From assembly GCA_013115125.1 (NCBI GenBank), contig JABANN010000033.1, forward strand, positions 1 to 64,000: a stretch of DNA of 64,000 nucleotides. Direction: 5' to 3'. Both the position numbers and the translations under genes were made by a program. The notes below the pieces were generated by a model, which was given only the letters and a program-made list of their open reading frames with translations, was not told where the DNA came from and searched no databases. This document shows positions 1 to 64,000 of the stretch, piece after piece (within the stretch, counting starts at the first letter, position 1; each line of letters begins with the position of its first letter). This stretch comes from Perkinsus olseni (lineage: Eukaryota).

Positions 1-8
1 TGGTAAGA

Positions 9-270
9 TGAAGCAAAATCCCACGAAAAATTGTCGTTTACGCCCCTGCAGCGTCGTCCAGACCATACCTGATGTTGCGTGGTTTCTCGCTGTGGCGCGT
101 GTGCAGTATTGCGTTCTGTGCGGTTGTCGTTCTACCTTGTGAGGCCTGTATGTAGTCAGAGGGATTTCGGCTCTCGCGGCAGTTAGCTGAAGCAAAATCC
201 CACGAGAAATTGTCGTTGCCTGCAGCCTCGTCCAGATCATACCTGATTTTGTGTGGTCTTTGCTGTGGCG
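9..270. repeat. Imperfect direct repeat, two copies of about 85 bp (9-97 and 188-270)
   Basis: Both copies read tgaagcaaaatcccacga(a/g)aaattgtcgtt...cctgcagc.tcgtccaga.catacctgat.ttg.gtggt...gctgtggcg; starts are 179 bp apart. Confidence 0.85.
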
Positions 271-1070
271 TCGCATACTCATTCTGTTATGGGTTTACTC
301 ACAGCATTACTCATTCTGCTCGTCCGCCATAGTGCTCAATCATGGGCCAAGACTGAGACGGAATTTCGTTGGATGATATGGATCTTGACTGAGTGGAAGA
401 ACCTTGAGCTTCAAATGTACTTGAGGTTGCGTTTCTATCGTATTTTAGAAAAGCGGGAAAAAAGCGGGAAAAAACGATATTTCGCGATTTTCCCGTCCCG
501 CCCCCAAAAAAATTTTCTCTCCCGCTTCCCTCTCGGGAAGCGGGAGGGAAGCGAGTCCCGTCAAGAACGAGACTCGCTTGCCGGCGTTTGTTCGAGGGAC
601 TCTCACGGTTGGAGTGATTTGAGAGAGACTCTAGTACGAGTTTACTCATTTGCTGCCACTGGGAACTCCCCTCACGTGGCATTTGATCTCTGCAACCCGA
701 CCTTTCAACTACTACACCTTCGATTTCGAGTTCCAAGTATTTGGGATTGAGGCCTTCTTGAACCACTGTGACATCAAGAACCACTCAGACTTGTCTACAT
801 CGACTTCCCCTTTCCTTCGGTTCTGCTAAGGCCACCCCGATACTTCACACAGAAGACCATGCCCGCGTACCCTTGAGACTACCCTGTTCATGAGACTAGA
901 ACCCTCCCGATTGGATACGGAAGACTCTTCTGTATGAATAGCTGAGCGCTCCCGCTTTCCTCAGATGAACTGTTTCTTCTTCAGTTTCTATATGACACTC
1001 TTGAGTTGCACGTAGTCCTCGGAGAAGTGCCCTTCACTCGGTGATTCCTTTTGTCTCTTAGTTTATTGTC

Positions 1071-2494
1071 ATGGACCCCGTTCATGTTGAGAACTTAGGG
1101 ATCGTCGCCCCTGTGATCTTCATAATCGCCATGCTGTGCATGCCCCCAGGAGTGGGCGGTGGTATACTGTTCGTTCCTCTCCTCAATCTCGTAGGCAGGC
1201 TCCCGTCTAAAAATGCTACAGCCATGAGTCAGGGGCTGATTATGTCGGCCACAGTGGCGAAGGTGAGAATCCGGGACAGCTTCTCCGAATCTTATCAGTA
1301 CGCTAATATCAGTACGCAGGTTCTCTTCTCACTGCATGCACAGTACACGTCCAAACACAAATCGAGAGTCATCAATCTGCCTTACGTAGTGCTTATGCTA
1401 CCGTGCATGATGGTCGGAGGCCTCATCGGCGTATACATATACTCCTGGTTGCCCGTGCTGATCCAGCTCATCCTCTACGTCATCACCGCACTCTTCGGCT
1501 CAGCACTTTCACTATTGAAGGGCTTTCGCCTCTGGCGAGCGGAAACTTTGGCGAAGACTCAGGCGAAGCTGGAAGTTGAGAATTCTAACAGCGGAGCTCA
1601 GGGAAGTCCCGGCGCGAATCCAGAGGAGCTCGTTTTGCCACCGCTGCTGCGACCAATCTCAAGGCGCAAAGCTATCGGTTGCTTGGCTGGTGTGCTCGGT
1701 GTTTGGATACTTGTCATACTCTCGAGACTCATTTTGGGATCCTCTTCAACTGAAAGTAGGCCAACGTCCCTCCGGCGACTCTTTGAAGTTATTCGAGCAT
1801 TGCTTTTAGGCGTGGTGGGAGTGCCATACTGCGAGTCCCTCTACTGGACCCTTTCTGCTGTCGTCGTGGTTGTACTTCTTATGGTACCCCTTTTGTACGC
1901 GCTGATAGATCGGGCTCCGGGATCTTCGAAGGCCGCAATTACGCTCTCTGGATCGTTGTTGGGTAAGTGCATTCTCGGGGTGGCCATAGAAGGGCCATCG
2001 TTGCCGCCGCCACCTTCCGGTCAAAACATGGCGGTGGTGCCCTTCAGGTATCGGGTTCTTGGCCGCAGTGGTAGGAATCAGCGGTGGTATCATAATCACG
2101 CCCTTGGTTATGTTCATGGGTTTGACGCCCCCTCAGGCTTCCGGGACAGGGTCCGTGGTAATCCTAGTCAACAGTTCGAGTAAGTTTCCGCCTCTCGGCC
2201 TCGTTGCCAGAGCACGATCCGTGCTCAGGTCTCGCCCTCTCATTTGGCCTTGGCGGCTTCCTGCCTGCTTCGTCCGATCTGTGGATCATCGCCCTTCCCT
2301 TCTGTGGTGCTCTCACCGGCGATATAATTTTGACGAAGATCATGAGGCGAACGGGACGCACGAGTATCCTGGCCTTCTTGTTATCTAGTCTCGCAGCCCT
2401 CGGCGCTGTTATCGTGCTTATAACAGGGATCATCAAGGTCGTCAACGAGAGCGAGACTGGGAAGAATCCCCTGTCCACAGGCAGATTCTGCTGA
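1071..2494 (+). CDS. TauE/SafE (TSUP) family membrane transporter, copy 1, spliced
   Basis: PGVGGGILFVP motif in the N-terminal half and VGISGGIIITP in the C-terminal half, with many hydrophobic helices. GT-AG introns at 1263-1319, 1756-1809, 1963-2047 and 2180-2228. Confidence 0.85.
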
Positions 2495-2865
2495 TCCCTT
2501 TGGCCGGCTCAAAACTTTACCAACTCATGAGCATCCGCGTTCAAATCCCTTCTCGCTTAGAGAGTAATTTTGGCAACCGTGTCGTCAAGTCGCATTTGGG
2601 AGCAGGAGGTGTATCATACCCCTCATTTTGAGCATTGCCTACGTCTTTGGGCTTCAGTCCGCTACCTAGCAGTCCGGGCTGTGTTAATTCAATGGTTCGA
2701 CGCGGAGTAGGGAGGACGGTAAGGGCCGACCCTAGCTCCTCTTAGATGGAAGTCGTGTCCAAGGTTACGAAAAGGGACGCGTGTATCTTCTTTGGGGCGG
2801 AGGTGAACGGTCGTTTCCATAAGAATCAGTGCTTTGCCGTTGTCACTTCGATAACTTGCAGTTTA

Positions 2866-5084
2866 ATGAACCCTGAATATATCACATCGATAGGAGTAGT
2901 GGCACCACTTGTGTTCATCATTGCTTTGCTCTGTACGCCACCTGGCATGGGAGGAGGTACTCTCTTCGTGCCAGTGCTCCATATCATAGGCCTATTGTCT
3001 GCTAGAGATGCCGCAGCCACAAGCCAGGTTTTAGTGGCTTCTGCCACTCTAGCAAAGGTGGGCACTTCTGCGTCCTCTGGAGCGTGAACCTCTCGTCCGC
3101 TGCAGGTTCTGTCATCCATTTACGTACAACTTCACGGAAGTAGTTCCGCTCAGTCGGTAATTATTTTGCCTTATGCGGCCCTTATGTTACCTCCTATGAT
3201 GGTTGGAGGTTTGCTGGGGGTTTACCTCTACACCTGGCTGCCCGAGATAGTCCAGATGGTCCTCTATGTGCTCACTGCAGTCCTTGCTTCCTGCATGGGC
3301 TTCAAGAAGGGCATGCGCTTATGGAAGTCCGAAAGAGCCGAGGCATCATCCAGCGCAGAGGCGGCCACTCGGTCAGCGTCGGAGATAACTGCTGTTTCCG
3401 CTGGGGCCTCGGTGGTCCAGAGAGTGCCATCAATTCTACGTCAGCCGAGTGCCAAAGTGGTTGTCGTCCTCATCGCGCTTCTGGGAGCCGTCTGGGTGTT
3501 GGTTAGTCTCTCTCGTTTGTTGCTGGGCTCATCGTCAACGCCAAGTACGTAGGGAGCTTGAGGCCTGGTTTCTTAGGAAATCGTGCTTTTCACTATAATC
3601 CTCCGAAAATTTCGGACCGTGCGGAAGCGCGTCCCGCTAATTGCTATTTCGGACCGAAATAGCTATGAGCAGGACGCGCTATAGCTTTGGTACTGAGATT
3701 GGGGCGCTCTGTAGCATTTGATACGCAGTGTGGTCGGATGGTTCGTCTAAAAGCTTTCCTGAAGGGGTGAAGTCGAACAAAGAAGCTTCCTTTTCTCTCG
3801 GAGTCTCCTGCGAAATTCCCATGATGCAGACGTTGGGAGTGTGAATAGTGAATGGCTCTGGTCTGATTTGCGCGATCTCCATCAGTGTTAGAGCCAGCAA
3901 TCAGGCATTAGCCTGTGTCTGGTTCCAACTATCAGTTGGAGGCCACCACGGTTCAGTTGGACACGAAAGCTGCCCGATTCCATACCCGATCTGGGTCGAG
4001 TCAGCAGTCTCTAGTATCCTACTACCTCCACATCCAGGGAGCGGAGGGCCAATGGGTCGAGCTCACATCCGCCATCATTACAGCCATAACTTCAGGCCGT
4101 ACCTTTCGCTAGCACCTTGCTAGCACCTCTAGCATTGTACTGTACCGAACTACCGTGACTCTCTTGTTATCTTTGGCTCGCACAAGCCCCTCTTGTGCAC
4201 AGTGCAGGCATAGGATTGCTAACAGGAAGACCTGTGCGCATCGCAGAATATCGATGGCTCGAAGCGGACGTATTGAAATTATACAGTTGAATGGCGATCG
4301 TCAATGCGTGGGTAGCTCCAATCGAGATGAGATTTTTTGAGGCCCACGACGTCAGAAGGCTGTTCGCGCGAGGACCGATACGTCATTCATCGCGGATTCT
4401 CAGGTCTCATAGGCGTCCCCTACTGCCAGTATCTGTACTGGACCCTCTCTGGCGTTGTAATCGTGGTGTTGATACTGATGCCGGGACTCGTCGTCCTGGT
4501 TGCTAAATCTCCGGATATGATCAAACTCGCTGTGAAGCTCTCAGGCGCTCTGCTCTGTGAGACCCTGCTTGAGAGCTCCGCCACCCTTAACCTCTGGATG
4601 CCAGGTATTGGCTTCATAGCAGCTATGGTTGGACAGGGTGGTGGCAGTCTTATGACCCCGCTGCTCCTATATATGGACTTGAACCCTCAGCAAGCTTCTG
4701 CTACGGGCTCTGTTGTCATGCTTATTACTAGTTCGAGTAAGTCGGGGGCGAGAACCCTGTGCGATGCTGATGGGCACTTCAGGTTTAGCGTTGTCTTTCG
4801 GTCTCGGGGGCTTCTTGCCCGCCGCGTCTGATATGTGGATTGCAGTACTGCCGTTTGTTGGTGCTTTCGTTTGCTGGTGCGTCACCAAGCAAAGCACTGC
4901 TTTGCTTGGTGACGTCCTCCTAACGAGATTGGTGTTGTGGAGCCGCCGGCTAAGCTTGTTTGCTCTGTTGCTGGCCACTTTGGCAATGACGGGCGCCATG
5001 GTGATCTTCACCACCGGAATAGTTCAAGTTTTATCAGCCTATAAACGCGGAAAGAGCCCTCTCCATTTCGGATCTATCTGTTGA
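2866..5084 (+). CDS. TauE/SafE family transporter, copy 2, spliced, with long intron 2
   Basis: PGMGGGTLFVP and VGQGGGSLMTP motifs; same intron positions as copy 1; intron 2 is 3545-4403. Confidence 0.85.
3626..3680. repeat. Inverted repeat with 27-bp arms (3 mismatches) and 1-nt spacer, inside TauE copy 2 intron
   Basis: agcgcgtcccgctaattgctatttcgg-a-ccgaaatagctatgagcaggacgcgct. Confidence 0.9.
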
Positions 5085-6377
5085 TCCAATCGTCCAGCCA
5101 GTTCGAATTCGTGGCAGCGTCGAACTGGTGCTTGGCCAGTGTGAGACATGAAGGCAGAATTCCATCTGCACTCACAAGTTGGCACAGTGTTTGTTACATC
5201 CTGTATAGACGTAACGGTCCCCCTCGTAGGCCAACAGTTATTACGATCCTTTCGAGTGTGTGAATATTCTAGTTGGGGAGGCCGCTTTCAAAGCAGCAAT
5301 TAATCAGTTTCGTTCACTGATTGCGCTCCTCGAGTTGCTTCAACGTCAGAGGAAAGGCTGGCATTTTACGGAAGTTGCGGTGCCAAAGATCTGAGAAACA
5401 CACATCAATATCCTCGCCCCTGTCGAGGGTGAGGCGTGCTGGTAGCTGTAGCAGTGTCGACGGATATACTCGAACTTCGAGTTTCCAAGTCGTGACAGAG
5501 CTGTCGATTGATGGACGATTATATTTCTGGGAACACAATCCTAAAGGCGAATACAGATCTAAGATAATACTTGAGCAGCTCAAGTTCAATACCAACCTTG
5601 CCGAGAGCAGCTCAAGTTGAGCTGCTTTCGGCAAGGTTGGTACGCGTGCCAACAATGATCCTCTACAGAATCTTATTGTAAACGATCTTTTGACGCATAT
5701 AAGACACGATCAGACTCCGTGTCAAGACTCCGGCGCCCGTCGAATACTGTCTACTCCACACCGGCAAGGCCGCACAATTAACAGTTAAAAGGTAGCTGAT
5801 AATGGCCGAACCGAGTCGATTGACACCCTATATAGCGAGCAATCGATCTATCGCAGCTAGAGCACTGTCCAACAGGGGCAGGCAGACCCCCGTACCACAC
5901 TAGTACTCTGTGACGAGGGTTCTCCATTATTACACGGCGGTTGGATTCTGCCGACGGCCGCTCAACTGCACGCACGGACATAGGGGGCTGAGCTTCTCAC
6001 ATCCGTGCTGCAGCTGCGGATTACTCCCGAATCATCCAATTATGAGCGTGACTTATTCGATGACACCCCGTTCGTAGTCAGTATCACTCTCATTTCCTAA
6101 TGGTTAACTCCGTAGTCATTGACACCCTCGAGTTAACACTGGGAAGGCTCGATCTTGAGCTAAGGGACACCGCATCATCTGCACGCCGTCGCAGATGTAT
6201 GCAAAATCCTGTGCGTCTACTCGTTCCCGCCTGTGTTCTATGTCACACACCAATCGTTACACCGCCGCCCTTGTGGGAGCCACGCAGACCACTATGTGTG
6301 GCCTGCTATCGTTGTTTTAATTGAAGCAGTGAACCCTATGTGTATGTTTGCCATCTGCATGCTTTTACGTTATGTGC

Positions 6378-6462
6378 TGTGCGTAGCGCAGGGTGCGCAG
6401 GGTGCGCATAGCGCAGGGTGCGCTATGGTGCGTAGCGCACCACCGTTATGTGCGTAGCGTAC
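6378..6462. repeat. Short GC-rich tandem repeat cluster
   Basis: gcgcagggt occurs three times and gtgcgtagcg three times within about 85 bp. Confidence 0.7.
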
Positions 6463-6779
6463 ATTGTCTTGCGTGCACACTCCCTTTGGCCCCGCATTCC
6501 ACTGCCATAACACTAAGCGCAACTATAAGATTGTCCGGCCTATCAGTCCTCAGAAATCATCACCCCTCTACCTCGTCCTGCGTTTGCCATCCAAGTGGTC
6601 AATGACTAGCAGTTATGACAGTACTGTTGTGGTACCGCGGGGTCGGTGCTCCGTGTCTGACGCGGAGGCTGTCCCTCGAGGGGCGTCACGTTTCATTCCG
6701 GGCGAATCGTTCCTGCTCTTGTAAACCGGTATCATCCACGTCAGATGCCCTATGTAGTGCATTATTGCTCGATTTGTAC

Positions 6780-8261
6780 ATGGCAGCTCCTCCGATCGAT
6801 AACCTAGGTGCGGTTGCGCCCCTCCTTTTCGTCATAGCACTGCTTTGCATGCCCTCGGGTATCGGGGGAGGAGTCCTCTTCGTCCCAGTGCTCCGTCTTA
6901 TCGGCGGACTCTCTCTGAAGGAATCAACAGCACTGAGTCAAGCACTGATTGCGTCAGCGTCACTAGCTGCGGTGAGAATGGCTTCAATTCCACCTGGCTT
7001 TTTCGTTGAATCTCATCCTCCTCAGACACTTTTCAACTTCTTCGAGCAGTACCGTGCCAGGAACGAGCCCAAGTCGCTCATCGTGTGGCCTTTCGTAATC
7101 CTCATACTGCCGGGCACTGTGATCGGTTCCCTCATTGGTGTCTACATCTACTCCTGGCTCCCCTCATTGTTTGTGCTTATTCTCTATTTTTGCTTCGCCT
7201 GTCTTGGAAGCTTCATGGCCTTTCGGAAGGGCTTTAGACTGTGGAAGGCGGAGACTAGGGCGAAGAAACGAGACCCGGACTCGGATACAACCGACTCCGG
7301 TAGCTCACCAGTTGAGGCTCCGGGCATCCCTTCCCTCCAGAGGATGCCGAGTACAATTAAGCTCGTCTACTACATGACTGTGGTGGCTGTGATATGGGCG
7401 ATATGCCTCATCTTCCCACCCTTGACAGGGAATTCGTCTACCGGAAGTAGGGCCCAGTTTAGAGTCATGTCACGAGTCGAGCTACTTATTCCGCAGGTGT
7501 GATCGGAGTCCCCTACTGTGAGGCGGCGTATTGGGTACTTGCCGCGGTACAAGGTGTTATACTCCTCCTCATCCCCGCTGGATACGTGGCGGTTGAAAGT
7601 TCCCCGGGAACTATCAAGACTGGCTCTATCCTAATGGGGAGTATGATCGGTAGGAACGAGGAAGCTGCTGATTCGGTCTCGTATAATTCTTACGTTGACC
7701 GAGAATGCGGCGTATGGCTTCGAGGTCATGCCATGTTCCTCTCAGTTATCGGTTTGATCTCCTCTATTGTCGGTACCAGTGGTGGCCTCTTCATGATTCG
7801 TGTAGTTCTATCACTCGGGCTTGACCCCAAGCAAAGTACAGCCACTACTGCCATAGTCATCTTTGCTACGAGCACTAGTAAGAATGGGCTTCGATACTAG
7901 CCTCTTACACACGAGGAAGTTTCGCGGTTAGCTTGAGCGGGCCCACCGCGCCAAGGCGCTATCGTAACGGCAGGGTTCCATCGATCTTGATTCAGGTACA
8001 GCTCTGTCCTTCGCGTTGGGCGGTTACTTCCCTCCTGCTTCGGACATGTGGATTACTGTCATGCCATTCGCCGGTGCGCTGCTAGGCAAAACCATAGTAG
8101 CCAAACTGTTGGCAATGACAGGCCGCCTGAGCGTACTGGTCCTTCTGCTTGGTACAATGGTAGCCATTGGTGGCATCACCACAATCACTACTGGCATCAT
8201 TTCTGCAGTTAACGACGCGAATAACGGTGGTGATATTGTGCAATTCGGAAGTTTCTGCTAG
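6780..8261 (+). CDS. TauE/SafE family transporter, copy 3, spliced
   Basis: MAAPPIDNLGAVAP, PSGIGGGVLFVP, GLDPKQSTAT; ends FGSFC*; four introns at positions homologous to the other copies. Confidence 0.85.
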
Positions 8262-9082
8262 TCTTTTTCTGCTCCTATTTTCTGTTGTATGGTATTTCGT
8301 GGAACCGTGGTATTTCGTAAAGGGGGTCGAGTGGTTTCTCAACCGAGGGCAATTTTCTCATTAGCCCTTTCATTCGAGTCCCTCGCGCTTTGTAAACGAT
8401 TTTCCTGAGGAAGGAGATATCCCGTTGAGTTATGCAGCTTTCATCGGGTTCATCCTTTTACCGCTGCTTCATTGAAAACGAATCAACAATCCCGGAACTG
8501 ATCGTGATGAAGAAGGTGCCAAACCCTAATGCTGTTTCGCAACGCGCGTAGTTGATTGCCAGAACGCAACAACCCTTGAGAGGTTGGAAGATGCTTAAGA
8601 GAGAGCTAAGGAACGCTGGCGAGACGGGTGCAGGGTGTCACCACCGGCGTCACGTCACCTGTTGTAGACAGTCTCGGACGTGCGCTAAGAGCTATGGCGT
8701 GCGCTAGACGTGCGCGTGCTGGTGGCATACCACTCGCGTGCAACGTAGCATTTTAATTATCGTCAGGCAACGATGACGGGAAACCCGAGACCCGACAGGG
8801 CAATCCGACCCCGGAACTGTTACCCAGGGCAACCAGAAAGCCGAACTTTTGCCCAGGTAAACCAGATCCCTGCTTCCTTCGATTTTGTACCTTCCTCGTG
8901 GATTTTGGGAATTACCCGGAGGCCGGTGTAGTTGAGAAATATCAAGTGAACAAGATTGCAAGTTAAACTAAAATCTACTGAGTGGTGGTCCAAATTTTTG
9001 GAAGGGCTCAGCACGGTTTCGGGACATATACGGGCTGTGAGTGTTACTACTGAGTATAGCGAATATCCACCAGTTTTTTAAT

Positions 9083-10548
9083 ATGACAGCCCCTCCGATC
9101 GATAACCTAGGGGCGGTGGCGCCCCTCGTTTTCGTCATAGCACTGCTCTGCATGCCCTCGGGCATTGGCGGCGGCATCCTCTATGTTCCAGTACTCCGTC
9201 TCATCGGCGGACTTTCTCAAAAGGAATCGTCATCACTGAGTCAAGCACTGATAGCGGCAGCTTCACTAGCTGCGGTAGTACTCACCCCTGTCTCAATTGT
9301 TGGATACTGGCCCCTGTTCTCAGAACCTCTTTAACTTTTACGCACAGTACCGCGACAGAAGCGAACCTAAGGCGATCATTGTGTGGCCTTTTGTTATCCT
9401 CATGCTACCATGCGCCGTCATCGGCTCGCTTATCGGCGTCTACATCTACTCCTGGCTCCCCTCACTGCTGCAACTCATTCTTTATTTCTGCGTCGCCTGT
9501 CTGGGAAGCTTCATGGCCTATCGGAAGGGCTTTAGGCTGTGGAAGGCGGAGACTAGGGCCAAGGAACGGGAATCGGACTCTGCAACGACTCTCACTCGGA
9601 CTCTCTCGACTGACATCCAAGGGATCCCGCCGCTCCAAAGGATGCCCAGCAGGGCGAAGTTCATCACCTACTCGGTCGTGGTCGCCTTCACGTGGGCCAT
9701 ATGCCTCGTGTTCCCTCCATTACGAGGCTCTTCATCAAGCGAAAGTAGTAGCAATGACTCGGACTGCGTATCTGCCACGAGCTGACGCTGATTGAATCCG
9801 GGTTCATTCCGCAGGTGTAATCGGAGTGCCCTACTGTGAAGCGGCGTATTGGGTACTTGCCGCGGTACAAGGTGTTATACTCCTCCTCGTCCCCGCCGGA
9901 TTCATGGTTGTTGAACGTTCTCCGAACACTGTCAAAATTGGCTTCATCCTGATAGCGGCGATGATCGGTAATTACAAGAGGATAGGCGATTCAGGATTGC
10001 CTTTCCCAATGCCTCGTCACGGCACTTCGGTTTCCTTCATCAACTCCCTTTCAGTCATCGGTCTGATCGCGTCCATGGTGGGAATCGGCGGTGGGCTTCT
10101 GATGAACCCCCTGGTCCTATCTCTCGGGCTTGATCCCAAGCAGAGCACTGCCACCACTACGATCGTTATTTTTGCTACGAGCACTAGTAATAGGGAGTGC
10201 GAGCGGATGCCGCTGTCTTATTCGTAGCTTCTGCAGGCTGACGCGAGGGGACGCATGGCAGCGTCAAGCTGTTTGTTGTCAGGTACAGCTCTGTCCTTCG
10301 CGTTGGGCGGTTACTTCCCACCTGCTTCTGACATGTGGATTACTGTCATGCCATTCGCCGGTGCGCTGCTTGGAAAAACCATAGTAGCCAAATTAGTGTC
10401 CATGACAGGGCGCCTGAGTGCGCTCGTCCTACTGCTTGGTACAATGGTAGCCATTGGTGGTGTCACCACCATCACATCCGGTATCATCTCTGTCGTGGAT
10501 GATGCTGACAATGGTGAAAACATCATGCAGTTCGGAAGTTTCTGTTAG
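9083..10548 (+). CDS. TauE/SafE family transporter, copy 4, spliced; closest paralog of copy 3
   Basis: MTAPPIDNLGAVAP, PSGIGGGILYVP, VGIGGGLLMNP; ends FGSFC*. Confidence 0.85.
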
Positions 10549-10885
10549 ACTTTTTAATCGTTTTGATGCTTAACGGTCTCTTGTCGGATCTAAACTAAAT
10601 GGAACTACTTCGCCTGTTGAGCGCCGATGTAATTGAGATTTGGCTCCATCACTTGCATTCAGTGTACTTTTGCTTCATCAGCAAATTTATTGACAAAAGT
10701 AAAACCGGTTGTTGAGTTATGCGAGTTTGTTCGCTTTTGGTTCTGGGACCTCAGCCACTCCTAGGCGAGGCTTTAGTGGTATAGCGTTAATAAACGGATA
10801 TTTGAACTTGAGTGGTTGGCGAGGTGTTTGGGATGATTGATTTGTGTTTGTCGCATTTCCAGTTGCTGCATATCTGAGGCGCGTA

Positions 10886-12824
10886 ATGTCGGACATTAGA
10901 ATCCAGCGGATGGGCGCCGTTGCCCCCCTGATTGTGATAATTTCGACGTTAGCCGCTCCTGCGGGGATCGGCGGTGGTATTCTATTTACGCCGGTCCTTC
11001 ATCTCATCGGAAAGCTTGATTCCAAAGAAGCATCAGCCACCAGTCAGGCGCTCATTGCCGCAGCCCAAGTTGCTAGTGTAGTAAGGGAAGGCGGTACGGG
11101 TGGGGATAGTGCTGAGTGAGAGTTGGAAGACTTGCTACAGTTTGGGCCGGGAGCACTTGGTTTTGTGTCAGTGCGTTATCAACTTCTGGACGCAGTGGGA
11201 AGAGCCGAGAAAGCCTCTCATCATCCTCCCTTACGTCATCATCATGCTGCCCTGCATCGTCGCCGGGGCCGTGATCGGTGTCTACTTGAACCAGATCCTT
11301 CCGCAGCTGATTATCCTCATTCTCTACGTCGTTGTCTCGGCATTCTCTACCGTCAAGACCACACGCAAGGGTATTAAGCAGTACAAGGCCGAAAGCGCAG
11401 CAAGGAGGCGCCGAAGGAACCATGAGTTGCAGCCGTCACCAAACCAGGAAGGCGCAGTGAAGTTGGAGGACGCAAACGAGGAAAAAGCGGACCCATTCTT
11501 GGTGATGCCTTCGAGGAGAGCGTTGGCCCTGTATTGGACCACAGCTTTCCTCATTTGGGTGCTTTGCCTTATATTCCCCCTGCTACGAGGATCTGAGACG
11601 GCCGAAAGTAATATTTTTAATCGTCCGGGCCTGTAGGGCATACAAGTTGAACTAGCAAACGCGTCTTACAGGACGCCAGGACACCTACTCGTGACCTCGA
11701 CTACTAGGGATTCCCTAGTGGTCATCACATTTTAGTCACTGTTCTGTCATTTCTGGCTATCACTAGTCCTGAAGCGCGCTCGTTGAAGTCGGCTTCCCCA
11801 TCAAGGCGTAGAAATAGACGTCGTTCATCCGCGCCATACCGTTTGTTGGTCCATTCGGCTGAATAGTCCTTGTGATTCGCTAGTAGCGAAACAACTTTCC
11901 GACTGTCACCTACCGGTTACGAAACCTTCCTTGTAGAGCCATCGTCCTGTGGAGTAGACCGGGTGCTCAATAGACCTCTCCTGAGTTCGAATAGGGATCC
12001 CAGGATGGTCCTTCCGACGTTAAGTTCAATCCTGGCAACTAGCCTGAAAATGAGGAGAGGTCTATTGAACACCCTTGAAGTTTCGGATGGTAGCAGCTCT
12101 CATAGAAAGTGAAGTGAGACCGAGAGTGCGCAGACGAAATTGCTTGCAGGTATAGCATCAGTGCCTTACTGCGGCGGAGTCTACTGGTTCCTGGCCGCCC
12201 TCGAGTTTGCGGTACTCATAGGAATATCATCGGGTTTCATCTTTGTCAAACGGAAGGTCTGCCGTGTCGTGCAGTGCTGCATCCTAGAGGTGGAGATCAT
12301 ATGTAAGATGATCATACCAGTTGGATCCGCTGACGGAGTAGTCTCTCAGTTACTGGTATCATCGCCTCGATGGTCGGCATCGGCGGTGGCATTCTTATGA
12401 ACCCCATAATTCTAGATTTTGGCTTGAACCCGCAGCAGGGGACCGCGACCAATGCCATCAACATCTTCGCTATGAGCACCAGTATGATCGAGCACGATGA
12501 TCTCTTCGCTCTCCGCCCTCTCGCTGAGAAGTTGGGGGGTCGTATTGTTATATTTCAGGTACAGCGTTATCATATGGGATGAGCGGTTACTTCCCCGGTG
12601 GTGATGATATGTGTATCGTAGTGCTGCCCTTCGTTGGAGGTATCGTGGGCAAGCTCGTCCTGAAGAAGATCGTCGCTAAGACTGGGAGAATGAGCGTCTT
12701 GGTGTTCCTTCTCGCTGGTATCACCTGCGCGGGCTGCGTCATTGTACTTGTCACTGGTATTATAAGCAATATCCGTGACGCTGCGAACGGTATTGATATA
12801 ATGCAAATAGGTCACGTTTGTTGA
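10886..12824 (+). CDS. TauE/SafE family transporter, copy 5, spliced, with long intron 2
   Basis: PAGIGGGILFTP and VGIGGGILMNP motifs; intron 2 is 11608-12149. Confidence 0.85.
11961..12074. repeat. 114-bp foldback element with 22-bp terminal inverted repeats (MITE-like or RNA hairpin), inside TauE copy 5 intron
   Basis: gggtgctcaatagacctctcct (11961-11982) pairs with aggagaggtctattgaacaccc (12053-12074) with 1 mismatch; inner stem ccaggat/atcctgg. Confidence 0.8.
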
Positions 12825-13826
12825 TAACTTGGTTCATAAGTAAGCGGCTCTAGTGGAACCACGGGTTGTACTGCTGCCCGTGGAAACTATTTGCTCTAAG
12901 CTTTCTATGTAGAGTCTCACTATCACAATTCAGTAGTGCTTTCTTCTTTCCTTTCTATGATGGAGTTTCCCATCACTTGAAACGTGTATATGCTGTCAAG
13001 GCTGTTATCGGCAATTGACGTGTTTGTGCACGATATTATTCGTAGTCTCCAACGTTTCCTTTGGTGCTCTGGGTTCGACACTAGTGTCACTGTGACAACC
13101 TGCGTACTCCCTCGCAGATACAATACGGCTAAGATAGCCTCACTGAACGTTCCATCCTCCCAGTGACGGTTTCGGCGTAGACACTGCTAGTATCATACTA
13201 CTAGCCCAAACGTCCCAGAAATACGCTCGATCCAGATGAAAGAGACTAGAAGAGGTATCACTGAGTAATTGTACATTGGACACTTTAGAATCTCGTGCGT
13301 GAGACACGCCTCATGAGATACAGTGTATTTGATACGCGACTCACTAGGCAAGTCGGATCCAGTCGACGTCATTTGTTTCGAACAAATTGTTCAACCGAAA
13401 CTTCCAATTCTATATTTCGAGTACGCATGTGGCATACGGCAACGAGATGAGGCCCACCAAACCATGACTTAAGGCCCATAAGCAGCGCCAGGCATTGATC
13501 GAAGCCTTCGGCGGAACTTCCGCCGCGGAAGTTTACGGGTGTATAATGATTGGTACACATAAATCTCGTTCACAGGAAACTCGAACAAGTCTGGGGAAGT
13601 CATTATTTCGTACACTATGAGCTGGTACGCTGAAGTTCATCCCACTTATATCTCGGACACTGAAAACTCGAAGAGTTTAACACGAATTGAGCTAATTTCC
13701 TGCCAGATGAATCCGTCGATACCCGACCAGAGGGATCGCCGATGTATCATACAGCAATGTGAGGCGCGGCGCCAATCGAGTGGTATGGATGTTCTCCGAA
13801 TCCAGCGCTCCGTGACGCTACATAGC

Positions 13827-13898
13827 AGCTATTTGGTGTAGTGGTATGTGCCTCCTCCTACACGCGCGAGGTCGCAGGTTCAAATCCGAAAACAGGAT
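13827..13898 (+). pseudogene. Degenerate tRNA-Val(TAC)-like sequence (tRNA pseudogene or SINE head)
   Basis: A-box TGGTGTAGTGG, loop ..TACAC, variable region AGGTC and B-box GGTTCAAATCC at tRNA spacing; acceptor, anticodon and T stems pair poorly. Confidence 0.65.
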
Positions 13899-14318
13899 AT
13901 CTGACTGAACACCGCGAGTGAGGCCAGAGCAATGTGTGTACGGTAAATCAACGTACGAGATATCAATAGTCCAGTGCCCGAATGCTTGTTATCCGATCAA
14001 TGGTCGAGGCATTGGTGCTGTCCATGTCTTATCATAAGTCTCTCATGATAGTGTCACACCGTTAGTGTGGTTGAGTTGGTAAATGAAGTTCATGGTGAGC
14101 TGTTCACCATCGTTAGACATCTCCCTACCTAGGATTAAAAAGAATCTGATAGCATGAGCGCCACAGTACTGCGTAATTCGCCACTCATCTTGTAGTACCG
14201 CGTCTCTGAACGCATGAACAGCGACGACTGAACACGAGAAACATCCCGACTGACTGTTCCCCAGTAACACGACTATTCATCTCGGTAGATCTTGATGAAG
14301 CATTTCTATTGTTGATTA

Positions 14319-17300
14319 CTAGAAACAATAGTCTTCGGCATTGTTGACCGGGGAGGCAGGGTCTCCTCGGTAGCAATGCCAGTCCAACCGGCTTCGTGGA
14401 ACGCCACTTTCCTGGTGTGAAGATGTCGTAACCAGACTTGCTGTCGTCCCTGCAGAGGTGTTCCCAAAATCACGAGTCGAAATCACGTGCCCCGTCGCTC
14501 CACCCCTGAGAGCCTGTACCCGGCAAATGCTGCCTCGATCGATTCGGCAAAACCGCCGGAGCGCACCAAGTAACGCCGATACTATCAGCCCGATAGTCCT
14601 GATGAGTCTTACCCAATCCGTGATCGGCCGTAAGCACTTCGGCAACGACTCGAGCGCCGTCATGCGGATCTTCTCTAGATCTTCCGCACTACGAACAGCT
14701 TCAGTATAGTCCAGAATGCTCCGGACCAGACTGCCTCCGGCCGGCCCGGTCATCTTCGGATCGTATCTGGATTGTCAATTGGCGAACACGAGCTTGTTGG
14801 CTCAGAGCCCCTCACCCTCCTTCAGCACAGCATAATACTTTGCCGTGGTCGAGGCAGGAGGCGACGTAGGGGTATAGCCATCCGAACCTGACGACCTGTC
14901 AGTGACGTCAGTGATGAGAGGTGTATTCTCTCCGACAAAGTGGCTGCCACATTTGGCAGTCTCCTCACCATTCGGGCGACAGACGGCAGTCCATACCAGG
15001 ACCCTGATACTTGAATTGTGACTGGGAGTGATCGAGAGCGTCGAAACCACAGAGCAGCAACTGAGCGATGATGCCTCGAAAGCTTGATTGCAAGATTGTG
15101 TCCTACGAGAATGTCCGGCTTCCACTGCTCCAGGACTGGGCGGGTGATCTGGGTCACCACGTCAGTGTACTCCCGATCTCCATCACCCTCCCGCATCTCG
15201 AAATTGAGGTTCATTCCCCTCGCGCCCGAGGCTTGCCGACCTGCTTGGATCTCAGTGGGAGCCAATCTGTTGCGTGGCTCACCAAGGTCCGTATGGGCGC
15301 CTGTGCCCGGCATAATGATGCCGCCGTCCCGCGATTTGCCCCACCGATGGATCGACATGTGCAACACGTCAGCGTCTCGATAGAAAGCCGACTCATTCCC
15401 ATTACCGTGGTGGACCTGATAGTCTCGACCCGGTTAGCATTCCCAAGGGTGGATCCAACGCCTCACATCGACGTCTAGTATGGCGAATCTCAACCTACGC
15501 CCCTCGTTCATCGCTGCTGCTTGAGCCACCTTGACAGCATAGGCCACCGCGTTGACGAAGCAAAAGCCCAGGGACAACTGTAAGAGAAGAAGGGAAGTTG
15601 ATCTTGAGAAGCCCCAGATCTTGAGACCACCTCGTCTCCCGGTTTAATATTCATCGCGGAAGCCATCAAGGGGGCGTTCTCGGACATTTCCGAAAGGGCG
15701 GCATCAGACTCCATGGCGTCATCATCCAGCTCTGAGCTCGCTAGATTCATCCCGGGAATCACTGCCGGAGAAAACTGAGGGCTTCATGGGGCTCGTCGAA
15801 ACTTGCCTGATTCGTCTACGGAGCTCTCCATGAACGAAGAGACGAAGGCCCTCATTTCGTCGGCCTCCTGTGGTTTGATGAGCCCTGGTGTCTCAAGGCA
15901 AATGGGGCAGTACCTAGACTTACACCGCAGTCGGACCATCGGTTTGGAGGTAACAATAACAGCGTCGGAATCCCCACACGGATTGTTGGTGCGAAGATGC
16001 ACGTCAATGAGCCGCGGTTGATAGTTGCCGTACCAGTTCCGAGACATAAACTCCGTCTTTTTGAGGATGGACTTAGGTAGCGGGTCGGGGAGGCAGTAAA
16101 CATGCCAGCTCTTATTGCACCCTTCCCGATCACAGTTGAGCATGTAATCATTATCAGCTTGCTCCCGACACTCCTCGCATCTAACACCCAATCGGAGTCG
16201 CGTTCTCGCTGCTACTCGGGGTAGCCTACACTCCGGCGATGGATATCCCTTCAGCAGTTCTGGCGCCCTTGTTCTGCGGCGAGTTCATAAATTTCACCGC
16301 AGGCGAGTCTATGGCGTTCAACTCCGGCATTTCCTACATCGACTGTGCCGTGGGCGTTCCTGGTGGAGAATTCTCACATCTTCGAGATGGATATCTTCCG
16401 ATTTTACACGATATGGTACATGATGGCAAGCCGGTCGAGCCAAGACGAATGCAGTAGGAGCGCTGCCGGAGAGAACCTGACTGGCTGAAATCTCTTCCTC
16501 CCGAAAACGGTAAAACAGCCCTCACCGCCACAAGCGCGTCTCGCATCATCCCACAGCGGAGCAGGGCGGCCTTGAGAGTGTAAGGATCCATGCAGCATTC
16601 CCCAGGCCATAGGGTCAGTGCTCTGCCGACCAGTCGAGCGCAACGCTTAGAGCACAGATCCACAACCTATGGGTTTTAGAAACAACCATGCTATTTGCAC
16701 ATAAGGCTGAACCCTCTGGCTGTCCTACTGGAAGCTCGCTGTCGGGTATCTCCTCCAGAGGCTTGTCCTTCAGCTCCACTTGTTGTTGTAAATAATTATC
16801 AAGAGAAACCAAATCGAGAAGATAGCGTTTAGAGTGAATGTTAGTAACGAGGACCTGTACGGAGAATAACGCATTCCCCTCGCCTCAGAGAGGGTAGGCT
16901 CACATCGGAGATGGTTACGGCACTGGAGACGCTGTCGGCCCAGGCACAGGAGTCCCATAAGGAATCCTTACAGTCCGGAACGATATAGCGTTTCCGAGTC
17001 TGCAACACCCGTTTGATGCTGCGTACCCATCTGAGTTACGATTGGTGTGGTATGGCCAGCAGGTAGCACAACAGAGCTACTACCTGCCATGCTTGTCCTG
17101 AGCACCGCCGTTATGCTTGATGAATAACGGATTATACAACAACAAGGGTCTGTCAATCGGACCATCACTGACCAGGTCGTAAACAGATCTGAAGAGGTAT
17201 AGTAAATTCTCACAGCACCAAGGCAATAACGGAGTACTTGGCCGGGAGATCATCACGATCTACCCACTGGCCAGCTCTGGGCACACGCTCTGTGGTTGAC

Positions 17301-18688
17301 AGCTTCCGCAGCACCTGTGCCACTGGAATACTTGAAATGGTAAAAGGAAGCGCCTCACCTTAGGCCTAGCTATCGGCGGTGACCTCAGCCGCCGCTTTCG
17401 TGTCGTAGTCGTCTCCTCTCCAGATGCCGAGGATGAGCTCGACGATGGACTGAGCGTATTCAACAGTGAGCCTCCACGCAGCATGCCGTAGGCACCTTGA
17501 GGGGTAACCTCCAATCTTCCGGTCGGCCACTCGGCGATCCTGCTGGGTAAGGTCCGGGGCCTGGCTCCGGATGATGATGCGTCGTACAGCACTGACGGAG
17601 CAATGCTCGCTCTCACCGTCCTCATAGCGAATGAAGAATCCCAATCGAGGCCCGTACCTAGTGTACAGGATACTGCACTCTCAACCGCGTCCTAGTGCTA
17701 CCATCTGAGGACCTTTCCATACACGGGAGTGCCGCTGAAGGTCCGCCTGACGTAACGGCCGATGAGGGAGCGGGGATCGGATGGATCGGAAACCGACTCC
17801 TTCCAAAACTGCGGTTTGGACGGCCTACAAGAACCAAGAGGGAAGTGGGATGCCGCCGGGTAAGCTCGCTGTACTTGCTGTCGACTGCCGATTTCTCATG
17901 GTCCTTATGGCCTTCCACTAGCTGCTGAAGGTTCCGTTCGCGGACCAGTACCCGCTTGTCCGTGGATCCTTGCAGGCGTACTATCCATCTGACCGCCGAG
18001 AAGCCTAGTCCAGACCCCCGACGCCATCCAGGAAGCGTGATTTATCATCCAGCTCTCAATGGGATTCGATATACGATGGTAGTAGAATATACCGACCCTA
18101 CAGGGACAGCCCCCCCTACCGCGGTACAACATACCTTTCATTGTCCATGTGCCACTTCTCTACTGTACACTGTACACCATTATACTCGCTGTGTCTCACT
18201 AGGCCTGTGATCCGAGCCTTGCATCCTTGAGAAGAAGCACCTCAGTATCATCTAGTAGTGCTTGTGATGATGATGATCAAACCTTGGTGGATTTCCGTAT
18301 CTCCCGCACTAGATGCAGTGGACTCAGTTTGCGGGCCCATGAGCTGCAAGTTCCTGGAGTGCAGTCTGATTCGTTGCGGTTCTCCCTCAGGGAGGCTACC
18401 TGAACTCACCGGACTACCACCTCGACGACGACATCACGAATACCACCTCGATGCGGATGTAGCTCCTTCAAAGTGAATACGACATACCCGTCCTCTTGCA
18501 CCTAGACTTCGGCAGTATCACCCCTTGTGGTGTGGCCACCGCCCTACCTCGTCGACAAGCCCTATGCGACCGTTCAGCCAGGCATTCCGCTGGTGGTTGA
18601 GGTTGCGAATCCTGGCCTGAGCCCCCGCTACGATCTCCCCAGTCATCACAGGTAGTAGCGGCCAACTGAATTCCCCTTCCGTTATCAT
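14319..18688 (-). CDS. Histone deacetylase family protein: two SH3/KOW-like repeats, Tudor-like domain, HDAC domain with inserted PHD finger; multi-exon
   Basis: Manual splicing gives RPACHHV, GFCFVNAVA, AILDVDVHHGNG, SIHR, GFDAL and EGGYDP. PHD: CEEC..MLNCDREGCNKSWHVYCL..W..C..C. Tudor-like: LIGRYVRRTF..YGKV..FFIRYEDGESEH. Both termini are approximate. Confidence 0.8.
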
Positions 18689-18843
18689 CCCTGTTTATAC
18701 GTACAACACAACAAGTACAATGGAATTCACCGCAACGGTTATACCCTTCCAATCAGCGGCAGATGGTGGCTCTTTGGACGAAACCAGACATCGCAGGCAA
18801 CTGGCTTTGGTGGCACCGTAGATGGTTACGGCATTACCACTGT

Positions 18844-19417
18844 TTAGCTCTGAGCGATGGTGACCTCGACATCTACACCGGGCTCGATGAAGATGGAAGT
18901 GATATCCTTCACAACCTTAGGGGTGGCCTGGAGGTCGATGAAGCGCTTGTGGATGCGCATCTCGAACCTGATACAGCGAAGTTGAACCAGGAACGAGAAA
19001 GACAAACCCGCCAAAGCGACTCCCAATGAGGGTACAGCTCGACAATGGCTGTGATTACCCTCTGTATTATTACCTGTCCCAAGTGTTAGTACCCTCGCCA
19101 TTGGGGGACTTACGGGTGGTGATCTTGAGGACCTTGGTGGGCATGCGGACGGGGCCAGCAACAGTAAGCTCGTTCTCGTGGGCACCAGCCATCAACTCGG
19201 AGCAGACTGAATAAGGATAACGACGATGACGAATAATACACATACCCCACACAAGAGCTAACTAACCGGCTAGCATCGTAATGAGCACGCCCGTATTATC
19301 ATTACCCTTCTCTAAAGCCTTAACGTTCCTGGAGGTGAGAGTGATACGGATGTGGTGGAGGGGCTCCTCGACGGGAACCTCCTCGAAACCTTTCTGGGCG
19401 CTCTTGGGAGATGCCAT
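18844..19417 (-). CDS. RPS20: 40S ribosomal protein S20 (uS10), 3 coding exons
   Basis: [17 protein letters not shown] / [28 protein letters not shown] / [24 protein letters not shown]. Confidence 0.97.
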
Positions 19418-19960
19418 GCTGAAGGGAAGACAGTCAGGTAAGGCTCAGAGTTCGACGCTCGAAACGCGCGAATCGCGACGGGAAATGGCCGATAACGACA
19501 CCGACTACACCGGCAACACAACATGACCCCCAACGACGACTAGGTCAGCGTAAAGACGTTCCATCAGGCCCTAAGTATTACCTCAGCTGAGTGGGAAGGG
19601 GAGTTGCGTAAAATCAGTTCTGCATGAAGGGAGCCCAGCGCGCTGCGCCATTTTGATCGATTTCGACCCAATTCGCTAATTGAAGCGCTCGCCCTACCGA
19701 GAGATCTTATTTTGCATGTTGCGCTGTGGTAAACTAAAGTCGATGTAGAATTGCGAGGCTTATGGTTTGGACTGCTCACACGCACACATTTATGAGCTGC
19801 GAGGTGCCCCGAGTTCGCCTGTTGCCATTAGTAACTGTTACCAACGCAAAAAGTTGATAGACTTCCAGCGAGAAAAAATGTGAGGTCGACAACCATCGAT
19901 GACCGCAGTGATGTCATTTCACTCATCATCATAACACAGGACATCACTAGCTCTCGTCAT

Positions 19961-22900
19961 TCACAGAAGGGCGTCCACATCGTCGGCGAACCTCGATTGA
20001 TATCCGCGCTTCACGTTCCCCTTAGCCTTGGCCTTGGCGCCTCTATTGGCGGGGTCCTTAACTTTGTAGATGCGGACGATCCAGTTCTCCGAGGTGAAAA
20101 CCTCGTCGAAGTACTTGGGTTTGACATTGGGGACACCTAGAATAACATTGAGGAAGGCACTCCGAGATTCCGTATCGTAATAAGTACCGATCTGTTGCCC
20201 TCTGGCAGCATCATAGCCCCTCGACACCTCAGCAGCGCGATGGTAGCACAACTTGTACATGACGGAGCTCTTCATCCTGGGCGTCGCCGCTTGATCTACT
20301 CGGTATCTGGAGAGAAGCAACTGGCTACGCCGTAGACTGTTGAAGCAAACGGCCACTACCCATTGGGACCGATGAAGTCAGACTCTTGAACGAGGTTGGG
20401 ATAGACTCCGGCGCCAATGCGGATCGGCCAGAGGAACTTATTGATATCATCACCGGAATATTGGGAGACTCCGCCATACAGCACCTAAGGGCGTAGATCA
20501 GGGTGGGGGTTTTGAGGCGGCCTACCAGGACATAGTCCACGTCAAGGCGTCTAAGAATCGGCAGCGCGTTCTCTTCGGTGGAGGCCAAGACCAAGCCAAC
20601 GGTGGCGATGTGCGTGTTGTTCCACGTGTTGTTATCCACTAGGACCTGTGAGAGAAAACCCGTCCACTATAGTGACGCGAAGTGATGGAACATACTGTGC
20701 GGTTGCCCATGACGGTGATCTGGTATCCGTAGTCCCACCAGCTGAGGATTTTGCTGTCTTGTGGGGTATTCATACGCAGCCAATAGTAGGCCTCTCTAAA
20801 GTCATCCTGTATCAGACGACTGCCATCACGCAGTTGATCTGACACGAGTAGAACTCAACGACTTGCTACCTGTGCACAGAATGGACTCACAGGACATAAC
20901 GATACTGGGGGAACTGTAGGCCATGGAGGAAGTGAACACACAATGCTTGATGTAGTTGGTGCATTGGTAACCAAGGACGCCCAGAATTGCCAGCGCCACG
21001 AAACGGGGCATCTGAGATCCCAGTGCGGTCCGAGGAGAGTCCTATCTTGATATCCTTACATAGGGCAGCTTGGTCCCCTTCTTAGCCCCAGGGCCCTCAA
21101 CATGGTCACTGAAGGCGCGCATGTACCTGTTGGGAAGGGCAGTAAGCACGTGTTAGGTGATGACTGGAAGTAGCAGCTTACGGCATGACCGAAGAGGCAA
21201 CGACGGAAGCTCCTACGCCGGCAAGGCACGAGGCGGCCGGGGCTAGAACCTGAGGATGGGTGGAGGATGGAGAGGAAGATACCGATCAAAGTACTCACCA
21301 GCAGGAGACGGATCATGACACCCGAGAAGTAGACTGCCAGTATGCCGTAGACGCCCAGGAAAAGGGAGCCGTCGGACAAGCGTCTCATGCAGTAGTACCT
21401 GATGACGACGAGTGTCACTAAGGAGCTGATACGAGCGGGCTTACATGCCGATAGGGGCCAAGAATGGCAGGCAGTGAAGGTCCATGACGTAGTTCGACCA
21501 GGAGGTTGGCTGATGCTCCGATACCGACGCTATAATGGGGATGTACCTGCGGTCGGACGGGTAAGCTCTCCCCTGCGTTCGTGCTGGAAGTCCCCTACTT
21601 GGACGCATAAGTGGGATCCAGTAGGGTCATGCTCCTTCCAGACCAAGCAGTCTCTGAATGGATACACTTGACGGACTACTATTGGTAGAAGAGACACTTA
21701 CTGCCAGTGAGGGTGAGGTAGACGAAGAGGCCGAGGAACCCCAAGGCCGTGGCTGCAACCATCAACTTGCCCATAACCTGACACGACAGGTGCATCGGCT
21801 CCGTGCAGCAAGAGCGACTTATAGTACAGCAAAGGCTCCCTCTGGCAGGACCTTCCTCAGATACCCTACCAGCATGTACCTGAAAAGTCGGGAATAGTAA
21901 ACGGCACCGAGGACCCAAAGTAAAATACACAGAGCTGACGAGGAACATGCCGTGGGAAGCCATGTGCTCGCTGGACGTGATGGCCTGGAAGTTGACGAAG
22001 GGGATGTTGAGACAGAACATGGTGCCAATTATGTAGAAGACGGTATACCTAATGGTGATGAAGACCATACCCCAGGAAGAGTCGGAGCGGGCTGCGCCAT
22101 GGGCTACGCTAGGGCGACTATAACCGACGAGGAGCACGCCTCGGTTGCCACTAGGCAGCTCATAGATACGTGCTTGAAGCGACTATCATTTTCTCTGGCT
22201 GCAGAGATAAAATCTGCGACACCCGTATTGAGCGTTGCGTTTATCTCTCTGTAACTCCTTACGCGACGTAATGTCTCTTGTTGAACTTCCCCAGGACCAA
22301 TAAAGCGAACACATAGATTGATACTGTATTGGTAATGAAGACGTACCCACCCCAAGACGCTACCATATAGAAATACCTGGCGGACAAACACATGATTTGA
22401 GCGAGGAGTGGTAGGGAGACCAATATCCAACTTACGCCACGGCTGCCAGCATCGACCAAAGCATACTTCCAGTGTTGACAGCTTTCACAAAAACCTGAGG
22501 AATCCGCCGGTGTCAGCGGAGCGATGCAGATTACGAAAACATACGTAAAATGTGTTGGTGAGGGCGAAGATGGCCACTGCCTCGTTATCGTAGGACCCCG
22601 CCACGGACCGAGAGAGGTATGACGGACAGATACCCAGGAATAACGCGCTGAACAGTCCCGCTTCCGGGCGTCCTACGACAGGAGAAGCTGCCGCCGCTGC
22701 TGCTGACTAGCGGCCACACTGAGGGAAGACGGCTTACCAGTAACTTCCTTGGTGAGGAGGAAGGCTGCGATCGCAGTGAACGCCGAGAAGACCGGGGCCA
22801 TGAACACACACACGTTACGCACGTTGACGCATATACCAAAAAAGTTGAGTATCTAGCTCATGGCAAAGCATACGGTTCATGAGCATTTGGCCAGTAGCCC

Positions 22901-23424
22901 TCCCTGTTTACCCCATGGAAGACCGCAGATGTAGTCATCAGGCCCGGATACAGGGTCTGACCAATAACACGGCCAAGGGGGTACCTGAACGAAGATGACG
23001 AGCAGGCCTCGGGACAGCGTGGAAGCTCACCAGCTGCCGTTATCAAACCAATTCCAAAACTCATAAAAGCCCTCGCGGCTGAGGTACTCGGTGGTACGGT
23101 AGTTGAAGTAGGGGTCGAATTCGTGGATGACAGACTCGTACCTGCGACGGGATCTCCAGCTCGGCGAGCACAGGCGTGAACGGACTTACCGAATCACAGC
23201 GAAGAGACGGATAAAAAAGCAGACCGTGCAGATGAGGGCCAGTATCTGGACGACAAGGCACATGACCGACTCACAATAACCTTCACAATGCCTACAACTT
23301 TCTCCATCACTGGAGACCATCTGCGGCCAGTCTTCTGGATCGTTCTAGTTGCCTCGTTCTTGAGTACTGCATCAAGGATCACATCGACCTCATTGGTAGA
23401 GATCTGGTCTGCCGCAGTGGACAT
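19961..23424 (-). CDS. STT3: Oligosaccharyltransferase catalytic subunit STT3, multi-exon
   Basis: [65 protein letters not shown]. Confidence 0.96.
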
Positions 23425-23658
23425 CGCTAAGTCGCCCACAACAATGGAGAAAGCCACTACAAGAGGGCCACTCAGACGCTACGATTAAGCGACGTTAACG
23501 AAATGACGATTACACGCAAAATGAAACTGATGCTTCGGAGCTCATCTACTACCAGTCTGGCGAGTCAACCAAAACCAGTGGGAGCTTTATACATGTAGAA
23601 GATCATAGCAGGCTGCCCTCACCGAGCCCTCGCTGTCCACGCGTAGCGGCGATCCCGA

Positions 23659-24879
23659 TCAGCGGTAGTCCATCTGAAGCTGCAGTAAGTCACGCTTCAA
23701 CTGTTTCTCGCCCTCGACATCAGAGCCCCAGGACCTTGCCACATAGACTCTGCCGAAGGACCACTCGTCCACTTCGATGGATAGGACTCCCCTCCAGATG
23801 CCCAAATCACACGAGCAGAGTATGGCGCCAGTGAGTAGATCGGCCACTGAGATGCTACGGCCATAGTTACCTCCCAGGCATGCAAGGCGACCCTCGGAGA
23901 AGATTCGACACTCCATCACACATTTCACTGGTAGCATCCGCGCTCTACCCGGGCCCTTGCCAGGCGCTAAGGTACGGACGCAGACACCACCATCCTGATA
24001 CAAACAGCAGTAAATCAGTCGGAGACGGCCTGACCTCGGGGACTGGTAGACGTCGAAGGACCACACTCGCCAGTGTGTCTGTAGTACCTCCTCGCACCGA
24101 CCAGTGCCGCTGTGGATTCGGAAAATGGTATCGCCCACGCCACCCGAAGCGGAACCCTCATCAATCGCGAAGAGGTGTCCTTGCGAGTGCCGTAAGCACC
24201 CCCAACGACGCTTCCGAGCCGAGGAACGGCCCTGCAGCGGCATCTCAGTGGACAGGTTCACGGGGACCTGCCCAGATTGGCCCTGGTGATTAGTCCAGTA
24301 AATTGTATCAGCAGAATTGAAAAAAGCAATGCCTTGGCCGTCAGTGCACACGCCAATAGAGGTCGTCAGCGTCTGGCTGGTGACAGGTCCAAAATACCCA
24401 AAATCACAGAGGACTCTCCGGATCCCAAGATCTACAGGGCTAACAGTCACCACACTACTATTGCAGCGACCAACTAGCGACATACCCTCACCATCGGAGA
24501 GAAGGCATCCACCAAAGGCCCAGACGCCATACGCATCTGACGCATAGGCCTTGAGGCGAAGGCCCACAGGAAGCCTAGGCCTGCTGAGGTACATCCATAT
24601 GGAGTTGAGAAGCTCAGCAGGGGTCTCATGACTATCTAGGCATTTGTCAGCTAGGAGGTCCAACTCCAGTAGCTTATAATGCCGCGTACGGGACCGGGCC
24701 GCGGCGGACGTCCCGGGGCAACAGTTCCGGAGAGCGTCCAGTTCGCTCGGCAGTTCTGGAAGGAACAAAACTGTAAAAAACGAGTAAGGCAACCACGTTA
24801 CGTACGCTTGGCTCCAAACTACCCGAAGCCTATCGACCGCTCGGAGCACAAACCTGACCATTACTCCTTGGTAATACAC
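23659..24879 (-). CDS. Hypothetical protein; F-box-like helix motif followed by a beta-strand-rich region
   Basis: 406-codon uninterrupted ORF containing TPAELLNSIWMYL and repeated beta-propeller-like strands; true start uncertain. Confidence 0.5.
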   Translation of the reverse strand: MYYQGVMVRFVLRAVDRLRVVWSQAYVTWLPYSFFTVLFLPELPSELDALRNCCPGTSAAARSRTRHYKLLELDLLADKCLDSHETPAELLNSIWMYLSRPRLPVGLRLKAYASDAYGVWAFGGCLLSDGEGMSLVGRCNSSVVTVSPVDLGIRRVLCDFGYFGPVTSQTLTTSIGVCTDGQGIAFFNSADTIYWTNHQGQSGQVPVNLSTEMPLQGRSSARKRRWGCLRHSQGHLFAIDEGSASGGVGDTIFRIHSGTGRCEEVLQTHWRVWSFDVYQSPRSGRLRLIYCCLYQDGGVCVRTLAPGKGPGRARMLPVKCVMECRIFSEGRLACLGGNYGRSISVADLLTGAILCSCDLGIWRGVLSIEVDEWSFGRVYVARSWGSDVEGEKQLKRDLLQLQMDYR

Positions 24880-25184
24880 TCATACTCAACAGAGGGGCTC
24901 TTCGAGCTCCATAGGAGACTGCTAGTAGTTGTAGATGACAGTGAGCAGCAGTGGTAGGGGCAGCATTTTCTACGATGAAGGGTCATCAATCAATTTACTA
25001 CCTCATGAAAACCAGGTAGTGTGACCAGCAGTACCATAAGTCAATTCAATTTCTCCCTTCATTCGCGACAACTGGCATGTTACATCATAGCTCAGTGATA
25101 ATACGCTGTATACTGGTCGCGGGCACAAGCTCGCGAGTTAAATTGCAGAATTGGTGAAATATTATAATCATCCAAAAACCCTTA

Positions 25185-27609
25185 TCACAGTACCACTGAG
25201 GTGTCTGAGTTCGCCAACGACTCCTCCGGGCTAGCAGCGGCAGCCTCGGCAGCCGCGGGCGCTCCCTGCCCGACCTCGTACTCGATCCCAGCAGCATGGG
25301 TAGCCGAATACTCGAGCCACGGGAACTCCCAGCGATCAGGCATGCCCCAGTGGGCAACACTCTCGCCAGTATAGGTGGTCCATTGGAAGGGGTCTGTCCC
25401 TTGACCAAAGGCTGGGGCGCTGACCATCAGCACTCGGCTATCCTGTTCTAGTAGGGAAGAGCTGGTAACCTTGCAGTCGATAGCACCATAAGCCTTAACT
25501 GGACCACATGCTTGGTAGTCACTGTCACTTCTAGGTTGATACGGTAGGTCGTATCTGATGACGAAGCTGTCGGCTCAGCGCAGCAGGGGTAAGCTAACTC
25601 AAAGTAAGGATGCATCAAGTCCACAAGGAGAGCGCGAATCCTCACGATGGCGAAGAGTGTCTATCACGCTTACGACTACCCTCAGAAGCCTACCTGCCGG
25701 CAATAGCGTTTTTGGGGCAGTTCTCGGAGAGAGGGTCGGTCTTCCAATGGTTCGAAGTCATAATTCTCATCATGCTTTCAGTATCATTGACCATGCCCTG
25801 CCACTCGCGGAAGAGGCGAGCACGAGGGCAGTCATCGTACTGGTACCACTGACCGTGTTCCAATGCAGCCCGTGTGTAACCGCCAACCTGCAGCAGCAGC
25901 AACAACAAGCTGGGAACACTGCGCTCAAGTGCCTCTACTACGTCTTGTATGTTCTTGAAGTACGGCCTGTTGTAGCTTGCCCAGTAGCCCTTCTCCTCGA
26001 GTTTGGCGGTCATATCCTTGGCAACGATGAGGCCGGGCATTTGCTCGACGAGCCAGAAGGTCCCATCAGCCATCGGGCCGACCCTCCTGCCGTCGTTCCA
26101 TCGACGGAATTGATTGAAGTCAACTATCATCCACTGGTTATTATACGTACCGCTATTATGACGCGAGAAGGTGCTGTACCTGAGAACCGTAATCAGAGGG
26201 TACCGCAAATTTCCCAACTTACCAGTCCCGTCCGCCGGCGGCCATTAGAGTGGCAACAACGCTACGTATAACCGTAGTTACACTTAAGGGTCGGACCTTC
26301 TTCTGCAGTAGCCTGACGGACACAGACTCTGTTGTGGTCTCTGTGATGGCCAGCTGGGTATCATGAGTCTGAAGGCCAAAGGCGTAAGGGAGGGGAAGGC
26401 GATACCCGCCACCCTCTCACGATAAGCCAGTCGTCAGTAGAACTGAAGTAGCCTGGGTAGCTGCTCATGGACAGATGCCTGCTTCTAATGGAAGAGTGTT
26501 GTACGTGAGGGAAGGAGAAGGACTTGTACACCCGCAGCATCTCCGTGTACGTCGTCCAAGTATTGTGGGATACCTACGCCACAATCTCGCAAGGCGCCCC
26601 CACCCTCGGTGGTATTACAATGAGATCATCGTGCGTTAATTTAATTAATGCACTGCATTTTGTCTCCTCGGCCATGGGGTATCTTGAGATCCTCAAAGGG
26701 TCCTCCTTCTGCACCTCGGTAGTCACAGCAGACTCGATCTCCCCAATCTCCGAGTTAGAGTTCAGCTCGTAAAGCACCAGGAACGTCACCGGCATATACG
26801 CCCAGGACCTGAGGGCATCACCGCTGCGTCCCCCGAGATGGCTGCGAGTGCCCTGACTACTCATAGCCGACTTCCTTGTCCCGTATGGCATGCTGCTGCC
26901 GACGGACTAGGCCCTCCATCATACCATCCAATCGAGCCAACTGCATCCTTACGTTGAACCAGAACGGGTCATCCCCATGCTTTTCAGCGGCCTGAGGAAG
27001 CAACACCACAAGACTACACTGCGCCTCCTGCAGACCGCCTACCTGCTCTCTCATGAACATATACTGGGAGTTAAGAAAGGTGTAAGCCCGCGGGTCCCTT
27101 CTCGGCTTGGACCATATCATGTTATACATGTGCTGTATGACACGCCGACAGGTGAGGTACCTGTATCGCAGACAGTACACTACCCGTCACGTTGGGCTGG
27201 TGTTGCTGACCCTTCGACGAGACCCATGGCATAGAAGTAGTCTCGGTCTGTTGCTCCTGGATGGTGGTTCGTGCTGATCACTAGACGGCCAGTTCCCGTC
27301 GTTTCCTGAGGAAGGAGGGTGGGTTTTGAGGAGTCGTGCCGAATAGCACCCCACCTGTGTGTCCATCCACGTCGCGTTAACGAGCCCGGCCTGTAAATCA
27401 CGCGCTCCGTTAGTTGCCAGCTCGATACTACCGTCGGCCAGACTTCTACGCTTGACAGAGAAAAGGTCGGGCTGATGATGATCTCCCGTTCCAGGTGGGT
27501 GGTTTGCCTCTAATGAGACGAGTGCGATCGAGGAGTCCTCGATGAGAGGTGGCGGGGCCTCACTGGCGCAAAGGAAGAGAAGTGACGCGAGTGAGTGGAA
27601 GAGCCGCAT
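25185..27609 (-). CDS. Phospholipase B-like protein (PLBD family, Ntn-hydrolase), multi-exon
   Basis: Signal peptide MRLFHSLASLLFLC; KCSALIKL nucleophile motif; SSYPGYFSSTDDW, NSGTYNNQWMIVD, EQMPG, YWASYNRPYF, HWGMPDRWEF. Confidence 0.9.
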
Positions 27610-28360
27610 TGGAGAGGTAGAGGGCAACTCAGAATATAAATATCATCAGCAGGGACGGATGGGCTATACTGTAGGGTGTCTGCGAGCGTCGGATAGAGGC
27701 TTCGAGCTGCTATACGGTATAGTAGGCCTCGTACCACTAGCGGCCTCTCCCGTATAGCGGATGGCCATCACTACAGCGGAGTACAGTGGTCACGGTATGA
27801 TGCTGAGTAGAATAGTTGTTGGAAGAAAGCCTATCGTGTCAGTAAGGCATTTCGAACCTCCCAAGGCGTAAAGAGCTCACCGCCCAGACTTGCCAACAGG
27901 CAACAATCATCCGAGATACCGCCTGCAATGAATACAGTATACCCGAGCCGATAAGCAACGTTGCTGATCGGTCGCAGGTCGACTGGCGTGCGCGATATTT
28001 CGTGGCGCACCTCTCCACGTCTCGAGAACGACCGCGAGTCACCTCACAAGAACAACCTTCGCGGCTTATCGGGTCATTATCATTAATTTCATCAGCACCA
28101 GACTGCGCTGTTCTCGCCAGGGCGATTCCACATCCAGCAAATAATGCCATCAGCTGCCCCGTCCTTCGTTGATTGCGTTCGATGGGCCGATCGTAGGCTC
28201 CCATCCATGCACTGTTCGAGCACTCTCTTATTCACTTACTGTAACTCGCCCACGGAAGATGTTCTTTGGTCGTTGAGTCTCTGTAGTGACAGTGGTAGAA
28301 GGCATCGGTACCACTAGTCTCTCTCCGGCAGTCAATTTAATTCGATCGTACCCCTTCGTA

Positions 28361-29290
28361 ATGAAGCGCTCTACGGACCCTGTCTCGGCCGATGCGGTTT
28401 CACCTGAGAAGAAAGCTCGAGGCGACGAACCAGAGCCAGCTGACGACGGGCATGCTGGTAATAACAACGTGAAAGAGGATGGCCGCGCTAGCGCTGTGTT
28501 GAACCACTCGCATTTCGTGGCGCCTGGATTTGTAGCATGGCCGTGCCGGAAGGGGCTTTGATGGCGTTAGGCCTTTTCGCTGTTAGATACCATCGGTGCC
28601 TTGTTCGTGGAAGACGCCGAAGGGTCTCTACCGGTGCAGTCAGAAGCTTCTCCTGCTACTGAGGAGAGCCCTTCTCAAGCCCGACCGGCCTCGGCAGTAT
28701 CTTCACAACCGTCCTCTCCAGAACAGGAGCCCTTGGATTTCCATGAGCCAGCGCCAGTATGCCACTTCTTCGCCAAAGGTGAGCTTCGAGCTAAGATTCT
28801 CGGCTCCAAAGTTGCATGAGCAGGTATGTGCCGCAACGGCACTTCCTGTCCCTTCCGACACGACCCCAAGAGAATAGTGTGCACTTACTTTCTACACGGC
28901 AACTGTCGCAATGGCACCTCTTGTCGGTTCTCCCATGAGTTGCCCGGCGCGAAGGACTCTGTGGCAGAGGAAGCTCCCGATGGGCCTCCGCCCGATGTAT
29001 GCAAGTAGGTGATGCAGCAAGGATTGGGTGACATCATCCGACCTCTTAGATTCTTCTGGCACGGTAATTGTCGAGCTGGAAGCAGTTGCCGATGGCGACA
29101 TGTTAAGGCCCCCTCTGCGCTCTCGGCGGCACCGCGGCCCAACCTACCTGCGAAATCGGATCCGTCCGTTTCCGAGCGTGCCAAGGCGTTGCTACAGCGG
29201 CACTCTATTTCTCGTATAGCACACGAGAGTGGGGCCTCGGAGGTGGTAGTGAAAGCTCGGGGTGCGGCTAGTAAACCGGTACAGCGATAA
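28361..29290 (+). CDS. CCCH zinc-finger protein with three C-x8-C-x5-C-x3-H fingers; 3' end uncertain
   Basis: CHFFAKGMCRNGTSCPFRH, CTYFLHGNCRNGTSCRFSH, CKFFWHGNCRAGSSCRWRH after splicing. Confidence 0.75.
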
Positions 29291-29491
29291 CGTTATTCTC
29301 ACCTCTATCATTGAATGTTTCGACGATGTATTATGCCTTCGATGAGTGCGCTGTGTTGGACGCTGGGGAGAGACACATGCGTGAGGACCAGTGCTCCACC
29401 CCAGTGAAAAGGTCTGGTGGAGGGCGGTATCTTGGAGTTTGCAGTATGGCGGGGTCCATGAGGGCATGTGAGTTGAATGTAGTTATTGTAA

Positions 29492-31221
29492 ATGGGCAAT
29501 CACTTCTGCAGTAAGGGAAAGCCGGACTCAGAGGCAGATCCCCCACCGCCACCGGAGAGCAGCCAGCACGTAATGTCTCCTACTCCAGACCCTTCGGTAG
29601 TGAGCTCCTTGCAGTTGGGCGTACCATCAACGCTGTCGGATACGGTAGCAGCAACCGCTGGAACGTCCCTTCCTCCGGCCCCGGTGACGATAGAGGTCGG
29701 CAGTCCGATAAGCGAGCGCGACTCTTCCCCATCAGCGAGAGGTGTGGTCGATGACGAGGAGGTGAGCTGCTAGTGCTAGCTCGTGTCCAGAGGCTCATGT
29801 TGGTTATGTTCAGGAGGAAGAGCATAGAATTACGGTACAGAAGTCGGCTGGGCGGCGCGCTGGAGTGTCGGCAGAGGCCTGTACGGTAGAGCGGATGGAC
29901 AGCTGGCGTGCCCCTGAGTATCACAAGACGGCCAAGGAGGTCGAGGCTATCAAGAGCATACTGGCATCGAGCGAGAATGACAAACGACAGGTGATGATGG
30001 TGACACGGTGGGGGTGTGGGTAGGTGGCATTGTTTGAAGATTCTCTTTGGCCACCTTCGTGATCGTGAAATGGAGAAGGTCATCCTTGCCATGCGCAGGA
30101 AGGATGTCACTAAAGGCGAGAGCGTCATTCGGCAGGTCGGTAGCTAGTGTGGACCCAACGCTCATATTCATCAATGGTCTCGTTCAGGGTGACTTCGGCG
30201 ATGCCTTCTATATTGTCGAAGAAGGCACGTTCGACATCTTTGTTAAACGAGGGGATAAGGAGCCAGTGAAGGTGATGGTCTCTATCCCTGCTATACTTGG
30301 TGAGTTGATTTCATGACCAGGTCATGGAGTGCGGCCCGGGATCGTCCTTCGGCGAGCTAGCGCTGATGTACAACGCCCCTCGGGCTGCTACTGTGACAGC
30401 GACTTCAGATGCTAAGCTATGGTAGGAAGGGGCCTCTTGTTGGTAGCGTATTGCCGGTGATAGGGGCTTGGATAGAGACTGTTTCCAACTGATGGTTGTC
30501 ACAAGCGAGAACACGAAGAAGAAGGAGTACGAGGCCTTCCTTGAGAAGGTCCCAATACTGGCCGACCTGAACAAGTAGAAGAACACAGGGGCCGCGAAGG
30601 GCTAGCGTGAGGTACGATGTTGCAGGTACGAGCTCTCCCAGCTATCGGATATGCTGACCTCTGAAGTGTTCAAGAGTGGCGAGGTCATTGTGGAGCAAGG
30701 AGACGTATCAGGAGACAAGTGATAAGCGGATTTGTGGAGGGCTGTTCGCGGATTGATCGTGACTTTGTAGGTTCTATATTCTGGAGGGCGGCGAGTGCAA
30801 TGCTTACATGTCCGGGCAAGAAGGTGAAGTTGAGGTAGTCGATCCGATGGCTGGTCTTCCTCCTCTGTAGTAGCTCTTCAACTCATGCTAGGTCAAGCGG
30901 TATACGACCCCTGGGGAGTACTTCGGAGAGATCGCTCTGCTCAAGCCCGGGGAGCCACGGAAGGCAACCATCAAAGCTGGCGCAGCAGGATGTCATGTAG
31001 GGGCTTAGTAAAGGGCGGATTCAAGCAGCTGCTGTTGATAGGTCCTGTCTGTCGGGCGAGAGGACTTCAACCGTGTGCTTGGTCCGATTACGGATGTCCT
31101 GAGGAAGAATGCAAGCAAGTACCCCTCTTACAAGGACTTCCTCACCGTCGATGACGACCACCCTGCTGCCGCTGCTGCTGTTGATAGTACCGATGACCAG
31201 TTGGCTGGTTCTCGGATATGA
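29492..31221 (+). CDS. PKAR: cAMP-dependent protein kinase regulatory subunit, multi-exon
   Basis: N-terminus MGNHFCSK; inhibitor site RRAGVSAE; two cNMP-binding cassettes [16 protein letters not shown] and [17 protein letters not shown]. Confidence 0.92.
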
Positions 31222-31610
31222 TTTTCCCTGCTTCAATGCCCAATGATGAGGCCCCCTCCTCGTTGCTTGCGTGTTCCACCGCGGCCTGTATATTTTATGG
31301 TTTTCCCTTTCCGCTCACCTTTTTGTCAATACTATCTTGATGGTCGCGAAGCTTGGAATTACGGCCTTCGCCGCCCTGCGTTCTGCGGTGGCTCGAGTTG
31401 GCATTGGGAGCAGCACTACGTCAAATATTGGTATTAGTTTAATAATCGACCAGTAGAAGATCTCACGTTACACTTGCTGTGGCCTTGTGCTCTAACCTTC
31501 ATTATCTTTTTATTAATGCTAAATTCACCGCAGGGAGCTGCTTGCGTTGGGGGGTCCTCGATGGGGGCTGGTGTGGAGCACCGTTGTAGCTTCTTCCGCC
31601 AGTGAGGGTC

Positions 31611-34600
31611 ATGTCTCGCTCTCGCTCCCGCACTCCCGCCAGTAGTGGCAGGTCGGCGTCTAGATCCTCTTCCAGGTCTAGGTCGAAGTCTAGGTAATAT
31701 TTATATTTGCCTCAACTCCCGCTGCTAACTGATGGGGGCGCTCTTCAGGTCAAGCTCGGTGTCCTCTGCGGCTTCGGACCCTGGAGCGGAAGGCCTGTCG
31801 GTGATCAAAGTCCAGTCTGACGAGGCAGCATTGGTACTTGGTCGTGGAGGAAGCACTAAGCGGAAGTTGGAGAACGCTGCTGACTGCGATATCGAACTCG
31901 TCAACACCGGTAGGACGGAGTGTGTTCGCTTCGCTCCGCTTTTTATATGTCGCCGTTTTGTCAGAAAACGGTGATTCTAATGTGGAACTCCGCGGACCGG
32001 CTCGCAATCGAGAGCTGGGTCGCGACTATATCTGCTTCCTTCTTCTTAATAAGAAGAACGAGCCGCTCAAGTTGAACCCCGAAGACCGTGAGGACTGCAG
32101 CTGGATCGATGTAGTTCACGCAGGCTCGAGCAGAACGAGCGTACCCTGCTTTTCTCAGGTCCCTCAGGATACCATCGGTTATGTGACGGGTCGTGAGAGG
32201 TCGACCCTCCATGCTCTTGAGGAGGAGACTGAGACGCTGATGTTCTTCCAAGGTAGTTCAGAAACAGAGTGCAGCTGACGAGGACGTTGTTTTTTGGTAG
32301 ACAAGGACATCGGGGGATCGGGTCCTCGAGTTAGAGGCCAACAAGATGAGATAGAGAAGCTCATCATACTTGGACCTACGCGTGGCAGGCGCATCGCCCA
32401 GTTGAAAGTAAGGGGAACGCGGCCTTCTTGTGTATGGTCTCTGCCGTCGTGTCATTTTCTCGTCTGATTTGATGTAGGTCGTTTTGGATGTCATTATCGC
32501 TGTTTGTTGTCAGTTGATGTCAGCCATCGAGTCCAAGTCCCCTGGCTTCTTCCTCGACCATCGCAACAGATGGAATCTGGATGACACTTACGGAGGAAAG
32601 CTGGGCCTGACAACGGTGAAGATGTAGGGGAGATGCACTCGATGTGCTTAAGGCATTTGGCTTTCCTTTACAGGACAGAGGCACAGTTCACTTATGCTCT
32701 GGGAAGGCGCGGTGCAACTCGGAAGAAGTTGGAGAGGGCGAGTGGAGCGATAATTGAGTAGGTTCGGGTACGTCACTAGGATGGGGATGAAGGCACGAAA
32801 GCCGCTGGAAGAGTGGTGGCTGCTGCCATCGCGCGCGCCATCTTGATCGATTTGTCCGTCAGTGGAGTCTAAGTCGATCGGTGATTTAAAACGTGCACTG
32901 GAAATTGGAGAGGAATGAATCGGGAGATGGCGATGGCCGAAGCAGACAGGAGTTCGCTGATGATGGAAGAGATGCTCTGTCGCGAAGAGAACCTGATCAA
33001 TCCGAAAAGCTGAACATGAAGCAGCCCTTTGGCTCCGCGTCGTGGTCGTCGTGAAGAACTGTCGAGAAAAGGAGTAGTCCAAGAAATGAGGAGGGGCTCA
33101 TGATGAAATGATCGATCATCACCACTATCCTCACCGAAAATGGGAAAGCTTTTGAAGGAGAAGGTGCGACAGTAAAATATCTCCCGTCTTAGCGGAGCGA
33201 CGCAGGGGAATTTCAGAGAGGAGCACCTAGTGGTTATCAGTCGAAGAGCGAAACAGATGTCCTCATTCCTCAGGTATATCGGATACACCGCGTTCATATC
33301 CGGTACCAAGACCGAGAGGCGTCGAGGCAGAGACTACCTTAACTTCCTGCTGGATCAAAGGGAAGGAGAGGTGGGAGTGTGGACGATATTCGGCATCGTC
33401 CCTAGTCGTGGTTCAGGTGAACGTTAATTTGGACGGCCGTGAGGATGTGACGGCGGTTGAGACCCCGGAGGAGTATATCGGCTTCATCACGGGTCATAAG
33501 GGCAGCGAGCTTCGATCTATCGAGGAGCGTACCGGCACCTTCTGCTTCGTGGATGGTTGTGACCAGAGCTTCGTGAGAGACGACGGCCCCTGGTGGGGTA
33601 AGGGGAAGGGGTGGGGCAAAGGCAAGGGGAAGGGCTACTCGAGCTGGCGTGACGATAGAGAGAGAGCTCGTCGGCGCCCGAGGGATGGGCCTCCTCCGAG
33701 ACTGTTGATATTCTGTTATGACTCGAGGAGAAGGGATGACGCAGAGGAGATGGTTAGGGATAGGATTCATAGGAAGATCGAACAGGATAAGGAAAGGGGT
33801 AATACTATTGATTGGCTTCGTCTGCTAGGAAGGTGTCTTTCGTAGGTAAGGGCGGCTTACAACGCCCCTTCTTGAATCGTCACAGCAACCCTGAGATCGA
33901 GACGAAGCGTCGCGAGCGCTTGGGTCTGCCGTCCATCGAGGAAGAGGATGCTATGCTAGCCAAGCAGAAGGCTGAGCAGGAGGCTAAGGAGCGCGAACGA
34001 AAGGAGGCTAGAGAACAGCGAGAGGCGGCCGCGCGCAGATCTAGGAGCGGCTCTAGACGTCGATCTCGCTCGCCCGATGACAGATCTCCTGGGGAGCGCA
34101 AGAGGAGGCGTTCTAGATCGGAGAGTGGCAGACGATCCAGGTCGGGCAGTCGCAGGCGGTCGGTGTCGCGCAGTGGAGGAAGAAGGAGCGACAGGTCTCT
34201 GTCTCGCCGAAGATCTCCTCGTGAAGGGCGTGAAGATGACAGAGGACGTAGTCCCCTGTCGGTCGATAGAGAGAGTCCGAAGCCGAGGTCGCCGAGGGCT
34301 GAAGATTCGCCTGCTAAGAACGGGAAGGCGCCTCCTTCCGACGGTGGTGACGTAGAGCCAATGTCCCCTCCGAAGAAATCTCGTGAGAGGTCAGCCAGTC
34401 CAGTGGACGAGCGCAGATCGATTCGCCGCCGGAGTGTCTCCAGAAGCGGAGATAGGAGACGTAGTCGATCGAGATCGGAGTCAGAGCGCAGGTCCAGCAG
34501 GAGGAGAGGATCGAGCCCGAGGGACCGCCGTGGCAGGTAGTAGAGGCTCTCAAGCTTGTGATGCCTAGAAGTCTTCCTCGTAGCGTCATTCTCTCTCGTG

Positions 34601-34765
34601 TTGGCGACAGGCTGAAGTCGATAGCAGTTTTATGTGCTTGCTTTCAGGGATCATCGTTCCCGCAGTCGTGAGGGTCGTTACCGTCGTCCCCGCTCGTCAT
34701 CTCGCGATCGCTCTCGTCGTTCGAGGCGGGACAGAAGTGATTCAAGAGACCGCAGTAGGAGATAA
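31611..34765 (+). CDS. RNA-binding protein with four KH domains and RS-rich termini, multi-exon
   Basis: KH loops VLGRGGSTKRKLE, VTGRERSTLHALE, ALGRRGATRKKLE, ITGHKGSELRSIE; MSRSRSR start and long RS-dipeptide tail. Confidence 0.85.
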
Positions 34766-35158
34766 AGGCTGAGTGCACTCGAAGGCTGCATCTGAACAGA
34801 ACTGTCGTCTACTTCCCACCTGTTTTTGATATCTCCCTTATTAACGTAATGATAGGAACTAGTATGATGCCCTCCCGAAGGAGGGCGTGCAGATGGTTAT
34901 GGTCGTTTGAGTAGCATTATTTGAGGAGTATGATCTCTATGATCGATGAGCCTTAACTAGATCTAGTCAATGTTAGTGGTCTCATGTCTGCCTTGAGTTC
35001 AGTCAATGTCAATACGTGTAATAGAGTACCGTTTAGGACCGGCTCCCACGTCCTAGGTGTTTCGCTACGTTACCATCAGTGCCGCTGACGTTGTTGGTGC
35101 CACACTCAAGGGGACAGCCTTGGTAGAGTCCGTGTTTGCTTCAGTTGACCTGTCCACT

Positions 35159-42204
<7,046 letters not shown>

Positions 42205-42492
42205 ACGTCGTCCTCCCTGGATGGTGACGTAGTATATTAGTTGCTATCTACGCTCGTATCAGCTTTACGCAATTCTGATTCACAGTGTAGCTCTTAGTTT
42301 TTTTATGTTTATCATGTTTCCTGAAAACAGAAGGGCTAAGTGTTGACCTCGATGTATCGACGGCAACGACTGATCGGTAAAATGCGATGCCTACAAGAGA
42401 CGACGTCTCTAAGCTGTGGCTTGAGGTGTAAACCGTGCGGTACCATTCTGCAAGATATGCTTTCGAAATATTATTAGTTTTGATTTCCTCTC

Positions 42493-45400
42493 ATGACAAG
42501 GGAAGCCCTTCAGATGGTGCGGCTGCCGCTCCCTGATCTGCCTCACGACCCCTCCGCGATCGGAAGTCTGTTCCAAGCGTCAGGGACTGAGGCGTCGCCT
42601 GTGGGCCTTAGTGATGACAGCGTGGCCAAGGCTCGTGCTAAATTGGACAGGGCGCGGGACGAGATAGATTCTGTCGATATCGCTGAGTGGCGCTCCTTTT
42701 CTAAGAGACTCAATGCGCTAGATGGACTCACGAAGGAAGTGAGACTAAGCGTCTCCGTAGACTACTCACAGCCGTTCCTTAGATACGTTCCCGAGTGGGG
42801 GTCGATGCACCTCTGATTAACAACGCATGGGCCAAGTTCTACGAGGTACTGGCTGCCTTTGGAACGAGGATATTCGGTAGCTGCAAAACAGAGGAGAAAC
42901 TGCGGACCATGCACCTCTGCGAATGCCCTGGTGGATTCCTGGCAGCCCTCAACGTGTATCTGAGTAGGGACAACGCATTCTCTTATTGCAGCGTTGCACG
43001 CCTCGCCTCGGAAGCTCCTTCGTCCGACGGTGGCGTCGGTGTGATTTTCCTTATCAGACATAACTCGGCCGGAGTCCGTGCCGGAGTGGCAGTGGATGGG
43101 GGCGTCCTTGAATCCTTATCATGAGGCCAATGACCTCAATCAGATGGTGGACGATGATGCACTGTATAGACGGACGCAAGATCGCTGGTGGGGTCGTGTC
43201 GCTGGCCTCAACACTCTCACTGCGTCATGGTAGGTGGACCGGCCCAGATGGCTCAGGAGATATCCTCCAGCCGGGTGCTGCTCAAGACCTATGGTAAGAC
43301 CAAGGTCGCCACTTTTGAGGCAGCCCTCGCTGATGAAGGTTCGGGTCTCGGGCCGTCGATGGCAAATGCCAGCTTGTAACTGCGGATGGCAGTATGGACG
43401 TGCAGTACGATCCGAACAAGTAGCGCCGTTAGACGGTCAAGGTATCAGATGCGTCGCGCAGATGCTTTCTCGTCAGGCAAGAGAGCCTCTGCTTGCCGAT
43501 AATATTCCGGGAACTCCTTCTGGCCATCGGCCTTCTGCGTCCTGGTGGCACCTTCGTGATGAAGGCTTATTCTCTGCTGGATGACTCGACGGTAGCGGCC
43601 CTGAGTTTGGCAGGGTCCATGTTCGATGCTGTGGAGGTCGTGAAGCCGGTGGCCAGCAAGCCGGCCAACAGTGAAACGTAGGAGTGCTCTCTTAGGTTTC
43701 AATCATTGGCCTTGCGGCCCCGTTGGCGGTCTCCATCGTACGTTTTGTCAAGTCGTATCTAGAACTTAATATCCCTCGAATAACCCTGCCAGAATCCCCC
43801 TGCAAGGTACTGGGTTTGTCTAGGGTTTCGTGGGCTCACTAAGGACGATGGCGAGTGGCTCAGGCGTGCACTTGCTGTTGAAGGTGGGGTTGACAGGCCT
43901 GAGTGGTGATTATTCTGGACTGGAATTTCTTGTCCTTGGTTCGTTGGCAGATCCGCGGCTCGAGCTGAGATTGCCGGCGACCGCCAGCCAGTGCTCCAGG
44001 GAGTTCGTTCACGCTGCCCGCCAGACTGCAGTGAAGCTGGCTGACAGACAGGCGGAAGCCATCAAGTGCAAACTGTCCAGTTGGCGAGAGAGGGACGACT
44101 CTGATCCACAGCCCTACCCGAAGAAGCGGAAGACCGTCGAGAGTCTCAGCGGCGAGTACGTACGCATACTGATACCAGACGACTTCGATTTCACCTCGGT
44201 GAAGCCACTACTGCCGACTGACGCTGTCGGTCGTCTTGGTGGGGTGGACAGTAGACGAGCTAGTCGTGGTACGGTGGATGATAGGCGGCACGATCACGAG
44301 GAGGATGCGGCGCTCAAAGAGTTGCGAGACAGACTGCCAAACCATGCCACGTTCTGCATGGAGGCGGTCACTGGTCCGGCGAGTGAAGTTCCTCGAGTGG
44401 CTCAGGAAGAGGCAACCGATTGGCCGACGTTCATGCTGACTTCGGAGCAGCTGTCCGGGTGCCCGGGAGCTTACAAAAGAATGACGGGCTTCGCTCAGGA
44501 GAGTAATGCCAAGATCCCGAGCTCTAGTTCTGTTGTCTACAGCCCCTTGGTTTGGAACGCCAGCGAGCTGAAGGCTCTTGTTCGCAAAAGACTGCTGCGT
44601 TTCGAGAAGTTCCCGACAGTCCAACCTCGATCTCCCGGTGATGCTGTGGCGTGTTCCCTCGCAAACAACGAGCGTACCCGAGCTGTCATTTCCGAGCTTC
44701 TCAAAGTACATTCCTGCATCGACCCCGATCACGTGTCAACATGGGACACTCCCATCCACGGTGCCTCAGCAAAGGGAACAGCTGACGTCAGCGTTAAGAC
44801 GCTGGCAGATCGCAGTGCATTGGTCGACCCGTTCTCTCGTCAATTCGACCCGACAACCAGGGCTGAGCTGCTTCAGTCTGCCGTTGCCGGCGTAGAGGCG
44901 TTGACCCCTGGTGGCTCGAGCGTCCTACTGCTGGAGCTGAGTGGGGCTCCTGTGGCGGCGGTATGGCTCGGCAGTCTACTCTTCAGACTCGCCCAACTGT
45001 TTGGCAAACTGAAGTTAGTACAGCCTTGTTCAGGTAGGAGTCCTCTGAGAGCTTCTACACCGTCCGTGGCAACCATGCTTTAGATAACTCTGTCTTGAGA
45101 TGTAGCAGCTGGGTTGTGTGTATCGGACGCCTCAGTGGCGGCAGGTCGAAGTCCAGTCTGAGAGCTCTCCGAGGGGCTGCGGCATCTGGCGATGTATTCA
45201 CGCCTCTGGCTCCGACGACTTGCACACTGTGAGGATACTACTCTGCATCAGTGAGTGATTTCGGCTCTTCGGTTCAGATTCGCACCGTTCCGTCAGTGGC
45301 TCGGAGATGTTAACGAGATGTTCATAAGAAGTCAGGTCCGGTAAGTTCCCCTGACAAACAATCCCTTGTGGAATTCTTGGGCCTCGTAGGTACTGGTTGG

Positions 45401-46196
45401 CCTCACCCATAGAGGCCGACTCGAGGACCGTGGCCTTGAAATTTCTAGCGGAGCGAGGCATCAAGCGTTACACGTTCGAGGGAGCCGCCACGAGGACCGT
45501 TGGTGTATTCTTTGGTACGTTCGACCCAATCCATGAGAACCACTGGGCTATCGTTGAATATGCTCTCTCTAACGAGCTAGTCACTTCGGTGGTGCTGGTC
45601 GCCAATGCCGAGAACAACCCATCGAAGCCCAAGGCCACCGATCTCAAGACCAGACAAAGCCTACTGCGAGAACGTGTCAGAGTATCGGGTATGGAAGATA
45701 GAGTGACAGTCGCCACCGGGTACTCGAGGAACAGCCAGCGCTGGGCGGATCGGGAGGCTCTTGCCCACGCTCTGGTCGGCGACATGGCTGCCGCCACAAC
45801 CGACGTCCTAGTGCCGGTCATCTTGTGTGGAGAGGACTCTTTTATGAAAGCCTTGAAAGGGAGCACCCGAGACAAAACTACCCGTCATTTCATCGGCCTC
45901 GCCGAACTAGACACGAGCATCATAGTATTCCCAAGGTCCCCAAGTGCAGAAGCACTGAAGAACGCGGTAGGCGAGGTTCCGCCGAGGATACGTCGGAGGG
46001 TAAGTTGCCCGCCGTGGCATGTGCTGCTCACCGCTCTGCTCAGGTATCGGTGGCGGAAGGATACTCCGATCCGCATCCAGGGCTCTCTTCCTCCCGAACA
46101 CGAGCTGCCATAGCCGAGTCCTCGGGATTGGAGGCTCCTGGTGTAGACCAATCCCTCCTCGCCTTTATACGTGAACGTAAACTTTATCAACAATAG
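42493..46196 (+). CDS. CMTR2: Cap2 mRNA 2'-O-methyltransferase (CMTR2/FTSJD1-like) with a predicted C-terminal NadD/NMNAT-like nucleotidyltransferase domain
   Basis: NAWAKFYE, HLCECPGGF, SLNPYHEAN, VTADGS, GGTFVMK, KPVASKPANSE(T)YW give the K-D-K-E tetrad. Three 49-50 bp GT-AG introns join this in frame to FFGTFDPIHENH..CGEDS..LSSSRTR..FIRERKLY. Confidence 0.8.
45390..46196 (+). CDS. NadD/NMNAT-like (cytidylyltransferase superfamily) domain exons, probably the C-terminal part of the CMTR2 gene
   Basis: GTFDPIHENH (HxxH motif), NPSK, GEDS, SSSRTR; intron 46000-46043; no in-frame ATG before the HxxH motif. Confidence 0.8.
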
Positions 46197-46273
46197 TGTC
46201 GTCAGTGCCCGTCAGTTGAGTTCGTCAATAAGCTCGGAAGATGCACAGATTCGACATATTTAGTAAAAGACTA

Positions 46274-46880
46274 ATGGCTGTCTATGAGGAGTCCCCTGTG
46301 AGACCGAGACGAATCGGTTTGATCTACACGCCGACGCCCACACTTGTGCTAGAGTTCGCAAAACTGAACGGCAGACTGTACCATAGGCGTATGCCGTTGC
46401 CGCGGCTGAGTCCCGTCTCTGACCCGGCTGAAGTTGTTCAAAGGCTTAGAAATAGATTCCAAGATTACCTCCCACAGCACTTGGTGTCAGAAGAGCAGGT
46501 GAGGACACGGCGCTCGTTGTTACACTGCTTACGACGAAGCTTGTGTTCAGTTGCTCGGACTCGTGAAGAGACTGAGAGAACACGCGCCCCGACGGAGTAG
46601 TCAGGAAGCAACGGTTGGGATTACATCCGACACGACAGATTTTAACAAGTTGAATAATGACGAACTTTCGAAAGCGAAGGCCAGAATGGATGTCGCCTTC
46701 GAACAGAACCAAGTGAGATTCGATTGAGCCTCCCACGGGGATGGAGGGTTTCTGAATTAGGTGCATCCCGGTGACCCTGACTTTATCTACGATCTCGAAG
46801 TGTCGTTTGACGGGGGCGCGGGCACTGGGAAGGCTAACGACTGGGATGAGTGGAGCGAAGAGGAGGAAGTGGTGCTGTAA
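46274..46880 (+). CDS. CEP19: Centrosomal protein CEP19-like, spliced
   Basis: RPRRIGLIYTPTPTLVLEF..LYHRRMPL; DLNKL-like FNKLNNDELSKAKARMDVAFEQNQ; PGDPDFIYDLEVSF..DWD. Confidence 0.8.
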
Positions 46881-47111
46881 CATTCGTGAACGCCAGTCAG
46901 TTGCAAAACTGTTGACTCACCGCGATCCCCCCCCCCATCACCCCCATCCAATGTTGAGTTTTCTGTCGTAGAACTCGTGGATGCTGGGGAGATTCTCAAC
47001 ATTGGACAGGGGGTGAGGGGGAGAGACGACAATGGTGGCAATGAAGCACGCCCACTGACGTACTGACTTATGAAATTGACTGGCCTTGCGTTGGACGTTA
47101 AATGCTGCAAA

Positions 47112-47183
47112 AGTCGCTACCCGGATTTGAACCGGGGTTGTCACGGCCACAACGTGACGTCCTAACCACTAGACGATAGCGAC
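47112..47183 (-). tRNA. tRNA-His(GTG)
   Basis: Full cloverleaf: GTCGCTA/TAGCGAC acceptor, TCACG-TTGTGGC-CGTGA anticodon arm, CCCGG-TTCAAAT-CCGGG T arm, followed by TTTT. Confidence 0.96.
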
Positions 47184-47465
47184 TTAACATCGATGTCTAG
47201 GGAGCGGCTTAGTCCGATCACGTGGGATATAGGAAAGCATTAACACCCACTGCTTCGGAAACTCAAGTTAGATTACGTATCAGATGCGCAACCATCCCTA
47301 GCAGAAAGAATCCTCCATACGGAAAATCCTATCAACCGAACACATTTGCAATACTGTTACAGTATCACTGTGAAATCAACAAAATACTATATTCGTGCCG
47401 GTTGGGACTGGGACTAGACACAACTCGCGAGAAATGACAGAAACTCAGCATTTGAAGGAACATGT

Positions 47466-49674
47466 TCATTTTTTAGTAGTGGCACGTTGCTGTTCCGGTA
47501 TCGGATGAATCTCGCTAGTGTAAGGCAGGCCCGTATTGGGGGGAGACGGTCGATGCCGAGACTGGCGATGATCTCTAACGGCACTGTCCTCCATCGCCTT
47601 GTCGTGAATGTAACTGAGCAGCGAAACCTCAGCCACCATCAACTTCCGAGTCTTACCCCAATTTTGTTCGCAACACAACGACTTGCTCGTCCTTCTGATC
47701 ATCCGTGAGCTTACTCCAGAAACAATCATGTACCACTACTGAGTAGATGCCGAAATGCCGCATCAGCCGCAGTTTATGGGCCACTACGCCCGACACCTGG
47801 AACCTCAGCATACACTGTAGAAGCACATCCTGAAAGATCTCCCTCTCACTTTCGGAGCATCAGGGGCGATAGGGTGCAGGTAGTCGTACTCGAAAGCTAT
47901 GCCCGGGTTCAATTTATGCCCAGCGAAGATCGTATGCTGCTCGTCGTCTGACAGGCGAACACTGAGAGAATGTGCCGGCGGCAGAATGACAGCACCTGGG
48001 CGTCCAACACTGCAGTTGATGAGAGCCTGAGTGTTGGTACGCTTGAAAGCTGCATCAACATCAAGCTGGAGCCTCTCCGACCCTTGCGGTTGGGCCGGTA
48101 GTAATATCTACTAATCTCATCCCCAGCAGTGCCTCCCGAAGTTCCTACGTTTCGAAGCCATGTAGTGTGGAGTTTCAGCTGAACCTCCATCGGCACCGCC
48201 TTCTTCGCTGGGATTTCCACCTCGGGTTTCTCAACGTCCAGCGAGTACAGAGTCATATAGAGATGGTACCCAGCCCAGCCTACGCAACAGATGCCGAATC
48301 TGGGGAGCGCTCCACTCACCCATGCCGTCAGCAATTTTCTCGCTGGTAATGCCACTGCAGGCGTTAGCCAGGAACACCGGTAGAACGAACTCGCCTGAGG
48401 GGCCTCGAAGGTCGTACCTGGTCAATCGATCTCACCGGGATGGAGAATATCCGCCTGCCTACATCCCGTGAAGAGTCATAGCGTAAGCCAGCTGCGCCCA
48501 GTCGTTGATGGAGCCCGCCTCGGGTATATTCCCATACCGTACAAAGGCCTCGGTGATGACTCGCTCTAGTAGGCCGCTGAAGTCCTTGTTATAACACTCA
48601 TAAACCACCATCAACTCTTTCGAATCTGAACTTCCGGGCCCTCCTCAGCCACATACCCTCAGCAATGATACGTCTCTTGCCATCCCCTCCTCTGAAGGAG
48701 TTGAACCGATTCCCCCCCTGGTTGTCGCCGAGGCCGAGCACCGCCATACTGTGCGCTGCATTGGCCAACGCCTCCAAACGATACTGCGATACGTTACCTG
48801 CTGCCGACAAAATCGAAGGGAAGCCAACGGATTGGACTAACTCTCAATTCCCTGTAGTATGATAGGCACTAGGGCAGGAGGCCGATAGTGGAGGCAGGCC
48901 AAGGCATAGAGAAGACCCAGGTGGTCACGGGGACGGATCTGAAGCGACAATGGACAACCTTCCGGTGGAGAGTGCCGGTCTGAAGTAAGGTGTACCTTAT
49001 CAGCTTCACTGACGAGATCAGACGCGAGGAAGCGGAACATCTTTGTCGAAGTTAAGGTCTGACGATCTCGTACGGACCAGAAGGAGTGCCAATCGAAGCA
49101 ATAACCAAGGCATATCATACACCTAGGCCATACCCCTGCCGCTCCCTACAGGCTGTCGTTACTACCGGACGAGGAACTCCATAGAAGGATAGTCCTCCCG
49201 CTTTTGGTACTGCTTGTAAAGTCCAAGTACCTGTTGGCTACAACGTGCTTGGCAGGAGTCAGGCATGCTAGTAGTACTCGGGCTGGGTTGCCGCCCTTCC
49301 GCATGGCCTTATGCAGACGTTTGAGGAAGAACTCGGACATACCCCCGGGAGGTATCATCTGGTAAATCCTGACGGAAATCATAGTAGAAGAAGTATTGCG
49401 GCGGCGCTACCGCGTCAAGTCCATTTTCTTGAGCTCCTTCGGCAGCATCGTGTCGAGAACCGACTGCTGCGTCATGTTGGTACGAGGCGCGACGTACGGG
49501 CCCGAAAGACCTGACCGCCGTGGCATTTATGCTCGAGGAGATCCTCCCCGGAGGAGTACCCGCCAACTGAGTCGGATCCTTCGGTTCGACATAGCCGTAG
49601 TGCCGAACTGATGTACGAAGATACGGAGCAGCCTGCAGTTGGCACCTTAGGTTGGTGCGTGCAGGTCTCCACAT
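47466..49674 (-). CDS. Probable RAP-domain helical protein, possibly mitochondrial, multi-exon
   Basis: Basic, acid-poor N-terminus MWRPARTNLRCQLQAAPYLRTSVRHY; C-terminal GIAFEYD..AHKLRLMRHFGIYSVVVHDCFWSKL resembles the RAP pattern. Confidence 0.55.
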
Positions 49675-49862
49675 AGATAAGGACAAGCTAGGCTGACGAA
49701 CCGTCTTTCCTGTAGCCCCCCGGTTAATGATGACTGACTCGAGCACGACTCGTGATATATGCTACACGAAACGGTGCAACTGGACAGCTGTGATGTATGC
49801 TAGGCTTTACAAGCAACAAAATTACAGGCGGCGTCATCAAGCGTAGGCCAGAAACGAGGAAA

Positions 49863-51400
49863 TCATAACTCAGTCGAGAAGTTGAACGCAGCGGACGACG
49901 CGCTCATATCGGTCAGGTCACCGTTGGTGACGAAGTACTTTTCGTACAGCACCTGGGCTATCCTGTACCATGCAAATAAGACGGCGATGAAGCAGATGAC
50001 CTGATGGGAGGGAAAGCATCCGACCCAGGTTCGATCCCACCAGGCGGCAAATGCTCGTTGCTCGGTGAACCAGACGAGTTCGCTCCCACCAGTATTACAA
50101 TTGGGATGAAGAAGAGATACAGCCACCGTGGGAAAGGCGCTTCATTTTGCTTGTCCATGAAAGCCTTGCGTTCCGAACAGTCCTTCTCGAGGAAGTACCT
50201 GTGGCAAGGTGAGGATAACGCAACTAAGCACTCACCGCTGGACCTACTCAGGGAAGCAGATCTCGCCGAAAAGATCTGCCGTACCAGGGGATGCTGTTAC
50301 CGATACTGCCTGCGAATGAACGACAATGCCAACAGGGCAGTTTTACGGAGGAGGAGTATCACCACAAAGGAGAGGACACAGCCGGCCTCTCGGAAAGGGG
50401 AATTGGTATCTTCCGCCGAGGTTGCTCCATTAAGATCAATATCCAACTTGACCTCCACATCGCCTTTTTCGTTCGTCTGCAACAAGAGGCCAATAAATTT
50501 TCACTGCCACGCAAGGGACGTTGTGAGGTAGCTTTTTTGAGCAATAGACTTAGTCTCCCTTCTATGCCAGTAGACTTGTATTACCTCCTTCATAAACTTC
50601 TCCCACTCGTCAGTGTGCCCGGCGTTCTTCCTCTCAAGCATGTGACGGAACCGCTGCATTTTCCGATCCTGCAAGCCCTTCGAAACCGATGCCTTGATGG
50701 CGTTGATGAACCCTTGGAGATCAGTACCTAGTCCCGGATGCAAAGGCAGGGAATTGAACCTGCGGCCTACCAACATCAGCGATCTCTCCATCGTAGAAGA
50801 GCTCGAGGCGGACACCATCCTCGCTGTCCTGGACACGCATGAGCCGGACGTCGGCCAAGACGAAATCGTGGTTGTTGAACTCGAAAGTCATTCGCGGCTT
50901 CGCATCCTCATAAATCGGGCAGCCGGCAGCCGACCTGAACCATCATTTCCCCAGATCTCGCTCCGCTGTACAACCATTCGGTAAAAATGTAATTGTTGCC
51001 GATGAAGATGTTACACGGTGAGCAGTAGCCCTATTACTTCCACTTGGCAAGGGACTGCTCCTTTGGGGAGGCCCCTTCTGCTGCTTCATAAACCTTCGGC
51101 ACAAAGCTGGACGAGTGAGGGTTCGCGGTCTCGAGGGAAGCCATCCGGGAATATGATACCAACTAAGCCCGAGGCGTTGGATTGACTCATCAATAGTCAA
51201 TCCTGCGATCATGTAAACATGGTGATATGAGCGGCCGACCAACCCATGAAAATAGACGATAAACCGCAACAATGTACATCGCTCCGCTGCAAGCTTTTCT
51301 CGCCCGCCACCATCGGCTGTTTCTTTCAAGAAGCCGAAGGTGTTCGCGAAAGCCGTGGCCGCGGTACCGGCTATAGAAGCACTGAGATGGTGTCGGAAAC
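49863..51400 (-). CDS. Hypothetical membrane protein, multi-exon; start uncertain
   Basis: Spliceable exons with hydrophobic segments (RWLYLFFIPIVIL / VICFIAVLFAWY); ends FSTEL*. Confidence 0.45.
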
Positions 51401-51727
51401 ACCCCCCTCCCAGCGACCCAACTCTCTATTCACAGGTGTAGTACTTAGGCCTACAGACTGGCTCTAGTAACCTCTCTCGTTCCTTTTCTGCATGCGCTTT
51501 GGTCTTAGCCTGGCTCTCACAACTGCTATATTGAACGGTGGGCAGTAGGTCGTGATTGAGGTAGACTATTCTAATTCAGCATCATTGGCCCGTCTCAAAT
51601 TCGTCCCGAGTCTTTCTGCGTTGTCTACTAGCTTGTGTCGCGTATTCGGTTTTGGCTCCCTCCCGAAGGCGTGTCTTGCTGCTGCTGCTGTTGCAGTTGA
51701 TGTGATAAAGGCCATCGACCTTACTAT

Positions 51728-53211
51728 ATGACTCTGGTCGTTGCAAGCCCCCGCAATACTACTCATAGTACTACTGGTAAGCCTGATGCTGGCGAAGCCG
51801 TGACCTCTGTTCACCTCCCGGGTAGCATGGGTGTGCCCTTCCCGAGCCATGTTCAGCTGACTGGTGCCACTGGTCGCTATGCTGATGATGTCAACGGAGG
51901 CTATGCCCTGCAGCCTTCCTGCGAGGGTAACCTCGACAAGAAGTGGCAATTCTGCTACTCCAAAACTGACTCGAAAACGTCCGAAGGGGTCAAGAGAATT
52001 ATGTGCTACGGTGAGGGTCTACCTGAGCTAGGAAGCACCGAAACTGCCAAGGGGCTGGCGGGTTGGGTGGTGGGCCTGCTGAACGATGGCTCTGAAGGCG
52101 GTAGTCTATTTGTCGTGGCTCGGTGCGTGAAACCTGTGAACGACTCTGATTCTGGATTTAGATGGGAAATTAGAGACAAGAATGGCAAGTTCAATTCCAT
52201 TGAGACTATGGACGCCCGTTTAGTAATGGCTTCCTCCTCTACCATCCCAACAGCAGCTGCCGCCGTCGACTCTGCCGGATCACCGACAGCAGTCCAAGAT
52301 GCCACCGCCTTGATTAAGAAGCAACTACACATCGGCAGCCCAAGGAAGCCCGAAGAAGAAGCCCCAACGAAGCAACAACAGAAGATTGCTCTCACCAATC
52401 TCCTCGCTCATGCCCAAGCACAGATGGAAGCCGCTACCACCAGTAGTGGTGGTATTTTAACCCATCAGCCGTCTAATAGCGAGAGTAGCGATAAGTCCTC
52501 AAAGTAAGTCCAGAGCTTTGCTGTCTGTCGCCGGTATTGCAATTGTAGGCGTTTATTGTCAGGCACTCGTCTAAGGGGAAGTCTCGTCATCCCACAACGC
52601 CATTGTCCGCCAATGCACCTGCCTTTGTCCCTCGTCATTCTTCGTTGTCGGCTACTGCGCCACCTTTCGTACCGCACCAGAAGCAACAGCAGAAGTCTGC
52701 TCAATCTCCGATTCAGTCCAAGTCCTTTGGCTCTAATACTAGCAGTATCGAGCAGCTCTTCAGAAATGCCCATCTGCAACAAGGAGTACGTGTCAATGCA
52801 CAACTTCGTAAAGTCAGTTGGAACTTGGGTGCCGTCCGTGATCAATTGAAGACCATTGCTCCTGGTGAAGGCTTGGTCAGTGCCACCTTCCGGTTGCCTC
52901 TTGATGACTTTACTCCTGGCCCCCCGATGAAGTTCAAGTTCTTCCCCTTCGGCATCTCTGGCAAATCAGCTCCTGGATGCGTTGCTTTCGAATTGGACTG
53001 CCCACAGGGAGCTCGCATGAAGTTCCGAATCAGTATTGGTGACCTAAGTAGCGGTACTAAGGTCCTTATGGGTAACGCGTTCTATGTCGACTTTGATGCA
53101 GCTAAGCTAAATACAGATAAGGGTGACGCCTCTCAAGACAGTGGTGTGGTACAGGCGATCAAGTTCGACGAACTGGTTGTCTCGTTAGAGCTATTGGACT
53201 GGCTCCAGTAG
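51728..53211 (+). CDS. Hypothetical protein with two PAM2-like motifs and a C-terminal MATH-like beta domain; one intron at 52504-52562
   Basis: LSANAPAFVP and LSATAPPFVP; C-terminal SATF..FKFFPFG..VAFEL..KFRISIG. Confidence 0.65.
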
Positions 53212-54559
53212 CAGTCCTCCCCAGTATGAGAGTCCATCGGCAGCAGCTTTGTTGTTGCCGATGCGACCTATGATGATGATGTAACACGACTGTTCTTGTT
53301 GTAGTAGTGTAATAGTTCTACTAAAGAGGTCGTGTTGGTGGTATTCGTGAGATGACTATGAAGCTGGTGTTGCTGCCACTATTACCCAATACGCGATTCC
53401 TAATGAGTACCTGCTGACTAGTTCTCAGCAGTTACTCCTCCTTTATAACTTAGCAGATGATATGAGTGTTGTTGAGAAAGATTGGTAGCAGTTTGCCACC
53501 GGCTAGTGCAGTCATCATCAAAGCAGTGTGTTCTACTATTTCCCACCGTCCTACTATACGTCTGTGGTTGTCGCTACTATGCTATAACAGCTGCTGCTAT
53601 TGACGTCGTTTATCATCTCAGTGTGCGAGGATTATTGAGTCGGGACAACAGCAACCTGTATGACCTGCAAGACTGTATGGTGTTTGAGTAATGATAATAT
53701 TTACCGCGATAATTTCCTGTTTCGACATGAGTCATGATGATGATTATGGTTTAGAAGCGATCTGTATTCGTCCGTACTATTGGAGTACCCTCCCGTTGCC
53801 TCCTCGTGTGTTACCAACATCTGGTAGTTCTTACTACGTCATCAACCCACGAGTAGCTCCTCTGAAGCAGCAGTATTGTTTGAAGACTACGTGGCTGTCA
53901 TTGTAGTATTGGTGCTTTTTTGGCGCCTTGTGTGACCTCGCCGCGCTAGCTGATGTTGTCACTGACTCGCGATCAGAATCGTTTTCAGTGTCCATCGCAT
54001 CTTACTCTTCCTGCCCGCTGCTCGATGGTAGCTATACGGAGCGACAGGTGTGTTTGCTTGCTGCTCGCTGGATATCGTGTATGCTGCAGCAAGTGGCGGC
54101 ATTTTGTGCTGCTACAATTGCTGTTTCTCTCATAAGTCATCAACGGTTACAGAGCAATTGCTTGTTGTGTTTCTTGTAAAACTAGGTGGGGGAGGCTAGT
54201 CACGTCAACAGAGCTATCAATACGTCCGCAGCAACAAGCGAACTTCAGTTCGACAGAGTGTGTTGCCGGATGGGAAACTTCCGCTGAGAACCCGCTGAAG
54301 GATCTAAGTAATCCGCATTCGTTGTGTGTAAGTCAGTTCAAAGCCCAACACCGCATTCGCTGTCATTCAAGTAACCCTACTCGAGCCGCGAACGGGAACT
54401 CAGAAGCCGCAAACGTCCGAGTGGCAGATTCTGGTAACTTCTACTCCCAGACCCCGCTACTAGACGAACGCAGCATGAGTTATAACAGGAAATGATTATC
54501 CGAAACAGTCTGAAGCCTAGCTTCTGCCAAGCAGAAACCGGGTATTGTTAGAATAAGAA

Positions 54560-56980
54560 CTACGAGCCCCGTGTTGCCACTCTGATGGTTTGTACTTCAG
54601 TGTATGCCGTTAAATCGGCATCGGCAAAATCACCCTCGCGGCCGAGACCGGAGTCCTTGAAACCTCCAAAAGGGTATTCGAAATTGCCACCTGGAAAGTG
54701 AGACAGTCACTAAAGTCATTGACGTTGAAAAGAGGTGATCCGCGTCTGTTTGAGCGCAGAGGCCAACGCCATTCCAGGTTAAGACTCGCCAGACCCCGGG
54801 AGAAATAAAGTCGGCGTGAGAGCTCAGTGTTGACGGAAATGCGTGAATCATGGACAGAAAACTCTTACTTGGTCCATGGCTATTCACGTCTACCACTCCG
54901 GCGAGTATCTGTCCTGCCACTCTGTTTAATGCCTCACAGTCAGTTCCCCACACCGACGCCGACAGACCATACGGTGTTCCGTTGGCCCGGGAAATCACGT
55001 CAGCTTCTTCAGAATATCTGAGCACCGAAGAGCGGCGACCAGCATGCGAGTGAGGTCGCCTTTTATGATTAACTTCATTATAGGCACGACTGGTCCGAAC
55101 TGCTCTTCGTCCACGAGCCGGACTCCATCCGTAATACCAGTTACAATGGCTGGAGCCATGAAGTAACTTCATCAGCAGTGCGGTCGAGTACGACAAGGCA
55201 TACCACCCTCACCCATCCTCAGACAGTCCCTTATCAAGCTGCCCCTGAACGATCTTGCCCCCTTGCTTCACGGCATCTGCGACGAGCTCGCGAACTCTGT
55301 TGTACTGCATCTCGTTATTTATGGGGCCGTATCTAACGTTCTGTCAACCTCTCGAGTCAACCAAAGATTCTCATCTCGTCTGGTGACGTACATGACTTTC
55401 GCGTCCATACCGTCTCCAACCAAGCTGCCAAGCTTCTTTACTTCCTCAGAAGCAACCCCAACGAAATCGTCATAGATCGATTCGTGGACATAAATCCGTT
55501 TGACGGCAGAGCACACCTGGACGACACCTCCGCATGCCTCACCAAGTGCTCAGCAAACCTGGCCCGAGTTCATGAAGGCAGCCCGCAGTATCCGCGGGAC
55601 AACTTCAGGCACGGCGGCATCCGGGAGAACTATGGCAGGGTCGTTGCCGCCGAGCTCCAGAGTGCATCTTGTTAGGTCGGCTACGGAGTTAGCCAAAACG
55701 CGTTTGCCTGAAACCGTCGAAGAGGCGGTACGCGAAAGCGGACTATATCAATCGGTATTTCGAGGAGAGTGTCACTTTTTCGAGCAAACCACGACACATG
55801 CCGTGTTCATGCCAATAATGGCTGTTCTCAGAGTTAATGTAGCGAACATGAGTGGGAGTCTTTCTGCTCCAGATGATGGCAGAAGTTACGCCCCTGCTCA
55901 CCGGTCGGCACGCTGCCGGTGAACGAGACCTTGCGAATACCGGGGTGCTTGACTAAGTACTCGCCCACATTGAAGTCACCCTAAGAATCGCTTGATGAAA
56001 GCGGAACCATAGGCAGCATCCCTACAGTGGTATCGGGTCCAGAGACCACCTGGATGAGGCCCGGAGGCACCACACTCTGAAGGATCTCTCCCATGCGGAG
56101 GGCGGTTACTGGTGTTTGTGGGGAGGGCTTTATGATAACAGCGTTGCCAAATGCCAGGGAGATGGCCGCATGACCTGCCCTCGAACAAGATTTCCTATGC
56201 ATGATCGCTATGGGGCTGAGTCTTACAGGCGGCAATCGCAAGAGGGAAGTTCCAGGGCACAATAGCAGCGACCACGCCGATGGGGCAATACCGAACTTCG
56301 ACCCTTCCAGCATCGTCCTCGTGGAGGACCTTCACGGGTATCGATACCTGTTCAACGATGAATCAGGACAATCAAGCCTCTAACTACTCATACGACAGGC
56401 AGTAGTCATACTCACAGTCAACCCCATACTCATAGTCCACCGCATGGGATGTGGCTGTGAGAATACATTTCCACCACGAGAGACCGTACCTCAGCTGCTT
56501 TCTTGAAGCAGGACACTGCCCATTGGACCTCCTTGTTTGCCTTGGACAATGGCTTGCCTTGTTCCTTACACAGCAACTCAGCCATCTCGGCAGAGTTAGC
56601 GGAGATTGCTTCAGCGCACGCCAGCAGCAGTGGGTTCCGTTCCTCCTAACATTCGTCCAGGTCACTTCCACCAACACTGTTCCCGCAGATCTACCTTAGT
56701 CATTCTGGAGAACATTTCGAAAGCCTTTTTACCAGCAAGCACAGCCTCATCGATCTGCTCGGCCGAGACGACAGGAACCTGCCCAAAACATGAGCATCGA
56801 GAGAGACTCGGGAGAGTCTCTCCCGGAGAGATGACAAGTCTCGTCCACGCAAGGCGGCTAGAGATGAAGGCTGGGAAGCACCTTAGCCAGTAGAGTCCCG
56901 TTGGCGGGGTTGTATTTGTAGAAGTGATTGGTCGATGGGATCAGGTCGCCCGCTATCAGCATACGATAGGTCTTGCTCAT
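54560..56980 (-). CDS. NAD(P)-dependent aldehyde dehydrogenase, multi-exon
   Basis: PWNFP, IIKPSPQTP, SFTG, LELGGNDPA, GQVCSA, EEQFGPV, YGLSASVW, PFGGFKDSGLGREG. Confidence 0.93.
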
Positions 56981-57228
56981 GTAGGGGGGTTTCGTACGGG
57001 AAAGTTCTGATCACCACATTACAACGGTAGTCTAACTAAGCCGGACTGTCGTCGTTGGACTTCAAACTCGCGCACACGCAACAGTGGCCCCTCAATTCCC
57101 CTTCGTTGTTAACATCACAGCCGAATGTAAGAAGAGCCGCACTTGCAGAACTTTCAATTGATTCACTCAAGACCGCTGAGCGAGATATCATCGATGAGAA
57201 TATCGTGGGCAAGCGCAAGGGCGCCATA

Positions 57229-57588
57229 ATGGCTGTGCCTCGGACGCTCTTGTGTCTGCGTGCGAATCTGTGCGTGTTTCGCCGCGAGAACGTGAATGTA
57301 AGGGTAGCGATCTCCACGGTTAGCGGAGGACTTCCGACCGGCATACTCCAGCATAGAGTATGCTTTGAGGAACCGCATAGGGAGAGAATTCAACCGCGTG
57401 CACGACTATCCAACGGTAGGGCCTGGCACGACTATTCAACGGTATGGCCTGGGACGATGCGCATGCGTGCGAAGTTCGAGCCGCCGGTCAGCGCGGACTC
57501 ACAATTCGGTTCTGTCGACTCTCGCGATGACTACGTACCAGTTCAGCTCAAAGTGGACACGGTCTATGGGTTGAAGCGTGAGACATGA
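57229..57588 (+). CDS. Possible small hypothetical protein
   Basis: Open frame from 57055 with first in-frame ATG near 57229; no recognisable motif. Confidence 0.25.
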   Translation: MAVPRTLLCLRANLCVFRRENVNVRVAISTVSGGLPTGILQHRVCFEEPHRERIQPRARLSNGRAWHDYSTVWPGTMRMRAKFEPPVSADSQFGSVDSRDDYVPVQLKVDTVYGLKRET

Positions 57589-57848
57589 CTGACCTCCCTG
57601 GGATTAACTTCGCCTGAGAGCGAAGAAGTGATAATATCAATATCTCGACGGGCCTCATGCGAGCGAGGGCCAATCTGATCCACGAGCTTCATACCTCGGA
57701 CCTACGAACCTCCGTTGGTGACGTGAAGGGATAATAAGACGAAAATGACCGACAAAAATGTGGCTCGAAATAATTGTTAATTGAGTGGTAATGATAACAA
57801 CTCAATATTATCATTTCCAAGCTTTCAGTCATACCACCTGTATCAACC

Positions 57849-58628
57849 ATGACCCGTCTCCTGCTTATTTTCGCCACCGTCGCTCGTACTCTAAGCATCC
57901 AGACTGACCCTCTCATGGACGAGGCTGTCGCAAACTTCACGGCCCTCCTCGGTGAGCCTCATGTCCACAAGTTCATCGACAAGGTCATGATGGATGCCCC
58001 GCCCCCGCCTAGCCCCGGTGCCCGTGAACTGGGTGAAGGCCACGAGGATCTCACGAAGAGGGACGATTATCCATTCTGTTCTAACTGCAAGATCATCCAA
58101 ACCGGTGCCATCTCCGCTCACTTCCAGCAGCAGATCACTGATATCTGCGACGGGCCTGGAAATGCTGACTCCTCGTCTACCGAGGAGTTCTGTGGCTTCC
58201 TCAGAAAAGGAATCTCAGCGCTCAATCAGGTGTTGAATGGTTACATCTTCGAGCGCTCCCGTGCCCCCCAACAGGCGTACTCGACATGCATCGGCAGAGG
58301 TCAGTGCCCGAGCAAAGATGCCTACAACGCCTTCTTCAACCCCATCGTCCCCGGTAGACTGGTGGACTTCACTCTCTTCGAGTATTGCCCCTCCTATCAT
58401 CACCCCTTCCGTAGTGTGAGAGCCTGCTTCCGCGTGGTCACCAAGAAAATGCTACGCTTTGCATTCCATCAAGTCCTGTTTGCCTGTGAAAACTACGGCG
58501 ATGAAGGGTTGGATGAGTTTTGCGGCTATATCGCGACTGATGCCAACTTCGGTCTCGGTCTGGTCTTTGGGTTCGTTGGTGTCTACGAGCAGGCTACGGC
58601 TTATTGTGTCCGTGATCAATGCTGGTAG
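57849..58628 (+). CDS. Secreted cysteine-rich protein with two saposin-like repeats; intronless
   Basis: Signal peptide MTRLLLIFATVARTLS; CxxC..C..C..Cx5C pattern followed by a second related repeat (EFCGFL / EFCGYI). Confidence 0.7.
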   Translation: MTRLLLIFATVARTLSIQTDPLMDEAVANFTALLGEPHVHKFIDKVMMDAPPPPSPGARELGEGHEDLTKRDDYPFCSNCKIIQTGAISAHFQQQITDICDGPGNADSSSTEEFCGFLRKGISALNQVLNGYIFERSRAPQQAYSTCIGRGQCPSKDAYNAFFNPIVPGRLVDFTLFEYCPSYHHPFRSVRACFRVVTKKMLRFAFHQVLFACENYGDEGLDEFCGYIATDANFGLGLVFGFVGVYEQATAYCVRDQCW

Positions 58629-59659
58629 TTCTTATCGCTGATATGTTGTAACTTTAGGAAATGGAGGCGACATGTATTATACATGATCAAAGTTTTTGTT
58701 ATCCCAACGGAAGCTCCTTTTGCGTCGGAGCTCGGGTTCATTGCTATCGCATTCTGTTGTTGTGGGTTGATCGTGGCTCCATGCGCGATTGAACGCCGTA
58801 GTTTGCTCGGGCCGAGCTATGGCCATTTTTCCTTTTACCAGAGTCATTTCAGTCCAGCGAAGCTCGATTAGGACAGCGGTTCCATAGATTGGTTCTCCAG
58901 TCGAGGATCCGCCTGCTAATGCGGCTTTTTTGAAGTCCGTTGAAGTTGTGTTCAACCCGAGGTGAAGCGCTAATTACTGGTGTAGTGGGCAAGACATGTT
59001 CTGGCGAGCTGTCACGAGTACAATTACACGCTGTTATTCGCGCACACTGCTGCGCGATATTCTTTCCTGAGTTTTTGGCGCACGCTCAGCGTCGCGGCTA
59101 GCCATCGTCGGATAGACGTTGCGCTGCGCAACGTCTAATTGCAATGCCTCGAATCTGAATTCGGCGCATCGGCAGACAGTGGTGCATTAAGACGAGCAGC
59201 ACTGGCCAATTTTGTCGGTCTGCAATACGGCAATAAGAGCTGGAAACGCTGCCGATTGAGGCTCCCTTACAGGAGCAGCTCATGATTCATGGGCCATGAA
59301 GTGTGAACGTGATTCATTGAATGCGGTCTCGGGGATGGGCCGCTCTCGCATGGCACATCCAGCCTCCAGAGTTGCGTGATTGACCGACTATGAACTCGAG
59401 CTGGCCCTAGCCAGAGCATTTCACGTATGATTCATTTGCTGGTATTGAACAGAATAGTATACGTCAGACAGTACTGAGAAAGTCGTGAGGACGTTAAAAG
59501 CAAGAGCATAGGCATTTGATTGGGAAGCAACGTCTGATCACGGGTGAAATCCGTCTTCTTCATAATGTTACATAATGAGCATGTAGAGCAGAGTGTCTTA
59601 TGGACACCAATCTTGCTACAAATCTACTTCACGGCCAGAAGATTCCGAAAGATACAAAG

Positions 59660-62505
59660 CTAGTCCCGCCTCTCGCCATCGTCAGACGGATTCCCTAGTC
59701 TCCATCCGGCTGAGCGGTACAATCGAACTTGAGGGGACACGTGAGCCTCCCAAGCATCCTGAACACAAAGATACCATGAGGCACTCTCACAACGAACTGG
59801 CTGGCCTTACTCTTGCAGCCTGGGATAGCATCGCCGTCTTCTCAACTCCGGGTACTTCTCGTGTCCCTCCCGTAGTCCCACCAAGACCAGCCGACAGGCA
59901 CTTCACTGCATCACCGACCAGGAGAGGGTCATAGCCGCCTTCTACCGAGGCGAGGACTGATGCCTCGGGCAGGGCGTTCCTTATCGCCCAGGGGAGCCAC
60001 TCAAAAAACGTGGGAGTGACTCTCAAGTCCGCATCCCGGCTCAAATAGCAACGCTCAGTTTTGCCAGAGTCTAATACATCAAAACTTGTCACTAAGACAA
60101 TCGCTTCTGGTCGATATTGCTGCAATATTGGAATGAATATCTTACGGACGCTCGAGACGTACTCGGGGTCACCCCACCCAGCGGGCACCTCCAAGTTGAT
60201 GTTCTTGCCAAGCGCACACTTCTCCCCAAGGCGCTTGCAGGAGCCAGTGCCAGGCAGAATAGTTTCCCCTCTTCTATTCTTACCGTAACGATGAATAGAC
60301 ATAGTGAGTACACTCGGGTCTGTGTAAAACGACCACTCGTTACCACAGCCGTGGTACAGACCGAAGTCTAAGATCGCCACCCGTGAGACCCTGCGAGCTG
60401 CACGGGCACTATTGATCGCAAAAGCAACCGAGTTGATGAAATGGCCACCGCAGGCGATCTCGTCCCCGGGTTTGATATTCATTGGACCACCGTGCTTGGT
60501 CATGTCGAGCTCCAAGGCTACTAGTTTTTCTCCAGCCTCACTCTCACTGTCGGACTCCTCATCATCGGCCATCGATATGGCTCCTTGACAGTGAGGACAA
60601 AACCACCGCTGGTTATTGAAGTCGGGGTCCTTGAGAACGTGAGCAGGAAGGGGCGGGTTGAGGCATCCAATATGATACCCTCTCTGGCATGCATCGTTGT
60701 CGCACACCAACATGTTGCTCTCGTCAGTCGACCGGTCGCAAGACTCGCAACGCAAGTGTTCAGAAATGACTCGCTCATCCTCGGGCCCAAGGAAAACCGG
60801 GACCTGGTGACCAGTTGCTCTGGTGAGTACGAGCGCTGATTTCGGGGCACGCTCTGATCGGCCACCATCGTAGTAGTCTCGTCGACTGAGGAGGTCCAGC
60901 AGTGCATCTCTCATCATACCGCATGATAGAAGACAGGCGTCGAGAGTATAGCGGTCCATGAGGCATTCACGGGGACTAAGGGCCAGCCCTGAGTTACGCC
61001 CTGTAGCTCCCCTCATGATTTCCCTACAGGCATCGCTGCAGAGATCGACGACCGCACGATCTTTCGCGGGTCCGTGTGACTTCACCTTGAGGCATGTATC
61101 AATAGCCTTGAGGCCCTTGAGGTACACCTCAGAGTGCACACCAGTAGCCACAATGTCCTTCATTGACACCTTCGTGGAGGGTCTTGTGATAAGTCTCATG
61201 TCTCCGGCACTTATCGAGTGGCGAAGGGCTATGATAGAGTGCCGCAGCCACCGGCCGGCCGTGTCGGGACCAACGCCTATGTGCTTCGTGAGAAGGGAGT
61301 TGTAGTAGCACTTGATAGCACCTACATAAGGAGAATGCATGGCGAAGAACTGCCTGGTCGGCCAAGATGTAGCCACTGATCGTTGCCGATGACCGAGATA
61401 ACTCACCAGCGCTGGCTAGAGCTGGGTCCCCCTCTTGAAGTGTCATGATCTCCGCGTTACGCGGAGGGGTGAGCATCTGCACTTCCTCGTCCGCACTCGC
61501 ATCGGTCTCGGAGGGTTGCTTCGAGGCTGGCGAGGAGGCGGGGGAGCTGGCCAAGCTAGCAGTAGAGCACGAGGGACACGGCTTACGGGGAGGCGCTAAG
61601 GAAGGGCAAGTTTAAGCCAGCCACGGGCACGACGAACTATCTCGGCTCGAGAATAGCGGTCGATTGGCAACACTCACTCTCCAACAGGGCTGAGGGGAGG
61701 CTGGTCGTCCTTCTCTTCTTGGCAGGCCTGGAGGCCTCCTTAGGCGCCGGCTCAGGCGAGGGCCTGGGGGTCACCTCCACGCTGGGTGGTGACGTGTTCG
61801 TGCAACTGGCCCTTGAATTGTTAGAAGAGGGCCTGCATGAGAGAGAGGAACAACCATGCCTTTGATGAGTACTAGAGGAAGTATTCATCGGCTAGCTCTC
61901 CGACTGCGAGGCTTCCGCGGCTCGCGGGGACCGTCTCCATACTCCCAATTTCGTACGACAAAGAGACCGTGAGGTACCAACACGCAGCGATACTCACATT
62001 GCTTGCAAGGGTGACCCATCAATGTTGCCAGAGGCTTCAGTAGATGATGAACTTCCTCGCTTCGGGCGGATAGAGGGCTTGTCATATCCCATCATCACGT
62101 AAGCATTGCCCGGCAGTGCAAACTCCTTCACCTCGTGCTCAGTGAGAACCTACCACCATCGAAGAGCACAGTGGAAGGAGATGGAGCCCCCTTATACGAG
62201 AAGTAGCCCGACTAAGGCAGCAGAGGCAGCGCGAGCCATCGCTCCAGGAAGGTGAGCTAGCTGACCAGGCTTACTTCCCGAGAGCCGTCTCGATATTGGA
62301 CGATGAGAAGGTCGCTATCTTCGTAGTGGTATATGACCTCCCCAATTTTCATTTGAAACCGAGGACTAATCCTACGGGTCATCAATTCACTTGCCATGGT
62401 TCGCTTCTTCTTGATGAGGACGCCGATCAATGCGTTCCCAGTCAGGGATCTCAGAGACGGAAAGAGCCTCTCGTCAATATGGGATAGTCTAGCAGGCTCA
62501 TTCAT
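59660..62505 (-). CDS. Second Tudor-like/HDAC/PHD paralog, predicted catalytically impaired
   Basis: Shares CGMMRDAL, MNIKPGDE, SIHR.GK, PGTG and EGGYDP with 14319-18688. PHD: CESC..MLVCDNDACQRGYHIGCL..WFCPHC. Active-site motifs read RATGHQV and DFGLYHGCG. Confidence 0.82.
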
Positions 62506-62639
62506 AGCAAAACGGTGAATTTTGGAGTCAAAACCTGACGTCAGTTGAAGCGAGCAGAGCCATCACAGAGAATGCATCAGCTTCTAGATCACAGTGAAGA
62601 GCAGGCCTCCTAGTGAGCCTTACTTGCTGAGTACCGTCG

Positions 62640-63415
62640 CCCAGAAGTAGTGAGCTCGACGCGCTACCATTGTCTCACAGCGAGTGCACGCGAGCACACA
62701 ATAAGAAAGACAGCGTGTCCGGCTGTCAATACGTCACCTGTAAGTCCTTCCCGGACTTGCGTCTGACCAGTCATGCAGGTAAACTCACTCGACCGGCAGA
62801 CATTATGCGTGAAGGGGCTGGAATCATTTTCGAAACGGGTCTCGGTCGCGAGTTCACGCTTGTATTGCGCTATGGTGACGCCCGACTTGTCCAGCAAACG
62901 GCAACTGAGCATCACCCGTTCCTTCTTTCGGCGAAATTCATAACGAAGCGTCAGAGAGAACACATATTTGAAAAGTCGAGCTGATCCCCCCAGATAGGGG
63001 TCGCCTGCTCACAAAAAAGCTCCTAAAATACAGCGATTAGCAACCTGGGCTGCTGTTAGCATTGTGGAGCAGCTTTGGTGCGCAAAAGCTCGAAGATCAG
63101 AGCAGTGCAACCGCAAGGCCCGACAGCGGAGTAGAGAGCTAGCGGAGAAGGGCAGATAACCTTGGGTGGTCTCGGGAAAGCTGCCATGAGAGTAGCTCTC
63201 AGGAATGGTCTGAGTGCACCACCCTAAGTGTTACCTATTATTGACGTCCTAGATTCGACGACCGCGAACCCTGTGTAAGAGTGTTTCGAAGGGGAATGTC
63301 TATTGTACGCAGATTCGACGAGGAATCTCCCAAGCAGACCGGCACTTAGGACTGGCGGTTTTACTATATTCAACGGGTTAGTGGTCCCAGACCCCGGTAT
63401 GAGGCAGAATCCCAT
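62640..63415 (-). CDS. Possible spliced hypothetical gene; structure unresolved
   Basis: Protein-like exon FSLTLRYEFRRKKERVMLSCRLLDKSG flanked by plausible splice sites. Confidence 0.3.
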
Positions 63416-64000
63416 TAGACGGAATTTTTCTCAGCAATGGTTCAGGCTGACAGCGTCTGCTCTGTGAGGAACCAAACACGATGGGGTCACTACTGGTGTG
63501 GCTTCAGTTCGACTCGAGACAAAAAGTCAGTCAGTAAGTCAAAAGTAAAAGTAAGTGATTCCAGTGAGATGTGAACAACCAGTGTAACGTGAACAGTTCT
63601 GCTTACAGTGATTGGAGCCGATCTCGCGTAGGTAAGGTCAGTTGCGCACAAGGCTTATCTCAACGTGCGAGTGCACACCTCTACACGAATTCAGGCGTAA
63701 TCCGAATAAGCTGATATTATCAGATGCTAATCGCGGACCGACTCACGAATCATCGCTGAGAACTCCACAATGAATCGCCGTTGCTATATTGAAAAAACCA
63801 GGTTCCCGGTCAGGAAGAACAGGAGGTTTAGATCACGCCAGAGGCTCTCGTTACTCCGCATACGAGGGCCCAATGAGTTCTAGGGGAAGCGTTCACGAAG
63901 GTTCAGATATTGAGCCACGACTACCGGCATCGGCGGTTCTTCGAAGCGTCCTGCGGCGTGAACGGACTGTAAAAGGTGTGAACGTGCGATAGTAGAGAGG

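Follow-up and report, generated by a model that had tools for sequence, protein, structure and literature searches.

A CMTR2-type cap methyltransferase of Perkinsus olseni carrying a C-terminal NadD-like nucleotidyltransferase domain

Multidomain capping enzymes include trypanosome TbCgm1 (guanylyltransferase and N7-methyltransferase), trypanosome TbCe1 (kinase and guanylyltransferase, in recapping) and poxvirus D1. These enzymes, like bluetongue virus VP4, use a covalent lysyl-NMP guanylyltransferase of the ligase superfamily. To our knowledge, a covalent lysyl-GMP guanylyltransferase serves in all known cellular m7G capping, only RNA polymerases install NAD-type caps, at initiation, and no role in capping is known for HIGH-type Rossmann-like enzymes. 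The literature also states in general terms that bi- and tri-functional capping-enzyme fusions exist. Further along the pathway acts CMTR2 (FTSJD1, hMTr2), a cap2 ribose 2'-O-methyltransferase; Werner et al. 2011 (PMC3113572) list two hMTr2 orthologues for P. marinus. The gene described here, found in a 64,000-nucleotide window of Perkinsus olseni DNA, encodes a protein that has in common with CMTR2 an FtsJ/RFM domain with a K-D-K-E tetrad and possibly, judging from weak matches, a second RFM-like region after the catalytic domain, but it differs in possessing an extra C-terminal NadD-like nucleotidyltransferase (NT) domain of ~250 amino acids. It and its relatives resemble TbCgm1, TbCe1, D1 and VP4 in placing what would be successive cap-forming or cap-modifying activities on one polypeptide.

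The structure of the gene (Table 1) follows from intron-free RNA contigs of two sequencing runs from different studies, X2 and X6 (the latter on record as RNA-Seq), in which 11 GT..AG introns are spliced out. A single X2 contig of 3054 nt spans 42476–46201 with all 11 introns absent; two contigs of X6 show these joints as well, and one of the two crosses those placed at 45031/45082, 45228/45278, 45339/45389 and 45998/46043. The three introns named in the original prediction (45034–45083, 45229–45277, and 45341–45389 with a GTAAGT donor) are absent from the contigs of both runs, with 0 other letters. The joint at 45340/45390 is likewise present in X6 and X2, the contigs using the 45341–45389 intron instead of an alternative donor at 45336. 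Once spliced at these RNA-verified joints, the frame is open from the ATG at 42493 to the TAG at 46194–46196 (1009 codons, 1009 amino acids), with no stop codon between the CMTR2 and NT parts; the frame reads ..FIRSQVR/YWLASPIEAD.. and runs on into FFGTFDPIHENH. The CMTR2 frame does, as had been proposed, run straight into the NT frame. A minor isoform that kept intron 8, for example, would have a stop codon at 45081–45083.

At the 5' end, one X6 contig carries nine loose letters, CTTGGCTCA, preceding 42476. Together with AG, these correspond in this one contig of one run to the 3' end of PmaSL1, the Perkinsus spliced leader, in its sequence as printed in PMC3101222. The mRNA of the fusion gene is spliced-leader trans-spliced and made up of 12 exons, the leader being read from that one contig.

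Table 1. Features of the P. olseni fusion gene, in window coordinates
Feature	Position	Strand	Evidence
AG acceptor, spliced-leader trans-splicing; mRNA body from 42478	42476..42477	+	one X6 contig
5' UTR, 15 nt	42478..42492	+	RNA contig
Exon 1; codes for residues 1-82 from start codon 42493-42495	42493..42738	+	RNA joint 42738/42783, open frame
Exon 2; FtsJ/RFM catalytic domain begins; K100 = 42834-42836	42783..42963	+	joints; Pfam FtsJ E 0.0099, exon alone
Exon 3	43058..43187	+	RNA joints
Exon 4	43234..43293	+	RNA joints
Exon 5; D222 = 43385-43387	43339..43419	+	RNA joints
Exon 6; FtsJ C-terminal half; K262 = 43562-43564, E299 = 43673-43675	43477..43677	+	joints; Pfam FtsJ E 3.5e-8
Exon 7	43807..43883	+	RNA joints
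Exon 8; linker and most of putative second RFM-like (non-catalytic) CMTR2 domain, from ~44640	43951..45033	+	joints; weak domain matches
Exon 9; putative second RFM-like domain ends	45084..45228	+	RNA joints 45033/45084, 45228/45278
Exon 10; 63-nt linker, CMTR2 part to NT part; Met749 = 45318-45320	45278..45340	+	both joints within single X6, X2 contigs
Exon 11; NadD-like NT core; HENH = 45532-45543; K835, D905, R938	45390..45999	+	joints; Pfam CTP_transf_like E 2.6e-5; profile, fold
Exon 12; NT C-terminal subdomain; SSSRTR = 46086-46103; ..FIRERKLY; stop 46194-46196	46044..46196	+	RNA joint 45999/46044

It is very probable that this fusion of CMTR2-type and NT parts is real; the RNA contigs attest to its presence, alongside which minor isoforms may occur. 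The opposite reading, in which the parts are two separate products, the joined form is a read-through or contig-assembly artefact, and the NT part starts from Met749 (45318), from Met 45691 or after internal trans-splicing, is highly improbable. A contig over two genes is indeed no proof of one transcript, an in-frame ATG is available at 45318–45320, and the public P. olseni entries divide the parts between two partial proteins, P0100 of 688 aa and P0002 of 144 aa. Both entries, however, are annotated as partial, their contigs being 3455 and 627 nt long, and P0002, which starts at window position 45718, was rejected as a stand-alone NT protein initiated at Met 45691. A start at 45691 would, moreover, drop the HxxH motif, and Met749 is replaced by Thr in the P. 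chesapeaki orthologue and is therefore a non-conserved start. The earlier statement that the NT frame has no ATG before 45691 holds for exon 11; it leaves out Met749 in exon 10. The absence of a stop after RNA-verified splicing, the identity of the joints in runs of two studies and the collinearity of homologues from other genera over the junction also speak against two products.

The P. chesapeaki orthologue, P0001, is 68% identical over residues 1–983 and in frame over the junction. This model also takes in a CEP19-like downstream gene, with which it appears to be over-merged; since it may be an over-merging prediction, we down-weighted it as independent proof, and the argument for the fusion is carried by the RNA contigs and by in-frame conservation. 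The proposed pairing of a CMTR2-type with a NadD/NMNAT-like part stands on the RNA contigs, on its retention in P. chesapeaki and on dinoflagellate homologues that are collinear over the junction, and Pfam assigns the expected domains, FtsJ to exons 2 and 6 and CTP_transf_like to exon 11.

The best named homologues of the N-terminal part are CMTR2 proteins (E 1e-60 to 1e-40), with Anopheles CMTR1 at 5.9e-4, which places the part nearer to CMTR2 than to CMTR1; a score of ~1e-52 is, however, also reached by rotifer proteins whose G-patch and WW domains give them a CMTR1-like architecture. The K-D-K-E tetrad is intact, K100, D222, K262 and E299 each matching the majority residue, which is found in 48, 50, 48 and 52 of 56 aligned rows, respectively. 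The FtsJ family involved is PF01728, which in P0001 covers residues 94–307 (E 1.3e-20). Residues ~90–310 would be expected to form an active CMTR2-type cap-adjacent ribose 2'-O-methyltransferase, and residues ~560–735 may form a second, non-catalytic RFM-like domain typical of CMTR2. The latter region has no Pfam match; model residues 602–760 match the second domain of Cryptosporidium muris CMTR2 weakly (E 0.001), and residues 623–723 give a weak match (E 0.14) to the catalytic domain (230–328) of the P. olseni orthologue P0100, which hints at a possible internal repeat within the CMTR2 part. All 48 animal and apicomplexan CMTR2 homologues examined lack the NT domain.

For the C-terminal part, a profile of the NT family compared with known structures matches NadD (7.7e-16), NMNAT (1.8e-9) and PPAT (6e-8); its alignment to NadD is full-length and includes the C-terminal ..LY. 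An AF2 model of the NT domain of the P. chesapeaki orthologue, 81% identical to exon 11, has a pLDDT of 90.1, and all matches listed by Foldseek against the PDB are NadD or NMNAT (best E 3.9e-8, TM 0.5–0.72); a search of the ESM Atlas returned only generic CTP_transf_like clusters, at 0.91. Catalytic residues are nearly invariant: H804, H807 and K835 are each kept in 74 of 76 members, D905 and R938 in 76/76, and S974 and R979, both carried by the SSSRTR motif, in 73/76 and 72/76. The Perkinsus domain therefore has the fold of bacterial NadD and eukaryotic NMNAT, together with their HxxH and SxxxR motifs and the ..LY end, but differs from them in being built into cap-enzyme polypeptides and in the family's general preference for HENH over HxGH (third position N, not G, in 56–58 of 76 members). 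The cut-off of the NadD equivalog model (NCBIfam TIGR00482, 112.45) is missed by exon 11 (28.7 bits) and P0001 (29.1 bits), and because these scores lie so far below it, we file the domain as NadD-like and not as NadD.

The simplest biochemical reading of such a fold is that the domain is an NMN/NaMN adenylyltransferase for NAD synthesis, tethered to cap enzymes, with no action on RNA and at most a part in local NAD supply or sensing. We consider this rather unlikely, in spite of the profile and fold matches (to NadD and NMNAT alone among the fold matches listed), the intact ATP-binding motifs and the NadD-like ..LY end. Apart from the low equivalog scores, the pyridine-stacking position may argue against it. 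In E. coli NadD, W117 stacks the pyridine ring; opposite this residue the NT family has small or polar, non-aromatic residues in a profile alignment; the preceding column is aromatic in 60/76 members.

The company that the domain keeps is a further argument against NAD synthesis. A single-sequence homologue search for longer proteins recovered P0001 only, and its profile version added few; the family became apparent in an exhaustive HMMER search of 1.84 billion proteins, which yielded 91 NT relatives at E 1e-3. As so few proteins reach this threshold, the abundant bacterial NadDs must mostly have gone unmatched. The weak end of the match list does contain NadD-like proteins of the ordinary kind and a single NAD-synthase fusion (P0086), which would favor the NAD reading; also among the 91 is P0060, a bacterial surface protein that contains HYR and PKD repeats and was set aside as a chance match. 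Recurrent partners are not NAD-pathway enzymes but a cap N7-methyltransferase and an NMP kinase: PF03291 (mRNA cap guanine-N7 methyltransferase) occurs in 19/91 relatives, an adenylate-kinase-like domain in 17/91, and both in 4. The methyltransferase partner is RNMT-like and mostly lies C-terminal of NT (N-terminal in P0035, P0036, P0065, P0070 and P0085), and the kinase is AK1/UMP-CMP-kinase-like; in Symbiodinium natans, kinase, NT and N7-methyltransferase are combined within 614 aa. The pairing of a HIGH-type nucleotidyltransferase with a P-loop kinase is familiar from NadR (NMNAT and ribosylnicotinamide kinase) and COASY (PPAT and dephospho-CoA kinase), but the kinase of the NT relatives belongs to neither of these two types and is often accompanied by the cap N7-methyltransferase. 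The P. olseni protein differs from NadR and COASY in being without a kinase domain.

Links to CMTR2 recur as well. In 17 of the 91 relatives, BLAST HSPs start upstream of NT, in the second CMTR2 domain, and four of these 17 also match the N-terminal RFM domain; dinoflagellate homologues give single HSPs from ~residue 600 through NT. In the tree, the Perkinsus domain falls into a 25-row clade (SH-aLRT 94) with other CMTR2-linked forms. Named members come from Perkinsus and dinoflagellates, most of the family being metagenome or transcriptome records, so that its taxonomic range is read from a few named entries. On these sequences, NT is a distinct protist clade that seems to be habitually built into cap-modifying proteins, and the architecture is, among the proteins examined, apparently confined to the Perkinsus/dinoflagellate lineage. 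Among the explanations offered in the original prediction, we rank the simple fusion of neighbours lowest, given these repeated fusions to cap enzymes and the near-invariant catalytic residues. The suggestion of novelty holds in part: no description of a cap-methyltransferase/NadD-like fusion was found in the literature searched, but public protein databases already contain the architecture: a P. chesapeaki model has it under the name 'FTSJD1', and in dinoflagellates it appears in proteins entered as 'mRNA (guanine-N7)-methyltransferase'.

Another possibility is that the domain is a non-catalytic module for binding the cap dinucleotide or a nucleotide cofactor, with a part in positioning or regulating the methyltransferase, much as proposed for the inactive GTase-like domain of CMTR1 and for the inactive RFM domain of CMTR2. 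Werner et al. 2011 (PMC3113572) provide a precedent in describing hMTr1 and hMTr2 as fused to GTase-like and MTase-like domains that have been inactivated, and the dinucleotide product of NadD resembles a cap (GpppN). Retention of the catalytic His, Lys, Asp, Arg and Ser in 72–76 of 76 members is, however, unlike an inactivated domain, and the dinoflagellate long forms keep the NT motifs although their CMTR2-like tetrad has decayed, which makes a purely binding role unlikely.

The chances that NT instead acts in RNA 5'-end or cap chemistry are, we estimate, about even; the case is one of guilt by association with cap enzymes. Residues ~757–1009 would form a catalytically competent NadD-like (HxxH/SxxxR) nucleotidyltransferase, whose nucleotidyl transfer would make or remake a 5'-5' pyrophosphate-type link at the 5' end of an RNA, either spliced-leader RNA or mRNA, after which the adjoining methyltransferase domains would complete the cap. 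We infer the NT activity itself, the RNA 5' end as acceptor or donor instead of NMN or NaMN, and the nucleotide used. Against a cap role stands that every one of the nearest relatives with a solved structure produces NAD or NaAD, so that NMN/NaMN adenylylation is the default chemistry. The review PMC8131947 mentions unpublished tests by its authors in which E. coli NadD and NadR neither capped nor decapped RNA. An Amphidinium preprint reports that dinoflagellates hold three canonical capping enzymes, each as its own ORF, and a second route would thus be unneeded for basic capping; the preprint also states that all mRNAs of the lineage receive a trans-spliced, heavily methylated leader.

A more specific form of the cap role, put forward tentatively and itself rather improbable, is that the HENH-type NT is a new RNA 5'-end capping or recapping enzyme that joins a nucleotide to the 5' phosphate without a covalent enzyme-NMP intermediate. 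Candidate reactions would be GTP + ppRNA, GDP + pppRNA, or NMN + pppA-RNA, the last yielding an NAD-type cap; the diphosphate substrate could come from the NMP-kinase-like domain fused in relatives, and completion of the cap could fall to the fused N7- and 2'-O-methyltransferases. The set of kinase, nucleotidyltransferase and methyltransferase in the NT relatives parallels the recapping logic of the multidomain capping enzymes. Unlike in TbCgm1, TbCe1, D1 and VP4, the transferase is HIGH-type Rossmann-like, and no guanylyltransferase domain of the ligase superfamily was found in the proteins scanned: the mRNA_cap_enzyme Pfam domain (covalent Lys-GMP guanylyltransferase) is absent from the window's exons, P0001 and the 91 NT relatives.

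For P. olseni, the gene models are corrected, the database entries being fragments. More broadly, a NadD/NMNAT-fold domain with intact catalytic residues lies physically inside cap methyltransferases throughout the lineage, which supplies a concrete protein for assay. Should NT make nothing but NAD, its recurrent joining to cap enzymes would still connect NAD metabolism with mRNA cap maturation in an unexplained way. If the capping reading is true, a Rossmann-type capping route that operates post-transcriptionally would be seen for the first time, in Perkinsus and dinoflagellates. The fusions in both groups point to what may be a hitherto undescribed enzyme reaction at the 5' ends of RNA.

The methyltransferase and nucleotidyltransferase (NT) frames are joined in mature RNA. 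A search of public sequencing runs returned 20 with part of this stretch, four of which were compared over 42000-47000; two of them, from different studies (X2, and X6, which is recorded as RNA-Seq), gave intron-free contigs with 0 letters different from the window. These contigs define 11 GT..AG introns of 44-129 nt (median 49), including all three that the original prediction had proposed, and the fusion is not broken by the alternative donor at 45336, as the contigs use a different one. A single X2 contig of 3054 nt spans 42476-46201, while X6 covers 42476-44969 in one contig and runs from the end of exon 8 across exons 9-11 into exon 12 in a second. The contigs of both runs end at most 5 nt past the stop codon (46197-46201), with no loose poly(A) letters. 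Joined at the RNA joints, the exons give 1009 open codons and a TAG stop at 46194-46196; the FtsJ and CTP_transf_like pieces expected from the sequence were recovered by three-frame translation and single-exon Pfam scans. An X6 contig carries nine extra letters 5' of 42476; joined to the AG at 42476-42477, these are identical to the 3' end of PmaSL1, the 22-nt P. marinus spliced leader as printed in PMC3101222. Trans-splicing of the mRNA thus takes place 15 nt ahead of the ATG at 42493.

Features of the fusion gene and its neighbours
Feature	Position	Strand	Evidence or remark
Methionine synthase gene (cobalamin-dependent), 3' end	41543-42204	+	Met_synt_B12 activation-domain matches (41543-42201), E down to 4.9e-21; directly upstream
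Fusion gene	42493-46196	+	flanked by two other genes
Introns 1-4	42739-42782, 42964-43057, 43188-43233, 43294-43338	+	RNA contigs
Introns 5-8	43420-43476, 43678-43806, 43884-43950, 45034-45083	+	RNA contigs
Introns 9-11	45229-45277, 45341-45389, 46000-46043	+	RNA contigs
FtsJ piece	42783-42962	+	Pfam single-exon scan, E 0.0099
FtsJ piece	43433-43678	+	Pfam single-exon scan, E 3.5e-8
CTP_transf_like piece	45391-45999	+	Pfam single-exon scan, E 2.6e-5
CEP19-like gene	46241-46880	+	downstream; begins 44 nt past the fusion-gene stop codon

The downstream intergenic gap, from stop codon to next ATG, is very short. The CEP19-like gene has zero depth in the X6 and X2 contigs, which is among the arguments that these represent RNA rather than DNA. 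On the other side, a 42-nt intron of the methionine synthase gene (42026-42067, joint as read) is spliced out in the same two runs; that a methyl-cycle enzyme adjoins the gene of a SAM-dependent methyltransferase may be coincidence.

Database proteins from the genus agree with the spliced model. Two partial P. olseni proteins match its ends, with 93.8% identity over residues 1-686 (688 aa) and 97.9% over residues 866-1009 (144 aa), and the P. chesapeaki orthologue P0001 (1178 aa) shares 68% identity with residues 1-983 and stays in frame across the junction. P0001 also carries a CEP19 domain at 1021-1163, and its gene model probably merges the neighbouring CEP19-like gene; as an over-merged prediction, it is not counted as independent proof of the fusion. 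The in-frame conservation of the linker exons in P0001 is counted as support. The sole in-frame ATG between the two parts, Met749 (45318-45320), is Thr in P. chesapeaki. The fusion is very probably real, with the contigs leaving room for rare isoforms.

By homology, the N-terminal two thirds of the protein belongs to the CMTR2 family, with predicted activity on the second nucleotide. With the P0001 catalytic region as query, the named matches were animal and apicomplexan cap-specific 2'-O-methyltransferase 2 proteins (E 1e-60 to 1e-40), and Anopheles CMTR1 reached E 5.9e-4. Rotifer proteins with a CMTR1-like architecture (G-patch, FtsJ, WW; P0104-P0108, P0116, P0117, P0130 and P0135) scored ~1e-52, as strongly as true CMTR2s, which leaves CMTR2 and CMTR1 not perfectly separated. 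In a 56-row alignment, the window protein and P0001 both keep the tetrad K100-D222-K262-E299 intact. Weak matches point to a second, inactive RFM-like domain: the second domain of Cryptosporidium muris CMTR2 matches at E 0.001, and the catalytic domain of the 688-aa P. olseni protein matches model residues 623-723 at E 0.14. In Werner et al. 2011 (PMC3113572), the second domain of hMTr2 is described as inactive and two hMTr2 orthologues are listed for P. marinus; the words nucleotidyltransferase and adenylyltransferase are absent from the main text.

The NT, forming the C-terminal third of the protein, resembles NadD and NMNAT in fold and motifs, yet falls outside the curated family: NadD models rank top in NCBIfam, but score 28.7-29.1 bits where the cut-off is 112.45. 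A profile of 14 NT family members matched NadD structures over nearly the full length (E 7.7e-16), followed by NMNAT (1.8e-9), PPAT (6e-8) and NadR (2.8e-6). An AlphaFold2 model of the P. chesapeaki NT domain, built without the last helix, has a mean pLDDT of 90.1, and every Foldseek PDB match listed is a NadD or an NMNAT (best E 3.9e-8, TM 0.5-0.72). The family motif is HENH, where NadD has HxGH. Among 76 aligned NT domains, D905 and R938 are invariant (76/76 each), H804 with H807 and K835 are each kept in 74, S974 in 73 and R979 in 72. We regard the NT as a NadD-like outlier rather than an orthodox NadD, unrelated to the canonical guanylyltransferase; the conserved residues make it probably an active enzyme, and we hold that view with good confidence.

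When exon 11 was searched exhaustively with HMMER against 1.84 billion representatives (E <=1e-3), only 91 proteins were returned, mostly unnamed transcriptome or metagenome records beyond those named here. Pfam scans (34 proteins at E 1e-3, the other 57 at E 1e-5) identified a cap guanine-N7 methyltransferase domain (N7MT, PF03291) in 19/91, an adenylate-kinase-like P-loop domain in 17/91 and both in four; the fused kinase is nearest AK1 and UMP-CMP kinases, and the fused methyltransferase nearest human RNMT. PF03291 is mostly C-terminal of the NT, as in P0019 (1539 aa; FtsJ, NT, PF03291), and N-terminal of it in P0035, P0036, P0065, P0070 and P0085, which indicates more than one origin or rearrangement of the pairing. 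When the spliced model was used in BLAST, 17 of the 91 aligned from CMTR2 domain 2 directly into the NT, including four long forms that also match the N-terminal RFM domain. Named architectures include CMTR2-like + NT + N7MT in Alexandrium monilatum and in Prorocentrum cordatum / Polarella glacialis, NT + kinase in Effrenium voratum, and ADK + NT + N7MT in Symbiodinium natans (614 aa). None of 48 animal and apicomplexan CMTR2-like proteins matched the NT profile, even at E 10.

In a maximum-likelihood tree of 76 NT domains, built quickly and without bootstraps so that its deep branches are uncertain, the two Perkinsus rows fall in a 25-row clade (SH-aLRT 94) with a 10-row long-form group (PF03291 in nine) and 13 shorter proteins, mostly 'domain 2 + NT'; the kinase-bearing forms are its sister group. 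For this tree, 17 of the 91 proteins, covering <150 of 238 profile positions, were left out, and two rows were added, P0001 and the window model. An outgroup clade consists of proteins of ~406-454 aa (P0043, P0052, P0059, P0066, P0067, P0068, P0075, P0077 and P0084) with the NT at the C-terminus and a ~240-aa N-terminal region without a Pfam match.

Seven long CMTR2-like + NT + N7MT forms, the named ones dinoflagellate, were aligned (P0006, P0011, P0013, P0014, P0017, P0019 and P0020). Their tetrad is degenerate, K100 and K262 being kept in 0/7, D222 in 1/7 and E299 in 3/7, although these N-termini are divergent, their alignment is uncertain and 3/7 lack a BLAST-detectable N-terminal match. 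The same proteins retain the NT motifs together with an N7-methyltransferase domain. Their CMTR2-like N-terminal domain appears catalytically dead. If the alignment holds, selection kept the NT and released the 2'-O-methyltransferase site, which is hard to reconcile with the NT being a passenger.

HIGH-type transferases attach an NMP to a phosphate acceptor, releasing PPi; this is the established chemistry of NadD, NMNAT and PPAT. For an NT set between a diphosphate-making kinase and methyltransferases acting on GpppN-RNA, the simplest coherent role would be to form or repair a 5'-5' pyrophosphate-type link at the RNA 5' end. The reaction could be GTP + ppRNA, GDP + pppRNA or NMN + pppA-RNA, with the fused domains methylating afterwards; the substrate in Perkinsus would plausibly be spliced-leader RNA or trans-spliced mRNAs. 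For one dinoflagellate, a preprint (10.1101/2024.02.20.581179) describes both an m7G cap and hypermethylation of the leader. The chances of a role in RNA 5'-end or cap chemistry seem to us evenly balanced, and it is unlikely that the NT is a true capping enzyme. A cap-linked role is weakened by the closest solved relatives, all of which make NAD or NaAD. Also counting against it, unpublished tests of RNA capping by E. coli NadD and NadR are cited as negative in PMC8131947, and dinoflagellate canonical capping enzymes are described, in the same preprint, as separate ORFs 'without fusions'.

The predicted joining of a Cap2 methyltransferase to a NadD/NMNAT-like domain is confirmed, and its interpretation as a genuine fusion is supported and extended; it may couple cap maturation to NAD metabolism or to non-canonical capping. 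The architecture was already present, unremarked, in public databases. Multidomain capping enzymes are well known; to our knowledge none contains a HIGH-type nucleotidyltransferase, and a literature search excluding supplementary files found none. What is new here is a lineage-restricted NT clade repeatedly fused to N7MT, CMTR2-like scaffolds and an NMP-kinase-like domain, and there is a real chance that it represents something categorically new.
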